Made by a program: the position numbers and the translations under genes. From NCBI GenBank assembly GCA_963790475.1, contig CAWBOS010000013.1, forward strand, positions 352,001 through 416,000: a stretch of 64,000 nucleotides of DNA, read 5' to 3'. Positions within the stretch are counted from its first letter, which is position 1, and each line of letters begins with the position of its first letter. Below are positions 1 to 64,000 of this stretch, one piece after another. Source of the DNA: an uncultured delta proteobacterium. GTDB taxonomy: Bacteria; Desulfobacterota; RBG-13-43-22. Under the pieces are notes generated by a model, which saw only the letters and a program-made list of their open reading frames with translations, searched no databases and was not told the DNA's origin.

Positions 1-1
1 C

Positions 2-1765
2 CGGAGAGAGTCAGCTATTATCTTGATCGCCCAACCCGATGCCCTGGATCAATATTTTATCCGCCATCCGGAAGATTTCTTTGAACGCAGTTTTGAAACG
101 GCGGTGGTTGATCCCGACAACAGTCCCATTCTCAAGGCCCACCTGACCTGTGCCGCAGCCGAGTTCCCTCTTTCGCCCGAAGATTCTTTCCTGCAGCCGA
201 CCCGGCATCTTCGGGAGATCCGGGAATTGGAAAAAGAAGGGCGTCTATTATTGACCGCCCGCGGTGAAGAATGGATTTCGGCCAAAAAACGTCCTCATCG
301 GGAAGTCAATATCCGGTCCATCGGGGAAGCGTTTACCATACTCAAAGGAGAAAAAGGAGCGGTGATTGGTACCCTGGACCGCCTGAGGGCCTTTAGAGAG
401 TGCCATCCCGGGGCCATCTACCTCCATAAAGCCGAATCTTTTCTGGTGGAACGGTTGGAGCTTAAGGAAAAGAATGTCTATGTAACCCGGAAGGAGGTCA
501 ATTACTACACCCGGATCGTGGCCCAGAAAGAGACCGAGATTATTCAGCGGGAACAGGTGCGGCCGGTTGGGAACTTTCTGGTCAATTTTGGCAAAATTCT
601 GGTAACCGAAACCTTTACCGGCTATGAAAAACGGGCCATTCACGGACAAGAGCTCCTGGGAGTCTATCCCCTGGAATTGCCTTCCCAGACATTTGAAACC
701 GAGGGTTTGTGGATTGAAATTGAAGAGGTTATTCAGGACCAGATGAAAACGCAGGGTTTTCATGTCATGGGAGGACTTCATGCCCTGGAACATGGGGCCA
801 TCGGCATCTTTCCCCTTTATGCCCTCTGTGACCGGGGTGATATTGGAGGGATCTGCTATCCGCACCATCCTCAAGTGGGCAAAGGGACCATCTTTATTTA
901 TGACGGCTATCCCGGCGGCGTAGGATTGGCCAAACGGGGTTATGAAATAATCGAGGGTCTTTTGCAGAAAACCCTTCACCTGATTTCGGAATGTCCCTGT
1001 GAGGGAGGCTGTCCTTCCTGTATCCATTCGCCGCAGTGCGGATCAGGAAATAAACCTTTAGACAAGCCAGGGTCCATTTACCTGACCCGGCTGCTCCTCG
1101 GGCAAATCCCCCTTACGGTTTCAGAAAAGAGACTCCCCTCGCTGATGGAAACCATAAGAGGTTTCGAATCAGAAGAACCCGATCCGAGAAAACCCCGCCT
1201 CGGTTTTTTTGATCTGGAAACCCAGCGTCTGGCCGAGGAGGTGGGCGGGTGGGGGAATAAACACCTGATGCGCTTATCCGTGGGAGTGGTCTATGATAGT
1301 AAGGACCAGCGATATCATCATTACCACGAGGCGGAGGTCCATTCTCTGATCGAGCACTTGAAAAAATTCGATCTGGTCGTGGGGTTTAATGTTAAAAACT
1401 TTGACTACGGTGTGTTAAAAGGGTATTCTTCTTTTGATTTTAATTCCCTTCCGACCCTTGATTTGCTGGAAGATGTCTATTCCTGCCTGGGTTTTCGATT
1501 GAGCCTGGACCACCTGGGGCAGAAAACCTTAGGAACACAAAAAATGGGAAACGGCTTCCTGGCAGTTCAATGGTTCCGGGAAGGGAAGCTGGAACCCCTG
1601 ATAGAATACTGTCGGCAGGATGTGGAAATAACCAAATCTCTCTTTGAATTCGGGCAAAAAAACGAACATGTTTTATTTGAAAGCAAGGCCGCCCAATTGG
1701 TTCGCTGCCCGATCGATTGGAGTGTTGATCGGATCAATAAAATAATAGTGAAAAGTGACGGGTGA
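2..1765 (+). CDS. DEAD/DEAH-box helicase (Hrq1/MrfA/SftH family, DUF1998 Zn domain) fused to C-terminal RNase H-like DEDD exonuclease; 5' partial
   Basis: DUF1998-type motifs LHALEH, FIYDGYPGGVG, CPCEGGCPSC; C-terminal FFDLETQ, GFNVKNFD, YCRQDV exonuclease motifs; frame open from window start. Confidence 0.88.
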   Translation, partial: RRESAIILIAQPDALDQYFIRHPEDFFERSFETAVVDPDNSPILKAHLTCAAAEFPLSPEDSFLQPTRHLREIRELEKEGRLLLTARGEEWISAKKRPHREVNIRSIGEAFTILKGEKGAVIGTLDRLRAFRECHPGAIYLHKAESFLVERLELKEKNVYVTRKEVNYYTRIVAQKETEIIQREQVRPVGNFLVNFGKILVTETFTGYEKRAIHGQELLGVYPLELPSQTFETEGLWIEIEEVIQDQMKTQGFHVMGGLHALEHGAIGIFPLYALCDRGDIGGICYPHHPQVGKGTIFIYDGYPGGVGLAKRGYEIIEGLLQKTLHLISECPCEGGCPSCIHSPQCGSGNKPLDKPGSIYLTRLLLGQIPLTVSEKRLPSLMETIRGFESEEPDPRKPRLGFFDLETQRLAEEVGGWGNKHLMRLSVGVVYDSKDQRYHHYHEAEVHSLIEHLKKFDLVVGFNVKNFDYGVLKGYSSFDFNSLPTLDLLEDVYSCLGFRLSLDHLGQKTLGTQKMGNGFLAVQWFREGKLEPLIEYCRQDVEITKSLFEFGQKNEHVLFESKAAQLVRCPIDWSVDRINKIIVKSDG

Positions 1766-1886
1766 CCGGAAAATTCAGGGAATCTGTGAAACGGGGAAGG
1801 GGTGAAACGGAGAGAAGAAACATCACTCCGATTCCCCGATTCCCCGGTTCCCCGGTTCCCCGGTTCGTCACTCGTCACACGTCACC
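1755..1886. repeat. Nested short tandem repeats (8-mer ttccccg(a/g) about x5 inside inverted gtgac/gtcac 7-mer arrays)
   Basis: ccgattccccgattccccggttccccggttccccggttc followed by cgtcactcgtcacacgtcac; complementary gtgacgggtgac and acggggaaggggtgaaacgg upstream. Confidence 0.8.
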
Positions 1887-1910
1887 ATTTTTTGAGAGGA
1901 GGTAAACCCT

Positions 1911-2291
1911 ATGCCGATTTATGAATACGAATGCCGGGATTGTCATAAAAGGTCCTCATTCCTAATCATGAATCTGGAAAAAGAGATTCCTGAGTTGCGT
2001 TGTAAAAAATGCCATTCCTCCGCTTTGGACCGGATTGTTTCCCGGGTGAATGTCGTTAAATCCGAAGAGGCCCGGATGGAAAGTCTGGCCGATCCCTCCA
2101 AGCTGGGGGGGCTGGATGAAAATGACCCCAAGAGCGTGGCCAGGTGGATGAAAAAGATGGGCAAAGAAATGGGTGAAGAGATGGGTGGAGAAGATTTTGA
2201 TCAGATGGTCGATGAGGCCATGATCGAATCGGAAAAGGGGCTGGGTCCCGAAGGGGAAGGAAGCCCCTCTGATTTTGGAGACGATTTATAA
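1911..2291 (+). CDS. FmdB-family zinc-ribbon protein with acidic C-terminal extension
   Basis: MPIYEYECRDC...CKKC signature; gaggagg RBS. Confidence 0.9.
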   Translation: MPIYEYECRDCHKRSSFLIMNLEKEIPELRCKKCHSSALDRIVSRVNVVKSEEARMESLADPSKLGGLDENDPKSVARWMKKMGKEMGEEMGGEDFDQMVDEAMIESEKGLGPEGEGSPSDFGDDL

Positions 2292-2294
2292 GAT

Positions 2295-2458
2295 GATGGA
2301 CTTGTAAAAAGTCGCCTGGACCGTTCACCCCGGCGAAAGCCGGGGTCCAGAAGAATATAACTTTTTCAATCACTGGATTCCGGCTGGAGTCTATCCCGCA
2401 CTTGATGCGGGACCGGAATGACGAAAACGGGTTTTCTGCGACTTTCTGCAACCCTGTT
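2295..2458. mobile_element. MITE-like element with imperfect terminal inverted repeats carrying REP-like palindromes
   Basis: gatggacttgtaaaaagtcgc ... gcgactttctgcaaccctgtt; internal ccccggcgaaagccggggtccag and ctggattccggc...ccggaatgacg. Confidence 0.6.
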
Positions 2459-2528
2459 AAAGATCAGAGTTTCTTAATTCTGACTTCTAAGCTTATGATA
2501 TTTACTCTAACCAGGATATAGTTCACCG

Positions 2529-4313
2529 ATGGCTTTTCAAAATAAAGTCGGTTTTAAATTAATCCTTATCTATTTGTTTTCTCTGGTCCTGGCCCTGTCC
2601 GCTGTTATGGTGGTAGCCGAATCCATCATAACCCAACAGATCCATAGGCGGCACCAAAAGAGACTGGACGCCCTGACCGAGAAAATCTTTTTCAGTCTGG
2701 AAAAACAAAAGGACCAAATCCGGTTATTGGCCACGGCCATCGCCAATTTCGGACGAATGGGCCCATTGGTTGCCAAAGAAGACAAAAGGAATATTCGGAC
2801 TTTGGTCTATTCGGTTTTTCAAGAGTCCGACCTGGACGTTTTATTTGTCCTCGGGCAGCAGGGGAAAGAACTGGTTCAACTGGAATCGGATGATTTTCAC
2901 AAGTTGGAGCCGGAGGAAAGCCGTCAAATAAAGAAGGCTATTCTCGGATCCTACGGCGTCCGATTAAGCAAATGGGAACATGGGATTTTTGTCAGCGGCA
3001 GTTCCCCGATTTACAATGAACAAGAATTAACCGGCCGGGTCTATGCCGGGGTCTTGATCGACAACAGCTATCTGGATGAATTGGCTAAAGGGATGGACAC
3101 CTTTATGGCCATTGTCCGGGAAGGAAAGGTCATTGCCAGCACCTTCACTAAAAAAGGGGGGGAAGGTGATGAATTGGAATTTTCCGAGGATGTGCTTCAG
3201 GACATCAAGGCCATGATGGGTCAGTCTCTGCCGGTTGTGGTGGAAGAAAAATCTTATACTATGAAATCCCTGCCTTTGAGAGATCGGGGAGGTGACATCT
3301 CTGGTTTTTTGGTCATTGGCCTTTCGAGAGTGGAATTGAATCAAACGGTTAGTTCCCTGCGCCGGACTATCCTGGGGGTGGGGGGCGGAGGGGCTTTACT
3401 CGGAGTCCTTTTGATGATTTTCCTAAGCTCAAGAATGAGGCGGCAAATCGTCCTTCTTTCAGTAGGGACCGAGAGGGTTACCTCCGGGGATCTTAAAAAA
3501 CCAATCCCGGAAATCAGCAAAGATGAACTGGGTGTTCTGGCCCGCTCTTTTAACCAGATGGCTCAGACTCTGGAGGAACGGGACCAGGTCCTCCGGGAAG
3601 AGAAAGAAAAAATTCTGGCCAATGTGGACTTTCTTTCCATGATGGTCCATGATATCAAAGCCCCCATGGCCGGAGTCAGTTTGATGATTGAAACTTTATT
3701 GGAAGAAAATCTTTCTAAAGAAATCAAACAACGCCTGGCCGGAATGGGGGAAAGCATCGAAGAATTATTGGGTCATCTTTATAATGTATTGACCATCTCC
3801 AAGATTGAAAAAGGACCATTTACCCTTAAATTAGAACCGGTAGACCTCAATGCTTCTGTGGCCTATGTCAGTTTCCAGTGTCGGGTGATGGCTGACCGAA
3901 AGGGGATTCAGGTTCTGGAGGACCTGGCCCAGGACCTGCCGGCCTTGCAGGCCGATGAGTTTTACCTGGAACGGCTGATTTATAATCTCTTGATCAATGC
4001 TATCCATTGGACCCCCCGGGAAGGATGCATTACCATAAAGACAGAGTTCCGGCAGGAAGAAGGAAAAAGGACGATCACCTTGGAGGTGGCCGACAGTGGC
4101 CCGGGAATTTCTCCGGAACTAAAATCCGGTCTCTTTGAAAAATTCATTTCTCAACCGGAAAAAGGGGATTTAACCGGGACCCACTCCGGGTTGGGCTTGC
4201 ACATCTCCCAATCCATAATCCAGGCTCATGGCGGGACCCTGCGGGAGGAGGGAAAATCCGGGGAAGGGGCGCGATTTATCTGTATTTTCCCCATCAACGA
4301 AAGTGATGCATAG
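2529..4313 (+). CDS. Membrane sensor histidine kinase (periplasmic Cache-like, HAMP, HisKA, HATPase)
   Basis: Two TM segments, DELGVLARSFNQM HAMP, MVHDIKAP H-box, NLLINA N-box, DSGPGI and GLGL G-boxes. Confidence 0.93.
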   Translation: MAFQNKVGFKLILIYLFSLVLALSAVMVVAESIITQQIHRRHQKRLDALTEKIFFSLEKQKDQIRLLATAIANFGRMGPLVAKEDKRNIRTLVYSVFQESDLDVLFVLGQQGKELVQLESDDFHKLEPEESRQIKKAILGSYGVRLSKWEHGIFVSGSSPIYNEQELTGRVYAGVLIDNSYLDELAKGMDTFMAIVREGKVIASTFTKKGGEGDELEFSEDVLQDIKAMMGQSLPVVVEEKSYTMKSLPLRDRGGDISGFLVIGLSRVELNQTVSSLRRTILGVGGGGALLGVLLMIFLSSRMRRQIVLLSVGTERVTSGDLKKPIPEISKDELGVLARSFNQMAQTLEERDQVLREEKEKILANVDFLSMMVHDIKAPMAGVSLMIETLLEENLSKEIKQRLAGMGESIEELLGHLYNVLTISKIEKGPFTLKLEPVDLNASVAYVSFQCRVMADRKGIQVLEDLAQDLPALQADEFYLERLIYNLLINAIHWTPREGCITIKTEFRQEEGKRTITLEVADSGPGISPELKSGLFEKFISQPEKGDLTGTHSGLGLHISQSIIQAHGGTLREEGKSGEGARFICIFPINESDA

Positions 4314-4316
4314 CTT

Positions 4317-5741
4317 ATGGCCCAGATATTAGTAGTTGACGATGACCTTAATACCTGCCTGTCATTGACCGCCGCTTTGAGTAAGGAAGGACATCAGGTT
4401 CTTGAAGCGCATTCCGGTAACGAGGCCCTGGAAAAAATAGGCCTTCAGGAAGTCGACTTAACGATCATCGATTTAATGATGCCGGGCATGAACGGATTGG
4501 AATTTTTTCAATCCATGAAAGCCCTGCACCCTGAAGTGGTGGCGATCATGATTTCCGCCCGACCTACCGTGGATGTGGCGGTAAGCGCCATCAAAAGCGG
4601 AATCTATGATTTCATTACCAAACCCTTTAAATTAGGGGAGATTAAAAAGGCCGTAGCCAAAGCGCTGGAGGCCAAAAGCCTGCTTTCGGAAAACAGACGC
4701 CTGCGCCAGGCCCTGCGGGAGAAGGCTTCCTTTTCCAAAATTATCGGCAAAAGTCCGGCCTTTATGCAAATCATAGACCTGATTCCCAAGGTGGCTTCGA
4801 CCCGCAGTACCGTGCTATTGTCCGGCGAAAGCGGGACCGGAAAAGAAATCATCGCAGAGGCCATTCATTTTGCCAGTCCCCGAGGGGAAGGCCCTTTGGT
4901 GAAAATCAACTGCGGGGCATTGTCGGAAAGCTTGCTGGAATCGGAATTGTTCGGTCATGAAAAAGGGGCCTTCACCGGGGCCCATCAACAGAGGATGGGC
5001 CGTTTTGAAATGGCCAACGGGGGGACCCTTTTCCTGGACGAGATCGGGGAAATGAGTCTGGGAATGCAGGTCAAACTCCTTCGGGTGCTCCAGGACGGGT
5101 CTTTTGAACGGGTGGGAAGCAGCAGGACCATTCAGGTGGATGTACGGATTATCGCCGCCTCCAACCGGGATTTGGAGCGGGAGGTCAAAGAAGGGCGTTT
5201 CCGCCAGGACCTCTTTTATCGTTTAAATGTCATCACCCTCGAAATCCCCCCTTTGAGGAAACGGATTGAGGATATCCCTTTGCTGGCCGGATATTTTTTA
5301 AACAAGTACTCTGAAATGAACGGGAAAAACATCTTAGGCTTGTCACCGGAGGTCCATCAGATATTAAGTAATTATCCCTGGCCGGGAAATGTGAGGGAAC
5401 TGGAGAATGTTGTTGAAAGGGCGGTTTCGCTTTGTACGGCTCAAACGATTGAACTCCCCGACCTCCCCCCCAGGCTTAAACTTGAAAGTACGATTGAAAG
5501 GGCGGTTTCATTTGGCCAGACCCAGGAGATTGATATGCCGGCGGTCCCGCTTCCAAGGCCCGAGGCGCCTTTTGCCGGCAGTTATTTAGTCATTCCTTTA
5601 GGGATATCTTTAGATAAAATCGAACAGACCGTCATCGATAAAACGCTGGCAAAGACCCAAGGGGACAAAAAAGCTGCCGCCCGTCAGTTGGGAATCAGCC
5701 TTTCCAGTCTCTATAATAAACTAAACCAAAAGGAATCATAA
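4317..5741 (+). CDS. Sigma-54-dependent response regulator (NtrC/Fis family)
   Basis: REC (VDDD, DLMMP), [33 protein letters not shown]-terminal HTH. Confidence 0.96.
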
Positions 5742-5886
5742 ATCGGGGCAAAGATTGTCAAACTTTTTCTGTTGCGCCTTACGAGTTTTTAGGGAAAGAG
5801 TAGGCCTTTTTTAATTTGCTACCCGCACTCCGTAAGAGTATTTATTTTTGAGAAAAATTCTCGAGATTAAAAGGTGTTTAAATCGA

Positions 5887-8800
5887 ATGGCCTTTTTTCA
5901 AACCCTTCTTCTGGCTTTGCTGGTTTGGGTCCTGACTTTCCCCGTCGGACAGGGTGAACTTTCGGCTGCGTCCAACCCCAAAACCAAAACAACCAGGGAA
6001 ATGCCCGGAGTGGAAACCAAGGTCAAACAGGTGCCTGGCGATAGTCCTTTCAAGGTTCCTCTCTGGAAAATCCATTGGGAGAAGGCCCGTCAATCAGTCC
6101 TCCTGAAAAAATATCCGGAGGCCGTGCTGGATTTTCAAAAAGCCCTGGCTTTGAAACCGAATCTGGATGAGGCTCGGTTGGAGTTGGCCCAGGTTCTGGT
6201 TACCCAGGAGCGATGGGGAGAAGCGGTCACCGAGCTGGAGGCGGTTGCTGAGCACCAGCCGCTCAATCAGAAGGTCCAAAAAGATCTGGCCGATCTCCTG
6301 TCTCGAAAAAAGGAGTTTCGCCGGGCTATTGAACGGTACCAATGGCTTTTGCAGAGGGATCCGGATAATCTGCAGATCCGTTTATCTTTAGCCTCCGACT
6401 ACTTTCAAATTAATGAATTGGAAAAGGCTTTGATTGAATGGCGTCAGGTGCTTATTCGAGATCCCCAGCATGTTGAGGCCAGGACCCACCTGGCTGAAGT
6501 CTTAGCCGCTACTCGGCGGCTGGATGAATCCATCATTCTCCTGGAAGGCCTGGTTAAACAATTTCCCAAACAATCCAGTTTGAAGAAGAAGCTGGCCCAG
6601 GTCCTGATATCGGCCCAAAGAAATAAAGAGGCCCTGCCCTACCTTCAGGAACTGAATCGGCAAGAGCCGGGAGAACCGGAAATCCAATTGATGTTGGCCC
6701 AGGTCCTGTCTGCCGGAAAGCAATACGATCAGTCCCTGACCTATCTGGACGCTTATTTGAAGAAGAAACCGGACCAGAGCAGTGCCCTCATCGAAAAGGC
6801 CCGGGCTTTATTATTTACCGGAGATTATTCTCAGGCTTTGGAAATTTATGAAAGGCTCAGGAAAATAGAACCCAACAACGTAGATCTTCAACGGGAGATC
6901 GCTGAGGCCTATTTTTCATCCGGGAAAACCAAAGAGGCCCTTTCGGAATATCAAAAATTGGCAAAACAGTTTCCCAATGAATATCAACTCCACGAAAAAA
7001 TCGGAGAATTGTACCTTCAAAACAAAAATTACAGCCAGGCCGTTTCTCCTTTCCAAAAGGCCTTGTCCATCGAACCGGAAAACAGTGTTGCTCATTTGAA
7101 TTTGGCCAGGGCCTATAATTTTTCAGGGGAGAAAGAAAAGGCCCTGCCCCTTTACCGTGAACTCTTGTCCCGAAGAAATGATTGGAAAATACAGGTTGAA
7201 ATGGCCGATCTTTTGTTCGATATCCGGCAATTTCCTGAGGCCTTTTCAATTTTTCAACAGATATTGAAAGAACATCCGGAGCTTTGGGAAGTCCGTTTCA
7301 AATTAGCTACCGGTTTGTACCACCAGAAGGAATTCGACCTGGCGGCCCGAGAACTGGAAATCTTGATCCAGACAAAACCCGACAATGCCAGCATCTGGAT
7401 TTTGGCCGGTTATAATGCCCTGGATCAAGGAGATTATCCCCAAGCCCATAAGGCCTTCCAAAAAGTGCTGACTTTAGGAGAAGACCAGGGGAATACCCTG
7501 CTCAGACTGGGGGAGATCTCCCGATTGCAGGGTCGTCCCTGGAAGGGAATCAGCTATCTGGATTGGGCCCTGACCATTAAACCTGGCGACCAGGAAATCC
7601 TGATTGAAAAGGCCATGGCTCTGACAGACGGCGGAGGATGGTCCCTGGCTCGTAAAATCCTGGAACCTATGATCCAAAATAATCCTGATAGCTTTAAGGT
7701 TCAACGGGCCTGGACCTGGTTAATGGCCGCCCTGGACCGGAGAGATGAATGTGAGGCTGGCTGGGAAAAACTGGAGAGAAGTTTTCCCTTGGAACAAGAC
7801 CTGATATTTAAGGATCGGGCGGATTTCTATCTTCGAAAGAAAAAACCGGAGCTGGCCCTGACCGCCCTGAGAGCCGCCCAGATAAAAAACCCTAAAAATC
7901 TGGAAATTCAGAAAAGAATCGGACGGCTTTTGCTCCAAATGAGGCAGTGGGAAGAGGCCGAGATCTTTTATCAGAATCTGGAAAATAATAACATCCTGTT
8001 AAATGAGGTTTATCTGGCTCAAGCCCTACTCCTGATCCGCCGGGGGAAAAATGATCCAGCCAGGGAATACTTATGGAAGGCGTTGATAAAAGCCCCGGAT
8101 TCGGTGAGGGTCCGTTTCTGGTTATGGCGTGTTCTGAACCAGGGAGACATGGGGAGCGAAGAGCTGAAAAAAATTGAGGAAGTCCTGTTTAAATTTGCCC
8201 GATCACAGGAGGGCGGTATCCTGGAACTGGCAGAGGGTTATCAGGAGATCGGGGACTGGAAAAAGGCCTACGCCTCCTACCTCGAGCTGATCGAAAAAGG
8301 GGAGGAGGATGACGATGTCCTTTTGTCCGCCAACCGAATCTCGGATTTCCTTTTGGTCGCGGAGAAAGCAGAACCCCTTCAGGAGATGCTGGAAGATCTG
8401 CAAAAAAGATTTCCCCGAAACCAGGGGATCACTCGCCGGTTAATTGAGTATTACACCCGGGAAAAGGAATATGGACCGGCGGTAAAAGCCATTGATGCAT
8501 TGCTGAAGGTGGAAGATCCCCTTGATCCGGTATTGATGGTCCATAAGGCCCGTCTCCTGGAACGGTGGAATAAACATTCGGATTCCCAGACCACTTATCA
8601 AAAACTGCTGGACCCGCCTGTGGATTTGCTATTCCGGGAAAAGGTCAACGAACTTATTTTAAAGCAGGACAACGTCGATGATTCTTTTTTGAAGAAAATC
8701 ACAGGAACCGAGAAGACCGCTTTTGTTAATTCCTTTTATGAGGAAACCAAAAGGAAGATGGAGTTTCTTCCATTGGAGCCTAACTTGAAAGACAGGTTGA

Positions 8801-8994
8801 AAACCATCGTGGATGATTTTAAAGCCAAGGCCTTGATCCAAAAGAAGGTGTTCCTGGAAAAAGAGGGAAAAGACTATTTGTGGAGAAATCAATTTCTCCA
8901 GGCCAGACCCCTACTGGAAGAATTGAAAGACATCGATCCTGATAATGAAGAGGTGCATCCGGATATAGACAGAGCCTATCGGAATTTAAATTAG
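5887..8994 (+). CDS. Large exported tetratricopeptide-repeat protein
   Basis: Hydrophobic N-terminal signal; many 34-aa TPR-like repeats; start may be TTG at 5848. Confidence 0.88.
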   Translation: MAFFQTLLLALLVWVLTFPVGQGELSAASNPKTKTTREMPGVETKVKQVPGDSPFKVPLWKIHWEKARQSVLLKKYPEAVLDFQKALALKPNLDEARLELAQVLVTQERWGEAVTELEAVAEHQPLNQKVQKDLADLLSRKKEFRRAIERYQWLLQRDPDNLQIRLSLASDYFQINELEKALIEWRQVLIRDPQHVEARTHLAEVLAATRRLDESIILLEGLVKQFPKQSSLKKKLAQVLISAQRNKEALPYLQELNRQEPGEPEIQLMLAQVLSAGKQYDQSLTYLDAYLKKKPDQSSALIEKARALLFTGDYSQALEIYERLRKIEPNNVDLQREIAEAYFSSGKTKEALSEYQKLAKQFPNEYQLHEKIGELYLQNKNYSQAVSPFQKALSIEPENSVAHLNLARAYNFSGEKEKALPLYRELLSRRNDWKIQVEMADLLFDIRQFPEAFSIFQQILKEHPELWEVRFKLATGLYHQKEFDLAARELEILIQTKPDNASIWILAGYNALDQGDYPQAHKAFQKVLTLGEDQGNTLLRLGEISRLQGRPWKGISYLDWALTIKPGDQEILIEKAMALTDGGGWSLARKILEPMIQNNPDSFKVQRAWTWLMAALDRRDECEAGWEKLERSFPLEQDLIFKDRADFYLRKKKPELALTALRAAQIKNPKNLEIQKRIGRLLLQMRQWEEAEIFYQNLENNNILLNEVYLAQALLLIRRGKNDPAREYLWKALIKAPDSVRVRFWLWRVLNQGDMGSEELKKIEEVLFKFARSQEGGILELAEGYQEIGDWKKAYASYLELIEKGEEDDDVLLSANRISDFLLVAEKAEPLQEMLEDLQKRFPRNQGITRRLIEYYTREKEYGPAVKAIDALLKVEDPLDPVLMVHKARLLERWNKHSDSQTTYQKLLDPPVDLLFREKVNELILKQDNVDDSFLKKITGTEKTAFVNSFYEETKRKMEFLPLEPNLKDRLKTIVDDFKAKALIQKKVFLEKEGKDYLWRNQFLQARPLLEELKDIDPDNEEVHPDIDRAYRNLN

Positions 8995-9004
8995 ATTCAT
9001 ATTC

Positions 9005-9150
9005 CCTTAAATCTGAAAATTCTTCTCTAACCTAAACACGGTTACGGTTTGCGGGCTTTGGGTTGCGAATAAAGAAAGCATAATCCTTTCTCTAAAAACT
9101 CGTAACGCACAACTCGCTGCTCACCAATGAGAAATTTCAAATATCTTTGG
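9005..9150. repeat. Intergenic element with inverted ggtt(a/g)cg-type heptamer arrays; related copies at 48010-48080 and 59889-59906
   Basis: Left end resembles reverse complement of 48010-48080; 18 bp aaatttcaaatatctttg is exactly inverted at 59889. Confidence 0.6.
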
Positions 9151-9159
9151 TCAGCCTTT

Positions 9160-10125
9160 TCAATCTTTAAGAATCTTTCTTTTTAAGACCCGGTGCCAAT
9201 CTGTGAAGTCCCCTTCTCCCCGGTCCTGTTCCCGATGATCGGTCATCATCTTTAATTTTCCTTCCAAATCGTCGAGCATATGAACTATCAAGGCCTCTCG
9301 AGTCTGAGGAAGGACCGGCGAGCCGAATTCCAATTGGCCGTGATGAGCGAGGATGATATGTTCCAACTGGGTCAACAACCGGGGATCATCCCAGGACTTC
9401 TCCTTAGCCGCCTCCCGGATCATGGCCCAGCCCTGGGTCAGATGCCCCAATAATTGACCGGCATAAGTATTATGGGTGGAAAGATATCCCTCCAGTTCCT
9501 GCAATTTGCCGATATCATGGAGAACCGCCCCGGCCAGGATCAGGTCCTGGTTCAATTCCGGATAGAGCCGACCGACCTCTCTGGCTAATTGAACCACACG
9601 ACAGGTGTGTTCCAGAAGTCCTCCCCTATAGGCGTGATGATATATTTTAGAGGCCGGCCACTGCTTCCATCCTTCCTCATGGGCTTCCAGCAAAGAAAGG
9701 GTTAATTCCCGCAGAGCCGGGTGTTGGATTTCATCTTTGACCCCGGTTAACAAATCATTCCAAAGAGAAGAAATATCCAGAGTAGAAACGGGAATCAATA
9801 AATCGGGATTAAACCCGGCCAAACCGAGCTGTTCGGAAGACCAGTGCTGGATCCCTTTGATACGCTCGATGCTTAACTGGGGTTCGTCCTGATAGGTTTC
9901 GACCCGGCCGGCAATACCGGCAAATTGTCCCTCGGCGAACAAAGAATCGAATTGATCCACAGCTTCACTCCAGATCTTGGCCCCCAGGGTTCCGGTTCGA
10001 TCAGCCAGTGAAATATCCAGATAATCTTTTCCTGTTCTGGTTTGACGCCGTTCTTTCTTTTTGATCAGAAAAAACTGATTGATCCTGTCGCCTGGTTTAA
10101 GATCGGTTATGAAAGTATGGGGCAT
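9160..10125 (-). CDS. yhaM: 3'-5' exoribonuclease YhaM/Cbf1 family (OB fold + HD domain)
   Basis: N-terminal OB fold, HHAYRGGLLEHT, LHDIGK, HHGQLEFGSP; ggagg RBS before MPHT. Confidence 0.88.
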   Translation of the reverse strand: MPHTFITDLKPGDRINQFFLIKKKERRQTRTGKDYLDISLADRTGTLGAKIWSEAVDQFDSLFAEGQFAGIAGRVETYQDEPQLSIERIKGIQHWSSEQLGLAGFNPDLLIPVSTLDISSLWNDLLTGVKDEIQHPALRELTLSLLEAHEEGWKQWPASKIYHHAYRGGLLEHTCRVVQLAREVGRLYPELNQDLILAGAVLHDIGKLQELEGYLSTHNTYAGQLLGHLTQGWAMIREAAKEKSWDDPRLLTQLEHIILAHHGQLEFGSPVLPQTREALIVHMLDDLEGKLKMMTDHREQDRGEGDFTDWHRVLKRKILKD

Positions 10126-10221
10126 GTGGCCTCCGTATAGCTCATTGCTCATGGCTCATAGCTGATAGTCAAAACCGCTCGCAGTTCTATCTGAAAAAGG
10201 ACTCATCATCAAATTATTCTT

Positions 10222-11763
10222 CTATGTGCTTTGTGCTTTGTGCTGCGATGGGCTGTAATATTTCTCAATCGACGCCACCAATCCCGGAATAGTGTATTCT
10301 TCAGCCACGATTTGAACGCTAAGCCCGTTGCTTGTGGCGGTTTGAGCCGTGATAGGGCCGATACAGGCCACAGTTATTTTTTTCAGTAAATAAAGTATTT
10401 CCTGTCTGGTAAACAGGGCCAAGAAATTAACCACCGTGGATGAACTGGTAAAGGTCAAGCAGTCGATCAGGCCTTGAGCCATTTTTTCTTCCAGTTGTTC
10501 TTTCCCTTCCAAGGCCGGTAAGGTTTGGTAAGCGGAGACGACCAGGACCTCGGCCCCCATTTGCCTCAGTCCTTCCGGCAAAATTTCCCGGGCCTGTTCC
10601 GCCCTGGGAATCAGGATCTTCTGGTTGGCCAACGGGATTTGGGACAAGGCTTCCAACAAGTGCTCGGCCTGAAATCTTTCCGGAATCAGGTCGGCTTTAA
10701 GATGATATTCGGACAGGGCCTGGGCCGTGGCCGGCCCGATGACCCCTATCTTTGTGCCCTTCAGAGATCGGAGATCCAGATGGAGATGGTCCATTCGGTC
10801 CATGAAAAAACGAACTCCGTTGGGGCTGGTAAAGAATATCCAATGATAGTCTTCTATCCGTTGAATGGCTTGATCCAATTTCGACCAGTTCGAGGGAGGG
10901 GCAATACGGATGGTGGGAAATTCCAGACATTCGGCCCCGAGGTCGTTAAGTCGATCAACCAGTTCACTGGCCTGTTCCCGGGTTCGGGTGACCACGATAG
11001 ATTTGCCGAAGAGGGGACGGCGTTCAAACCAGTTTAAGGTGTCCCGCAATTCAACCACCTTTCCGACGATAAATATCGCCGGTGGAGCCAAATCCGCTTC
11101 TTCGGCCTTTCCGGTTATCGTTTCCAAAGTTCCGGTTATGGTCTTTTGACGAGGGGTAGTTCCCCAACGGATAAGCGCCGCCGGGGTGTTTGGCTCCAGC
11201 CCGTCCTGAAAAAGACTTTCAACAATGGAAGGGAGATTTTTGACCCCCATTAAAAAAACCAGGGTGTCCGCTCGGGGGGATGGTTTTCCCGAACCCTGGG
11301 CCAAAACCTCTTTGGTAGGATCTTCATGCCCGGTAAAAAAGGCCACGCCGGTATTGTATCGGCGATGGGTTAAAGGGATCCCGGCATAAGCGGGTACGGC
11401 TATGGCCGAAGTGACCCCCGGAACAATTTCAAAAGGGATATTGGCTTTGGCCAGTTCTTCGGCCTCTTCTCCGCCCCGGCCGAAAATAAAGGGGTCCCCT
11501 CCTTTCAGGCGGACTACCCTTTTGCCGAGTAAGGCCTTATTGATGATCAATTGATTGATTTCATTTTGGGACAAGGTGTGGTCCCCCCCCTTTTTGCCCA
11601 CATAAATGATCTCGGCCTCCCCGGAAACATGCCGCAAGAGTTCCGGGCTGGCCAAAAAATCGTAGATGACCACTTCAGCCTTTTGGAGGAGTCGAACCCC
11701 TTTTAAAGTAATTAGTCCCGGGTCCCCGGGTCCGGCTCCGACTAAAAAAACTTTTCCGGTCAT
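10222..11763 (-). CDS. cobA: Bifunctional uroporphyrinogen-III C-methyltransferase / synthase (CobA-HemD)
   Basis: VGAGPGDPGLIT, RLKGGDPFIFGRGGEE; HemD half FTSPNGV, FTSSSTV, CIGPITA. Confidence 0.96.
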   Translation of the reverse strand: MTGKVFLVGAGPGDPGLITLKGVRLLQKAEVVIYDFLASPELLRHVSGEAEIIYVGKKGGDHTLSQNEINQLIINKALLGKRVVRLKGGDPFIFGRGGEEAEELAKANIPFEIVPGVTSAIAVPAYAGIPLTHRRYNTGVAFFTGHEDPTKEVLAQGSGKPSPRADTLVFLMGVKNLPSIVESLFQDGLEPNTPAALIRWGTTPRQKTITGTLETITGKAEEADLAPPAIFIVGKVVELRDTLNWFERRPLFGKSIVVTRTREQASELVDRLNDLGAECLEFPTIRIAPPSNWSKLDQAIQRIEDYHWIFFTSPNGVRFFMDRMDHLHLDLRSLKGTKIGVIGPATAQALSEYHLKADLIPERFQAEHLLEALSQIPLANQKILIPRAEQAREILPEGLRQMGAEVLVVSAYQTLPALEGKEQLEEKMAQGLIDCLTFTSSSTVVNFLALFTRQEILYLLKKITVACIGPITAQTATSNGLSVQIVAEEYTIPGLVASIEKYYSPSQHKAQST

Positions 11764-12716
11764 TTTTTGAATTCCGATCTCATCTCGTTGTTCCCTAAAA
11801 CGCCTTCCAGGACTTCCCGCCCCCCCTGATCGAGAAGGCTTTCTGCCAGGCGGATTCCCAGACCCGTGGGATCGGATAAGGGCCCTTCGAGTTGGTCCTT
11901 GATGATTTTCCTGCCATCCAGGCCGGCGATAAGTCCTTCTAAAATAATCCGCTGACCTTCAATCCGGGCATGGCCGGCTACGGGGACCTGACAACCACCC
12001 TGGAGCCTCCTTAATAAGGCCCTTTCCGCCCGGGTACCAAGGGCAGTGGCTTCATCGTGGATGACCCGGATCAGTTCCTGGATCCCCACATCGCCTTCCC
12101 GGATTTCCAGGGCCAGGGCCCCCTGCCCTACGGCCGGCAGGCAGATATTCAGGTCCAGATATTGACTTATTTTTTCCTGAAGTCCCATACGGTGCAGCCC
12201 GGCCGCAGCCAGGATAACCCCGGCCAGACCTTCGGATTCAATTTTTTTTATACGGGTGTCCAGGTTACCCCGAAGGGGTATGGTTTCCAGGTCCGGTCGG
12301 TAATGCATCACTTGAGCCTGCCGTCTCAGACTGCTGGTACCGATCTTATTTTGTCCGGGGATTTCTTTCAATAAAAGCCCATCCCGCGAAATCAGGACAT
12401 CTCTCGGATCTTCCCGAACCGGAACCGCTCCGATGGTCAAGCCCTGAGGCAATTCCCCGGGCATATCTTTCAGGCTATGGACCGCCAGATCGATCCTTTT
12501 TTCCAGCAGGGCCTCTTCGATTTCTTTTACAAAAAGCCCTTTACCCCCGATAGCCGCCAAGGGCACATCTAAAATTTTGTCGCCGGTGGTCCTGATGATC
12601 ACCAACTCAATTTCCAGATAGGGATAATGCCCGGAAAGGGCCTCTTTGACCCAGGAGGTTTGCCGCAAGGCCAAAGGGCTCCCCCGGGTTCCGATTTTAA
12701 CGGTTTTCATTTCCAT
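11760..12716 (-). CDS. hemC: Hydroxymethylbilane synthase (porphobilinogen deaminase)
   Basis: IGTRGSPLAL, GGKGLFVKE, AVHSLKD, GTSSLRR, GGCQVP. Confidence 0.97.
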   Translation of the reverse strand: MEMKTVKIGTRGSPLALRQTSWVKEALSGHYPYLEIELVIIRTTGDKILDVPLAAIGGKGLFVKEIEEALLEKRIDLAVHSLKDMPGELPQGLTIGAVPVREDPRDVLISRDGLLLKEIPGQNKIGTSSLRRQAQVMHYRPDLETIPLRGNLDTRIKKIESEGLAGVILAAAGLHRMGLQEKISQYLDLNICLPAVGQGALALEIREGDVGIQELIRVIHDEATALGTRAERALLRRLQGGCQVPVAGHARIEGQRIILEGLIAGLDGRKIIKDQLEGPLSDPTGLGIRLAESLLDQGGREVLEGVLGNNEMRSEFKK

Positions 12717-12858
12717 GAATTTGTGGGGAAGGATGTCTCGTGCCAAAAAGACAAGGAAATTTTTCTGAAGGCTGTTAGATGCTTGGCAGGAAAAAATCTA
12801 TAATGATGGGTATATATCTTCACTCGTCACCTGTTACCCGTCGCTTTTTTCCCTTCTG

Positions 12859-13077
12859 TCAATGGCAACTCGAACAGTTTCCGGAAGAGCAGGTTCCGCA
12901 ACCGGAAGAACTGCCGGTTCCAACGAAACGATCGGTTCCCTTGAAGGCAAACTTGGACATCTTTTTTTCCAGGTTCTCTTTTTTACACTCCGGGCAGCAA
13001 ACTGTGTCGCTGGATTTAAAGACAATAGTCTCAAAATCCTGACCGCAGTCCAAACAGGTATATTCATAAATAGGCAT
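12859..13077 (-). CDS. FmdB-family zinc-ribbon protein with Cys-rich tail
   Basis: MPIYEYTCLDC...CPEC...CGTCSSGNCSSCH; aggag RBS. Confidence 0.9.
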   Translation of the reverse strand: MPIYEYTCLDCGQDFETIVFKSSDTVCCPECKKENLEKKMSKFAFKGTDRFVGTGSSSGCGTCSSGNCSSCH

Positions 13078-13140
13078 GTTCAAAATCTCCTTAAATTATT
13101 TATTTAATAATAAGCACTATCCCCGGCATTTTCAAGATGA

Positions 13141-14100
13141 TTAAACGGTCTTCCCCCAACCTTCCAACAAGGCCGCGGCCAACAGGGGAACCATCAATTC
13201 GTGATGCCCGATCAGGTAATACCCCTTTCCGCCTTCCAGGGTGGGGCGATGGACCACATTGGTGGAAGCACGGTAATGGCGGATAAAATCCATGTTAACG
13301 GTCGTAAAATGGTTTAGGGGATATCCTAAATTTCGAACCAGAGTGACGGCTTTCAGAAAAACCTCAGGCAGGATAACGGCTGAACCGACATTCAGGAATA
13401 CCCCGTTTTCCAATGTCCGAACGACCGAACAGAAGGTCTGGAAATCCTTGTGACTGGCCTGTCCGGTGGCCCTGGCGTCCATGGAGGGGTGCAGATGAAT
13501 GATATCCGTGCCGATAGCCACATGAACGGTTACCGGGATATCCATTTGACGAGCCATGGCCAGAAGGCTGTGGGACAAAAACGGGAATTTGGAGCCCAGC
13601 AAGGCGTCGCCTACGGCCTCTCCTAATCCCAATCCTTTTTCGGCCCCTTTACTGATGGACCGGTTTAGAAAATGGGCTGTTTCCCGGGACATTCCAAAGG
13701 TCCCGCGGCCCAGTTCCCGATCCACATCCTCGGAAGTCTGACCGACCATAGCCAGTTCGGTATCATGGATGATCCCGGCCCCATTAAGGGATAAGGCTGA
13801 AACAAATCCTTCTTTCATAAGCGCGATGAGGACGGGGTTCAGGCCGACCTTGATCACATGGGCCCCCATGGACCAATGGAGGGTTTTGCCGGCCTGCCTG
13901 GCGGCCAGCATGGCCTTGACCACAGCCCTGAAATCCTTGGCCCCTAATAGATTGGGCAAGGTTTCCAGGAAAAAACCAAAGGTGTTCCCTGGTATCCAGG
14001 GACGGGCAAAATCTTTCAGGCTGACCTTGCTTTTTCGGTCCTTCAGGGAATAAGTCTTCAGCCTCTTCAGGGATGATTGGGAAATCTCTTTTATTTTCAT
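13141..14100 (-). CDS. Conserved hypothetical protein, deoxyhypusine-synthase-like fold
   Basis: MGAHVIKVGL, NGAGIIHD, TVHVAIGTDIIH, GSAVILPEVFLKA, IGHHELMVPL. Confidence 0.7.
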   Translation of the reverse strand: MKIKEISQSSLKRLKTYSLKDRKSKVSLKDFARPWIPGNTFGFFLETLPNLLGAKDFRAVVKAMLAARQAGKTLHWSMGAHVIKVGLNPVLIALMKEGFVSALSLNGAGIIHDTELAMVGQTSEDVDRELGRGTFGMSRETAHFLNRSISKGAEKGLGLGEAVGDALLGSKFPFLSHSLLAMARQMDIPVTVHVAIGTDIIHLHPSMDARATGQASHKDFQTFCSVVRTLENGVFLNVGSAVILPEVFLKAVTLVRNLGYPLNHFTTVNMDFIRHYRASTNVVHRPTLEGGKGYYLIGHHELMVPLLAAALLEGWGKTV

Positions 14101-14335
14101 TGAGTTCGCTTGGCAAAAAATGAGTTTCTAATTGAAAGGAGTATAAGATAATGAAAAGACAGGGTCAAGGGGAAAAACAGGGTCTCAAAACCCAACGAAC
14201 AACCCGGCCACCGGGATTCTGATGTTCTTCCTTGGTATCATCATCAAGGATAATTTTGTCTTTTATAAAATATTTGAGTCGGTTATTATAAAACCTTTTT
14301 CCCTCTGTTTTATATTAAAAATATAAGGAGCGACT

Positions 14336-15454
14336 ATGAACGTCTCAGTCAAATCCAAGCTCGATCTCGACACCCCCTGTCTGGTACTTGATCTGGATAT
14401 CCTCGAGAGAAACCTTCAGAAGATGCAGGCCGCGGTCGGTCAAGCAGGTAAGAATATACGCCCCCATGCTAAAACCCACAAATGCTCATCCCTGGCCAGG
14501 ATGCAAATTGAGACCGGGGCCATCGGGGTCTGTGCCGCGAAGGTCTCGGAAGCCGAGGCCTTGGTAAAGGCCGGTTTGGGTGGAATTCTTATCACCGGGC
14601 CGGTACCGACCCCAGGGAAGATAAAGCGGCTTGTCGAAATCCTGGCCGGTTCCCCCTCCCTGATGACGGTTGTGGACCACCGAAACAATGTTGCTTTGCT
14701 TGATGCGGCCTTGCGCGAAAGAGGCCTGGCCATGGACGTGCTCCTTGATCTGGATGTCGGTTTGCATCGGACCGGCGTAAGTCCGAAGGGCGCGTTAGAA
14801 CTGGCCGACACTATTCTTTCCTGCGAGAAACTGTGTCTCCGGGGAATTCAGGCCTACGCCGGCCAGGTGCAACATGTACGTTCCTATGACGCCAGAAAGA
14901 CCGCCTCTCACCAATGTCTGCAGGAAGCTGTCCCTGTTTTTCAGGAATTGCAGGCCAAGGTGGAAACTTGCACCATCTTCAGCGCTACGGGTACCGGGAC
15001 CTTTGACATCGATCTGGCCATTCCCGAGATTACCGAAGTTCAGGTCGGTTCCTATGCCTGCATGGATGCCGAGTATCTCGGCCTCGGATCCGCTGAGAAC
15101 CCCTCCCAATTCACATCCTTCGGCCCCGCCCTGCGACTGCTGACCACGGTGATCAGCGCGAATCAGAAAGGCTTTGTCACCGTCGACGCCGGATTGAAGT
15201 CCCTTTACCGGGATGGAGGCAAGCCGCAGGTTATCGGCTCCGAATCTTCCGGGATGGAGTACCATTGGTTCGGTGATGAGTACGGAATGATCTCCTGCCC
15301 TGAAAATTCCGAGATTCCCTCTATTGGGACGGTACTGGAATTGATAACTTCCCACTGTGATCCGACCATCAATCTATTTGACCGTTTTCATCTCACCAGG
15401 GGGACGGAAGTCATCGGCACCTGGCCGATCGATCTCAGAGGTTGCAGCCAATAA
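14336..15454 (+). CDS. DSD1 / D-threonine aldolase family PLP-dependent enzyme (alanine racemase fold)
   Basis: DTPCLVLD, RPHAKTHK (PLP lysine), VDAGLKS, SHCDPTINL. Confidence 0.92.
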   Translation: MNVSVKSKLDLDTPCLVLDLDILERNLQKMQAAVGQAGKNIRPHAKTHKCSSLARMQIETGAIGVCAAKVSEAEALVKAGLGGILITGPVPTPGKIKRLVEILAGSPSLMTVVDHRNNVALLDAALRERGLAMDVLLDLDVGLHRTGVSPKGALELADTILSCEKLCLRGIQAYAGQVQHVRSYDARKTASHQCLQEAVPVFQELQAKVETCTIFSATGTGTFDIDLAIPEITEVQVGSYACMDAEYLGLGSAENPSQFTSFGPALRLLTTVISANQKGFVTVDAGLKSLYRDGGKPQVIGSESSGMEYHWFGDEYGMISCPENSEIPSIGTVLELITSHCDPTINLFDRFHLTRGTEVIGTWPIDLRGCSQ

Positions 15455-15696
15455 AGGGTTGAAGATGAGATTGTACGCTTTGGCGATGCCTGGCAAAGAA
15501 GGAAAACCAAACGCGTCAACCCAATAAAACAGTCCATTAATTTCTTTTTCTCACAAAATACGAGGTCGATCAAATTTCTATTAGGTGATGATTTTGAAAT
15601 AATTTCTTTTATTAACTATTTTAGAGTTTTAATATAGTATTAAACACAAGGTTTATATATTAATTGATTTAGCACGAATCGAAAAGAGGGAGCAAA

Positions 15697-16656
15697 ATGA
15701 ATCGTCCTCTGGTAACAAAGTTAAATCGTAATCCGTACCCCAAACAGATCATTGTGGATATTCATTCTTATTGTAATGCAAAATGTAAAATTTGTCCCTA
15801 TTCTTCCCTGAAAACAAAAAATCCGATGGGAGTAATGGAGGAAAATCTTTTTATAAAAATTGCAGATGAATTCAGTCTATTGGCAAAAACAAATAATTTC
15901 CGAGGGCATGTTTTATTCTGCAATATGGGAGAACTGTTCATTTATCCGAAGATGGCCATCGACAGAATGAAATATGTGAGGCAGAAAGGACTTGATTTTG
16001 ATATTCAGACCAACGCATCCCTAATGACTCCGGAAGTGGTTGACCTGTTGAAGGAATCTGAATTCAATGGTTCAGTATTAATCAGTTTTCACGGAATTTC
16101 ACCGGATGTCTATAAAGAGATGATGGGTCTGGATATTGCAAAAACATTGAGAAATATAGATTATCTGGTGCAAAATTATCCTAAAGAAAGAATCATCATT
16201 CAGAGTATTCCTTACAACTGGCCAAAAGGGGAGCCAAGGCGTATCCGTTCTTATTTCGACCAGAGAGGAATGAGGGTGAGGATGCCGCTGCCCAACAACA
16301 GATCGGGATTGTTACCCGAAATAGCCGAACATAAAAACGGAACATTAATCGGCTGCTCGTCCGACAGGCCGCTTGGTGAAATGGTGGTATGTTTTAACGG
16401 TGATGTGGTACTCTGCTGTAATGATATGGGACAGGAAGAGATGGTCGGCAGTCTGAAAAAGAACACCATACAAGAAGTCTGGAACAGCGACACAATGCTG
16501 GATAAAATAAGTCAGATATATTGCGGAAAGCCTTCTCCTGAAAATTTTATTTGCCGGAAATGTGAGTTCGGAATCACATCGAAATCCATATTGAACCGGT
16601 TAATCAGAAATATCAGACTTGAGACAAAGAAGTTCGCTTTAACACATCTTCGATAG
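15697..16656 (+). CDS. Radical SAM protein with SPASM/Twitch domain
   Basis: CNAKCKIC motif; C-terminal C...GDVVLCCND...CRKC. Confidence 0.9.
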   Translation: MNRPLVTKLNRNPYPKQIIVDIHSYCNAKCKICPYSSLKTKNPMGVMEENLFIKIADEFSLLAKTNNFRGHVLFCNMGELFIYPKMAIDRMKYVRQKGLDFDIQTNASLMTPEVVDLLKESEFNGSVLISFHGISPDVYKEMMGLDIAKTLRNIDYLVQNYPKERIIIQSIPYNWPKGEPRRIRSYFDQRGMRVRMPLPNNRSGLLPEIAEHKNGTLIGCSSDRPLGEMVVCFNGDVVLCCNDMGQEEMVGSLKKNTIQEVWNSDTMLDKISQIYCGKPSPENFICRKCEFGITSKSILNRLIRNIRLETKKFALTHLR

Positions 16657-16739
16657 AATCTTTTGGTCGAAATAGATAAGACTTCGGAGGGACGTCCAGC
16701 ACCAAAAACATTGTGATAGCCCCGGGGGGCTGCCTCTCC

Positions 16740-18131
16740 TCAAAATGAATGTTCCTTATGCCGCTTGGTTTCCTTGATTGCCCATTCACGAAGCATGTGG
16801 ATCGCTTTGGCCAGAACGCCGGCTTCACCGCGAAAATCGCCGGATCCAAAGGGTTTTCCACCAGCGCCATACCACCTGACCCCATCCCACTTGATTTCAA
16901 ACCATTTCCTGGCATACCATTCGTGAAAGCCCTTATTGGTTAATACCCTGTTTATCATTGGACGGATCTCATCATACGCCTCTTGGACAAAACCATTGGC
17001 AACAAGCTGTTGAATCATGCGGCCGCCGAACCAGGTCCAGTCACCGCCGTTTTGATAGGTGTAGGGAACGGAAGTCTGCTGATTTTTAAAGAAACCTTTG
17101 GGATAAGGCGGGTAAATAGTCAACCCGATGGATGGAGCACCCGATCGACGCACATTTTCCAGCATCTGGCGATTAACGACCGCTATTTCATCCTTTGATA
17201 AAAGACCGGCTTCGATCGCGACCGCGGTTCCTCCGTGAAAATGCATGATACTTTCATCAAAGTCCGCTGGAAACGGAGAACCGTTCAAGTATAGATGAGG
17301 CAAGAATTTATTACGCCGGCTGTCCCAGAGATATTTGCGGACATTGTGTGAAATCCGCTCTTTGAGTTGCGTCCATTTCTGGTTTTCCTCGGGGGTCGTC
17401 GAAAATTCGATCATGGTCTCCAGGGCCAAAATAAACATGGCATTATTATAGATATCACAACTCCAATGGGTCTTTTCGTTGACCCGGACACCGGGGCTGT
17501 CTTCCGGCTGGACATCCCCCCAATCCTGAGTAGTGGCGCCTGTTATCAAACCGAATCGAGGGGAATAACGATTCTGCAGAAGATACTCAATTGACCAAGC
17601 CATCCTGTGCCTGACGGTTTTGCAGTCAACGACGTCATCAAGAATCGATCTATCAGCCGTCTTTCGGATGTATTTCCCCACAGCCTGTATGAGAGAGGTT
17701 TCCTGGTCCGTTTTGACCGTGTTCTTAAAGCCCACATGCCGGGAATCAGCGGATGAGGTGTAAAGGTCCCCAAAAGGATGATCGGAGACGCCCTTCGGCA
17801 CAAAGCCATCCACTATTTCGCCATTTTTTTGTTGAAGATAATAGAACGTCAAAAGATGTCGGCGAATTTCTTTTTTGTCGTAGACTTCACAGGAAGTCTC
17901 AATAAAGGTATTCAGATCCCGGATCCAGACCTGAGTGTATTCCCCGCCAGCTTCGAAGCCCTTTCCCAGCAAATCCCTGGCCATCCGCTCTACGGTTTGC
18001 AGGGAAGTATCTGCCAGAATGTGAGTTGCCAGTTCCTGGCGAGTTTTTGCTACTGAGGAGGGTCCGGTATGGCAGGCAGATATCATTATACAGGACAAGA
18101 CTAGTAGTAGGCCGATACGTTTAATAGCCAT
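16740..18131 (-). CDS. Predicted lipoprotein, six-hairpin glycoside hydrolase-like (amylo-alpha-1,6-glucosidase-like)
   Basis: Lipobox ISAC; QVWIRD, DWGDVQ, YQNGGDWTWFGG, FHEWY. Confidence 0.7.
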   Translation of the reverse strand: MAIKRIGLLLVLSCIMISACHTGPSSVAKTRQELATHILADTSLQTVERMARDLLGKGFEAGGEYTQVWIRDLNTFIETSCEVYDKKEIRRHLLTFYYLQQKNGEIVDGFVPKGVSDHPFGDLYTSSADSRHVGFKNTVKTDQETSLIQAVGKYIRKTADRSILDDVVDCKTVRHRMAWSIEYLLQNRYSPRFGLITGATTQDWGDVQPEDSPGVRVNEKTHWSCDIYNNAMFILALETMIEFSTTPEENQKWTQLKERISHNVRKYLWDSRRNKFLPHLYLNGSPFPADFDESIMHFHGGTAVAIEAGLLSKDEIAVVNRQMLENVRRSGAPSIGLTIYPPYPKGFFKNQQTSVPYTYQNGGDWTWFGGRMIQQLVANGFVQEAYDEIRPMINRVLTNKGFHEWYARKWFEIKWDGVRWYGAGGKPFGSGDFRGEAGVLAKAIHMLREWAIKETKRHKEHSF

Positions 18132-18262
18132 TCGTTATCGTCTCTTTCCATCTGCCAGGATATGGGGATAGGCTCTATAGGCAGCCTTGGTGATTTTCTT
18201 TTGCCTAAAACACACGCTAATCATTGCCGGTCTATTTTCCCGAATGTCCGGCAACTGCCTTT

Positions 18263-18381
18263 TCACTCCTTCTTTGAGGCCTCTTCCATTTCCTTCATTC
18301 TGTCATCCGCCTTTTTCGCTGCGGAACGGGCTTTATCGATGGGGGCCTGAATCTTGTCGACTATTTCCTTATTTTTTTCAT
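18263..18381 (-). pseudogene. Small helical ORF (about 39 aa) broken by a one-base loss in an A7 run
   Basis: ggagg RBS + ATG, then shifted frame NKEIVDKIQAPIDKARSAAKKADDRMKEMEEASKKE*. Confidence 0.45.
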
Positions 18382-18466
18382 ATGATCCTCCCTGAAAAGA
18401 GTATAATATAAGCCATAAAAAATGGGCAAGTCAAAAAGAAATTGGAAAAGTGACGAGGGGACATCA

Positions 18467-19117
18467 ATGAACCATAAAGCGGTTATCTTTGATCTGGACG
18501 GGACCTTATTGAACACCATTGAGGACCTGACCGACTCCATGAACCTGACTTTAAGCCGTTTCGGATTCGAAGGACACGACCAGGAAACCTACAAATATTT
18601 TATCGGGGACGGGATGGAGACCCTGGTTATCCGTGCTTTACCTTTGGAAAGCCGTAACCCTGAAATAATTACCCGATGCGTGGAAGCCATGCGGGAAGAA
18701 TACGCTTTACGCTGGAACAAAAAGACCCGTCCCTACCCTGGGATTCCCGAACTTCTGGATGCCCTCTCCCAAAAGGAGTGGCCTATTTCCATTCTGTCCA
18801 ATAAACCCGATAACTCCACCCGGATGGTCGTGGCCGAACTGCTGCCCAAGTGGACCTTTCAAATTGTTTTGGGTGCCAGGCCTTCGGTTCCCAAAAAACC
18901 GGACCCGGCGGCGGCCCTGGAGATTGCCGGACTTCTGCACCTGGACCCGGGTCAATTTGTCTATATAGGAGATACCGGTACGGACATGAAAACCGCCGTC
19001 GAGGCCGGGATGTTTCCAGTTGGGGCTTTATGGGGCTTTCGGACGGCCCAAGAACTCCTGGCCCATGGGGCCGAGGTTTTGATTGAAAGACCTTTGGATT
19101 TGCTCCAGTACCTGTAA
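18467..19117 (+). CDS. HAD-family hydrolase (phosphoglycolate phosphatase-like)
   Basis: FDLDGTL, LSNKP, KKPDP, YIGDTGTD. Confidence 0.93.
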   Translation: MNHKAVIFDLDGTLLNTIEDLTDSMNLTLSRFGFEGHDQETYKYFIGDGMETLVIRALPLESRNPEIITRCVEAMREEYALRWNKKTRPYPGIPELLDALSQKEWPISILSNKPDNSTRMVVAELLPKWTFQIVLGARPSVPKKPDPAAALEIAGLLHLDPGQFVYIGDTGTDMKTAVEAGMFPVGALWGFRTAQELLAHGAEVLIERPLDLLQYL

Positions 19118-19133
19118 AGAAGAGGGATGAAAA

Positions 19134-19583
19134 TTAAAAGGCGTTAACACTCTTTGCCAGTCCGGGATCGTGCAATATTTTTTTTGCAAACTTCAAATAC
19201 TTGGCCACGATGGCCCGAATGGCCAATTGCAGGGTAAATGGCCGAATAGGTTTTTCAACCAGGTAGGTAATATTCGAAGCGACACACATATTGACCACAT
19301 CATCGCTGACATTTCCGGTAACAATAATGGTATCCTGATAAGCCAGAGGATATTTATCAACAATGGCTTCCAGGAAACCAAACCCTGTTTCATTGTCTAA
19401 AAAGACATCTAAGACGAAGATGGCCACGGATGATTTTCTTTTTCGGCAGAAGGAGACCGCCTCCTCGGCCTTGGTAAAGGCATACACCTGACCCCAGGAA
19501 TAGAACAATTTGATCATCATGGCAATGACATCACAGACGACCGGGTCATCGTCAACGATAATTACATCCAGACCATCATCCAT
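19134..19583 (-). CDS. Stand-alone response regulator receiver protein
   Basis: IIVDDD, LDVFL, VTG, EKP; ggagg RBS. Confidence 0.85.
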   Translation of the reverse strand: MDDGLDVIIVDDDPVVCDVIAMMIKLFYSWGQVYAFTKAEEAVSFCRKRKSSVAIFVLDVFLDNETGFGFLEAIVDKYPLAYQDTIIVTGNVSDDVVNMCVASNITYLVEKPIRPFTLQLAIRAIVAKYLKFAKKILHDPGLAKSVNAF

Positions 19584-19787
19584 AGTGCCTCCTAAATTAA
19601 AAAACAGCTTTTCCTGAAAAATATTAATAAGATATCATAATACGTAGTCTCGAACCACCCAACCTTCCCGTTATTAAGAATTATTATTAAAATCAATAAC
19701 TGTCAACAGAAAATATCAGACGCCGGCCTTATTTTCTATAGATTTGGGGCGGGATTTAAATCGTCATCTCCTATCTTTCTCGATAAA

Positions 19788-20075
19788 TCAATCGATCAGC
19801 ACAAATCCATAGCGATCTTGAAGGTCATTTTTCTCCTAAAGGACTTCACAGGGCAATCCCAGGTTGCGGACGGTCTTGTGATATGATTTTATCATTCCAA
19901 TCCGTTCCTCCCGGGTTGTTCCCCGCGTATCACACCGGATACCCCGTTGAAAATAATCCTCACAACCCCAGCGGCATTTTAGAATAGCTCGACTGTCGAA
20001 AAAAATATCTTGAGGTGATATGATCAAGGCCTTGATCATGTCCAGGTTCTCGGCTAAGGCAATATATTTTCCCAT
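19788..20075 (-). pseudogene. DUF2284-like metal-binding protein, internally deleted and with in-frame TAG
   Basis: LKCRWGC N-part joined directly to KTVRNLGLPCEVL*EKNDLQDRYGFVLID* C-terminus. Confidence 0.65.
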
Positions 20076-20210
20076 CTCGGCCTCCTGGCCCGAAAAGAAG
20101 TTGTCTGTGGAGAACAGATGTGCTACTAAAGGACCTTAAATCGAAGCCATGATTATAGGACGGTCGTTTAGCTGAAATCAACCTAAAGAATTTTATAAGA
20201 GGGCACGAAA

Positions 20211-21203
20211 ATGATTGCAGAGAACTTCTATGCCGGAAAACGAATATTAATCACCGGGGGACTGGGATTTATCGGGAGTACGCTGGCTATCCGTTTACTG
20301 GATTTAGGGGCCCAGGTGACTCTTGTGGATGGTTTGATACCGGATTTGGGGGCCAATTATTTTAATATCGAATCGATCAATGATCGGGTCGAGGTGGTGG
20401 AAGCCGAGTTGGGGGATCGTTTGGCAGTCGATCCTCTGGTAAAAGGAAAAGACCTGATCTTTAATATCGGCATGCATTCCTGCCATCTGAAATCCATGAC
20501 CGATCCCCTCTTTGACCTGCAGACCAATGTCCTTCAACAGGTTCATTTCTTAGAGTCCTTGCGGTTTAATAATCCACAGGCCCGGGTTATCTATATCGGC
20601 ACCCGGGCGCAATTCGGCCAGGCCCTGACTATTCCCATCACCGAAGATACGCCTCCCAATCCCAAAGATATCTATGCCGCCAGCAAACAGGTTGTGGAAT
20701 GGTATCACCTTCTTTATCAAAAGATTTGTGGCCTCCGAGTGACCTCTTTGCGCCTGGGAAACACCTATGGCCCCCGGCATCAGATGCGCCATGCCCAATA
20801 CGGGGTCCAAAATTTTCTGATCCGTCTGGCCCTGGAGGACCAGGAAATCAAAATCTTTGGTGACGGCAGTCAAAAAAGGGAGATGATTTATATTGACGAT
20901 ATCGTTTCCTGTCTGCTCCTGCTGGGAGAAAAACCGCAATGTGTGGATCAGGTTTATTGCGTGGGGAGTGCCGAGTCCGTCACCTTCCGGCAGTTGGTCG
21001 AGGCGATCATCCGGGCTTGCGGATCCGGGCGTTTTGCCCATACCCCCTGGCCGGAGGACCGAAAGAGCATTGAAGTGGGAGATGTAGTTACCGATTTTTC
21101 CAAACTAACCGCTCATACCGGCTGGAGGCCGACCACCCTGCTGTCGGAGGGACTTTCGAAGACGGCGGATTTTTATCGTAAGTACCGGCTACATTATTGG
21201 TAA
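20211..21203 (+). CDS. NAD-dependent epimerase/dehydratase (extended SDR)
   Basis: ITGGLGFIGS, YAASK (YxxxK), NTYGP, FGDGSQKR. Confidence 0.93.
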   Translation: MIAENFYAGKRILITGGLGFIGSTLAIRLLDLGAQVTLVDGLIPDLGANYFNIESINDRVEVVEAELGDRLAVDPLVKGKDLIFNIGMHSCHLKSMTDPLFDLQTNVLQQVHFLESLRFNNPQARVIYIGTRAQFGQALTIPITEDTPPNPKDIYAASKQVVEWYHLLYQKICGLRVTSLRLGNTYGPRHQMRHAQYGVQNFLIRLALEDQEIKIFGDGSQKREMIYIDDIVSCLLLLGEKPQCVDQVYCVGSAESVTFRQLVEAIIRACGSGRFAHTPWPEDRKSIEVGDVVTDFSKLTAHTGWRPTTLLSEGLSKTADFYRKYRLHYW

Positions 21204-21335
21204 CTCGCTTTTTATTTCTCGTACGGGATTGTTAACCGTCTCTCTCTTTTCGTCCGGAAAGGGGAGCAATAATCGTAACCGTCGGGGTAAATCCTGTCAG
21301 ACTGATTTTTGACTTATTCGAGTCGGAGGGTGGAA

Positions 21336-22154
21336 ATGTTCCATTATTGGACAGCGGTAATATTGGGTCTGGTAGAAGGGCTGACTGAATTTCTTCCTGT
21401 TTCCTCAACCGGTCATTTGATTCTGGCCGGTCATCTCCTCTCCTTTAAGGGAAGAATAGCCGACACCTTTGATATCGTCATTCAACTCGGGGCCATACTG
21501 GCCGTTGTCATTCTCTATCGTCAGAGATTCCTCGGCCTCTTGCCCAAAAAAGGGTGGATGAATTGGTCCTCAAAAAGCGCCGGTTTCAGCGGGTTTCAGG
21601 GTTGTCTTTTGTTGGGGTTGACCACCCTTCCGGCCCTCATTTTGGGAAAATTCGCCTACGCTTATATCAAGGGCTATCTTTTTAATCCCACCAGTGTCGC
21701 CATAGCCCTGGCGGTGGGGGCCTTTGGCATCCTGGCCGTTGAAAGTTGGCGGCCTAAAACAAAAGCCGATTCCTTGGATGCTATCCGTTGGCCTCAAGCC
21801 CTTTTTATCGGGCTCTTTCAGTGCCTTTCCATGTGGCCGGGAATATCCAGGGCCGGGGCGACCATTATCGGCGGGCTTCTTAATGGATTGGATCGGAAAA
21901 CCGCCGCCGAATATTCCTTTCTGGCCGCCGTTCCGGTCATGATGGCTGCCACAGGATATGATTTGTATAAAACGAGGGGACAATTCCAGGAGGGAGATAT
22001 TCTTTTTTTAGGAATCGGTTTCGTAGTCTCTTTTATCGTGGCCTATTTCACCGTCGCTGTTTTTATTCGACTCCTGGGCCGCTGGACCTTAAAACCTTTT
22101 GCCTGGTATCGTATCGCCCTGGCCCCGGTGGTTCTCCTGTTCTGGCCTGATTAA
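21336..22154 (+). CDS. uppP: Undecaprenyl-diphosphate phosphatase
   Basis: GLVEGLTEFLPVSSTGH, IQLGAILAV, PGISRAGATI, AEYSFL. Confidence 0.97.
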   Translation: MFHYWTAVILGLVEGLTEFLPVSSTGHLILAGHLLSFKGRIADTFDIVIQLGAILAVVILYRQRFLGLLPKKGWMNWSSKSAGFSGFQGCLLLGLTTLPALILGKFAYAYIKGYLFNPTSVAIALAVGAFGILAVESWRPKTKADSLDAIRWPQALFIGLFQCLSMWPGISRAGATIIGGLLNGLDRKTAAEYSFLAAVPVMMAATGYDLYKTRGQFQEGDILFLGIGFVVSFIVAYFTVAVFIRLLGRWTLKPFAWYRIALAPVVLLFWPD

Positions 22155-23431
22155 AGAACCACTTGACAAGCCTCAGCATCGGAGTCCTTCAGCCTGGCCG
22201 ACATTTCTTTTAAGATGGTGAGGACAATGCTGGGATTTTCCCGAAGCAGTATTTCAAAATTATCCTGGGAGATGCAAACCAGCCGGGTATCCGGTTCAAC
22301 GACTGTTATCGTAACCGTCCGAGGGACATCCAGGAGCATGGCTATCTCTCCAAAATAGTCGCCCTCTGTTATAACCCTTAGCACTTTCCCCTCTTTGTGA
22401 ATGGCCGCGGCCCCGGAGAGGATGTAATACATTTCCTGCCCGATCTCGCCTTCTTTAAAAACAACTTCCCCGTTTTCAAAGACCTTAACAAACTTATTGG
22501 GAATTTTCCGGCCTGCCTTTTGGTTAAAGAAGAGGCCTCTAAAAACAAGGGCCTCCTTTCGTTTCATATTGGCCATAATCTCGGCCCCCGCCAACATCAC
22601 GGCAAAAGAATAATAGACCCAGATCACCAATAAAAAAACCATTTTCAAAGATCCAAAGGCAAACCCGTAATTGGGGTTGACCTGGAGGACCAGGGAAAAG
22701 GCGGGCCGGATCAGGGACCAAAGAGCGACGGTTGTTAATGAACCGATCAGGAGCTGAGACCATTTTACTTTTACCGGGACAAAAAAAATGAAAAAAAGGA
22801 AGAGAGAGATTAAGGCAATAAAAAAGGGGGCCAGGAGATAGCTGATATCCAGAAACGTTGGTAAATCGATCAATAAAGTGTCGACATAGAGCGAATAAAG
22901 GAATTCGCCTGATACCAAAAGAATAAACATGACCAAAATGATCAGGACCCCCAGGCCGTCCCATAATTTGGCTTTAAAATAAGAAAATTCCCGTTCAAAT
23001 CTGAAAATTTTGGAAAATGCGGTTCTACAGGCCCTGGCAAAGGGGGTAATCAATCCGATAAGGGTCAGGAGGGTAAAGACTTCCCATAAGGCCCTGTGCC
23101 TGGCTATCGTCGCTACCTCTTTGATAATGACCTTATTGATTTCCGGAAATTGCCTTGGGAAAAGTCGTTCAATTTCCTCCAGGGCCTTTTGAGAAGAAAC
23201 CAGGTAACTCGCCAGGGGATAGATGGTCAGCAAAAGCAAAGGGATCAGGGCAAAAAAACTGTAAAATGACAGGGTGGCCGCCATTTCAAAATTATTGTTT
23301 TTTTGAAAAGAGTTAACTGTCTCCTTTAAAACCAAAACAAAATTATTGAATTTTTCTCGGGCGACGGAAAACATATTGAGATTCTTCACCATCCCGTTTA
23401 AGGAATAGGGAGCGGATTCATTCCTGAGCAA
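22151..23431 (-). CDS. YihY/BrkB family inner membrane protein fused to cyclic nucleotide-binding domain
   Basis: AATLSFYSFFALIP, YGFAFGSL, GAEI; C-terminal FKEGEIG, GDYFGEIAML, PRTVT; exact start uncertain. Confidence 0.85.
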   Translation of the reverse strand: MLRNESAPYSLNGMVKNLNMFSVAREKFNNFVLVLKETVNSFQKNNNFEMAATLSFYSFFALIPLLLLTIYPLASYLVSSQKALEEIERLFPRQFPEINKVIIKEVATIARHRALWEVFTLLTLIGLITPFARACRTAFSKIFRFEREFSYFKAKLWDGLGVLIILVMFILLVSGEFLYSLYVDTLLIDLPTFLDISYLLAPFFIALISLFLFFIFFVPVKVKWSQLLIGSLTTVALWSLIRPAFSLVLQVNPNYGFAFGSLKMVFLLVIWVYYSFAVMLAGAEIMANMKRKEALVFRGLFFNQKAGRKIPNKFVKVFENGEVVFKEGEIGQEMYYILSGAAAIHKEGKVLRVITEGDYFGEIAMLLDVPRTVTITVVEPDTRLVCISQDNFEILLRENPSIVLTILKEMSARLKDSDAEACQVVL

Positions 23432-23472
23432 TCTCTTCCGGCATCTTCTTGGTCAATCCAAAATCATAATTC

Positions 23473-24948
23473 CTATTTCCGATAAAGAGCAAACCGGTCA
23501 TATTCCAGCTTGAGCCAATCAGGCCAGAATTCCCGATCAATGGGATAACTGGCATCCAGGGCTTGAAAGGATCCGTCGCCGGCCACTTTTCGGATGCGCT
23601 CCTGGGTATTATATTTCACTTCATCCACCCCGATTAGTTTGGCCACAGCCCGGTTGATCTCTTCCAGCGTTTTGTCGTAAGGATTATCGCCTCGAAAGGC
23701 CCTCTGCACGGCCAGCTCGTTCAAACATTCCGGTCCGCGATGCCATTCCTTGAAAGAAGGAAAAAACATCGGGCCGTAAGAAACCCAGAATTCGATCGTT
23801 TTGGCCCCGGCATTATAAGTGACCCAGACCGACCCGCCTTCACTGACGCTGCCTCTTACGATACTGTCATCCCCCATGGCCACATTTTTGTTGCGTAGCA
23901 GAGATTCGACCCCCCCAAACTTAAGTCCTACCTCTTTGGTGCGGGTCAGGATCTCCCCTTCCTGGAAGGTCCGGACCGCCTGAGGAAGTTTGATCAGGGC
24001 CGGAAAAAGGTTTATTTTCAGACCTTCGGCAATTCCCACGGAAACCCCCCATCCCGATTCCGGATTGGGAATGACTACATCCGCCAGCGAGTTTTTGTAG
24101 CGGTCCACCAATTCCAAACCCAGTTCCCGGCGAAGTTGAAATATTTCTTTTCCCCTGAATTGCGACCCCACACTGCCGAAATAGACCCCCTGAAAAATAT
24201 CCGGCATCAGGGGTTCCTCCCGTAATCGTTTGGTTTCGCATCCCTTGGAAGAACAAAGGGTCATTTCCGCGCCGTCGTATTCTTTTTCGGTGATCCCTTC
24301 CAGCCGTCGGTGGGAACAGGATTCCGAACTGGTCGCAAAAGTGCTCCCGATACTGGCATAGCAAAAAGGCTCGAAGGCCTTGGCATCATTTAAGGCGACC
24401 AGATGGGTTTCCTTTCCGTCATGGACCAGGGCGGTCAGGGCGAAGGTAGCCCGGCCGAACAATTTATCAATCAGCCTTCGTCCGGCTTCAAAGGTAATCC
24501 CGCTTTGGGTAAGGTATTTATGCAGAAAGGCCCCCACAATTTCAGTCTTGTTGTCGGTTTGAAGGACATAATCGTTTTCCAGTTCGGCCTTCAAGTCATC
24601 GTCTTTAATCAGGTATCCATCCATGGTCAGAACGACCGTAAGCCCGGCTTCTTGACGGGGAAAGATTTCTATCGGTTCGGCATTTGTTTTCTCAGCCATT
24701 TTTCTTTTGGTATACCCGATATTGCCGATGGCCGCCATCGGTTCCAAATCTTGAAAGTTCCTGATCACGTTATAATCGATCACCTCGGCGATTCGGCCCA
24801 GGCCTTTATGGATGTAAATCCCTTTTTTAGTCCCTACCGCCAGGCCGGTACTGGCCTTGCCCCGGTGCTGGCAGGCCCCGGTAGCCAAAAAGGTTTTATT
24901 GACCAACTCCGGATCGCCCGGTCCGTAAATACCGACAATACCGTCCAA
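23473..24948 (-). CDS. Amidophosphoribosyltransferase (PurF)-like protein lacking glutaminase catalytic residues
   Basis: MDGIVG, QHRG, IPNPESG, GDDSIVRGS PRPP loop; aggagg RBS + TTG start. Confidence 0.82.
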   Translation of the reverse strand: MDGIVGIYGPGDPELVNKTFLATGACQHRGKASTGLAVGTKKGIYIHKGLGRIAEVIDYNVIRNFQDLEPMAAIGNIGYTKRKMAEKTNAEPIEIFPRQEAGLTVVLTMDGYLIKDDDLKAELENDYVLQTDNKTEIVGAFLHKYLTQSGITFEAGRRLIDKLFGRATFALTALVHDGKETHLVALNDAKAFEPFCYASIGSTFATSSESCSHRRLEGITEKEYDGAEMTLCSSKGCETKRLREEPLMPDIFQGVYFGSVGSQFRGKEIFQLRRELGLELVDRYKNSLADVVIPNPESGWGVSVGIAEGLKINLFPALIKLPQAVRTFQEGEILTRTKEVGLKFGGVESLLRNKNVAMGDDSIVRGSVSEGGSVWVTYNAGAKTIEFWVSYGPMFFPSFKEWHRGPECLNELAVQRAFRGDNPYDKTLEEINRAVAKLIGVDEVKYNTQERIRKVAGDGSFQALDASYPIDREFWPDWLKLEYDRFALYRK

Positions 24949-25096
24949 TGTAATCCTCCTTTGTCAAAATCACTTCAAGATTCGGATGAGAATATATTGA
25001 TAACCTTCGATCAGGACGACTTCTAAGCCGCCCGGTAATTGATCATTGACGGTTAAATAACCGAAGTAAACAATTCCCCAAGATTTCTTCAGGTCC

Positions 25097-26257
25097 TCAA
25101 AACGGCGGGTGAACGGTCATAAAAGTCAATACCTCCATGCCGTTGCTTTCTGCTTTAGTTTTTCCTCCGTTGATCACCCGAATCATCAAATCCATCATCT
25201 CGGCCTGTAATTGATCTAAAGGCCGGCCTTCCACCAGGCTCCCGGCGTTGATATCCATATCCTCTTTCATGGCCTCGTAGATCCTGGTATTACTGGCCAC
25301 CTTGATCACCGGCAGGGCCGGAAATCCGACCGGGGTCCCCCGACCGGTGGAAAAAAACATCAGTTGGGCACCGCTGGCCGCCAGGCCGGCCATGGAATCT
25401 CCGTCATACCCTGGGCCATCCTGCAGGATGAGCCCGTGTTCGGTAGGAATCTCACCGTAATCCACAACCTGGTTGATGGTGGTAGTGCCGCCTTTAACAA
25501 TACAGCCCATGGATTTTTCGGCGATGGTGCTCATCCCTCCGTCCATATTGCCCGGAGAGATAACCAAACCGGCCAGATCTCCCATGACTTCATGGGTTAT
25601 TCTTTCAGCCCGGCCAACCATTTCTTCGATCTGTTTGGCTACCCGAGCGTCCTTAGCCCTCCTGGCCAGGACGTGAGCGGTCCCGATCATCTCAGTATTT
25701 TCTCCGAAAATCACCGTGGCCCCCTTGGCCACCAGCCGGTCCGCGACCGCGCCCAGGGCCACATTGGCCGTCACGCCGGACATGGCATCCGAACCGCCGC
25801 ATTCCATGGCCACCAGCAGTTGATCCCAGGGCAAAGCAACCCTCGGTTGACCGTTGATCTCCGATAATATCCGGCGGACGGCATCAGCCCCTTTCCTGGC
25901 GGTGGAGAGAGAGCCTCCATCCTCCTGCACGTTAAATACGGCGAAGGGTTTCCCGGTTTCATTAATCAGGGGAAGCAGACTCTTGGTATTGGAAACCTCA
26001 CAGCCCAACCCGATCAAAACCACCCCGCCCACATTGGGATGCCGCATAAGGCCGGCAAGGATCCGGAATAAAATTTCCATATCCCTCCGTCCTCCCCGGC
26101 CGCATCCATGGGAGTGGGTGGCACAGACGGCCTCCGGCACTTCCCGGGCAATTCGGTTGACCACCCCGTTGACGCAGGAAACGGCAGGCAAAACCAGTAC
26201 ATGATTTCGGATGCCGAATCTTCCGTCTTTTCTTTCGTATCCTGTGATTTCCATCAT
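25097..26257 (-). CDS. UxaA/SuyB family dehydratase/lyase large subunit
   Basis: GYERKDGRFGIRNHV, HSHGCG, HPNVGG, GLGCE, ECGGSD, FSTGRG. Confidence 0.92.
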   Translation of the reverse strand: MMEITGYERKDGRFGIRNHVLVLPAVSCVNGVVNRIAREVPEAVCATHSHGCGRGGRRDMEILFRILAGLMRHPNVGGVVLIGLGCEVSNTKSLLPLINETGKPFAVFNVQEDGGSLSTARKGADAVRRILSEINGQPRVALPWDQLLVAMECGGSDAMSGVTANVALGAVADRLVAKGATVIFGENTEMIGTAHVLARRAKDARVAKQIEEMVGRAERITHEVMGDLAGLVISPGNMDGGMSTIAEKSMGCIVKGGTTTINQVVDYGEIPTEHGLILQDGPGYDGDSMAGLAASGAQLMFFSTGRGTPVGFPALPVIKVASNTRIYEAMKEDMDINAGSLVEGRPLDQLQAEMMDLMIRVINGGKTKAESNGMEVLTFMTVHPPF

Positions 26258-26526
26258 CGCTTCCACCGCTTGCTTTCCAGATTATGGGTATGAACCCATT
26301 CTCCCTTTTTGATATTGCGGATGCTGACCGCCACCGTTTCTCCGTACTTGATGATTTCCTCTTCTTCAGAAATATCGCGGAGGGCGATTTTGTGACTGAC
26401 CGGTATCCCTTCCAAAGCGGTGAATCGATCTATCCCTCGGGCCGCCACCTGCTCTCCGGCCCCTATCCTCCTCAAGGCCACAGCCACATTATCCCGGGGA
26501 TGAATAATGAGAATATTTTCCTCCAT
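26254..26526 (-). CDS. UxaA/SuyA family SAF-domain small subunit
   Basis: IHPRDNVAVAL, HKIAL, IIKYG, GEWVHTHN. Confidence 0.92.
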   Translation of the reverse strand: MEENILIIHPRDNVAVALRRIGAGEQVAARGIDRFTALEGIPVSHKIALRDISEEEEIIKYGETVAVSIRNIKKGEWVHTHNLESKRWKR

Positions 26527-26747
26527 CCTTTTCTCCTTTTTGGCGAAATGCCCCTTCGAATAATTTCATTGAATCCTAACATAGAACGATTAACCATACC
26601 AATTTTTTCTTTAAACTCGAGCCGATGAGCGGGGCATGATGTTTCTTAATAATACCTTGAGAAATTGAAGGATCATTTCGGGTATTCTTCTTGACAAATT
26701 ATAAGCTTATGTTATCCAATGGGCCGATTGCCAGGAAGGTATCGTTC

Positions 26748-27551
26748 ATGAATACAGGTAGAATTATAAAACCACCAGCTTATAAGACAGTCTTCGATAG
26801 GTATCAATCCGAATCCATACAAAACCTGCGGAAGGCATTTATTGAGATCATCACCCGTTTTGATGTCCCTTACGCGGAGAATATTTTAAAAACCAACGAT
26901 TGGCTCAATTATTGTTATTATTGCAGTCTGGTTCATTGCTTTAAGCCCGAGCCGTCGGCCTTGATCATCGATTGGGGCGGTCTCTACGGGCATATCACCA
27001 TGATACTCCAGACCATGGGGTATCGGAACGTATTTAATTACCTACTGCATCAGACACCTCATTATTCACTCTTTGAAGAAACGTTGGGGATTCCCACATT
27101 GTGGGGACAGGATCCGAACCGGCTTAACCTGGACAGCAATTCGGTGGATGTGTTCATTTCTTCCGGCGTTCTGGAGCATGTCCGTGAGGATGGAAAAGGA
27201 GAGGAGGAAACGATCCTACGGGAAATCCATCGAGTCTTAAAGACAGATGGTCTCTTTTTTATTTGGAACCTGCCCGCCAAACTGGGCACCTCCGAACTGT
27301 TGGCCATAACCACCGGCAAGTGGCATCACCAATATCGATATTGGAGAAAGGATATCATTCGACTTCTTCGAGAAGCAAAATTCGAACTCTTATATCTGGA
27401 CAAACATAAATTCTTCCCCGGTTCGGTTATGACCTTCCTCGAAAAAAGAATGGATCCCATCCGCTTGTTGAAGTGGGACAACCGTCTTTCCCACCTGCCT
27501 CCCTTTAATCTATTGGCCCGGGATTTCGTCCTGGTAGCACGGAAAACATAA
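26748..27551 (+). CDS. Class I SAM-dependent methyltransferase
   Basis: IIDWGGLYG, SVDVFISSGVLEHV, EIHRVLKTDG. Confidence 0.85.
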   Translation: MNTGRIIKPPAYKTVFDRYQSESIQNLRKAFIEIITRFDVPYAENILKTNDWLNYCYYCSLVHCFKPEPSALIIDWGGLYGHITMILQTMGYRNVFNYLLHQTPHYSLFEETLGIPTLWGQDPNRLNLDSNSVDVFISSGVLEHVREDGKGEEETILREIHRVLKTDGLFFIWNLPAKLGTSELLAITTGKWHHQYRYWRKDIIRLLREAKFELLYLDKHKFFPGSVMTFLEKRMDPIRLLKWDNRLSHLPPFNLLARDFVLVARKT

Positions 27552-27704
27552 GTTTTCAAAAATATCAGTGGATTTATAGTAGTCTTGATATGAAAATAAA
27601 GAGCTTCAACGAAATGGGACAGGGGGGGTCTGGCAGTAAGATTTTTAAATTCTTATATTGAGACCCTTAAAAGAAACAAATGGATAAAGAAGTCATTGGA
27701 GGAA

Positions 27705-28409
27705 CTAAAGCCCCAGGTACGTCTGACGGATATGATCATCCTGCAACAGCTCATGGGCCGGACCGTGCTTAATGATTTCCCCGTTTTCGAGAATGTAAGC
27801 CCTTTGCGCCATGTGCAGGGCATAATGGATGTTCTGTTCTATCAAAAGGATCGTAGTGCCTTCCTGATTGATTTGGGAAATGATACTGAAGATACTGCGG
27901 ACTAAAAGGGGAGACAGGCCCAGGGAGGGTTCGTCCAACATCAGGATCATGGGCCTGGACATCAATCCCCGACCGATGGCCAGCATTTGCTGTTCTCCGC
28001 CGGACAAGGTGCCGGCGCTCTGATTTTTCCTTTCCTCCAGCCGGGGGAAAAGCCCAAAAATTTTTTTCATGTTTTCTTTTCTATCTTTTCGGGCTTTGGG
28101 ATTCAAAGCCCCCAATTCCAAATTTTCCAAAACCGACATGGAAGGAAAGAGCTGCCGGCCTTCGGGGATCTGGATAATCCCGGCCTCGACGATAGCCGAG
28201 GTAGAAATGTTGCTGATGGGTCGGTTGAACCAGGTGATCAACCCTTTCCGGGCACGCAGCATGCCGGAAATGGTCTTGATGATCGTTGATTTTCCGGCCC
28301 CGTTGGAACCGATGATGGTGACGATTTCCCCTTCCTCCACTTTGAGGGAAACCCCCCGCAGGGCCTGAAGGTCTCCGTAAAAAACGTCCAGATTTTCTAC
28401 ATTAAGCAA
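27705..28409 (-). CDS. livF: Branched-chain amino acid-type ABC transporter ATPase (LivF-like)
   Basis: GSNGAGKS, PEGRQLF, LSGGEQQM, LDEPSLGL. Confidence 0.93.
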   Translation of the reverse strand: MLNVENLDVFYGDLQALRGVSLKVEEGEIVTIIGSNGAGKSTIIKTISGMLRARKGLITWFNRPISNISTSAIVEAGIIQIPEGRQLFPSMSVLENLELGALNPKARKDRKENMKKIFGLFPRLEERKNQSAGTLSGGEQQMLAIGRGLMSRPMILMLDEPSLGLSPLLVRSIFSIISQINQEGTTILLIEQNIHYALHMAQRAYILENGEIIKHGPAHELLQDDHIRQTYLGL

Positions 28410-29154
28410 CTTTAAAATCCTCTCCCAGGTAGGCCTCTATAACCTGAGGATTTTGGGTGACCTCTTCCGGCAGACCTTCGGCGATCATTTCCCCGAAGTT
28501 GAGGACCGCAATCCGGTGGGACAGGGCCATAACTCCGCGCATGACGTGCTCGATCAGCAGGATGGTCACGCCCTTCCGGTTGACCTCTCGAATCAGTCTG
28601 ATCAAGGCGTCGGTTTCTGTGGGATTGATGCCGGCCATGACCTCATCGAGCATCAAAAGCGTGGGGCCTGTGGCCAAAGCCCTGGCCAGTTCCAGGCGTT
28701 TCCGGTGAGGAAGGGTCAATTCGTTGGCCGATGCCGACCGCTTTTGATCCAGACCGACAAATTCAATGACCTCTTCGGCTTTTCTCTTCGCCTCGGTTAA
28801 AGAAGAGGAACGATTATAAGCGGCTACGATCACATTATCTATAACCGTCAACTCCAGGAAGGGCTTGACGATTTGAAAAGTCCGGACCATCCCCAGACTA
28901 CATATCTGGTGAGGTTTCAGGCCCAGAATCGATTTTCCCTGAAAATAGATCTGTCCGCTGTCCAGGCGGATAAAACCGGTCAGGACATTGAACAGGGTCG
29001 TCTTACCCGCCCCGTTTGGCCCGATGATAGCTACGATTTCCCCGGAATTGACCTGCATGGAAATAGTATGCAGGGCCCGAAGGCCTCCGAAATTTTTCCC
29101 CACTTTTTCTATGGATAACAGGTTCACCAAGGTTCCTTGCTTTAATAAGACCAC
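28402..29154 (-). CDS. livG: Branched-chain amino acid-type ABC transporter ATPase (LivG-like)
   Basis: GPNGAGKT, RTFQ, LDEVMAG, IEHVM, VIEAYLG. Confidence 0.93.
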   Translation of the reverse strand: MVLLKQGTLVNLLSIEKVGKNFGGLRALHTISMQVNSGEIVAIIGPNGAGKTTLFNVLTGFIRLDSGQIYFQGKSILGLKPHQICSLGMVRTFQIVKPFLELTVIDNVIVAAYNRSSSLTEAKRKAEEVIEFVGLDQKRSASANELTLPHRKRLELARALATGPTLLMLDEVMAGINPTETDALIRLIREVNRKGVTILLIEHVMRGVMALSHRIAVLNFGEMIAEGLPEEVTQNPQVIEAYLGEDFKVA

Positions 29155-29233
29155 TTCATACCGTTTTTGGGTTATTAGTGACTGGCCATGGGGAAACCAG
29201 TAATAGCGTAATCTCTTGCCTCTTGCCTCTTGC

Positions 29234-30244
29234 CTATCGCCCCTTGCCTGTTTTCACCCCTCGGTCTTTTTCCCCCGGTGATGAATTTCTAATAAATATC
29301 GGTCTAAATACACGGTTCAAATAAGGCATGACCCCCCTGGGGAAAAAAAAGACAGCAAAGATCAGAACAAAGCCATAAATGACCATATGCAGGCCCGGAC
29401 GTCCCACTTCGGAAAGGTAGGCTCTGGTCCATTCCGCCGGCAGGGTGATCAGGAAGGAGCCGACAATGGGTCCCAATACCGTGCCCATGCCTCCGATAAT
29501 AGGGCGCAGGATAATCTCAATGGACATCCCCATACTCATAAGCCGGTCCGGGCTCAAATGAAAAATCCGGTTGGCATCGAAGGTCCCGCCCAGGGCAGTC
29601 ATAAATGAACTCAAGCCAATGGCCCACATCTTGTATCTAAAGGTATTAACTCCCAGGCTTTCGGCGGCATCCTCATCTTCCCGAATGGCCATCAGATAGC
29701 GGCCGACTTTGGAAACTTCAAAGACCCGGACCACAACCACTGAAAACAGGAGCAAACCCAAGGCGATATAATAGTAGGGGAGATTCCCTTTGAATTGCAT
29801 GTTCCAAAAGCCCGGTCTAAAATCGAGAAACAGACCCATGAAGGAACCCAGACTGTCCATGTGTAAGGCTATCAACCGTCCGATCTCGGCAAAAGAGATG
29901 GTGATCAAGACAAAATACACCCCCCGCAAACCGAAACGAAATCCCAGAAAGCCGATGAACAGGCCCACGGCCATGGCCAGCAGGGCCCCGATGAACATAC
30001 CGGCCCAGGGGGACAAACCGAAAACAATGGCCAGTCGGGTGGAGGTATAGGCCCCGATCCCCACATACAGGGCGTGGCCGAGGGAGATATTGCCGGTATA
30101 GCCGGTCAGGATATTCCAGCATTGGCCCAGGTAGGCATAGTAAAAGATAAGAATAAAGATTTCCAGCCAGTAGTTATTGAGCACCTGGGGCAGGAAGAGC
30201 AGCACGGCCAGGATTATACTCAGAAAAACATACAGACGATTCAT
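29234..30244 (-). CDS. livM: ABC transporter permease (LivM-like)
   Basis: GYTGNISLGHA, AIREDEDAAESLGV, GGMGTVLGP. Confidence 0.92.
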   Translation of the reverse strand: MNRLYVFLSIILAVLLFLPQVLNNYWLEIFILIFYYAYLGQCWNILTGYTGNISLGHALYVGIGAYTSTRLAIVFGLSPWAGMFIGALLAMAVGLFIGFLGFRFGLRGVYFVLITISFAEIGRLIALHMDSLGSFMGLFLDFRPGFWNMQFKGNLPYYYIALGLLLFSVVVVRVFEVSKVGRYLMAIREDEDAAESLGVNTFRYKMWAIGLSSFMTALGGTFDANRIFHLSPDRLMSMGMSIEIILRPIIGGMGTVLGPIVGSFLITLPAEWTRAYLSEVGRPGLHMVIYGFVLIFAVFFFPRGVMPYLNRVFRPIFIRNSSPGEKDRGVKTGKGR

Positions 30245-31110
30245 CCTTTGCCACCGAAAAGCCCCTGGGGCCGGAAGAGCAGGATAATAATCATGATGGT
30301 AAAACTGACTACCTGCTTCATGGAACTGGGCAAAAAGACCGTACCCAAAGATTCGGCCACCCCGATAATCAATCCCCCCACCAGGGCACCGAACAAGCTC
30401 CCCATACCGCCCAGGATGACGATTACAAAAGAGATCAGGGTGTAAGGGGCACCCATAGTGGCCTTGGCCGGCATTAAGGGCACCAGCAGAGCCCCGGCGG
30501 CCCCCACGCAGGCCGCTCCTATCCCAAAACAGAAACCATAAACGCGGTTAATATGGGCGCCAACGATCAGGGCCCCGAACCGATTGTCGGCTGTGGCCCG
30601 TATAGTCTTTCCCATTGAGGTCTTTCTCAAAAAAAGGATGACCAACAAGGTAATCAGAATGGCCAAAACAAAGGCGATGAGACGGGGGACATCTACGGTT
30701 AAGGCCCCAAAACGGATCGAGGAGAGGGCCAGGCTGGTCTTGGGACTGATATCACTCCCGCCCCAGATCATCAGAGTGCTGTTTTCGAAGATGATGCCCA
30801 TGCCGACCAGAACCAGGACTTGCATGGCCTCAGGCATGTCCAGAATCCGGTTGACGAAAATCCTTTGAACCCCGTAACCGATCCCGAACATGACGGCTGC
30901 GGTTATCGGCAGGGAGAGATAGGGATCAAGGCCCAGGGAAAGCAGAAAGGTGATCGTCAAAAACATGGCAAAGACCATCATCTCCCCGTGGGCAAAATTG
31001 ATAATCCGCATGACGCCGAAAATCAGGGATAGGCCTAAGGCAATCAACCCATAGACCCCTCCCATCAAAAATCCCTGCAAGGCTAATTGAAGAACCAGGT
31101 CAGTATTCAT
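30241..31110 (-). CDS. livH: ABC transporter permease (LivH-like)
   Basis: GLSLIFGVMRIINFAHG, LGGMGS, RPQGLFG. Confidence 0.93.
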   Translation of the reverse strand: MNTDLVLQLALQGFLMGGVYGLIALGLSLIFGVMRIINFAHGEMMVFAMFLTITFLLSLGLDPYLSLPITAAVMFGIGYGVQRIFVNRILDMPEAMQVLVLVGMGIIFENSTLMIWGGSDISPKTSLALSSIRFGALTVDVPRLIAFVLAILITLLVILFLRKTSMGKTIRATADNRFGALIVGAHINRVYGFCFGIGAACVGAAGALLVPLMPAKATMGAPYTLISFVIVILGGMGSLFGALVGGLIIGVAESLGTVFLPSSMKQVVSFTIMIIILLFRPQGLFGGKG

Positions 31111-31112
31111 TG

Positions 31113-31285
31113 ATCGTTACCTGTTTCTCGTTACTGGTTGCCGATTTTTCGTTACTCGTTACTCGATACTCGTTGCGAGTCACCCGCTATCGGTTGCCGG
31201 ATTTGGGTTGGTGGTTAAAAACATTTTCCCAATTCCGAAATGAGCAGAGGTAACCAGTAACGAGTAACGAGCAACCAACGATCAA
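31113..31285. repeat. Inverted heptamer arrays (tcgttac / gtaacga)
   Basis: tcgttactcgttactcgatactcgttg ... gtaaccagtaacgagtaacgagcaac. Confidence 0.8.
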
Positions 31286-31289
31286 TCCG

Positions 31290-32581
31290 TTACGCTCCCC
31301 GTTCCCAAAGCTGCTTCCAGGGGAAAACATAAGGGGCCTGGGCAAATTCTTTGGGCAGGACCACCTTGACCCTATCATCCACTTTCGGGTCCGGGAGAAC
31401 TTGAACCATGGCCGTTGTGGCATTGATATTATCTCCCTTATCATCAAAAATGATCGGCCCGCCGACCATGGGGTGGTCTTTAAGATTCGTTTTTCGTAAG
31501 GCTGCACGCAGCGACATTGGGGTCGGTCGATCTGGCTCGTTCCAGGGCATCGGCGATGACCTGGACCCCCACGTAACCCCAACCTGAATTAGTATCGACA
31601 TACTGGCCGGGATACTTCTTTTCATAACGTTTGTTCACATCTTTATATTTCGGGCTTTTGGGATTGACCCAGGGCACATTATCCAGGACATAATAGGCCA
31701 GCTTGTCCAGATCCTTGATATTATCCGGCTCGTACCATCCCGGGCTCCCGGGACTGATGATCCCCATCAGCCGCACCCGCTGTTTGTAAAGCTCCCGAAG
31801 CATCAATTTGGCATCCCCCGTCCGGGTCACCGGGAAAAGGACATCCGGTTTGGCATCCTTAATCTTGGCCACCTCGGCGGAGAGGTCTTGGACCCCCAGG
31901 GGATATTCCAGGTGTTCAATGATCTCGAAGGGCCATTTTTTGTCTTTGACCAATTTGACAAAAGCCGCTCCCTGAGTGCGTCCAAAAGCATCGCCGACAT
32001 TGGAAACTACGATTCTTTTAATATTAACCTTCTTTTCCCTGATAATCTGATCCATGAATTTTCCCATACTAACCATAAATAGCTCCGTTTTGGGAAAACA
32101 ACGAAAAACGTTTTTATACCCCTTGGCCGTGATGGCGTCCAGGGCCGCCACATCAATAACAAAAGGGATATTTCGTTGTTCGGCCAAAGTAGCGATGGCC
32201 ATGGCCGGACCGCTTAAAAAAGGCCCTACCAGACATACAGCCCCTTCGTTAATCAGTCCTCTCGGCCGCGGACCTGGCTATTTCTTCTTTGGCCTCGTGA
32301 TCTCCCAATAACAATTTTAGCCTGGCCCCGCCCATGGATTTGATTCCACCGCGGGCGTTGATGTCATCAACGGCCATCTTATTCATGCGCTGCATGGCGA
32401 TCCCAATGTCAGGAATAGGACCGGTAACCGGCTGGATGGAACCGATGATGATTTCTTTGGGCGCGGCCCCGCGTAAGATAGCCGGAAAGCCGGTCAGGGT
32501 AGCGGCCGCCCCGATGGCGGCCGAGGTTTTAATAAAATTTCTCCGACTGATTCCTGTTCCCTCCACTTTTTCCTTTTCCAT
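31290..32581 (-). pseudogene. Tat-exported LivK-like substrate-binding protein with two +1 frameshifts (about 32258 and 31512); possibly sequencing error
   Basis: SRRNFIK twin-arginine signal; three consecutive ORF pieces join into one SBP. Confidence 0.82.
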
Positions 32582-32832
32582 GGTATCCCCCTTTATAAAG
32601 ACTATAATGAAATATCGGGTATGAATAATCCCGTTTTACGCCTTTTATATAAGGGAAAAAACTTGATAAAGTCAAGAGAGACTTCAATAAATCCCCATTT
32701 AATCGAATTCCACTGAAAAAACCTGGCATTTCCCCTTGACCAGGATAATGGCTTGTTATATAAAAGAAAACAATAGGGGAAAGGGATGAAGTCCGGGTTT
32801 TACTTAAAATGAATAGCGCCATCTGGAGATAA

Positions 32833-33210
32833 ATGATTTACGGTATCGGAGTTGATCTGGTTAAAATGGCCAGGATCGAGTCGGCCATGGAAACCTGGGG
32901 AGAACGATTTCAAAAAAAGATCTTCACTGAAAAAGAACGATCCCTTTGTCTCAGTAAACCACGCCCAACCCGTTATTGGGCCATGCGCTTCGCCGCCAAA
33001 GAGGCCTTTTCCAAGGCTATCGGCTTGGGAATGCGAAAGGGCATTTTTTGGAAGGACATTGAAGTCACCTCCAATTCCTTTGGCAAACCGGAATTGGTCC
33101 TCCATGGACGGGCAAAAGAAATCTGTTATGAAACAGGAATCAAAAATAGTTTTTTAACCTTGAGCGATGAAGACGGCTATGCCGTCGCGGTGGTGGTTTT
33201 AGAGATTTAG
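32833..33210 (+). CDS. acpS: Holo-[acyl-carrier-protein] synthase
   Basis: GIGVDLV, RFAAKEAFSKA, GKPEL. Confidence 0.96.
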   Translation: MIYGIGVDLVKMARIESAMETWGERFQKKIFTEKERSLCLSKPRPTRYWAMRFAAKEAFSKAIGLGMRKGIFWKDIEVTSNSFGKPELVLHGRAKEICYETGIKNSFLTLSDEDGYAVAVVVLEI

Positions 33211-33263
33211 AAGAGATTGTAATAATATATTTTACCAATTAATTTAACAAAAGGGATATAAAA

Positions 33264-33337
33264 AGTTCGGAGTTCGGAGTTCAGAGTTGGGGACCTGGAA
33301 AGGTTAGGTTGCTCCGAACTAATCACTTTCGAACTCT
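33264..33337. repeat. Inverted heptamer arrays (agttcgg / ccgaact)
   Basis: agttcggagttcggagttcagagtt ... ctccgaact...ttcgaactc. Confidence 0.75.
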
Positions 33338-33393
33338 CTATTAAGTGATTCCTTGATTCCTGAGCACGTTGAATCTTTATTAAGGCAGGCAAA

Positions 33394-34992
33394 ATGATCC
33401 TAACCACAGCGCTGCAAATGAAACAACTGGATCAACAGACCATTCAGGAATTCGGTCTGCCCGGGCCGGTTCTGATGGAAAATGCCGCCCGTGGGGCGGT
33501 CCAGGTCGTTCAGCGTCTGTATCCCCAGGCCCGTTCTGTAGCCCTGTTCTGCGGAAAAGGAAATAACGGAGGAGATGGTTTGGCCATGGCCCGTTATTTT
33601 CATACCCAGGGTCTTAGAGTAAAAGTTTTATTAACCGGACCAGGGATGGAATTAAAAGGAGATGCCGCCCTTCAGCTCCTTCTAACGGACAGGCTCAAGA
33701 TCCCGGTAGAGGAATTAAAAGAGAAAATTAATTTCTCGGCCCTCAGGCAAGAAGTCTTTCATTTCGACCTTTTGGTGGACGCCCTTCTGGGCACCGGATT
33801 AGAAAAAGAGGTGCGAGGCCTTTTCCGGGATTTGATCCAGCTCATGAATGAACTGCCCATTCCTAAAGTAGCGATCGACATCCCTTCCGGTCTGTCTTCC
33901 GACAGCGGTCAACCCCTGGGACTATGCACTCAGGCCGACCTGACCGTCACCTTCGGTCTCCCTAAAGTCGGACAGATACTTTTTCCCGGCAGCCGGTTTG
34001 TCGGAAGGCTTTTTGTCGTCGACATAGGCCTCCCACCGGCAATCTATCCCCTCCCATCGGAACGAGTGGAATTACTGGAGGCCGGGATTCTGGCCCGGTT
34101 CCTGACCCCAAGGGACCCCGAAGGTCACAAGGGATCTTATGGCCATGCGCTGGTCCTGGCCGGTTCGAAGGGTAGGACCGGAGCTGCGACCATGACCTGC
34201 CTGGGGGCCTTGCGGGCCGGGGCCGGTTTGGTGACCCTGGGTATACCGGAAAGTTTGAACGCTATTATGGAAGTCAAGCTGACCGAGGCCATGACCGAAC
34301 CCTTGCCGGAAGGAGAACCAGGGTTCTTAGGTCCGGCGGCCCTTCCCAAGATTCGATCCTTGTGTCAGGGGAAAAAGGCCCTGGCCATTGGACCCGGTCT
34401 TTCCACCTCGCCCGGGACAATATCCTTGATGCAGGCCCTAATGCCCGAATTAAGAGAGATCCCGGTGGTCATTGATGCCGATGGTTTGAATGCCCTGGCC
34501 GAGGCTCCGGAAGGATTAAAGACCCTGGCCGGTCGGGCCGTTTTAACCCCCCATCCGGGGGAAATGTCTCGATTGTCGGGCCAGACGGTTAAGGAAATTC
34601 AGGCCGATCGGATCCGGAGCGCTGGTGCGTTTTCCCGAAAATACGGAATAGTGGTTGTGCTGAAAGGGGCCAGGACCGTCATTGCCGATCCGCAAGGACC
34701 AGTCTATCTGAATCCTGTCGCCCATTCGGTATTGGCCAGCGGAGGAACCGGAGATGTTTTAACCGGCCTGATCCTCGGCTTTTTGGCCCAGGGATTGTCC
34801 CCCATAGATGCTGCTTGTCTGGGGGTTTTTCTACATGGACAGGCCGGGGCCTGCCTGGCCGACGAGCGCGGCGGACAAGGGATTCTGGCTTCGGAACTAT
34901 TGGATAAAATCCCGGGCCTGATATCCAAAAAAGGCATTTGGCAAACCCGCGACCGATTCCCTATCCCGTTGGTCAAAGAAGTGGAGCTGTGA
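33394..34992 (+). CDS. nnr: Bifunctional NAD(P)H-hydrate epimerase/dehydratase
   Basis: CGKGNNGGDG, DALLGTG, HKGSYG, DADGLN, TPHPGEM, GGTGDVL. Confidence 0.96.
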   Translation: MILTTALQMKQLDQQTIQEFGLPGPVLMENAARGAVQVVQRLYPQARSVALFCGKGNNGGDGLAMARYFHTQGLRVKVLLTGPGMELKGDAALQLLLTDRLKIPVEELKEKINFSALRQEVFHFDLLVDALLGTGLEKEVRGLFRDLIQLMNELPIPKVAIDIPSGLSSDSGQPLGLCTQADLTVTFGLPKVGQILFPGSRFVGRLFVVDIGLPPAIYPLPSERVELLEAGILARFLTPRDPEGHKGSYGHALVLAGSKGRTGAATMTCLGALRAGAGLVTLGIPESLNAIMEVKLTEAMTEPLPEGEPGFLGPAALPKIRSLCQGKKALAIGPGLSTSPGTISLMQALMPELREIPVVIDADGLNALAEAPEGLKTLAGRAVLTPHPGEMSRLSGQTVKEIQADRIRSAGAFSRKYGIVVVLKGARTVIADPQGPVYLNPVAHSVLASGGTGDVLTGLILGFLAQGLSPIDAACLGVFLHGQAGACLADERGGQGILASELLDKIPGLISKKGIWQTRDRFPIPLVKEVEL

Positions 34993-35003
34993 ATAGGAAA
35001 GAC

Positions 35004-35068
35004 CCGTTCATCGTTTATCGTTCGTCGTTAGTCGATGAACACCGAACGCTGAACAGTGAACGATAAAT
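35004..35068. repeat. Inverted degenerate heptamer arrays (cgttcat / tgaacg)
   Basis: cgttcatcgtttatcgttcgtcgttag ... gaacaccgaacgctgaacagtgaacg. Confidence 0.7.
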
Positions 35069-35139
35069 AATGCACATTTTTTTTAAATCCTCCAATATCC
35101 CTTACACCGGGATCTAGATGATTAAGTTAGGAGCAAAAT

Positions 35140-35589
35140 ATGACCCAGGCCAAGGACATCATGACCCAGGAAGTGATTACCGTAAAAGAAGATACGCCGA
35201 TTTCCGAAGTGGCTCAAATCCTGACCGAAAAACATATCAGCGGAGTACCTGTTTTAAACCCTGAGCAGCAGGTGGTCGGGATCGTTTGTGAAAGCGATAT
35301 TATCGACCAGACCAAACGGCTGCATCTGCCGACCGTTGTTAATTTAATGGGCTATATTGTTTTTTTGGAAAGCGGGAAAAAATTTGAGCAGGAGTTAAAA
35401 AAGATGATCGGGTTGGTCGCCGCGGATATCATGACCCGGGCGGTCAAAAGCGTGACCCCTGAGACCCCGCTGGAAGATATCGCCGCGCTCATGACCGAAT
35501 ACCATGTTCATTCCATCCCCGTCCTGGATGGAAAAACCCTGGTGGGGATAATCGGCAAGAAGGACATCGTCCATTCATTGGCCCAATAA
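35140..35589 (+). CDS. CBS domain-containing protein
   Basis: Two CBS repeats (DIMT, ISGVPV, GIV; DIMT, SIPV, GII). Confidence 0.93.
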   Translation: MTQAKDIMTQEVITVKEDTPISEVAQILTEKHISGVPVLNPEQQVVGIVCESDIIDQTKRLHLPTVVNLMGYIVFLESGKKFEQELKKMIGLVAADIMTRAVKSVTPETPLEDIAALMTEYHVHSIPVLDGKTLVGIIGKKDIVHSLAQ

Positions 35590-35601
35590 GAGGTTGGAGT
35601 T

Positions 35602-36105
35602 TTGGAAGGTCTGTTTTATGAGGAGGTGGCCGAAGGCGAGGAGGCCACAGAACGACTGGGCCGCCGATTGGCCTCGCTGTTCCTGGGCGGAGACGTGATC
35701 GCCCTGTATGGAGAATTAGGGGCCGGCAAGACCTGTCTGGTCCGCGGCCTGGCCCAAGGCCTGGGCCTGGAGAAAGAGTTGGTATCCAGTCCCTCTTTTT
35801 CTTTAATCAACGAATACCCCGGACCGCTGCCTCTTTTTCATATGGATTGTTACCGCCTGGGGCGGGAAGAAGAATTCGAGGAACTCGGGCTGGAAGAATA
35901 TTTCGACGGCCCGGGGATTTCGATTATTGAATGGGCCGAACGGATCAAAGATTTGCCGGAAGAACGACTGGATATTTCAATCACCATTTTGGATGAATCC
36001 CGGAGACGGATCCAAATAAAAGGATCTGGGTCCATGGTCAATCGTTTACAGGATTGGAATCATAAATGCAGAATTCAGGAGTCCAAAGTCAGAGGTCAGA
36101 AGTAA
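35602..36105 (+). CDS. tsaE: tRNA threonylcarbamoyladenosine biosynthesis ATPase
   Basis: [24 protein letters not shown]. Confidence 0.95.
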
Positions 36106-36207
36106 AATGGACTTCCCAAGGGCTAATTTTCATCTTCTGGATTCTGACTCCTGGATTCCATATTCTTTAGTGAAAGAATAATATATTTTCCAAGCAGGAG
36201 GCAATTC

Positions 36208-37431
36208 ATGTCCTTGATTGTTCAAAAATACGGAGGAACCTCGGTCGGTTCCATAGAAAAAATCCGTAATGTGGCCGAGCGGGTCATCGAGATGAAGAAA
36301 AAAGGCCACGATATAGTGGTGGTGCTGTCGGCCATGTCCGGGGAGACGGACAAACTGATCCGCCTGGCCCATGAGATAACCGAATCGCCCAATCCGCGGG
36401 AATTGGATGTTCTGATTTCCACCGGGGAACAGGTCTCTGTGGCTTTGTTCAGCATGGCCGTCCAAAGTCTGGGTTTTAAGGCCTCATCCCTTTTAGGACA
36501 TCAGACAAGGATCATTACCGATGATGCCTATGGCCGGGCCAGAATCAACGAGATCGATACCCGGCGGATTATGGAAGAGATACGGAAAGATAAAATTGTA
36601 GTCGTAGCCGGTTTTCAAGGTCAGGATGAAAAAGGGAATATCACCACCCTTGGACGGGGGGGTTCGGATACCACGGCCGTAGCCGTGGCCGCGGCCTTAA
36701 AGGCCCAGGTCTGCGAGATTTTTACCGATGTGGAAGGGGTCTATACCACGGACCCCAATATCTGCCCCAAGGCCAGAAAGATGAAAAAAATATCCTATGA
36801 GGAAATGCTGGAAATGGCCAGTCTGGGGGCAAAAGTCCTGGAGATTCGTTCTGTGGAATTTGCTAAAAAATTTAAGGTCCCGGTGCATGTCCGCTCGACC
36901 TTTACCAATAAGGAGGGAACAATGGTGGTTCAAGAAGATAAAAGCATGGAAAAGATTCTGGTTTCAGGGGTTACCTACAATAAAAATGAAGCCCGAATTA
37001 CCATCACCAAAGTGCCGGATCGCCCGGGTACAGCGACCAAGATTTTTGTCCCCATCTCCGAGGCCGGGGTAGTGGTGGACATGATCATCCAGAATACCAG
37101 TGCCGAAGGTTTGACCGATCTGACCTTTACGGTGCCCAAAACCGATTTTAAAAAAACCATGAATATCGTCAAAAAGATCGCCAAGGAGATCAAGGCCGAA
37201 CGGGTTCTGGGAGACGAAAATATCGCCAAAGTCTCCATTATCGGATTGGGGATGCGCAATCACGCCGGAGTGGCCACCACCATGTTCTCGGCCCTGGCCA
37301 AAGAAGGGATCAACATCATGATGATTTCCACCTCCGAGATCAAGATCTCCTGCGTCATCGATGAGAAGTACACCGAACTGGCGGTCCGAACCCTGCACAG
37401 CGCCTTTCATTTGGATGAGGAACCCAAATAA
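36208..37431 (+). CDS. lysC: Aspartate kinase
   Basis: QKYGGTSV, TTLGRGGSD, TDVEGVYTTDP, two ACT domains. Confidence 0.97.
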   Translation: MSLIVQKYGGTSVGSIEKIRNVAERVIEMKKKGHDIVVVLSAMSGETDKLIRLAHEITESPNPRELDVLISTGEQVSVALFSMAVQSLGFKASSLLGHQTRIITDDAYGRARINEIDTRRIMEEIRKDKIVVVAGFQGQDEKGNITTLGRGGSDTTAVAVAAALKAQVCEIFTDVEGVYTTDPNICPKARKMKKISYEEMLEMASLGAKVLEIRSVEFAKKFKVPVHVRSTFTNKEGTMVVQEDKSMEKILVSGVTYNKNEARITITKVPDRPGTATKIFVPISEAGVVVDMIIQNTSAEGLTDLTFTVPKTDFKKTMNIVKKIAKEIKAERVLGDENIAKVSIIGLGMRNHAGVATTMFSALAKEGINIMMISTSEIKISCVIDEKYTELAVRTLHSAFHLDEEPK

Positions 37432-37469
37432 TAAAAAGCCTGAAGGTTGAAGGCTGAAGGCAAAAGGAT

Positions 37470-39072
37470 ATGAAACCCATAGAAATCTATGATTGTACCC
37501 TTCGGGACGGCACCCAGGCCGAAGATTTTAATCTCTCGGTGGAAGACAAAATCCGGATCGCTCAAAAACTGGACGAATTGGGTGTAGCCTATATTGAAGG
37601 CGGCTGGCCGGGTTCCAATCCCAAGGACGTGGAGTTTTTTCAGGCCATGAAAGACGTTTCTTTCAAGACAGGCCCTTTTAGCCGCCTTTGGCAGTACCCA
37701 CAACCCCAAAACCGTACCGGAGAAAGATCCTAATCTGAAGGCCCTGATCCAGGCCCAAACTCCGGTCATCACTATCTTCGGCAAGAGCTGGGATGTCCAT
37801 GTCCATGATGCCCTGCGGATACCCCTGGAAACAAATCTCAAAATTATCGAAGATTCCCTGTCCCTGGTCCGACCCAAGGTGCGCAAGCTCTTTTACGATG
37901 CCGAACATTTTTTCGACGGCTATCAGGCCAACCCGGAATATGCCCTCGCCACCTTAAAGGCCGCCCTAAGAGGCCAAGGCGGATTGCCTGGTCCTTTGCG
38001 ATACCAATGGCGGGAACCTTGCCCAGCCGACTGACCTCCATCATCCAGGCTGTTAAAAAAGAAATTAAAGGCGCCTCCCTTGGGAATTCATGTCCATAAT
38101 GACTGCGATTGTTCGGTGGCCAATGTAATGGCCGCCGTGGAATGCGGGATCAGACACGTGCAGGGAACCATCAATGGCTTCGGAGATCGTTGCGGCAATG
38201 CCAACCTTTGTTCCATCATCCCCAATCTGCAGTTAAAACTCGGATTCCAGGCCCTTGACCCTGAACAGTTTGAAAAAAATCCGTGAACTTTCCCGTTTTG
38301 TCGACGAACTGGCCAACATCCGTCACAATAAATATCAACCCTATGTGGGGGACAGTGCCTTCTCTCATAAAGGGGGAATCCATGTCAGTGCCGTGATAAA
38401 AAATCCGGAAACCTATGAGCACATCCGTCCCGAGCTGGTCGGAAATGTGCAGACGGATCTTGATCTCCGACCTGGCCGGCAAGAAGCAACATCCTCTCCA
38501 AGGCCAAGGGATATGGTCTGGATATAACCAGCAAAGACCCGGTGGTTGCATCCGATATTTTGTCTCAGTTAAAAGAACTGGAACATCAGGGATTCCAGTA
38601 TGAAGGGGCGGAAGGTTCTTTTGAATTATTGATGAATCGGGCCATGGGGACCCGGCAGCAATATTTTGAACTGGAATGGTATCGGGTTACCGTCCAGAAG
38701 GTTCGGGAAGATCAGCCCCCCGTTGTCGAGGCGACCATCATTGTCAAGGTCAAAGGTCAGGTTGAACATACGGCCGCCCTGGGTAACGGTCCGGTCAATG
38801 CCCTGGACAACGCCCTTAGAAAAGCCTTGCTACGTTTTTATCCGGAATTAAAGGAAGTAAGTCTGGATGATTATAAAGTCCGCGTCCTTTCCAGCGTAGA
38901 AGGAACAGGGGCCCGGGTCCGGGTCTTGATCGAATCCGGAGACCGGGAAGACAAATGGGGAACGGTCGGAGTTTCCACCGATATCCTGGAAGCTTCCTGG
39001 CAGGCCTTGGTGGACAGTATTACCTATAAACTTTATAAAGAGGAAAAGAAAAGGAGCCAGAGAAACAAATAA
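37470..39072 (+). pseudogene. cimA: Citramalate synthase with multiple single-base frameshifts (probably assembly errors)
   Basis: [59 protein letters not shown] spread over several frames. Confidence 0.88.
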
Positions 39073-39085
39073 ATCGAAGTCTATG

Positions 39086-39171
39086 AATTTCGGATTGCGG
39101 AAGTTCTAGTAATTTAAGAAGGTTCCCTTCACTAAGGGCATTCCGTATTCCGAAATCCGAAATCCGAAATT
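39086..39171. repeat. Inverted heptamer arrays (atttcgg / ccgaaat)
   Basis: aatttcggattgcgg ... ttccgtattccgaaatccgaaatccgaaat. Confidence 0.75.
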
Positions 39172-39174
39172 AGA

Positions 39175-39369
39175 ATGGACCTTATTCCTGTTATAGAAAC
39201 CGAAGATTGTATCGGGTGCGGAAGCTGCGTGGAGATCTGCCCGGAGGTGTTTATTCTTAATGAGAGCCTGGAAAAGGCCCAGGTGATCAACCCCGAAGGC
39301 TGTCCTGCGGGAAAAATCGAGGAAGCGATGGAAATTTGCCCGGTGCACTGTATTCATTGGGAGGAATGA
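39175..39369 (+). CDS. Ferredoxin (single-cluster, Desulfovibrio-type)
   Basis: CIGCGSCVEICP ... CPVHCI, 64 aa acidic. Confidence 0.92.
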   Translation: MDLIPVIETEDCIGCGSCVEICPEVFILNESLEKAQVINPEGCPAGKIEEAMEICPVHCIHWEE

Positions 39370-39998
39370 ATCTCGTTCAAGGTGCTTCCTTGCGGATTAT
39401 AATTAAGGCCATGTCTTTAAAAAACTCTGAATTCTCCGAATTCATCCGTCTCCGGCAAAAAGGACTTTTTCTATTTTCCTTCCTGATTCTGGGATTTTTA
39501 GGTTTCCGCTTTGCAGAAATGAATCAAAAACCGACTTTGTCGGGAAAAGTATGGACCGAGAAAAGCATAACGATTGAACTGCAAGGGAAAGTCCAGCGGC
39601 CCGGCCTCTTGGTCTATTCTAAGCCGCCCACGGTTCAACAGATAATCCGGGATGATGGGGGGACTAAGGGTGATCCTTCCTTTTCTGCCTCCCAAGGGAA
39701 GGAAGTTCTGTTTCGAGATTCGGCCCTTATAATTGAGGCAGTAACGAATGAAAAAATACTCATTCAAAAAAAACCTCTTTCAGTCCGGGCCCTTTGGATC
39801 CTCGGGCGACCCATTCCGCTCAATCGGGCCACGGTAGAGGATCTAGACCGGATTCCGGGGATCGGTCCGGGCCTGGCCCAGCGTATTTGGGAATACCGGC
39901 AAGCGCTGGGAAACTTTTCATCACTGGGTCAATTAAAGGAAGTGAATGGTATTAAAGAAAAAACCTACGAAAAATTAAAAAAGTATCTAACTCTTTAG
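39366..39998 (+). CDS. comEA: ComEA-family helix-hairpin-helix DNA-binding protein
   Basis: N-terminal TM, GKVQRPG, LNRATVEDLDRIPGIGPGLA, VNGIKEK. Confidence 0.82.
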   Translation: MNLVQGASLRIIIKAMSLKNSEFSEFIRLRQKGLFLFSFLILGFLGFRFAEMNQKPTLSGKVWTEKSITIELQGKVQRPGLLVYSKPPTVQQIIRDDGGTKGDPSFSASQGKEVLFRDSALIIEAVTNEKILIQKKPLSVRALWILGRPIPLNRATVEDLDRIPGIGPGLAQRIWEYRQALGNFSSLGQLKEVNGIKEKTYEKLKKYLTL

Positions 39999-40096
39999 CT
40001 TATAGGTCAAAGCTCATAGCTCTAAGTTTAACGGGAAAAAGGGGTGTAGCTATGAGCTATCAGCCATGAGCCCTGTGCTAAAAAGGAGGATTTATC

Positions 40097-41317
40097 ATGT
40101 CTTCTAAGAATATCAAAAGAATCGGCGTTATTACCAGCGGCGGGGATTGCGGCGGCCTTAATGCGGTAATTAAAGGCATTGCTCGTGAAGCATTTGCCCT
40201 GGGTATTGAATCGGTGGTTATCCCCAACGGCTATGCCGGTCTGTACAATCTGGTGGATATGAATGATGTGGTCTTGCTTGATGCCGACCGGGTCAGCCGC
40301 ATCGAGGCTTCTCTGGCCGGATCCGAGGCCGGCCATTCCCGGGTCAAGATCAGCAAGATCGCCGATCCCAATAAATATGAGCGGATCAAAGAAGGTCTTA
40401 AAAAATTCGGCATCGATGCCCTGATCATCAGCGGCGGCGACGATACCGGCAGTGTGGTTATGGATCTCAGTTCCCGGGATATCCCCTGTATTCATGTCCC
40501 CAAGACCATGGACCTGGATCTCCAGCCCTATAGCGTCGGCGGGGATTCCGCCATCAACCGAATCGCCATTTTTGCCAGGGACTTGAAGACCACAGGCTTA
40601 AGTCATAACCGCATCCTGGTTATTGAGGTCTTCGGGCGATATGTAGGACATACGGCCTTTCGGGGTGGGGTGGGGGCTGAAGCCGATTGTATACTGATTC
40701 CGGAAGTTCCTGTCGATTTTAATGTGGTCTATGAGCATATGTGGAAGACCTACAGCAACCGGATAGAAAGAAGTGATGTCAAGGCCGGGACCTATATTAT
40801 TGTAGTGGCTGAAGGGATGACCGACGCCAGCGGGCAGCTGCTTTACGATGAATCGGCCGGCGTGGACGCCTTTGGCCATAAAAAGCTGGCCGGTGCCGGA
40901 AGGTATGTCCGACAACAGTTGGAAAAACGGTTAAAGGACGATCCTGCTGTCCCCACCTTCATGAGGCATGTCGGCATGTACGCCCCCGGGGTTTATGAGA
41001 TTCCCGAGGTTAGAGAGGTGACCCCGGGACATCTGGTGCGGTCCGGCCCATCCTCCGCCTTTGATGTCAATTTCGGCCAAAGGGCCGGGGCGGTGGCGGT
41101 CCTGCTTTTATTGGAGAACAAAACCGGTACGACCCTGGTCAGCGTGAATGGAAACCAGATCACTTATATGCCCACCTCGGAAGCCATCAAGCGGCGGGAA
41201 GTGGATGTGGCTGAGCTGGCCCTTTTTGAAAGCCTGGGCACCTGCTTCGGCAGAAAACCGAAAAAGTACGATTATCATCTTAAGGAACAAACAGAAATTT
41301 GTGAGAGACACCTATAG
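40097..41317 (+). CDS. pfkA: 6-phosphofructokinase family protein, probably PPi-dependent
   Basis: TSGGDCGGLN, GGDDT, PKTMD, EVFGR, VAEG, DAFGH. Confidence 0.88.
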   Translation: MSSKNIKRIGVITSGGDCGGLNAVIKGIAREAFALGIESVVIPNGYAGLYNLVDMNDVVLLDADRVSRIEASLAGSEAGHSRVKISKIADPNKYERIKEGLKKFGIDALIISGGDDTGSVVMDLSSRDIPCIHVPKTMDLDLQPYSVGGDSAINRIAIFARDLKTTGLSHNRILVIEVFGRYVGHTAFRGGVGAEADCILIPEVPVDFNVVYEHMWKTYSNRIERSDVKAGTYIIVVAEGMTDASGQLLYDESAGVDAFGHKKLAGAGRYVRQQLEKRLKDDPAVPTFMRHVGMYAPGVYEIPEVREVTPGHLVRSGPSSAFDVNFGQRAGAVAVLLLLENKTGTTLVSVNGNQITYMPTSEAIKRREVDVAELALFESLGTCFGRKPKKYDYHLKEQTEICERHL

Positions 41318-41404
41318 AAGGTTCAAGGTCTAAGGTTCAAGGTTTTAAGCATAAAATAAACCTTTCCGATTACCTTAGACCTTGGACCTTGGGCCTTAAA
41401 CCTT
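41318..41404. repeat. Inverted heptamer arrays (aaggttc / gaccttg)
   Basis: aaggttcaaggtctaaggttcaaggtttt ... ccttagaccttggaccttgggccttaaacctt. Confidence 0.8.
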
Positions 41405-42415
41405 ATGTTGGTATTAGGCATCGAAACCTCCTGTGATGAAACCGCAGCCTCGGTCTTGAAGGATGGGAAAGAAATCCTTTCCAATGTGGTCTATTCCCAG
41501 ATCGCCCTTCACCGACCTTACGGCGGAGTGGTCCCGGAACTGGCTTCCCGAAAACACCTGGATAATATCATTCCTGTGGTCGAAGAAGCCCTTACTCAAG
41601 CCGGATTAAATTTGGAGGACCTTGAAGGCCTTGCCGTCACCCGGGGTCCGGGTCTGGTGGGCGCCCTATTGGTGGGCTTAAGCTTTGCCAAATCGTTATG
41701 TGCGGTTACCCGTGTCCCCTTAATAGGGGTCAATCACATCGAAGGACATATCTGTTCCATCTTTCTGGAACAGGAAGTGCCTTTCCCTTTTTTATCCCTG
41801 ACGGTTTCCGGTGGACATACCAGTCTGTTTCTGGTAAAGGGAATCGGATCGTATGAAGTTTTGGGGCAAACCCGCGATGACGCGGCCGGTGAGGCCTTTG
41901 ATAAAGTGGCCAAGCTGCTGAATCTGGGATATCCGGGTGGGGACATCATCGAATCTTTGGCTGAAAGAGGAGCGCCCAAGATCCGGTTTCCCAGGGCCAT
42001 GCCATCGGCCGATTCTCTGGATTTCAGCTTCAGCGGAATCAAGACCGCAGTAGTCAATTACGTCAAGGGATTTCCAACCGCCCCGGATAGCCTGAAAAAG
42101 TTTTCTATTGAAAATATTGCCGCCTCTTTTCAGGAGGCGGTGGCGGATATGTTGATTAAAAAGGCCGTCCAGGCTCGGAAGAGGTATAAAACCGAACGGC
42201 TGGTCCTGGCCGGAGGGGTGATCTCCAACGGATATCTGCGCCGCCGGTTCCGGAAGATGGCCCAGGAAGATAATCTGGATCTGTTTATCCCCTCTTCCCA
42301 TCTTTGCACCGATAATGCGGTCATGATCGCCTGGGTGGGGAATCATTACCTGGAAAGAGGAAAACAGGATTCGTTGGATATCGATGCCTTATCGAGATGG
42401 AAAGTTGGGACTTAG
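41405..42415 (+). CDS. tsaD: tRNA N6-adenosine threonylcarbamoyltransferase
   Basis: GIETSCDET, GGVVPELASR, NHIEGH, DDAAGEAFDK, CTDNA. Confidence 0.97.
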   Translation: MLVLGIETSCDETAASVLKDGKEILSNVVYSQIALHRPYGGVVPELASRKHLDNIIPVVEEALTQAGLNLEDLEGLAVTRGPGLVGALLVGLSFAKSLCAVTRVPLIGVNHIEGHICSIFLEQEVPFPFLSLTVSGGHTSLFLVKGIGSYEVLGQTRDDAAGEAFDKVAKLLNLGYPGGDIIESLAERGAPKIRFPRAMPSADSLDFSFSGIKTAVVNYVKGFPTAPDSLKKFSIENIAASFQEAVADMLIKKAVQARKRYKTERLVLAGGVISNGYLRRRFRKMAQEDNLDLFIPSSHLCTDNAVMIAWVGNHYLERGKQDSLDIDALSRWKVGT

Positions 42416-42514
42416 CGTGTCGACTTCCGGGTTTCGAGCATCGAATTTACTCATTAACAGCTTCAATAAGATCTATTAATTTAATATCAATGGAAAATTT
42501 GGAGGAAAATTGAA

Positions 42515-42691
42515 ATGGAAAAATCGGAATTGCTCGAGTTAAAAGAACAACTGGAAACTAAGGGAATTAAATGGGAAGAGGCTGCCGAGAAGATCAAATT
42601 CGATGTCCTTTTATTGAACCTTTATCTGGCCTCTCCACCGGTCCCCATCAGTGTCATCAATCCACTAAAAAAATTGCTGGAATCAGCCTAA
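42515..42691 (+). CDS. Small hypothetical protein (58 aa)
   Basis: ggagg RBS; MEKSELLELKEQLETKGIKWEEAAEKIKFDVLLLNLYLASPPVPISVINPLKKLLESA*; below ORF-track cutoff. Confidence 0.65.
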   Translation: MEKSELLELKEQLETKGIKWEEAAEKIKFDVLLLNLYLASPPVPISVINPLKKLLESA

Positions 42692-44059
42692 GGCATCTTC
42701 CTTCGGACTGATTACCACTACGCGATTTTTCCCTTGAACTTTAGCCCGGTACATGGCGGCATCGGCTTGCTTCAGAAGCTCCCCCGAGGCCAAGGTTCCA
42801 TCAATCTGGATAAGGCCTATACTGAGAGTTAAGGGGAATATCCGGTCGCCTAACTCAAAAGGATGTCCCTCCATAACCGAACGAAGCCGTTCGGCCGCCG
42901 TAAGGGCTTCCCGGCTGTTCATCCCCTCGAGGAGGACGGCAAATTCATCACCACCCAACCGAAAAACGATATCCTCGATCCGCAGTTCCTTCATGAGCAG
43001 GCCGGTCAGAGTAATCAGAACCTTGTCCCCGACACTGTGACCGAGGGTATCGTTCACCTCCTTGAAGTTGTCGAGGTCCATGTACAGGAGGGACGTCATC
43101 GTTCCTCGTTTGGCCTTGGCGATGCTGCGGTTAAGCATGTCCCGGAGGGAATGCCGGTTTAAAAGACCGGTGAGGGCATCATGAACGGCGAAATATTTCA
43201 GGTTCTCCTGATAGCGTTTTCGATCGGTGATATCGCGGAGAATGGCCGTGAAAAATCGCTGATCAGCGCTTTCCCAGTTGGCCAGCGAAAATTCAATGGG
43301 GAACTCGGTTCCGTCCTTCCGCAGTCCTTCCATTTCAACCGTTTTCCCTAAGACCCGAGGCTCTCCACCGGCTTGCACCCGTGCCATACCGATCAGATGC
43401 CGATCCCGGTAACGGACCGGCATGAGTCGATTCACAGATTGACCGCTGATCTCGGCCTCGGTGTGTCCGAATATTTTTTCAGCCCCCCGGTTCCAACTCA
43501 CAATGCTTCCGGCCCCATCGGCTGTGATAATGGCGTCATTGGCCGAGTGGGTAACCGCCCGGTAATGGGCTTCGCTTTCCCGCAGCGCCTCCTCGGCCCT
43601 CTTGCGTTCTTCAACCTCAATCTGGAGTTGTTCGTTGGCCAGCTGCAGGTCGGCCGCCTGGCGTTCGAGCCGGGCGCGCAATCGAAACAATTCCATTTGG
43701 TTCCTGACCCGAACCAGCAATTCACTGTGCTGGAAGGGTTTGGAAATAAAATCCATGGCGCCCAATTTCAGTCCGTCCACCCGCTGCTCCACTTCCGTAA
43801 TACCGCTAAGGAAAATGACCGGGATGTCCTGACTTTCCTCCTGCGCCTTGAGTTGCCGGAGGACCTCAAATCCGTCCATCCCCGGCATTAAGATATCCAG
43901 AAGGATCAATTCCGGCGGGCTGGCCTTGACTGCGGCGAGCGCGATCTCTCCGCTGTCTGCGGAACGCACCCGATAGCCCTCCATCACCAGGATATCGGTT
44001 ATTAGATTTAGGATCATCTGGGTATCATCCACTACCAAAACATCGCCTTTATCGTTCAA
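42683..44059 (-). CDS. Response-regulator diguanylate cyclase (REC-PAS-GGDEF)
   Basis: VVDD, LLDILMP, PAS (WNRGAEKIFG, RKDGTEFP), RIED I-site, GGDEF; aggag RBS before TTG. Confidence 0.93.
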   Translation of the reverse strand: MNDKGDVLVVDDTQMILNLITDILVMEGYRVRSADSGEIALAAVKASPPELILLDILMPGMDGFEVLRQLKAQEESQDIPVIFLSGITEVEQRVDGLKLGAMDFISKPFQHSELLVRVRNQMELFRLRARLERQAADLQLANEQLQIEVEERKRAEEALRESEAHYRAVTHSANDAIITADGAGSIVSWNRGAEKIFGHTEAEISGQSVNRLMPVRYRDRHLIGMARVQAGGEPRVLGKTVEMEGLRKDGTEFPIEFSLANWESADQRFFTAILRDITDRKRYQENLKYFAVHDALTGLLNRHSLRDMLNRSIAKAKRGTMTSLLYMDLDNFKEVNDTLGHSVGDKVLITLTGLLMKELRIEDIVFRLGGDEFAVLLEGMNSREALTAAERLRSVMEGHPFELGDRIFPLTLSIGLIQIDGTLASGELLKQADAAMYRAKVQGKNRVVVISPKEDALG

Positions 44060-44337
44060 GTGGTCTCCTTTGCAGAATGGATGTTGGCGGAATGCAGGAC
44101 GATGCAATAACCTAGTTGGTCGGCATGCCGGACCGGCAAATGGCCAAGCGACTGATCGGGGTCAAGACGGCCGGGACCTTTCAATTGTTTACCTCACAAA
44201 ACCCTGGCTTGAATTTCGGATCTCCCCTGAAAAACTGATTTCTATATTATGAATTTAAAGGAAGGAGTCAACATAAAAAAAAGGACCTGGTATCCGATGG
44301 GCTTCACTAAATTCGATCCGAAATCCGAAATAGGAGA

Positions 44338-44767
44338 TTACTCAAACCAAAATCCTTTTCCTCTAAGCAACCCCAGAAAAACCTCTACTACCCGGGGGTC
44401 ATACAATACCACCCTTGTTCGTTTCGATCTCCTCCAGAGCGCTCTCGATCCCCAGGGCGGGGCGATAAGGACGGTAAGAGGCCATGGCCTCCACCACATC
44501 GGCCACCATAAGGATCCGGGCTTCCAAGGAGATGTCTTCTCCCTTGAGCCCCCGGGGGTATCCGGAACCATTCATTCGTTCATGGTGTTGAAGGACTATC
44601 TCGGCCAGGGGCCAGAGAAATTCTATCCCCTTGAGTATGTCATGCCCTATCTGAGTATGGTCCTGAATCCGTTGGTATTCGATCTCGCTCAACTTGATCG
44701 GTTTGGTTAGTATCTCAGCCGGAATCGATATCTTGCCCAGGTCGTGAATAGTCCCGGCTATGCGCAA
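44338..44767 (-). pseudogene. HD-GYP phosphodiesterase fragment (5'-truncated, frameshifted)
   Basis: IHDLGK, QHHERMNGSGYP, RPYRP; no N-terminal part. Confidence 0.8.
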
Positions 44768-44799
44768 CCCGATCCATCGATCACCGTCCAGTTTCCATC

Positions 44800-45235
44800 T
44801 CTCGTATTCGGTGATTCCCTTGTCTGAAAAAACTTCCGCTGACCCCGGTGTAATTCAGGAACCGTGAGTTGGATGAGGCCATGAAAAACGGCCAGTTCCC
44901 GATTGGGCGGGATCACATAGACCTGGTTTGGTTTAACGGCCATCTGACCTGGGCCTCAATGACCGTCATGGTGGTGCTCCTTTGCAGGATCTCAGTCAGC
45001 ATACTGGCATGTCCCTGATTGAGATGGGAAACCAGGATTAAAAGCCATACTGTTGTCAGGGTTTAGGTGATGGAAAAAATTCTCACAGGCCTCCAACCCT
45101 CCGGCCGAGGCCCCCATCCCGATGATGGGAAAATTTTTCTCCGGCATCGGCCTCGCTTTCGTATCGAGGGAGCCTGCCGGTTTCAGGTCATTTTTCTTCC
45201 TGGTCTTCAAGGTTTTCTCCTTGGCAATGGGTCAT
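44800..45235 (-). pseudogene. CheB methylesterase-like N-terminal fragment
   Basis: IIGMGASAGGLEA, VKPNQVYVIPPNREL in different frames, then abrupt break. Confidence 0.75.
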
Positions 45236-45323
45236 GCCCGGGGTAGGAAGCCTTTGCCGGCCTTATCCCTGGCAGCTTTGCTTATGGCCTTTCTTTCCAC
45301 CAACACTGACCCCGGCCTCAATC

Positions 45324-47077
45324 TTATTTTTGGCCTGTATCTTCCAGACTAATAACCACCACACGATTCTTCCCTTGCGCTTTGGCCCGGTACACAGCGG
45401 TGTCGGCTTGGGACAAAAGTTGGACCGGCGCTGATGTTCCGTCGATCTGGGTTAGGCCAATGCTGAGACTCAAAGGAAATAGCCGGCCGCTTTCCTCAAA
45501 AGGATGAGCCACCACAGCTAAACGCAAACGTTCCGCTACCGAAAGGGCTTCCCGGCTGTCCATCCCGTCGAGAAGAACGGCGAATTCATCGCCCCCCAGC
45601 CTGAAAACGAGGTCTTCGGTCCGCAGCTCCACTTTGATGAGGTTGGTCAGGGTGATCAGGACCTCATCCCCGGAGCTGTGGCCGACCGTATCATTGACGT
45701 CCTTCAAGTTGTCAAGGTCCATATACAAGAGTGAACTCTTTGCGCCTCGTTTGGCCTTGGCGATGGTCCGGGTGAGTAGGTCTTCGAGTGAATGTCGGTT
45801 CAAAAGACCGGTGAGCGGGTCATGGATGGCAACATATTCCAGGTAATCCTGGTAGTGTTTGCGCTCGGTAACATCACGCAGAATGGCGGTGTAAAACCGG
45901 CCTTCATCGGTCTCCCCCCGGGCCAGGGAAAGTTCGACGGGAAACTCGCTCCCATCTTTACGTCGTCCTTCCAGTTCAACCGTTTTGCCGATCACCTGGG
46001 GTTCTTCACCGGCTCGCACACGGCTCATTCCGGCCAGATGCCGTTCAGAGTAACGGTCAGACATCAGTCGGGTCACAGGTTGACCACTGATCTCGAATGC
46101 GGTGAAACCGAACATTTTCTCCGCGCTCCGGTTCCAGCTCATAATATTCCCCGCGCCATCGGCCGTAATAATGGCATCGTTGGCCGAGTGGGTTACCGCC
46201 CGGTAGCGTGCTTCGCTCTCGCCTAACGCCTCCTCGGCCCTTTTGCGATCATTGATATCGCGGGTAAAACTCACTACATGGGGAATGCCTTTCAAAGGAT
46301 CATTCCGATCGGCTGTCTCAAAAGTTCTTCATCCCGGTATCCAAGCGCTTCTTCGGCTTGACGGTTTATTTTGACGATCTTCCCTTCTTGATTGGTCAAG
46401 ATCAGGATATCTTTCATTGAGAAATGATCTCACCCGTGGCAATGGCCGGGGTCAGGACCATCAAACGGTATTTGACTATGGCCTTCCAGACTCCATAAGC
46501 CCAGATGAGTATAATGATAGGCGCGATCGCCGGCAAAATCTGCAGGTGAAAAACCGGAAGGATGATATTGATCAGGGTCCCTAACCCAAAAGACAAAGCG
46601 ACGGTGTTGATAATGATTCGGGACTGTTTTTTATGAAGGGGAATAGTGGATCCACCACCAGATGGAGTCCGGGGCACCAACTTCAACCCACCCTAAAGAA
46701 GTCCGGACGAAATCTTTGGCGGTTACAATCCCCGTCCAGGCTTGGAACAAAATGATTATTCCCGGCAGATAAAGGACCGGGTAAATCCACTTTTTTCTAA
46801 GGAGATTTTCCTGTTGGGTCAGGACTAAAGCAAGATGCAGGGAAAAACCGCCTACCAGGCACCACCCGAGGGCTGAGAGTTTAAACCAAAACCAGACAAC
46901 TTCTTTGTCGGGAGCGAGATAAACGAAAGAATAAGTAAAAGCCCACCAGGCTAAATCCAGGCATAAGAGTAAAAAAACCCGGTTTAATGTGGATCGGGAA
47001 TCCAATTTAAAAGCATAAAAACCGAGATAAATATAGACGGTGAAGGAAAGCAGAGAAAAGAGAGAAAAGAGATTCAA
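45324..47077 (-). pseudogene. Membrane (HisKA_7TM-like) PAS-GGDEF diguanylate cyclase, disrupted in its 5' half; the PAS-GGDEF part 45324-46295 is still open
   Basis: Multi-TM N-terminus split over 46631-47077 and 46414-46686; PAS scraps; RTED...GGDEF. Confidence 0.78.
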
Positions 47078-47093
47078 AGGTCTATCCTCATAT

Positions 47094-47120
47094 AAAAAAT
47101 CCGGTCGTCATTTGGACCGG
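47094..47120 (-). terminator. Probable intrinsic terminator downstream of kdsB
   Basis: Minus strand ccggtc-N8-gaccgg followed by a T-rich tract. Confidence 0.5.
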
Positions 47121-47208
47121 CAATGGGCCGGCAAAGCGGGATCGGCGGAACCGACTTTTTTGCCCCAAGGCGCCTGCCTCAAACGGGCAGGAGGGTTATA
47201 AAAACATA

Positions 47209-47934
47209 TTATTCAACCGGAGAAAAATGAAGATCAGCCGGGGTGTCCACCTCAAAGGAATCCTGGGCGCTTTCGATGACCTGGATAGAATACCCGGATT
47301 CCAAAGCCCGCAATTGCTCCAACTTCTCCGCCGCTTCCAAAACCCCGGTGGGTAATGAGGCAAAGACTCGAAGGAAGGATCTGGTATAAGCATAAATCCC
47401 CAGGTGTTTGTAATAAACCGGTTTTTCCTCCCGGTCCCGGTAATGAGGAATCGGCGAGCGGGAAAAATATAAGGCCTGACCGGAATGGTTAAAGACCGTT
47501 TTAACATGCTTGGGATCGGGGATTTCCGCCGGATCGGTGATTCGATAAATGAGGGTACTCATCTTCCACTCCGGATGAGCCTGGTGACGGGCAATCAAAT
47601 CGGTCACTGCCTCGACGGGTAAAAAAGGCTGGTCTCCCTGGCAATTGACCACCAAGGTCCCCGGACCCAGTTTCAACAGACCGGCCGCCTCGGCCACCCG
47701 ATCGGTGCCTGAACGGTGATCCGCCCGAGTCATGACCACCTCTGCTTTAAAGACTGTTGCCGTTTCGGCTATTCGAAGATCATCGGTGGCCACCACAACC
47801 TGTGAAATGCCGGGTATCTTCCTGGCCCGAAGGACGACCTGTCCGATCATAGGCAAACCGTTGATCAAGCCCAGGGGTTTTCCCGGGAAGCGGGTGGATT
47901 CATAGCGGGCCGGGATAATGATGACGGGTTCCAT
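47209..47934 (-). CDS. kdsB: 3-deoxy-manno-octulosonate cytidylyltransferase
   Basis: IPARYESTRFPGKPL, SGTDR, QGDQP, YFSRSPIP, EKLEQLRAL. Confidence 0.97.
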   Translation of the reverse strand: MEPVIIIPARYESTRFPGKPLGLINGLPMIGQVVLRARKIPGISQVVVATDDLRIAETATVFKAEVVMTRADHRSGTDRVAEAAGLLKLGPGTLVVNCQGDQPFLPVEAVTDLIARHQAHPEWKMSTLIYRITDPAEIPDPKHVKTVFNHSGQALYFSRSPIPHYRDREEKPVYYKHLGIYAYTRSFLRVFASLPTGVLEAAEKLEQLRALESGYSIQVIESAQDSFEVDTPADLHFSPVE

Positions 47935-48099
47935 TTTTCTTAATCGCCTAGCTGCTTGCTAAACTTATCTGAATTATTCAGAAGCGGGTGGCGCGTTCCC
48001 TTTACGAATTGTTCCTTACCCCGCAACCTCTAACCCGTAACCGGGTTCTTACGAGAGATAAATTCCTGGATTTAGGTTGTAAAAATAAAATATCAATAA

Positions 48100-49086
48100 C
48101 TAAGAAGAAATGGTTTGTTTTTTAATCAAAGAAAATGGGGGTATTATCACTCCATTTTTTAATATGGATTCTTCTATAACAACATGGGAAGAAATTTCAC
48201 AGCAGGAGCCGATTCGGGTATTACCCCGGATCATGGTGAAGGGCCCGATGGTCGTATCCGGACCCACCCGTACCGAGCTTTCAATATGAGTGGACATCGG
48301 ATCGATAATAGTGACCCCCCGGAGCATCCAGTCCTTAAGGATCCGTTGTTCGAGGACCCGCCCGGAACGGGCTAGTTCGGACCGGTCATTGATCCCCAAG
48401 ACCTCCTCGGACCGGGGATGAAAAAAGGTCGATACCGGCAGCCCATTTTCCCGGGCCAATTGGACCAGGTCGGTCAGATAATATTCCTTTTGCCGGTTTT
48501 TTCGAGTTAATTTGGAAAGGGATGAAAAAAGGAATCCCGAATCAAAGCAATAAAGACCGGTGTTGATTTCCTGGACTTGCCCTTCCTGAGGGGAAGCATC
48601 CTTCTCCTCGACAATTTTCAGCAGTCGCCCTTGCGGGTCCCGTATGATCCGGCCGTATCCTTTAGGATCCGCAACGCTGGTGCTGATCAGGGTTAAAACG
48701 GCCTTCCCCTGCTTGTGCACCTGAAGCATTTTTTTCAGGGTCCCCTTTTCGATCAAGGGCACATCGCCGTAAAGGACCAACACCGTGCCCTGAAACCCTT
48801 TCATTTCTCTTTGGGCCATCTTAAGGGCATGACCGGTGCCTAACTGAGGCGACTGTTTGACAAGAACCCCGGGCCAGGTCCGGAATGCCTCCGCCAGAAG
48901 TTCGGCCTGGTGGCCGACAACCAAGAGACTTTTTTGAGGCCTCATGCTCAGGGCCGTGCCTAAAACATAACTCAATATCGGTTTGCCCAACAAGGGGTGG
49001 AGCATCTTCGGGATATCGGATTTCATCCGGGTCCCTTTGCCGGCGGCCAGGATAACAACAGCTAAAGGTTTTCTGCGGGTAGGCAT
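48100..49086 (-). CDS. glmU: GlmU-like UDP-GlcNAc pyrophosphorylase, short form (328 aa)
   Basis: ILAAGKGTRMKS, QLGTGHA, YGDVPL, GYGRI, EYYLTD, GINDR; only a few beta-helix coils. Confidence 0.88.
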   Translation of the reverse strand: MPTRRKPLAVVILAAGKGTRMKSDIPKMLHPLLGKPILSYVLGTALSMRPQKSLLVVGHQAELLAEAFRTWPGVLVKQSPQLGTGHALKMAQREMKGFQGTVLVLYGDVPLIEKGTLKKMLQVHKQGKAVLTLISTSVADPKGYGRIIRDPQGRLLKIVEEKDASPQEGQVQEINTGLYCFDSGFLFSSLSKLTRKNRQKEYYLTDLVQLARENGLPVSTFFHPRSEEVLGINDRSELARSGRVLEQRILKDWMLRGVTIIDPMSTHIESSVRVGPDTTIGPFTMIRGNTRIGSCCEISSHVVIEESILKNGVIIPPFSLIKKQTISS

Positions 49087-49104
49087 TCAATGAGCCTCTA
49101 ATTT

Positions 49105-49243
49105 AAGCCTCTTGCCAGAGTCCAATTTTTTTAAAATAGGGCAGGTATCTTGCCTGACAATAGGTTGAAATCAATAGATGCCAGTCAGTGCGGCTGACCT
49201 AATAAATGAGAAATTAACCTGAGCGGACTTTTGCAAGGGATTT
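49105..49243. mobile_element. MITE-like element with imperfect 19-bp terminal inverted repeats
   Basis: aagcctcttgccagagtcc ... ggacttttgcaagggattt. Confidence 0.5.
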
Positions 49244-49293
49244 AATTCAACTCAATTTCTTATTCTCAAAGGAGAAAATGAGAAACGGTCGCC

Positions 49294-49959
49294 TTATCCG
49301 GTCTTTTCCAGAACCTTATAAGTCATCATACCTAATTTTATTGATATATCGTCATTCATGACCACCATATTATCCGGGGCCTTAACCGATCTTGAGGCCA
49401 TATAGAGCACGGCCTTCATGCCGATTTTCCCGAGACGGTCGATAACCGCCTGAACTTCCGGCGGCGGCAAAGCTATGATGGCGATGTGATCTTCTTCGGG
49501 ATCAATATGGGTTTCAAGTTCCTCGATCGGATACACCATAATAGGGTCATCGCTATTCTTCACCAGATCGGGATCTTTTTCAAAAACTTTTCTTATGACC
49601 AGATTATTTTCTTTTAACATCTGAGAGTTGATCAGCACATTCCTGAACCGACCTCCACCTATGATTACCAGACCCCATTTTCTGCTGAGTCCCAGTATGT
49701 TGGCGAGTTCGGTTTTTAATGATTGAACTTCATAGCCAACCCCCCGGCAACCGAAGGTGCCAAAAAAAGACAGATCCTTTCTAACCATGACAGGGGAAAT
49801 CCCTTCGATGTCAGCCAGTTCCATCGAGGTTGTGCGTTTGACATCTTGTTTTTCCATTCTATTTAATGTTCGATAATAAATGGAAAGCCGCCGGATGGTA
49901 GAATCGGATATTTTGTCTGTCCTTAATTTTCCCTTTTCATCAATATTATTTACTTCCAT
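49294..49959 (-). CDS. rex: Redox-sensing transcriptional repressor Rex homologue (divergent)
   Basis: TIRRLSIYYR, VRKDLSFFGTFGCRGVGY winged HTH. Confidence 0.88.
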   Translation of the reverse strand: MEVNNIDEKGKLRTDKISDSTIRRLSIYYRTLNRMEKQDVKRTTSMELADIEGISPVMVRKDLSFFGTFGCRGVGYEVQSLKTELANILGLSRKWGLVIIGGGRFRNVLINSQMLKENNLVIRKVFEKDPDLVKNSDDPIMVYPIEELETHIDPEEDHIAIIALPPPEVQAVIDRLGKIGMKAVLYMASRSVKAPDNMVVMNDDISIKLGMMTYKVLEKTG

Positions 49960-50001
49960 AAAATTATATCTCCATTTGCTTGACAAGAATTTTCTTTTTT
50001 T

Positions 50002-50193
50002 TGAACCTCCTGCAAAAATCTTTAATCGTTATTCCTGGCTCTTCTCCCTTGCCGGATAACCCCAGTCGAAATCCAGTTCAAAGATCTGGTTTCCGGCTCT
50101 GGCCGGGACCACGCCTTGACCCCGATCCTGGCCCCGGACTTGATCCGGGACTCACCGGAGGTGACGGAATTCCTGAGGTATGCAAGTGGTTCA
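50002..50193. mobile_element. MITE-like element with TIRs and internal REP-like palindromes
   Basis: tgaacctcctgcaaaaatc ... gaggtatgcaagtggttca; internal gccccggacttgatccggg. Confidence 0.55.
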
Positions 50194-50314
50194 CTTGAAA
50201 TGAATAATTGAATATAAGATGGAGGGGAAAGAAGAGTCAAGGATAAAAATAGTTTCCCTTTTTCCCCTTGACCCCTCTTAGGCTTATTTTATACTCACTT
50301 CACCCATAAGAATA

Positions 50315-50332
50315 TTGTGAAATCTTTAACTT
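50315..50332. promoter_or_regulatory. Candidate Rex operator
   Basis: ttgtgaaatctttaactt resembles TTGTGAA-N4-TTCACAA; lies in the divergent region upstream of rex. Confidence 0.35.
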
Positions 50333-50348
50333 ATGCCAGGCATTATGA

Positions 50349-51126
50349 ATGGAGGAGCCAGAAAAAAAGGACATTAAACAGAACAAGCGGGGCAGTTTTT
50401 TTATTATTTTTAATATCCCTCATCGGTTTTTCCAGCGTGATTTTCGCTTCCATAACCAAGGGCCCGGCTGAAAACGAGTTAAAAAAAGATGGCTTCCAAC
50501 ATCCACTGGCTGGGTCATGACAGCTTCCGGATCGATGGGGACGGGGTGGTGATTTTGTCTGGATCCTTTAATGATCAAGGATGGTCCCAAAGCCGATCCG
50601 ATCCTGATAACCCATGATCATTTTGATCATTGCTCTCCGGCCGACGTGGCCAAGATCCGAAAACCTGAAACCGTTATTGTCACCGTAACCCAGGCCGCTG
50701 CCAAACTCACGGGCCAGATCAAAATTGTAAAACCGGGAGAGGGAATAACTGTTAAGGGAATCTCCATCAAAACTGTGCCGGCCTACAATGTGAATAAGTT
50801 TCGCAGCCCCGGAGTGCCTTTCCATTCCCAAGAATCCGGTTATGTAGGTTTTATCCTGTCGGTTAAAGCCTGAGCATTCACCATGCCGGGGATACGGACT
50901 TCATACCGGGAATGAGAAATGTAAAGTGGACATCGCCCTGCTGCCCGTAAGCGGCACCTATGTCATGGCCGCGGAAGAAGCCTTTGAGGCCGCCCCGGCC
51001 ATAAATCCCAGGCTGGCCATTCCCATGCATGTGGGAGGTCCGGTAGGGTCCTTATCCGCCGCGGGCAATTTCAAAGAAAAGGCTATGGTCCCGGTGCTGG
51101 TGCTGCCTGTAGAAAAAGAACCCTAA
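50349..51126 (+). pseudogene. MBL-fold metallo-hydrolase (UlaG-like) with several frameshifts
   Basis: IHWLGHDSFRI, THDHFDH, HAGDTD, LPVSGTYVM, IPMH in different frames; 5' end approximate. Confidence 0.8.
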
Positions 51127-51195
51127 CCCGGGCCGCGATCCGTTTTAGTCGTTGCCGAGGGTCATAAATCACCTCGACGGCATCGAACTGATAAT

Positions 51196-52764
51196 TTAAA
51201 AAAAGGGCAACAAACTTTTCCCCCTGAGGGTTTTTATTACTTCCAGGGCTTCTTTTCTACTTTCATATGATCCGGCCTCGACACGATACCAGGTTTGCCG
51301 GCGGGATACTTTTTTGGGCTTAACCGTAATGTTTTTTCTATTTAGGGTGAGTTGGTTTATAAACTGCTGGGCTTCTTCCAAACCGGAAAAAGTGCCCAAA
51401 TAAGCGCTGAAATGCTTATCGGAAACCTGGACAATTAATGTTTCATCATTAAGTTCCGGAAGCTTTATCTGCTGATTGATGAGAACAAGATCGATGTCTT
51501 TTATGGAAGGATTTTGGCTTAGAACTAAATCGATCAAAGATTCATTTAATTTTCCATAATGATTAGTTACGAGTTTGGATAAATAATCCCCTTTTTTCAC
51601 CTGAATGTTGCGGGTCAAATATAACGAAGGTGCCCGAGCTTGAACTTCCGGCGGGTTTTCCTCCCCCTTTTGGGAACGCCCTTTCGGGATTAAATCGATC
51701 CGCCCGGATTTCTTCTGAAATTCTTTTTGAGATTGAGCTTTTTTAAGGGGATCTTCCGCTCGGCTCAACAACGCCCTAATTTCCCCGTACCATCTGAAAC
51801 TTGTCATTTGCTCCTTCAACTCTGGTCGAAACACGAAGATGCCGACTACCAGGATCCAACCGAATAAAACAATCAATCCATCTCTTATAAAAAGACGGTA
51901 GGATAATCTTGGGTAGTTGACATTGCGGGAAGACCTTTTCTTCATTTTAGGTTTATAATCAGGCCCCTCAAGATTTCTGAGGATCTTTTCAATCAAATTG
52001 GCTTCAATTTTTTTGACAGAAGCCTTATGCCCGGCAAAGAGGGCATTATCACAGAGGATGTTGAGCAGCCTGGGAATTCCCTCGGCTTTCTCGACGATCA
52101 GGGACAGGGCTTGAGGAGAAAAAATATAGGCCGAGGACCTTCCGGCCATTCTCAGGCGATGCTCGATATATTCAAAAGATTCTTTCTGGGACAGGGGATT
52201 GACCGTTATCCGCAGCGGGTTAATTTTAGGATGATTTCTTAAAAAAGCGGCCTTAAAAGGTTCTTCGATCTCCGGCTGTCCGACCAGGACAATCTGAAGG
52301 ATTTCGGAAACCCAGGATTGGCTTTCAAGAAGAGAAAAGAGCCCTCTGAGTACCTCCTCGGAGAGTTTCTGGGCTTCATCGATTAGGACGGCCAATAATT
52401 CCCCCCGGCCTTTTAATTTTTCTAAATAGGACAGGAATTTATTCTGAAGTTCATCAATCCCTTCCTTAGGCATCGGTTCTTCCAATTCAGAAATGATCTG
52501 TTCCAGCAATTCCCTCAAATTGTAAGTAGAATGGAATATAAAAGCGGTTTTTACCCTTTGGGGAAGTCTATCTATGAGGCTGTATATTAACATGGTTTTA
52601 CCGGTTCCGACTTCTCCGGTAAGAAGGATCAGTCCTTTTCGATCCGTTATGCCTCTCCCGACGGCCTCAAGGGCTATCCGGTAACCTGGGGTGAGATAAA
52701 GGAACTTGAGGTCCGGTGATAATTCAAAGGGTTTATCGGATAAACCGTAATAAGCTAATGGCAT
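51196..52764 (-). CDS. ExeA/GspA-family AAA ATPase with TM, LysM-like and SPOR domains
   Basis: YYGLSDKPF, GEVGTGKT, LIDEAQ, LVGQPE, GIPRLLNILCD; VKKGDYLSKL; WYRVEAGSY. Confidence 0.88.
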   Translation of the reverse strand: MPLAYYGLSDKPFELSPDLKFLYLTPGYRIALEAVGRGITDRKGLILLTGEVGTGKTMLIYSLIDRLPQRVKTAFIFHSTYNLRELLEQIISELEEPMPKEGIDELQNKFLSYLEKLKGRGELLAVLIDEAQKLSEEVLRGLFSLLESQSWVSEILQIVLVGQPEIEEPFKAAFLRNHPKINPLRITVNPLSQKESFEYIEHRLRMAGRSSAYIFSPQALSLIVEKAEGIPRLLNILCDNALFAGHKASVKKIEANLIEKILRNLEGPDYKPKMKKRSSRNVNYPRLSYRLFIRDGLIVLFGWILVVGIFVFRPELKEQMTSFRWYGEIRALLSRAEDPLKKAQSQKEFQKKSGRIDLIPKGRSQKGEENPPEVQARAPSLYLTRNIQVKKGDYLSKLVTNHYGKLNESLIDLVLSQNPSIKDIDLVLINQQIKLPELNDETLIVQVSDKHFSAYLGTFSGLEEAQQFINQLTLNRKNITVKPKKVSRRQTWYRVEAGSYESRKEALEVIKTLRGKSLLPFF

Positions 52765-52790
52765 GGGATGTTTTTCCTTTGCTCCCCATA

Positions 52791-54005
52791 TTAATAAATC
52801 ACCTCTTCTTTTTCAAGTTCGCCGATCTCTTCCGGGGACAGGCCAAGCTTGTGAACGAAGACCTCTTCATTGTGCTCCCCCAGAAGCGGAGAATGCCGGT
52901 GTATCCTGGCCGGAGTTTCTGAAAGGTTCCAGGGAGGGGCAATCACCCAGTCCTTTCCGATAAAAGGATGGTCCAACTGGGAATACACTTCCCTCTCCCT
53001 CAAATGAGGATCATGAAAGAGCCCTTCCGAACTTAAGGAGGGGGCGGAAGCCACGCCCACCTTTTGTAATAATTGGGTTACTTCATAATAGTCCTTATCT
53101 TGCGTCCATTGAGTGATAATCTCGTCCAAGCCCTCCTGGTTTTTTAACCTTGCCGTAGGATCGATAAACTTTTCATTCTCAATCAACTCCGCTTTCCCCA
53201 TCACCCGGCAAAGGGCCTGCCATTCGGCATCGGTGGCCACAGCGATGCTGACCCACTTGTCCTCTCCCTGGCAGCGGTAACAATTATGCGGCGCCATCCA
53301 TTCGTCTTTATTCCCCTTGCGACCAGGCACTCTTTGGTTCATAAAATAATCAAGGAGGATATCGCCGGCCAGGACGGCAATCGTTTCCTGAGAGGCCAGA
53401 TCGATATACTGCCCTTCACCGGTCCGGTGCCGATAGATCAAAGCGGTCAGGATGGCAAAGGCCGAGGTAGTTGCGCTTCGAAGATCCATAGAACCCATAA
53501 AGTTGCTGGGCGGCCAGTCTTCATAGCCGGTAATGTGCGAGAAGCCGCCGAGGGCGGCGAAGGTCGGGGCGTAACCCACATACTCCCTCTCCGGTCCCGT
53601 CTGACCGCAGGACGAAGAGGAAATGTAGATCAGGTCAGGCTTTATGGCCATAAGCACATCATAGCCTAACCCGAGCCGGGGGATCACACCCGGCCTCATG
53701 TTCTCCATGACAATATCACTCAATCCGACCAGCCGTTTGGCAAGTTCGACTCCCTTGGACTTGGACAGGTTCAGGGTCACGCTTTTTTTATTCAGATTGA
53801 GATTATTGAAAACAGAGGATTCATTCGGGCCTGAAAATCGCTTGCCGGTGCTGAAGGAAAGGTTTCTGGCGTGGTCTATTCTTTTCCGGCTTTCCACTTT
53901 GATGACTTCCGCCCCGAGAAATCCCAGCAAACAGGTGGCATAGGGTCCAGCCCAGGCCGAGGTGAATTCCGTTACTCGAATTCCGGCTAACGGTCCATGG
54001 TTCAT
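52791..54005 (-). CDS. CaiB/BaiF family III CoA-transferase (BbsF-like, Asp retained)
   Basis: PLAGIRV, WAGP, GAEVIKVES, NKKSVTLNL, ENMRPG, GSMDL, LGEHN. Confidence 0.93.
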   Translation of the reverse strand: MNHGPLAGIRVTEFTSAWAGPYATCLLGFLGAEVIKVESRKRIDHARNLSFSTGKRFSGPNESSVFNNLNLNKKSVTLNLSKSKGVELAKRLVGLSDIVMENMRPGVIPRLGLGYDVLMAIKPDLIYISSSSCGQTGPEREYVGYAPTFAALGGFSHITGYEDWPPSNFMGSMDLRSATTSAFAILTALIYRHRTGEGQYIDLASQETIAVLAGDILLDYFMNQRVPGRKGNKDEWMAPHNCYRCQGEDKWVSIAVATDAEWQALCRVMGKAELIENEKFIDPTARLKNQEGLDEIITQWTQDKDYYEVTQLLQKVGVASAPSLSSEGLFHDPHLREREVYSQLDHPFIGKDWVIAPPWNLSETPARIHRHSPLLGEHNEEVFVHKLGLSPEEIGELEKEEVIY

Positions 54006-54109
54006 TAAATACTCCTTTATATATCCCCAAGGAGGGTTTTAATAGGACCAAATGTTTTAAAATATTTAGGTCCCCGGTTTAATAATCGAATGCTTCAACC
54101 CGCAACGGA

Positions 54110-55321
54110 TTAAATAATCCCCTTGTTTTTCAGACTTGCCAGTTCTTCTTGGGAAACTCCCAACCGTCCATAGATCTCCTCATTGTGTTCACCCAACAGC
54201 GGAGCGGCCTGCACCAATTTCCAGGGTGTTTTTGAAAAACGGAATGAGGATGAAGGGAAGGGGATCTTTCCCACTGCCGGGTGCTCCATCTCGACAAAAA
54301 AATTTCTGGCCTTGAATTGTTCGGAATGATAGATATCCGCCACAGTATTGACTGGGGCGATGGGGCAGCTTAAGGCCTGTCCCCGGCGGAAAATCTCTTC
54401 CTTGGTATGGTTCATGGTCCATTCAATGATTCGCTCGTTTATTTTTTCCGCATTCTCAGCTCTGGATAAGGGGTCCCGGCAACAATCCTCTTTGGCCCAC
54501 TGCGGATCTCCGATCAGTTTAACCAGAGAGTTCCATTGATGTTCCTCCGGGGTTACCACAACGATATAGCCGTCCAGGCAGGGCAAGATCCCGCCGGGCA
54601 TCCGCCGGACCTTGTCGCCGCCCCGGGTCAGGACCACCTGGTCATTAGCAAAGGTTACACTTTCGACCCTCTGCATGGACATTAAGGCCTCCTGCTTGGA
54701 CATTTCGATGAATTGACCTTTCCCGGTCAGAATCTTCCAATAATAGGCGGCGGTAACGGCCACCACCGCCACCAGCCCGACATCAAACCCGCTGCTGTTT
54801 CCGCCGACTTTGACCGGCGGACGGTCCATGTCCTCCGCAGGAATGGGCAGCATATATCCTTGCCCGCTGGCGTGAACCGTATTGAGCTGAAAGGCTTTAT
54901 AATCCCTATAAGGGCCGCTTCTCCCATAAGGGGTGATCGAGATCATGATCAGACCGGGATTAACGGTCTTCAGGTTTGCATAATCCAATTCCAGCTCTTC
55001 CATTTCCCCCACGGGCCGGTCGTCAATGAGAACATCCGTTCTTTCAATTAATTTTCTGAAAATCTCTTTTCCTTCAGGCTTTTTAGGGTCCAGCGTAAGA
55101 CCCTTCTTATTACTGTTCAGATAGAGAAACAATCCGCTTTTTTCCTGATGGGGGACATCTCCCGGAAAGGGACCGCGCCTCCTGGAATCATCACCGGTCA
55201 GTGGTGGCTCGACTTTCAGAACATCGGCCCCCATATCGGCCAACAGTTTGGAACAATAAGGTCCGCTGACCATATTGCAATACTCTACGATCTTCATCCC
55301 CTCCAGGGCCCTTGGGGTCAT
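54110..55321 (-). CDS. CaiB/BaiF family III CoA-transferase (BbsE-like)
   Basis: GPYCSKLLADMGADVLKVEP, NSNKKG, ITPYGRSGPY, APLLGEHN. Confidence 0.92.
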   Translation of the reverse strand: MTPRALEGMKIVEYCNMVSGPYCSKLLADMGADVLKVEPPLTGDDSRRRGPFPGDVPHQEKSGLFLYLNSNKKGLTLDPKKPEGKEIFRKLIERTDVLIDDRPVGEMEELELDYANLKTVNPGLIMISITPYGRSGPYRDYKAFQLNTVHASGQGYMLPIPAEDMDRPPVKVGGNSSGFDVGLVAVVAVTAAYYWKILTGKGQFIEMSKQEALMSMQRVESVTFANDQVVLTRGGDKVRRMPGGILPCLDGYIVVVTPEEHQWNSLVKLIGDPQWAKEDCCRDPLSRAENAEKINERIIEWTMNHTKEEIFRRGQALSCPIAPVNTVADIYHSEQFKARNFFVEMEHPAVGKIPFPSSSFRFSKTPWKLVQAAPLLGEHNEEIYGRLGVSQEELASLKNKGII

Positions 55322-55578
55322 GGTGTTTTCTCCTTGGTTCAAAATGATTCTTCCTCCACAGGGTCAACCCTAAATGCAGTCAGGTAAGAAATTAGGTGCT
55401 GATCTTAGTCAAAAAGGACTAAAAATGCAACAAACATCATCCTTTTTTTCATTGACTCTCGAGGGTCAACCCTTTACATTAATTTTCTTCCCCGAATGGA
55501 TTTGTTTCCCCCCATTGGCGGCAGAGGAATACTCTTCAATAATATTATAATTATAATATTATGATAAGGATTGGTTTT

Positions 55579-57021
55579 ATGTCAAACGAAATGATAAGGG
55601 AATTACATCCTCTGTTTCATCCCAAAAACATCGCCGTGGTCGGCGCATCACCCAAATCCGACCCCCTGATGATGAACCAGGGCAATAACTATATCAAGGG
55701 ATCCATTGAACAGAATTTCTCGGGGAAAATTTTTCCGGTTCATCCCAAGGCTAAAGCCATTCTCGGATTTCCGGCCTATTCCCGCGTAAAAGACATACCC
55801 GATTCGGTGGACCTGGTCATCTTCACCGTTCCGGCTGAGGCGTCCCTGGAGGTTATGGAGGATTGTGTCGCTAAAGGGGTAAAGTTTGTCCATCTCTATA
55901 CCGCCGGCTTCGGCGAATCGGGACGGGAGGCTTTCAAGGAGATGGAAAAAAACTTGATTGAAATGGGCCGGAAGAACGGGATACGAATTGTCGGACCGAA
56001 TTGTATGGGAATTTACTGCCCGGAGGGTGGTTTGGCTTTTCAGCCTTTTTTCCCTACGACACCCGGTCCGATTGGTTTCTTTTCCCAGAGCGGTCAAATG
56101 GCCGGGATGTTTGTCATGAATGCCGCCGCCCAAGGCTTGAGATTCAGCAAGGTCGTCAGTTTTGGAAATGCCAGGGATTTAAAGGCCCATGATTTTCTAA
56201 ACTACCTGGCCCAGGATGAAAAGACAAAAGTCATCGGCTCTTATTTGGAGGGGTTGGAAGACGGCAGGTCCTTTATAGAGGCCGCCAAAAAAGTGACCCG
56301 GGAAAAACCGCTGGTAATCTTTAAAGGGGGGTTGACCGAAGGGGGATCCAGGGCGGCCCTGTCTCATACGGCGGCGATCGCTGGTTCGTCCCGGATCTGG
56401 AGGGCCGTGTGCCGGCAGACCGGGATCGTTTCAGTGACCTCTCTGGCAGAACTGGTTTATACGCTGTCCGCTTTACAGAGGACGCCTCTACCCAAAGGAA
56501 AGAATGTGGTCATCCTCGGCGGGGCCGGAGGGGGAAGCGTCACCATGACCGATCAGGCTGAAGCGGAAGGATTGAAGGTCCCGCAGCTTTCGGACGATAC
56601 CATAAGACAACTGGAGGCCATGGTTCCCCCCCAGGGCACGAGTGTCATAAATCCTCTGGATGTGGGAAGAAAATTTTTTGCCGGAGATAATTTCAATAAA
56701 GTTATGGAGCTGTTGAGAGATGATGCCGACATCGATGCCCTGATTTTCATGCAGCCCATTGCCTTGTTCAGTCGCTTCGGCGGCCGCGCAGGAATAAGTA
56801 TGCTCCTGAGACAGACCATCGCCGGGCAAAATATTTTAAAGAAACCCATGTTTCTTGTTATAGAAAAAGATGACGGGTTCGGCGGTGACCGACTGGTGAA
56901 AGAAGCGATTGAAAAGTATCATGCCGCCAATCTGGCCACCTTTCCCGATTTTCGGTTGGCCGTCAAGATCGCCGGCTATTTGGCAGATTATCAGGCCTTT
57001 TTAGACCGGCAGAAAGAGTAA
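55579..57021 (+). CDS. Acyl-CoA synthetase (NDP-forming) alpha-type, CoA-binding protein
   Basis: IAVVGAS, GPNCMG, SQSG, SHTAAIAG phospho-His, INPLD. Confidence 0.9.
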   Translation: MSNEMIRELHPLFHPKNIAVVGASPKSDPLMMNQGNNYIKGSIEQNFSGKIFPVHPKAKAILGFPAYSRVKDIPDSVDLVIFTVPAEASLEVMEDCVAKGVKFVHLYTAGFGESGREAFKEMEKNLIEMGRKNGIRIVGPNCMGIYCPEGGLAFQPFFPTTPGPIGFFSQSGQMAGMFVMNAAAQGLRFSKVVSFGNARDLKAHDFLNYLAQDEKTKVIGSYLEGLEDGRSFIEAAKKVTREKPLVIFKGGLTEGGSRAALSHTAAIAGSSRIWRAVCRQTGIVSVTSLAELVYTLSALQRTPLPKGKNVVILGGAGGGSVTMTDQAEAEGLKVPQLSDDTIRQLEAMVPPQGTSVINPLDVGRKFFAGDNFNKVMELLRDDADIDALIFMQPIALFSRFGGRAGISMLLRQTIAGQNILKKPMFLVIEKDDGFGGDRLVKEAIEKYHAANLATFPDFRLAVKIAGYLADYQAFLDRQKE

Positions 57022-57077
57022 ACTGAAATATAAGGCTATCTACCTAAAAATCATTCAATTTGTCAATGGAGACGTGT

Positions 57078-58514
57078 ATGTCTTTTCAGGAACTGGAAAC
57101 TATTTTACACCCCCGATCGGTGGCCGTGGTCGGCGCTTCGGCCAATGTCTATTCCTTCGGATACAGCTTTGTTCATCATTTGGTGGAATACGGATTTAAA
57201 GGAGCGATTTATCCGGTCAACCCCAACTACCCCGAAATTCTGGGTTTGAAAACCTACCCCGGCGTGCGGGATATTCCGGCCCCAGTTGATTTTGCCATTT
57301 CCTGCGTCAACGCTTCTCAGGTGACCGCCATGTTGGAAGATCTGGCTGAAAAAGGCGTCAAAGGTGTGCACCTTTATACGGCCCGTTTCAGTGAAACCGG
57401 CCGAAAGGATGCGGCGGAATTGGAACGATCGGTCCTGAAACTGGCCCTGGACAAGGGCATCCGTCTTATCGGTCCCAATTGCATGGGCGTTTATTATCCG
57501 AAAGTAGGACTTTCTTTCGGGTTTAATCTACCCAAAGATTCAGGCCCGGTAGGGATGATTTCCCAATCCGGAGGGGGCGCCTCCGGTTTTGTGCATCTGG
57601 CCTCTTTGCGGGGAATCCGGTTCAGCAAGGTCATCAGCTACGGCAATGGCCTGGATCTGACCGAATGCGATTACCTGGACTATTTTATTCAGGATAAGGA
57701 GACCCAAATCATCCTCCTTTATGTCGAAGGGGTTAAAGATGGTCGGCTTTTTTTTGAAACCTTAAGTCGTGCCTCCAGGGCCAAGCCGGTTATCGTTATG
57801 AAAGGCGGGAGGGGTCAGGCCGGATCCCGGATGACCTTCTCTCACACCGCTTCTCTGGCCGGATCCTTCCCGGTCTGGGAGGCCATGGTCAAGCAGGCCG
57901 GGGGGGTTTCAGTAGACGACTTTGATGAGTTGATTGACCTGACGGTTGCTTTCCGTTTTTTGCCCAAGGTGCCCGGCAAACGGGTCGGGGTGATCGGCGG
58001 TGGCGGCGGTCCCAGCGTCATCGCCGCCGAAGAATGTGAAGAATCCGGATTGGAGGTGATCCCCATCCCGCAGGACATGCGCGAAGAACTCAAAGAACGG
58101 GGAGTCTCCATCTGGGACTGGATCAGCAATCCGGTGGATCTTTCGATTGTCGCCGGTTCGGGAGTTACCGATATCGATATGCTTCACCTCATGGGCCAAC
58201 ACCCGTCCTTCGATATTCTAATGGCTAATAACAACGAATGGGTCATGATGACCCTGGCCTCGGATGAAAGGTTCCTGGGATTGAAAAGCCAGATCAAAAG
58301 CCATATCAACCTGAGGGATACTTATCCTAAGCCCTATGTGGTTATTTTCGGCGAGCGGGGAGTGATTACCCGAGATCAGGATGACTGGCATTGGAAGGTG
58401 ATTGCCGAAGCCCGGGCCGAGCTGATCCAGGCCGGCATGGCCACCTTCCCGACCTTCAGAAGAGCGGCAAAGGCTTTGCGCAAAGTGCAGGAATATTATT
58501 CCGGATTAGAATAA
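57078..58514 (+). CDS. Acyl-CoA synthetase (NDP-forming) alpha-type, CoA-binding protein
   Basis: VAVVGAS, GPNCMG, SQSGG, SHTASLAG, NPVD. Confidence 0.9.
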   Translation: MSFQELETILHPRSVAVVGASANVYSFGYSFVHHLVEYGFKGAIYPVNPNYPEILGLKTYPGVRDIPAPVDFAISCVNASQVTAMLEDLAEKGVKGVHLYTARFSETGRKDAAELERSVLKLALDKGIRLIGPNCMGVYYPKVGLSFGFNLPKDSGPVGMISQSGGGASGFVHLASLRGIRFSKVISYGNGLDLTECDYLDYFIQDKETQIILLYVEGVKDGRLFFETLSRASRAKPVIVMKGGRGQAGSRMTFSHTASLAGSFPVWEAMVKQAGGVSVDDFDELIDLTVAFRFLPKVPGKRVGVIGGGGGPSVIAAEECEESGLEVIPIPQDMREELKERGVSIWDWISNPVDLSIVAGSGVTDIDMLHLMGQHPSFDILMANNNEWVMMTLASDERFLGLKSQIKSHINLRDTYPKPYVVIFGERGVITRDQDDWHWKVIAEARAELIQAGMATFPTFRRAAKALRKVQEYYSGLE

Positions 58515-58526
58515 GGCTTCTGCGAT

Positions 58527-58991
58527 ATGAATAACCAATTCACCCCAGGACGGTTCGCGGCTGTCTACCTTGCCTTGGTCAGAGAAAATTATGTTTTGCT
58601 TTTAAAAAGACAAAACACCGGTTTTGAGGACGGCAACTTCGGCCTGATTGCCGGACATGTTGAAAAGGATGAATCGATCACTCAGGCCGTCATACGAGAG
58701 GCCAAGGAGGAATCGGGAATCAGTTTGTTGCCCGAACAAATACATTTTTTTCATGTTATGCAGCGCTTTTCCATAAACGACCGGGTTTATCTGGATTTCT
58801 TTTTTTCCGCGGAATCCTGGGAGGGGGAGATCACCAATAAAGAGCCGGAGAAATGCAGCGACTTGACCTGGTTTGCCTTGAATAACCTTCCGGACAATAT
58901 AATTCCCTATATCAAAAATAGCCTGCAAAACTACTTGTTTAAATCAATATATTTCAGCGAAATTGGTCAGCAGGATCATCCTGCAAGATAA
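58527..58991 (+). CDS. NUDIX hydrolase
   Basis: GHVEKDESITQAVIREAKEESGI Nudix box; NKEPEKC. Confidence 0.9.
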   Translation: MNNQFTPGRFAAVYLALVRENYVLLLKRQNTGFEDGNFGLIAGHVEKDESITQAVIREAKEESGISLLPEQIHFFHVMQRFSINDRVYLDFFFSAESWEGEITNKEPEKCSDLTWFALNNLPDNIIPYIKNSLQNYLFKSIYFSEIGQQDHPAR

Positions 58992-59020
58992 ACTCAGAAC
59001 TGCTTGGTGGAGGACCAATC

Positions 59021-59254
59021 ATGATCTTATCCGGCCTGGAAATTGGTTCAAAAATCGGCCAGGAAATAATTATTGATCCCTTTGATCGGGCCAAGGTCAA
59101 TCCGAACAGCTATAACCTATCCCTGCACCAGACGCTGATCACCTTTACCGATTTTCAATCGGATATGAAAAAGGAGAATCCTTACACGGAGATTACCATA
59201 CCCCCAATTGCCCCACCCGATTTTTCTTCTTATTCCTGTCTTTTTCTTGCCTAA
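59021..59254 (+). pseudogene. dcd: dCTP deaminase N-terminal fragment
   Basis: MILSGLEI...IIIDPF...NPNSYNLSL...ITIP then loss of similarity. Confidence 0.75.
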
Positions 59255-59401
59255 TACTCTTTCCCTGAAAAGGAAATTCTATCAAACATTTATCCTGCAG
59301 CCAATATTGTGGGAGCGTCAAGAAGGCTTATCGTCGTCCGTGCCACCAAACAAGTGTTCAACCTCACGGTCGGCAAGACGGGGACATACCATCTATTCCG
59401 G

Positions 59402-59542
59402 CTATATCATGGCCAGGAGGATGTAGTCGGTCAGCAAAATCATTGATAGGGTGAGACCCCCCTGAGGCTGAGTATAGGTTCCCGCCGTAGAGACAATGAC
59501 GTCATCCAGGGCAGGAAAGACGAAGATGGCTTGTCCTCCCCA
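59402..59542 (-). pseudogene. C-terminal fragment of a serine hydrolase (beta-lactamase class C-like)
   Basis: WGGQAIFVFPALDDVIVSTAGTY...DYILLAMI*. Confidence 0.55.
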
Positions 59543-59544
59543 GC

Positions 59545-59748
59545 ATTGGCCCTGTCATTTAGGGCAGGTTAGGGGATCAATCTCATACATTTTTTCAATC
59601 AATCTGATTCAATTCCGGTTGAATTTTGCATTTTCCTCTGTCTCTATGACACAAGGAATAAGTGCATCTTAATTTCTTTTTGACGAAGGCCCCGGGAAAC
59701 GTTACTATAAAAGCCATAATATCGAACCATCTGCTCGTACCGGTCGGG
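59545..59748 (-). mobile_element. IS91-family transposase remnant
   Basis: Minus strand reads EQMVRYYGFYSNVSR ... DALIPC ... RLIEKMYEIDPLTCPK*QG with stops and a frameshift. Confidence 0.72.
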
Positions 59749-60065
59749 GGAATTTCATCCCTGGGGTTTTCCCTGGAGCATGAGAGCTCCCTACCAATGT
59801 AGGGCATAAATGTTCGAGATTTTTCTGTTGAAAAAAAGGTTATCTCGGTTATAGTGGTTACCTATCATTCCATCAGGTGAAATCCAGACAAAGATATTTG
59901 AAATTTGGTTTAAACGGGGCTATTTCTATCCCTCGTCCAAAGGTCATTCTGTTTTTTCACTGTTGACGGGGTCATGGGTCAGGGGTCGGCCACGGGAAGA
60001 AACAAGCCCCTCTTAAACCTGATAAAGTGAGAAATCAATGCGCAGACTCCAGTGTTTAAAATCTA

Positions 60066-60854
60066 ATGACACAGAATAAAAAAACAACCTTCTATAACCG
60101 CTCCTTGGAAAGGGCCTTACAGATCCTTAATGCTTTTACCGGTGAAAGGACCAGGCTAACCCTCAGTCAACTGTCGGAGATTCTGAGTCTTTCCCGGGCC
60201 ACGGTGCTAAGACTGTGTGCGACACTGGTCAAGTACAGCTTTCTTCATCAGGATCCCACCTCTAAAGAATATTCGTTAGGCCTGCGGTTACTCGAGTTGG
60301 GGAGTATTGTTCTTCACTCTTTTTCCTTAAGAAAGGCGGCCTCTCCCTTTTTAAACCAGTTGCACAGAAAGTTGGGTAAAACACTATTCCTGGGAATTTT
60401 GGATCAAGGACAATTGATCTACATCGACAAGCGGGAGGATGCTCGAAACCCAATTACCTTTACCTCGAATATCGGCACCCACCGCCCGCCCTACTGGGGC
60501 ATGTTGGGGCCCATGCTTATGGCCCATTTGCCCGAGACCGAAGTCGATACATTGTTGGAGAAAAATCCGCTGACGGCCACCACTAAAAAATCTTTCACCA
60601 AAAAAGAGGAGTTTAAAAAGTGGCTCGGACAGATACGGAAGGACGGCTTTGCCGTTGACGAGGAAAGGACCTTTGACGGCATTACCGGGCTGGCCGTCCC
60701 GATTCATGATTTCAGGGGAAAGGTCATCGCCAGTCTGGCCGTTTGTTTCATTACCTCCGCCATGGATGTAAAGGAGTTGAAGCGAATCATTAAAGAAACC
60801 CAAAAAACAGCCCTGGATATTTCCAGGGGCATCGGTTACGACGGGAAAAAATAA
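60066..60854 (+). CDS. IclR-family transcriptional regulator
   Basis: SLERALQIL, LSRATVLRL, YSLG, IRKDGFAVD, GLAVPI. Confidence 0.94.
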   Translation: MTQNKKTTFYNRSLERALQILNAFTGERTRLTLSQLSEILSLSRATVLRLCATLVKYSFLHQDPTSKEYSLGLRLLELGSIVLHSFSLRKAASPFLNQLHRKLGKTLFLGILDQGQLIYIDKREDARNPITFTSNIGTHRPPYWGMLGPMLMAHLPETEVDTLLEKNPLTATTKKSFTKKEEFKKWLGQIRKDGFAVDEERTFDGITGLAVPIHDFRGKVIASLAVCFITSAMDVKELKRIIKETQKTALDISRGIGYDGKK

Positions 60855-60917
60855 CCCCCCCTGAGGTCAGGGACGACCTGGTTAAAAAATTTATATCATT
60901 TCATTATCAATTTTTGC

Positions 60918-60945
60918 TTGACAGGGTCTTGGGAAATGATAAAAT
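60918..60945 (+). promoter_or_regulatory. Sigma70-like promoter for the CoA ligase operon
   Basis: TTGACA-16 nt-TAAAAT with extended TG. Confidence 0.5.
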
Positions 60946-61015
60946 CACATTCATCTAGTGAACAATTAATTTTATTAGATAAAATCTAAAATGTCAGACT
61001 CCCTCATAGGCCAAA

Positions 61016-62362
61016 ATGAAAAACCTGCAAGAAGAAACCACCCGATATTGGAATCCGATCCTGGAAAGTCTCCCTCAGGAACAGTTGCGAGCCCTGCAAC
61101 TCAAAAAATTCAAAAGAATTCTGGCTTGGGCCTACGAGCGGTCGAAGTTTCACCGAAAACTTTACCAGGAGGCGGGGCTGGAGCCGGGAGACATCAAAAC
61201 CTACGAAGATGTGGCCCGGGTTCCCAAGGTGGAAAAGGCCATGATGCGGGAGATTCAGAGGAAGACCCCTTTCCCTTATGGGGAGGCCCTTTGCGTCCCT
61301 TTAGAGGAAGTCACCGAATTCAGACAAACCAGCGGAACAACCGGAACCCCCGTGTACCAGCCTGATACCTGGCAAGATTGGGAATGGTGGGCCGAGGCCT
61401 GGGCCACTCTGCTCTATGCCCAGGGGTATCGCCGAAGCGATCGGGTTTTTCTTCCCTTCGGATATAATATCTTTGTGGCCTTTTGGGCCGGCCATTATGG
61501 AGCGGAAAAGCTAGGATGCGAGGTTGTGCCTGGCGGCTTGCTGGACACCGAGACCCGGATATTAAAGATCCAGGAATTAAAAGCTTCGGCGATGATGGCT
61601 ACACCCACCTATGTGTTGGGCATGGCCGACACGGCCCGAAAGAAACTGGGAATCGATCCGGCTAAGGACTTGACCATCCGTAAAATCACCTGCGCCGGCG
61701 AACCCGGAGCTAGTATCCCCTCCACCAAACAGCGGATCGAAGAAGCTTGGGGTGCCAAGGTCTATGATCACGTGGGGGCTACGGAGGTCGGGGCCTGGGG
61801 TTTCGAGTGCTCAGAACAACCGGGCGCACTCCATGTGAACGAGGCCCTCTTTTTGGTGCAACTGGAGGATTTGGCCAGCGGTGCTCTGATTGATGAGCCG
61901 GGCAAGAAGGGGAAGATTGTCATCACGGCCCTGGATCGTATGGCCCAGCCCTGCATCCGATTCGACTCCAAAGATGTGGCCGAATGGACCGATGAGCCCT
62001 GCCCATGCGGGCGAACCTTCAGGATGATCCAGGGCGGTGTCATCGGGCGGTCAGATGATATCACCAAAATCAAAGGCGTTTTGGTAGCCCCTTCGGCCAT
62101 CGAAGAGGTGGTTCGCAGCCAAAAAGGATTAAGTGATGAATTTGAAATCCTGGTGACTAAAAAAGGGGATCTGGATGTGATAACACTGAAGATAGAACTT
62201 CTGCCGGAACAGGAACGGAACCGCGAAGACATTCTTAGACAACTTCAGGATCAGCTGCGTCTCAAAACCAACCTCGGGTATGTCATCGAAGTTCATTTCT
62301 ACCATTCCCTGCCCCGCTATGAGGTAAAAGCCAAACGGTTCAAGGATCTGAGGAAAAAATAA
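61016..62362 (+). CDS. Phenylacetate--CoA ligase family protein
   Basis: QTSGTTGTP, TPTY, AGEPG, GATE, GRSDD, KAKRFKD. Confidence 0.92.
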   Translation: MKNLQEETTRYWNPILESLPQEQLRALQLKKFKRILAWAYERSKFHRKLYQEAGLEPGDIKTYEDVARVPKVEKAMMREIQRKTPFPYGEALCVPLEEVTEFRQTSGTTGTPVYQPDTWQDWEWWAEAWATLLYAQGYRRSDRVFLPFGYNIFVAFWAGHYGAEKLGCEVVPGGLLDTETRILKIQELKASAMMATPTYVLGMADTARKKLGIDPAKDLTIRKITCAGEPGASIPSTKQRIEEAWGAKVYDHVGATEVGAWGFECSEQPGALHVNEALFLVQLEDLASGALIDEPGKKGKIVITALDRMAQPCIRFDSKDVAEWTDEPCPCGRTFRMIQGGVIGRSDDITKIKGVLVAPSAIEEVVRSQKGLSDEFEILVTKKGDLDVITLKIELLPEQERNREDILRQLQDQLRLKTNLGYVIEVHFYHSLPRYEVKAKRFKDLRKK

Positions 62363-62377
62363 AAAAAAGGAAATCGA

Positions 62378-62560
62378 ATGGATCGTCAAACGATGGAAAA
62401 AATGGCCGCGGGAATCCGGTCCATCCGTGAAGAAGCGGAAGTCTTGAAAAGGCTATCGGAAGGGATTCAGGCTGTGGAGCGGAACGCCGATCGGATTTTG
62501 GCCTCAGTGAAGATGCTGGAGATCAATGTCTCTGATCTTCTTCTGCCGGACTATTGCTAA
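62378..62560 (+). CDS. Small hypothetical protein (60 aa)
   Basis: aagg RBS; QAVERNADRILASVKMLEINVSD; directly after the CoA ligase. Confidence 0.7.
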   Translation: MDRQTMEKMAAGIRSIREEAEVLKRLSEGIQAVERNADRILASVKMLEINVSDLLLPDYC

Positions 62561-62698
62561 GAAATTGTTTTAGCGCAGGGTGACCAAATCCCTTTTTCCG
62601 GATTCCGACCAAAAGCCTAGCGGAACGACATAGAGGAGCCTTAGCCTGTTATTAAAAAGATTAGCGGTTAATCACCGACATCTATAAGGAGGATAATT

Positions 62699-63976
62699 AT
62701 GAAGGCAAAACGTTTAGCTGTCTGGGTATGGTCCTGTTTTTTTATCATCATCTTTTTTTCAACTTCTTTCCTCTACGCTGCCGCTAAACCCATTATTATT
62801 GGTGCCCCTTTGCCGACAGCCTTTGTCGAAGGTTGGGGCGCGGAAAGAGCCATGCGCCTAGCCATAGAGGAAATCAATGGCAAAGGGGGGGTTACCGTAG
62901 GTGGGGTCAAACGTCCTTTCGAACTGGCAGTCATGGATACCCGGGATCTGGAAGCCGGTGTCCCGGTCAGCGACGCCCTACTGACGGTTGAAAAGCTTAT
63001 TTTGGAAAAGAAGGCCGACTTTATTCTGGGCGGCCCAGCACGTTCCGAAGCCGGCTTGGCCGCCATGGATCTTTTGTCCAAGTATAAGAAGATTTCCATC
63101 CTAACCACCGGGGTCCTGACTCCCAAGTATAATGAACGGGTGGCTGAAGAATATAACAAATTTAAATATTGTTTCCGGATTACTAGTGAGGTCAAATGGC
63201 TGGTCGGCGGTGAAATGATCCCTTCCCTGATAGAATTAGGAAAGATACATAAACTGGACAAATTATTTGTCATGGTTCAAGATGTGGCTCATGCTCGGGC
63301 TGCCGGAGAATTGATTGCCAAAACCATGACCGGCAAAGGCTGGACGGTGCTGGGTAAGCCGGAAATCTTCCCAACGGGAACCACAGACTTTTCCATGGGT
63401 TTATTAAATGCCAAAAAAGAAGGGGCCCAGGTTCTCCTGGTCTGGATGGATATGCCCGAGGCCTCGATTTTGCTCAAGCAATGGTATGATTTAAAGATTC
63501 CAGCCGTTCCCTTCGGGTTTATCTCGGCTGCCGAACAGCCGGAATTCTGGAAGTCTACCAATGGGAAAGGGGAGTTTTGTATAGCCAATGTGGTCAACGC
63601 CGGCAATGCCCCTTCCCAGGCCACTCCCTGGACCATGAAATTTTATAATGCCTACACCAAGAGATGGAAAATCGAACCGGAAGGCTATGGGGTCTCCAGC
63701 AGCTATATGGCCGTTTATGCCTTGAAAGAAGCCATCGAAAGGGCCAGGACCCTGGATTCGGATGCCTTAGTCAATGCCCTGGAAAAAACCGATATCATGG
63801 GGGTTTACGGCCGCATTCGTTTCGATGCCAAGTCCCATCAGGTCATCCCCAACATGGACCCCAAAGAAGGGGCCGTGGGCACCATCTTTCAATGGCAGAA
63901 GGGCAAGCGGGTAGTGGTCTTTCCTCCCAAGATCGCCACCGGTCAGATCCTGCTACCGCCTTGGATGAAGAAATAA
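62699..63976 (+). CDS. ABC transporter substrate-binding protein (LivK/periplasmic binding protein type 1)
   Basis: Signal peptide, LAIEEINGKGG, GTTDFS, GVYGRIRFD; aggagg RBS. Confidence 0.92.
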   Translation: MKAKRLAVWVWSCFFIIIFFSTSFLYAAAKPIIIGAPLPTAFVEGWGAERAMRLAIEEINGKGGVTVGGVKRPFELAVMDTRDLEAGVPVSDALLTVEKLILEKKADFILGGPARSEAGLAAMDLLSKYKKISILTTGVLTPKYNERVAEEYNKFKYCFRITSEVKWLVGGEMIPSLIELGKIHKLDKLFVMVQDVAHARAAGELIAKTMTGKGWTVLGKPEIFPTGTTDFSMGLLNAKKEGAQVLLVWMDMPEASILLKQWYDLKIPAVPFGFISAAEQPEFWKSTNGKGEFCIANVVNAGNAPSQATPWTMKFYNAYTKRWKIEPEGYGVSSSYMAVYALKEAIERARTLDSDALVNALEKTDIMGVYGRIRFDAKSHQVIPNMDPKEGAVGTIFQWQKGKRVVVFPPKIATGQILLPPWMKK

Positions 63977-64000
63977 CAATTTCAAAACGATCCTTGATCT

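Follow-up and report, generated by a model that had tools for sequence, protein, structure and literature searches.

A 64,000-nucleotide stretch of DNA from an uncultured delta proteobacterium (hereafter the window) encodes an unbroken paralogue of PurF on which purifying selection is strong. As judged by alignment, the place where PurF handles glutamine has been refitted with new charged residues that do not vary within the family, rather than left to decay. Tentatively, and with somewhat less than even confidence, we regard its product as a glutamine-independent member of the PurF family that may serve as an ammonia-dependent PRPP aminotransferase. PurF is a textbook Ntn amidotransferase, in which the ammonia channel forms only once both substrates are bound.

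The gene, for which an earlier note on this DNA had claimed full length and a strong ribosome binding site without naming a strand, is on the minus strand (window 24948..23473), and both attributes were borne out. Its features, in window coordinates, are as follows.

23473..24948, minus strand: coding sequence of the PurF paralogue, Asp-type, 491 aa, TTG start, TAG/TAA-terminated (open reading frame list and translation)
24964..24966, minus strand: in-frame TGA stop, 18 nt 5' of the start (direct sequence reading)
24955..24960, minus strand: Shine-Dalgarno AGGAGG, 6 nt 5' of the TTG (direct sequence reading)
24948-24946, minus strand: TTG start codon (direct sequence reading)
24943..24945, minus strand: codon of Asp2, in the place of the PurF catalytic Cys1
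24244..24948, minus strand: N-terminal Ntn-amidotransferase-like domain, residues 1-235 (alignment to 1ao0)
24619..24621, minus strand: codon of Asp110, in the place of the oxyanion-hole Asn101
23863..23871, minus strand: codons of D360-D361-S362, with the acidic pair that binds PRPP in type I PRTases
23473..24243, minus strand: PRTase domain and family-specific C-terminal region, residues 236-491, stop codon included

With the in-frame TGA so close upstream of the TTG, an N-terminal extension or propeptide bearing a Cys is impossible, and a Cys hidden through an earlier start or a propeptide is thereby ruled out. The usual specificity of methionine aminopeptidase is such that Met1 stays on before Asp. 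Of the 80 family genes, 75 begin with ATG, 3 with GTG and 2 with TTG, and a Shine-Dalgarno-like motif is present at -16..-4 in 69. Searches for riboswitches and other Rfam elements gave only chance-level matches at E <= 1 in window 22000-27000, and none at gathering score upstream of the gene in 8 of the 79 loci; 9 of the 11 positions of the sigma-54 consensus used, with GG/GC, are matched in just 3 of the 80 upstream regions, and a scan for sigma-70 promoters and terminators gave no signal exceeding shuffled expectation. A crude genome-wide frameshift metric did not tell the genome designated G000 apart from baseline loci.

The substitutions in the glutaminase half that had been read by eye (DGIVG, GNIGY, MDG and NKTE) were each upheld by HMMER alignment to B. 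subtilis PurF (1ao0, E 6.4e-28) together with class-wise column statistics. With the E. coli number first (Arg73, Asn101-Gly102 and Asp127 being glutamine-site residues in that numbering), Cys1 at the N-terminal nucleophile position is replaced by Asp2, so that the N-terminus reads Met-Asp-Gly, His71 by Asn76, Arg73 by Gly78 (in GNIGY), Asn101 by Asp110 (in MDG) and Asp127 by Lys134 (in NKTE); the Gly of the Asn101-Gly102 pair is alone retained (Asp110-Gly111), the other glutamine-site residues being replaced. Further pocket changes are Thr76 to Lys81, a Gln to Lys31 and a Gln to Glu91. Every family member has the glutaminase residues replaced. Asp2 is present in 80/80 aligned family sequences (79 genome loci and the window) and in the best 120/120 database clusters, all x-Asp-Gly, which answers the call for a search for Asp-start homologues, and the class-specific invariant set at the old glutamine site comprises Asp2, Lys31, Asn76, Gly78, Lys81, Glu91, Asp110 and Lys134. 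To call the site 'dismantled', as the earlier note did, is misleading, as it has been rebuilt with invariant charged residues. On the evidence of these alignments the protein cannot hydrolyse glutamine, because it has no N-terminal nucleophile and the residues that bind the glutamine carboxylate and amino groups, and the oxyanion-hole Asn, are replaced; the N-terminal Cys nucleophile by which a class II (Ntn) amidotransferase is recognized is missing from it. The claimed loss of Fe-S ligands stands in part: alignment places Asp250 and Ser398 at ligand positions, so that at least two are replaced, while for the two C-terminal Cys positions replacement was read by eye only (GSFQALDASYP versus FCLACF.G.YP in the canonical copy).

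None of this has cost the protein its fold. The AlphaFold prediction (pLDDT 93.4 and pTM 0.91, with a lower pLDDT, 69-70, in the flexible loop at residues 321-340) shows a two-domain PurF model, Ntn and type I PRTase; its best Foldseek match is B. subtilis PurF (1ao0_A, E 3.3e-33, TM 0.80/0.86), and across PurF structures TM is 0.77-0.86 with E 1e-27 to 3e-33, as the structure prediction that had been proposed as a check was to reveal. A search of the ESM Atlas gave PurF-like clusters only. The profiles are less accommodating. Against TIGR01134 (canonical PurF, EC 2.4.2.14) the protein scores 123 bits, under the equivalog cut-off of 350, versus 503-540 bits for canonical copies in relatives; GATase_7 (PF13537) is passed marginally (27.9 bits, cut-off 25), GATase_6 (PF13522) at 19.3 bits is below its cut-off of 27, and Pfam PF00156 had no match to the protein at E <= 0.1.

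The PRTase half had been described as preserved, and the motifs IPNPESG, RTF and GDDSIVRGS are all there. Across 46 aligned sequences, canonical PurFs among them, R326, K343 and D361 do not vary, and conservation is at least 90% at K320, T327, F328, R336, D360 and S362; Tyr79 (Tyr74 of E. coli) is retained, and the PRPP loop, V-A-M-G-D360-D361-S-I-V-R-G-S, has the hydrophobic strand, two acidic residues and phosphate-binding turn of the type I phosphoribosyltransferase pattern. By alignment, then, the PRPP-binding and flexible-loop residues are shown to be those of active PurF, and they are conserved across canonical, Ser-type (see below) and Asp-type proteins. Two changes are of a different kind: the position of Ile335, which we take to be an ammonia-channel lining residue of E. 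coli PurF, is Gln329 both here and in the Ser-type clade, and Val368 replaces one Thr in the 5-phosphate loop. Together these could signify a different acceptor or altered chemistry. A family-specific C-terminal segment, at about 401-426, has its own invariant residues, W402, R404, C408 and Y424.

Homologues are far too numerous for chance (740 proteins at E <= 1e-5), with the best 120 clusters 78-100% identical. The 80 aligned sequences are 67-100% identical and all are intact open reading frames; 123 of 491 columns are invariant, with the N-terminal domain at 20%. Purifying selection, whose testing had been advised, was found in both domains (dN/dS 0.057-0.086 over 10 pairs): 0.05-0.11 for the N-domain in 9 of 10 pairs, dS being saturated and the tenth not computable, and 0.04-0.09 for the PRTase and C-terminal part. 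The same proteins are annotated 'amidophosphoribosyltransferase' in one source and 'hypothetical' in another.

The tree places the subfamily of the window protein within a far larger group of Cys-less proteins, a clade that stands apart from canonical PurF (SH-aLRT 100). Residue 2 in this clade is Ser, Ala, Gly, Pro or Asp, and Asn101 is changed to Asp throughout; in sister subfamilies residue 2 is Ser, Ala, Gly, Pro, Leu or Lys. With canonical PurF of the B. subtilis type (1ao0/1gph) the window protein has in common the fold, PRPP loop, flexible-loop residues, length class and a frequent gene position downstream of a carB gene, but identity is only 24-27%, equivalents of Cys1, Arg73, Asn101 and Asp127 are gone, no fewer than two Fe-S ligands have been exchanged and the C-terminal segment is its own. 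The Ser-type homologues from DPANN archaea and Omnitrophica ('hypothetical protein' at NCBI) are the sister group of the window family, at 27-31% identity to the window protein. They share with it the Asn101 to Asp change (position 110 is Asp in 100% of both Asp-type and Ser-type, versus Asn in 100% of 135 canonical representatives), Ile to Gln329, Thr to Val368 and a Gly-Arg insertion at 165-166; unlike it they keep the Fe-S cysteines and His71, with Ser as residue 2 and Leu in place of Arg73. A search for Ser-type relatives across 121 genomes of the phylum to which a Woesearchaeota-labelled holder belongs gave matches in 2, both of them canonical Cys-PurF, a result that carries no information on purine synthesis in Ser-type holders.

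That PurF can be found without its Cys is not new, and 'candidate new phosphoribosyltransferase' overstated the novelty. In Brown et al. 2011 (Biol Direct 6:63, PMC3261824), Crenarchaeota are described as carrying, beside canonical PurF, a Cys-less PurF' with Ala or Val at the Cys position, sited among purine genes, for which an ammonia-dependent PRPP aminotransferase role was suggested, E. coli PurF with Cys1 mutated retaining ammonia-dependent activity. As set out there, PurF' resembles the window family in being without N-terminal Cys and in coexisting with canonical PurF; the window family differs in its invariant Asp, its bacterial hosts (Thermodesulfobacteriota) and its location outside pur genes. 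No biochemical test or characterisation of Cys-less PurF paralogues was found in the literature searched. What the earlier note would have counted against itself, a Cys at the mature N-terminus, homologues with canonical residues or a family already characterised, did not come to light.

Among genomes sampled in the phylum the PurF-like gene is held by 7/301, and within the genus by 3/9; it is a sporadic extra copy. A canonical purF, which it had been suggested should be sought elsewhere in the genome, is encoded in the window's own genome, is above cut-off in 40/50 other holders and accompanies the PurF-like gene in 5/5 genomes in a smaller comparison. In the window's genome the carA-carB-purF operon shows four 1-nt insertions, which may or may not be real. 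The 10 holders with no canonical match over the cut-off are all MAGs of unknown completeness; one is also without purD, in another purF is present as a fragment where a contig ends, and five that were looked at further are assemblies in many contigs. Among the 50 holders there is none in which the PurF-like protein demonstrably stands in for PurF. Replacement of canonical purF is thus unsupported and, given the 40 holders with it and the MAG status of the other 10, nothing requires the PurF-like protein to make phosphoribosylamine.

As had been noted, the gene has no pur neighbour in the window: an SAF/GD_AH dehydratase pair lies upstream of it, and on its downstream side come a YihY/BrkB-cNMP protein, BacA and an epimerase. 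Nor is there a pur gene in the conserved neighbour clusters of the 79 loci. The sole recurrent nucleotide-pathway neighbour in those loci is carB. Of the 71 with upstream information, 40 have it as the directly preceding gene in the same orientation (counting both complete genes and genes cut by a contig end), with gaps down to 5-21 nt. An amtB-glnK-glnD cluster adjoins the carB-purF-like pair in 4 loci, its members occurring in 4-5, and a glutamate-synthase-domain gene is nearby in 5. At the window and its closest relatives (L034/G105 and L036/G031) there is neither a carB neighbour nor a conserved operon. The linkage may be inherited synteny rather than functional coupling: canonical purF in these genomes is likewise downstream of a carB, carB1, beside which lies the one carA per genome. 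A 'glutamine-free module' of carB2 and the PurF-like gene was considered and is weakened, as the carB2 type is in at least 103/301 genomes versus 7/301 for the PurF-like gene and is sometimes a genome's only listed match; downstream of carB2 in 10 non-holder genomes there was no purF and no PurF-like gene.

What then might the protein do? Since residues for glutamine use are lost and those for PRPP binding kept, the most likely role would be formation of phosphoribosylamine from free ammonia, or else another PRPP-dependent function. In the ammonia-dependent scheme a very small nucleophile, for which free ammonia is the likeliest candidate, would attack PRPP at C1 to form 5-phosphoribosylamine, with the charged network (Asp2, Asp110 and Glu91 opposite Lys31, Lys81 and Lys134) filling the old glutamine pocket. 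That network could lock the N-domain in a 'glutamine-bound' conformation, letting the PRTase loop close, or the Asp2 and Asp110 carboxylates at the mouth of the old ammonia channel could capture NH4+ and hand on NH3; a structural role would fit the invariance of Asp2 within the subfamily as well as an ammonium-binding one. The cell would thereby have a supplementary source of phosphoribosylamine, feeding purines and thiamine, in addition to the canonical PurF with its Fe-S ligands and glutamine dependence, and frequent co-transcription with carB would give joint expression of the pyrimidine/arginine and purine entry steps.

A pseudoenzyme, acting by protein contacts as a non-catalytic regulator or sensor that binds PRPP, purine nucleotides or both at the intact PRTase site (for instance as a partner of canonical PurF in mixed oligomers, or by modulating the neighbouring CarB), is on the unlikely side. 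It would suit a gene nearly always extra to canonical purF (40/50 holders and 5/5), a missing nucleophile at a position that varies freely between Cys-less subfamilies, a carB neighbour at 40/71 informative loci and a whole surface-forming sequence as highly conserved (67-100% across the phylum's families) as that of a protein with partners. However, every presumed catalytic residue of the PRPP site is kept, beyond those for binding (the flexible-loop Arg and Lys, and the acidic pair, included), the gene stands alone in the window and nearest relatives, and neither a dedicated partner gene nor fused, longer forms were found, the search for the latter being weak evidence for absence. Transfer to a nucleophile other than ammonia, a small amine or other acceptor bound and delivered by the rebuilt N-domain pocket, would make the Cys-less clade a distinct enzyme family with a new product. 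Its attractions are the invariant, reversed-charge and undegraded pocket, the clade-wide Gln329 and Val368 adjoining the acceptor site, the SH-aLRT of 100 for the split from canonical PurF and a Ser-type branch of DPANN and Omnitrophica source names all annotated 'hypothetical'. Yet acceptor-side Tyr79, Arg326, Thr327 and Phe328 are unchanged, which, on what we take the E. coli structure to show, leaves space for a very small nucleophile only; moreover no conserved neighbours among the 79 loci point to a new pathway, and no riboswitch or known RNA element precedes the gene in the window or the 8 loci. It is, in our estimation, about as unlikely as the regulator. As for a decaying or neutral duplicate, or an annotation or sequencing artefact, the loss of all glutaminase residues and Fe-S ligands and the sporadic occurrence might be cited for it, but the open reading frame is intact in 80/80, dN/dS is 0.06-0.09 in both domains, 123 columns and Asp2 are invariant (80/80, and the best 120/120 clusters) and the predicted fold is confident. 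Pseudogene status and neutral drift are ruled out and this reading, by far the least probable, is refuted, in keeping with the prior argument that concerted loss was no sequencing error.

The conflicting annotations have the consequence that reconstructions from sulfate-reducer and DPANN MAGs may wrongly credit or deny purine synthesis. To the question raised by crenarchaeal PurF' in 2011, to which no answer was found in the literature searched, the family contributes hundreds of bacterial sequences. There is also a small chance that the Cys-less clade is a separate and widespread PRPP-dependent family, its rebuilt N-domain pocket binding a different ligand, and not an ammonia-using PurF; if so, what the Asp-type proteins of Thermodesulfobacteriota make or sense would be a metabolite as yet placed in no pathway. 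Nature has here provided, under strong selection, a family that keeps the PRTase half and the channel-forming fold with the glutamine-handling residues swapped for an invariant charged set, and with it a test case for domain coupling and for ammonia capture and channelling without a glutaminase.

The gene for the Cys-less PurF paralogue of 491 aa, termed here the Asp-type protein, is flanked in the window as follows, its own limits coming from the ORF list and translation.

26526-25097, minus strand: split SAF + GD_AH dehydratase, upstream of the Asp-type gene with a gap of 148 nt
24948 to 23473, minus strand: Asp-type PurF-like ORF
23431-22151, minus strand: YihY/BrkB-cNMP-binding membrane protein, 41 nt downstream of the Asp-type gene

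The start codon is TTG and an AGGAGG ends six bases before it, in line with the strong ribosome binding site and Asp-Gly-Ile-Val-Gly start described in the earlier note. An in-frame TGA lies 18 nt 5' of the TTG and the five codons between them include neither a start nor a Cys codon, so the N-terminus of the product is Met-Asp-Gly-Ile-Val-Gly, with no Cys to be placed at a mature N-terminus. No pur gene is adjacent, as the same note had it. Beyond the YihY/BrkB gene come genes for BacA, for an NAD-epimerase, for a response regulator and for a HAD hydrolase on the other strand. The same-genus locus L017/L036 has the window's arrangement from BacA on and differs in the two immediate neighbours of the Asp-type gene, which thus stands as its own unit in the window. 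The dehydratase is of UxaA type, its 90-aa SAF-domain ORF and its 389-aa ORF for the GD_AH second-plus-C-terminal domain overlapping each other, and in the membrane protein a cyclic-nucleotide-binding domain is fused C-terminally to YihY/BrkB; both genes are missing from the syntenic locus of G031, another genome of the genus.

Is this a PurF at all? The sole domain that Pfam recognises is a class II amidotransferase, marginally (GATase_7, 27.9 bits versus a cut-off of 25), and the NCBIfam purF equivalog gives 123 bits for a cut-off of 350. Among solved structures B. subtilis PurF is the best relative (1ao0, E 6.4e-28, residues 3-399). An AlphaFold model, made with an input alignment of 46 sequences that included canonical enzymes, is confident (mean pLDDT 93.4, pTM 0.91), its lowest confidence, near 70, being confined to residues 321-340, the PRTase flexible loop. 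With it, Foldseek ranks PurF structures first (1ao0_A, E 3.3e-33, TM 0.80/0.86, then E. coli and Arabidopsis PurF) and GlmS far lower. The protein has the PurF fold.

A homologue search gave 740 proteins at E <= 1e-5, the best 120 clusters being 78-100% identical along the whole length; NCBI names them 'hypothetical protein' (Thermodesulfobacteriota/Deltaproteobacteria MAGs) whereas JGI has 'amidophosphoribosyltransferase'. A scan of species-representative genomes found 133 relatives, from which 80 loci were kept; one, L079, gave no family ORF, so the family alignment comprises 79 loci and the window, 80 sequences. Every one of these, and each of the 120 clusters, starts x-Asp-Gly, which answers the earlier note's question about other Asp-start homologues. 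Start codons are ATG in 75 of the 80, GTG in three and TTG in two, and a Shine-Dalgarno-like motif precedes 69. Invariant columns number 123 of 491, among them Asp2, Arg29-Gly30, Asp110-Gly111, Asn133, Thr135-Glu136 and Asp360-Asp361-Ser362. For 10 pairs, dN/dS (Nei-Gojobori) is 0.057-0.086 over the whole gene, 0.04-0.09 for the C-terminal part and 0.05-0.11 for the N-domain in nine pairs, the tenth being incomputable because dS is saturated. Selection is therefore strong and purifying, and the domain values together with the invariant columns mean that the former glutaminase domain is constrained as much as the PRTase domain. The idea of a decayed purF copy is ruled out by the uniform start, the invariant columns and the whole-gene dN/dS.

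The residues exchanged were read from the 1ao0 alignment and from class-wise column counts (135 canonical and 82 Ser-type representatives, the latter being Cys-less homologues with Ser at position 2, and the 80 Asp-type sequences). The E. coli numbers are those which we take the aligned positions to have.

Substitutions in the Asp-type protein (1ao0 alignment and column counts)
Cys1 (E. coli): Asp2
Gln28 (E. coli): Lys31
His71 (E. coli): Asn76
Arg73 (E. coli): Gly78
Thr76 (E. coli): Lys81
Gln preceding a conserved Pro: Glu91
Asn101 (E. coli): Asp110
Asp127 (E. coli): Lys134

The four glutaminase replacements claimed in the earlier note (Asp2, Gly78, Asp110, Lys134) are thus borne out, and the protein cannot hydrolyse glutamine by the known mechanism. 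Its claim that the Fe-S ligands are lost holds by column counts for two (replaced by Asp250 and Ser398), the two C-terminal positions having been compared by eye only. The preservation it saw in the PRTase half extends across the 46 sequences, in which R29, G30, G111, S208, E209, Y256, R273, R326, K343 and D361 are invariant, with K320, T327, F328, R336, D360, S362, I363 and G366 at least 90% conserved. Hence the PRPP loop, and with it the flexible loop closing over this substrate, are those of an active PurF, and the PRPP site is intact.

An exhaustive phmmer search (1.84 billion representatives) returned 2456 proteins at E <= 0.001, just 30 of them at E <= 1e-30. Outside the family's own cluster are divergent Asp-type cousins at 36-56% identity, one having Lys at position 2, and other proteins, at about 30%, that start Met-Ser-Gly, Met-Ala-Gly, Met-Pro-Gly or Met-Gly-Gly. 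Positions 1, 73 and 101 co-vary strictly among 235 representatives, a sample that yields no frequencies since a second search enriched it for Ser-type: Cys/Arg/Asn in canonical proteins, Ser/Leu/Asp or Asp/Gly/Asp in the others. A maximum-likelihood tree was built from 81 rows: every non-canonical non-Ser row, random draws of 28 of the 135 canonical and 24 of the 82 Ser-type rows, 10 Asp-type loci and two canonical Desulfobacterota copies; the method being a quick one, support is SH-aLRT only. Canonical PurF is split from all Cys-less proteins (100), and the Asp-type proteins, the monophyly of which had been in question, form a single group (99) on the Cys-less side, adjoining Ser-type. The Asp-type protein thus belongs to a broad Cys-less clade. 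Ser-type proteins, all 'hypothetical', carry the source names Aenigmatarchaeota, Nanoarchaeia, Pacearchaeota, 'archaeon' and Omnitrophica; those of the Ala/Pro/Gly/Leu branch come without organism names. Asp-type genes of 70-80% identity also occur in MAGs labelled Anaerolineales, Nanoarchaeota and Woesearchaeota (L039, L109, L111), which may reflect mis-binned Desulfobacterota contigs or gene transfer; in neither archaeal-labelled MAG does a canonical purF exceed the cut-off, and purD is present in one of the two.

The gene is found in seven of 301 genomes (an even phylum sample, E <= 1e-60) and in three of nine of the window's genus. It is additional to canonical PurF, its identity to that of the same genus being 27%. 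The window's genome, G000, has on contig C12, after carA and carB, a canonical Bacillus-type purF (ECGIFG, GHVRY, HNG, SMDSE, Fe-S cysteines), so that the search elsewhere in the genome proposed earlier was rewarded. The five other holders first examined all have one (520-539 bits), as do, with scores over the cut-off, 40 of the 50 holders surveyed, which are the genomes of the first 50 loci among the 80. Five of the remaining 10 were inspected: one is also without purD, in another a piece of purF sits at the end of a contig, and three have purD and assemblies spread across many contigs; on these grounds none of the holders so surveyed is a clear case of the Asp-type gene substituting for purF.

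Over the 79 loci and the window there is a single recurrent neighbour, a 1066-aa CarB with the complete CPSase domain set, directly upstream on the same strand. Of the 55 loci in which 3.3 kb or more of sequence is available upstream, 32 have it, at gaps of 5-510 nt (<=21 nt in 15), and it is present in 40 of 80 rows when carB pieces at contig ends are counted; as nine further rows hold no upstream information, this is 40 of 71 informative loci. Lineage-specific neighbours are a methyltransferase and a radical-SAM gene downstream (clusters in 11 loci), amtB-glnK-glnD by the carB-purF-like pair (four loci; cluster members in 4-5), a glutamate-synthase-domain protein (five) and rubrerythrin (four). 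Thermodesulfobacteriota have two carB types, one between carA and canonical purF, the other, without adjoining carA, being that linked to the Asp-type gene (e.g. L018 498-3698; 51-56% identity to the first, with 51-54% for the carB beside the Asp-type gene). The second type is common: among the matches listed, it occurs at >=72% identity in 103 or more of the 301 genomes, and in several the single carB match is of this type. Downstream of it in 10 non-holders, purF of neither kind was found. Seen from the PurF-like gene the linkage is real; it would fit joint transcription with a gene of a nucleotide pathway, and can equally be the heritage of an ancestral carB-purF arrangement.

A Cys-less PurF is not without precedent. 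According to Brown et al. (2011, Biol Direct 6:63, PMC3261824), the crenarchaea studied all encode, near purF and other purine genes, a second PurF-like protein, PurF', in which the N-terminal Cys is missing, often with Ala or Val instead, and which they judged 'unlikely to be a functional amidotransferase', proposing that it may act as an ammonia-dependent PRPP aminotransferase; work cited there has E. coli PurF Cys1 mutants losing glutamine-dependent activity and retaining the ammonia-dependent one. The literature searched yielded no biochemical work on PurF homologues that lack this Cys.

What, then, might the Asp-type protein do? Our leading, still tentative, suggestion is that it still carries out chemistry on PRPP, the nucleophile being very small. 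Ammonia is the simplest candidate for it, because on the acceptor side Tyr79, Arg326, Thr327 and Phe328 have all been retained and because an ammonia-dependent side activity is already present in E. coli PurF. Asp2 and Asp110, new invariant carboxylates at the old channel mouth, could with their lysine partners capture NH4+, or could instead lock the N-domain in an activating conformation. That the protein is a regulator or pseudoenzyme seems rather improbable, and the use of a different acceptor slightly more so; two acceptor-site neighbours are changed in Asp-type and Ser-type alike, Ile to Gln329 directly after R-T-F and Thr to Val368 in the phosphate loop. What probability remains is left to some explanation yet unthought.

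The canonical operon of G000 may have a bearing on the matter. On C12 (locus L114, 6347-12247) the reading frames of carA, carB and purF are all broken in this assembly, carB at two sites, which puts four lesions into about 6 kb. Of the carA break, an in-frame TGA and a split ORF are all that was seen. The two breaks in carB and the one in purF each consist of one surplus base by comparison with close relatives. This base is missing from every contig of other public runs that covers one of the three sites, two contigs at 7699, one at 10588 and three at 11560-11563 (L114 coordinates), these contigs being relatives from three runs, mostly 90-99% alike and of another strain. The same-genus genome G105 likewise lacks it at the carB 3' and purF sites, where it directly precedes a TAA that it brings into frame. 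The two purF pieces have dN/dS of 0.09 and 0.23 versus G105, so inactivation, if any, is recent, or else the lesions are an assembly artefact. Other genes of this assembly may be broken too: at C14 2796-3425 the purF model is matched over its N-terminal 215 positions, but the open frame there has just 227 aa as against 609-636 aa for its counterparts in relatives, which are probably glmS, and a 240-aa ORF at window 31480-32202 (minus strand), possibly truncated or frameshifted, follows an ABC transporter operon for branched-chain amino acids (27705-31110) and covers, of the 343 positions in the Peripla_BP_6 profile, only 84-301. A crude genome-wide indicator of split-gene excess was not raised in G000. 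The C12 lesions are either assembly error or recent inactivation; if they are true, the organism would rely on the Asp-type protein for phosphoribosylamine.
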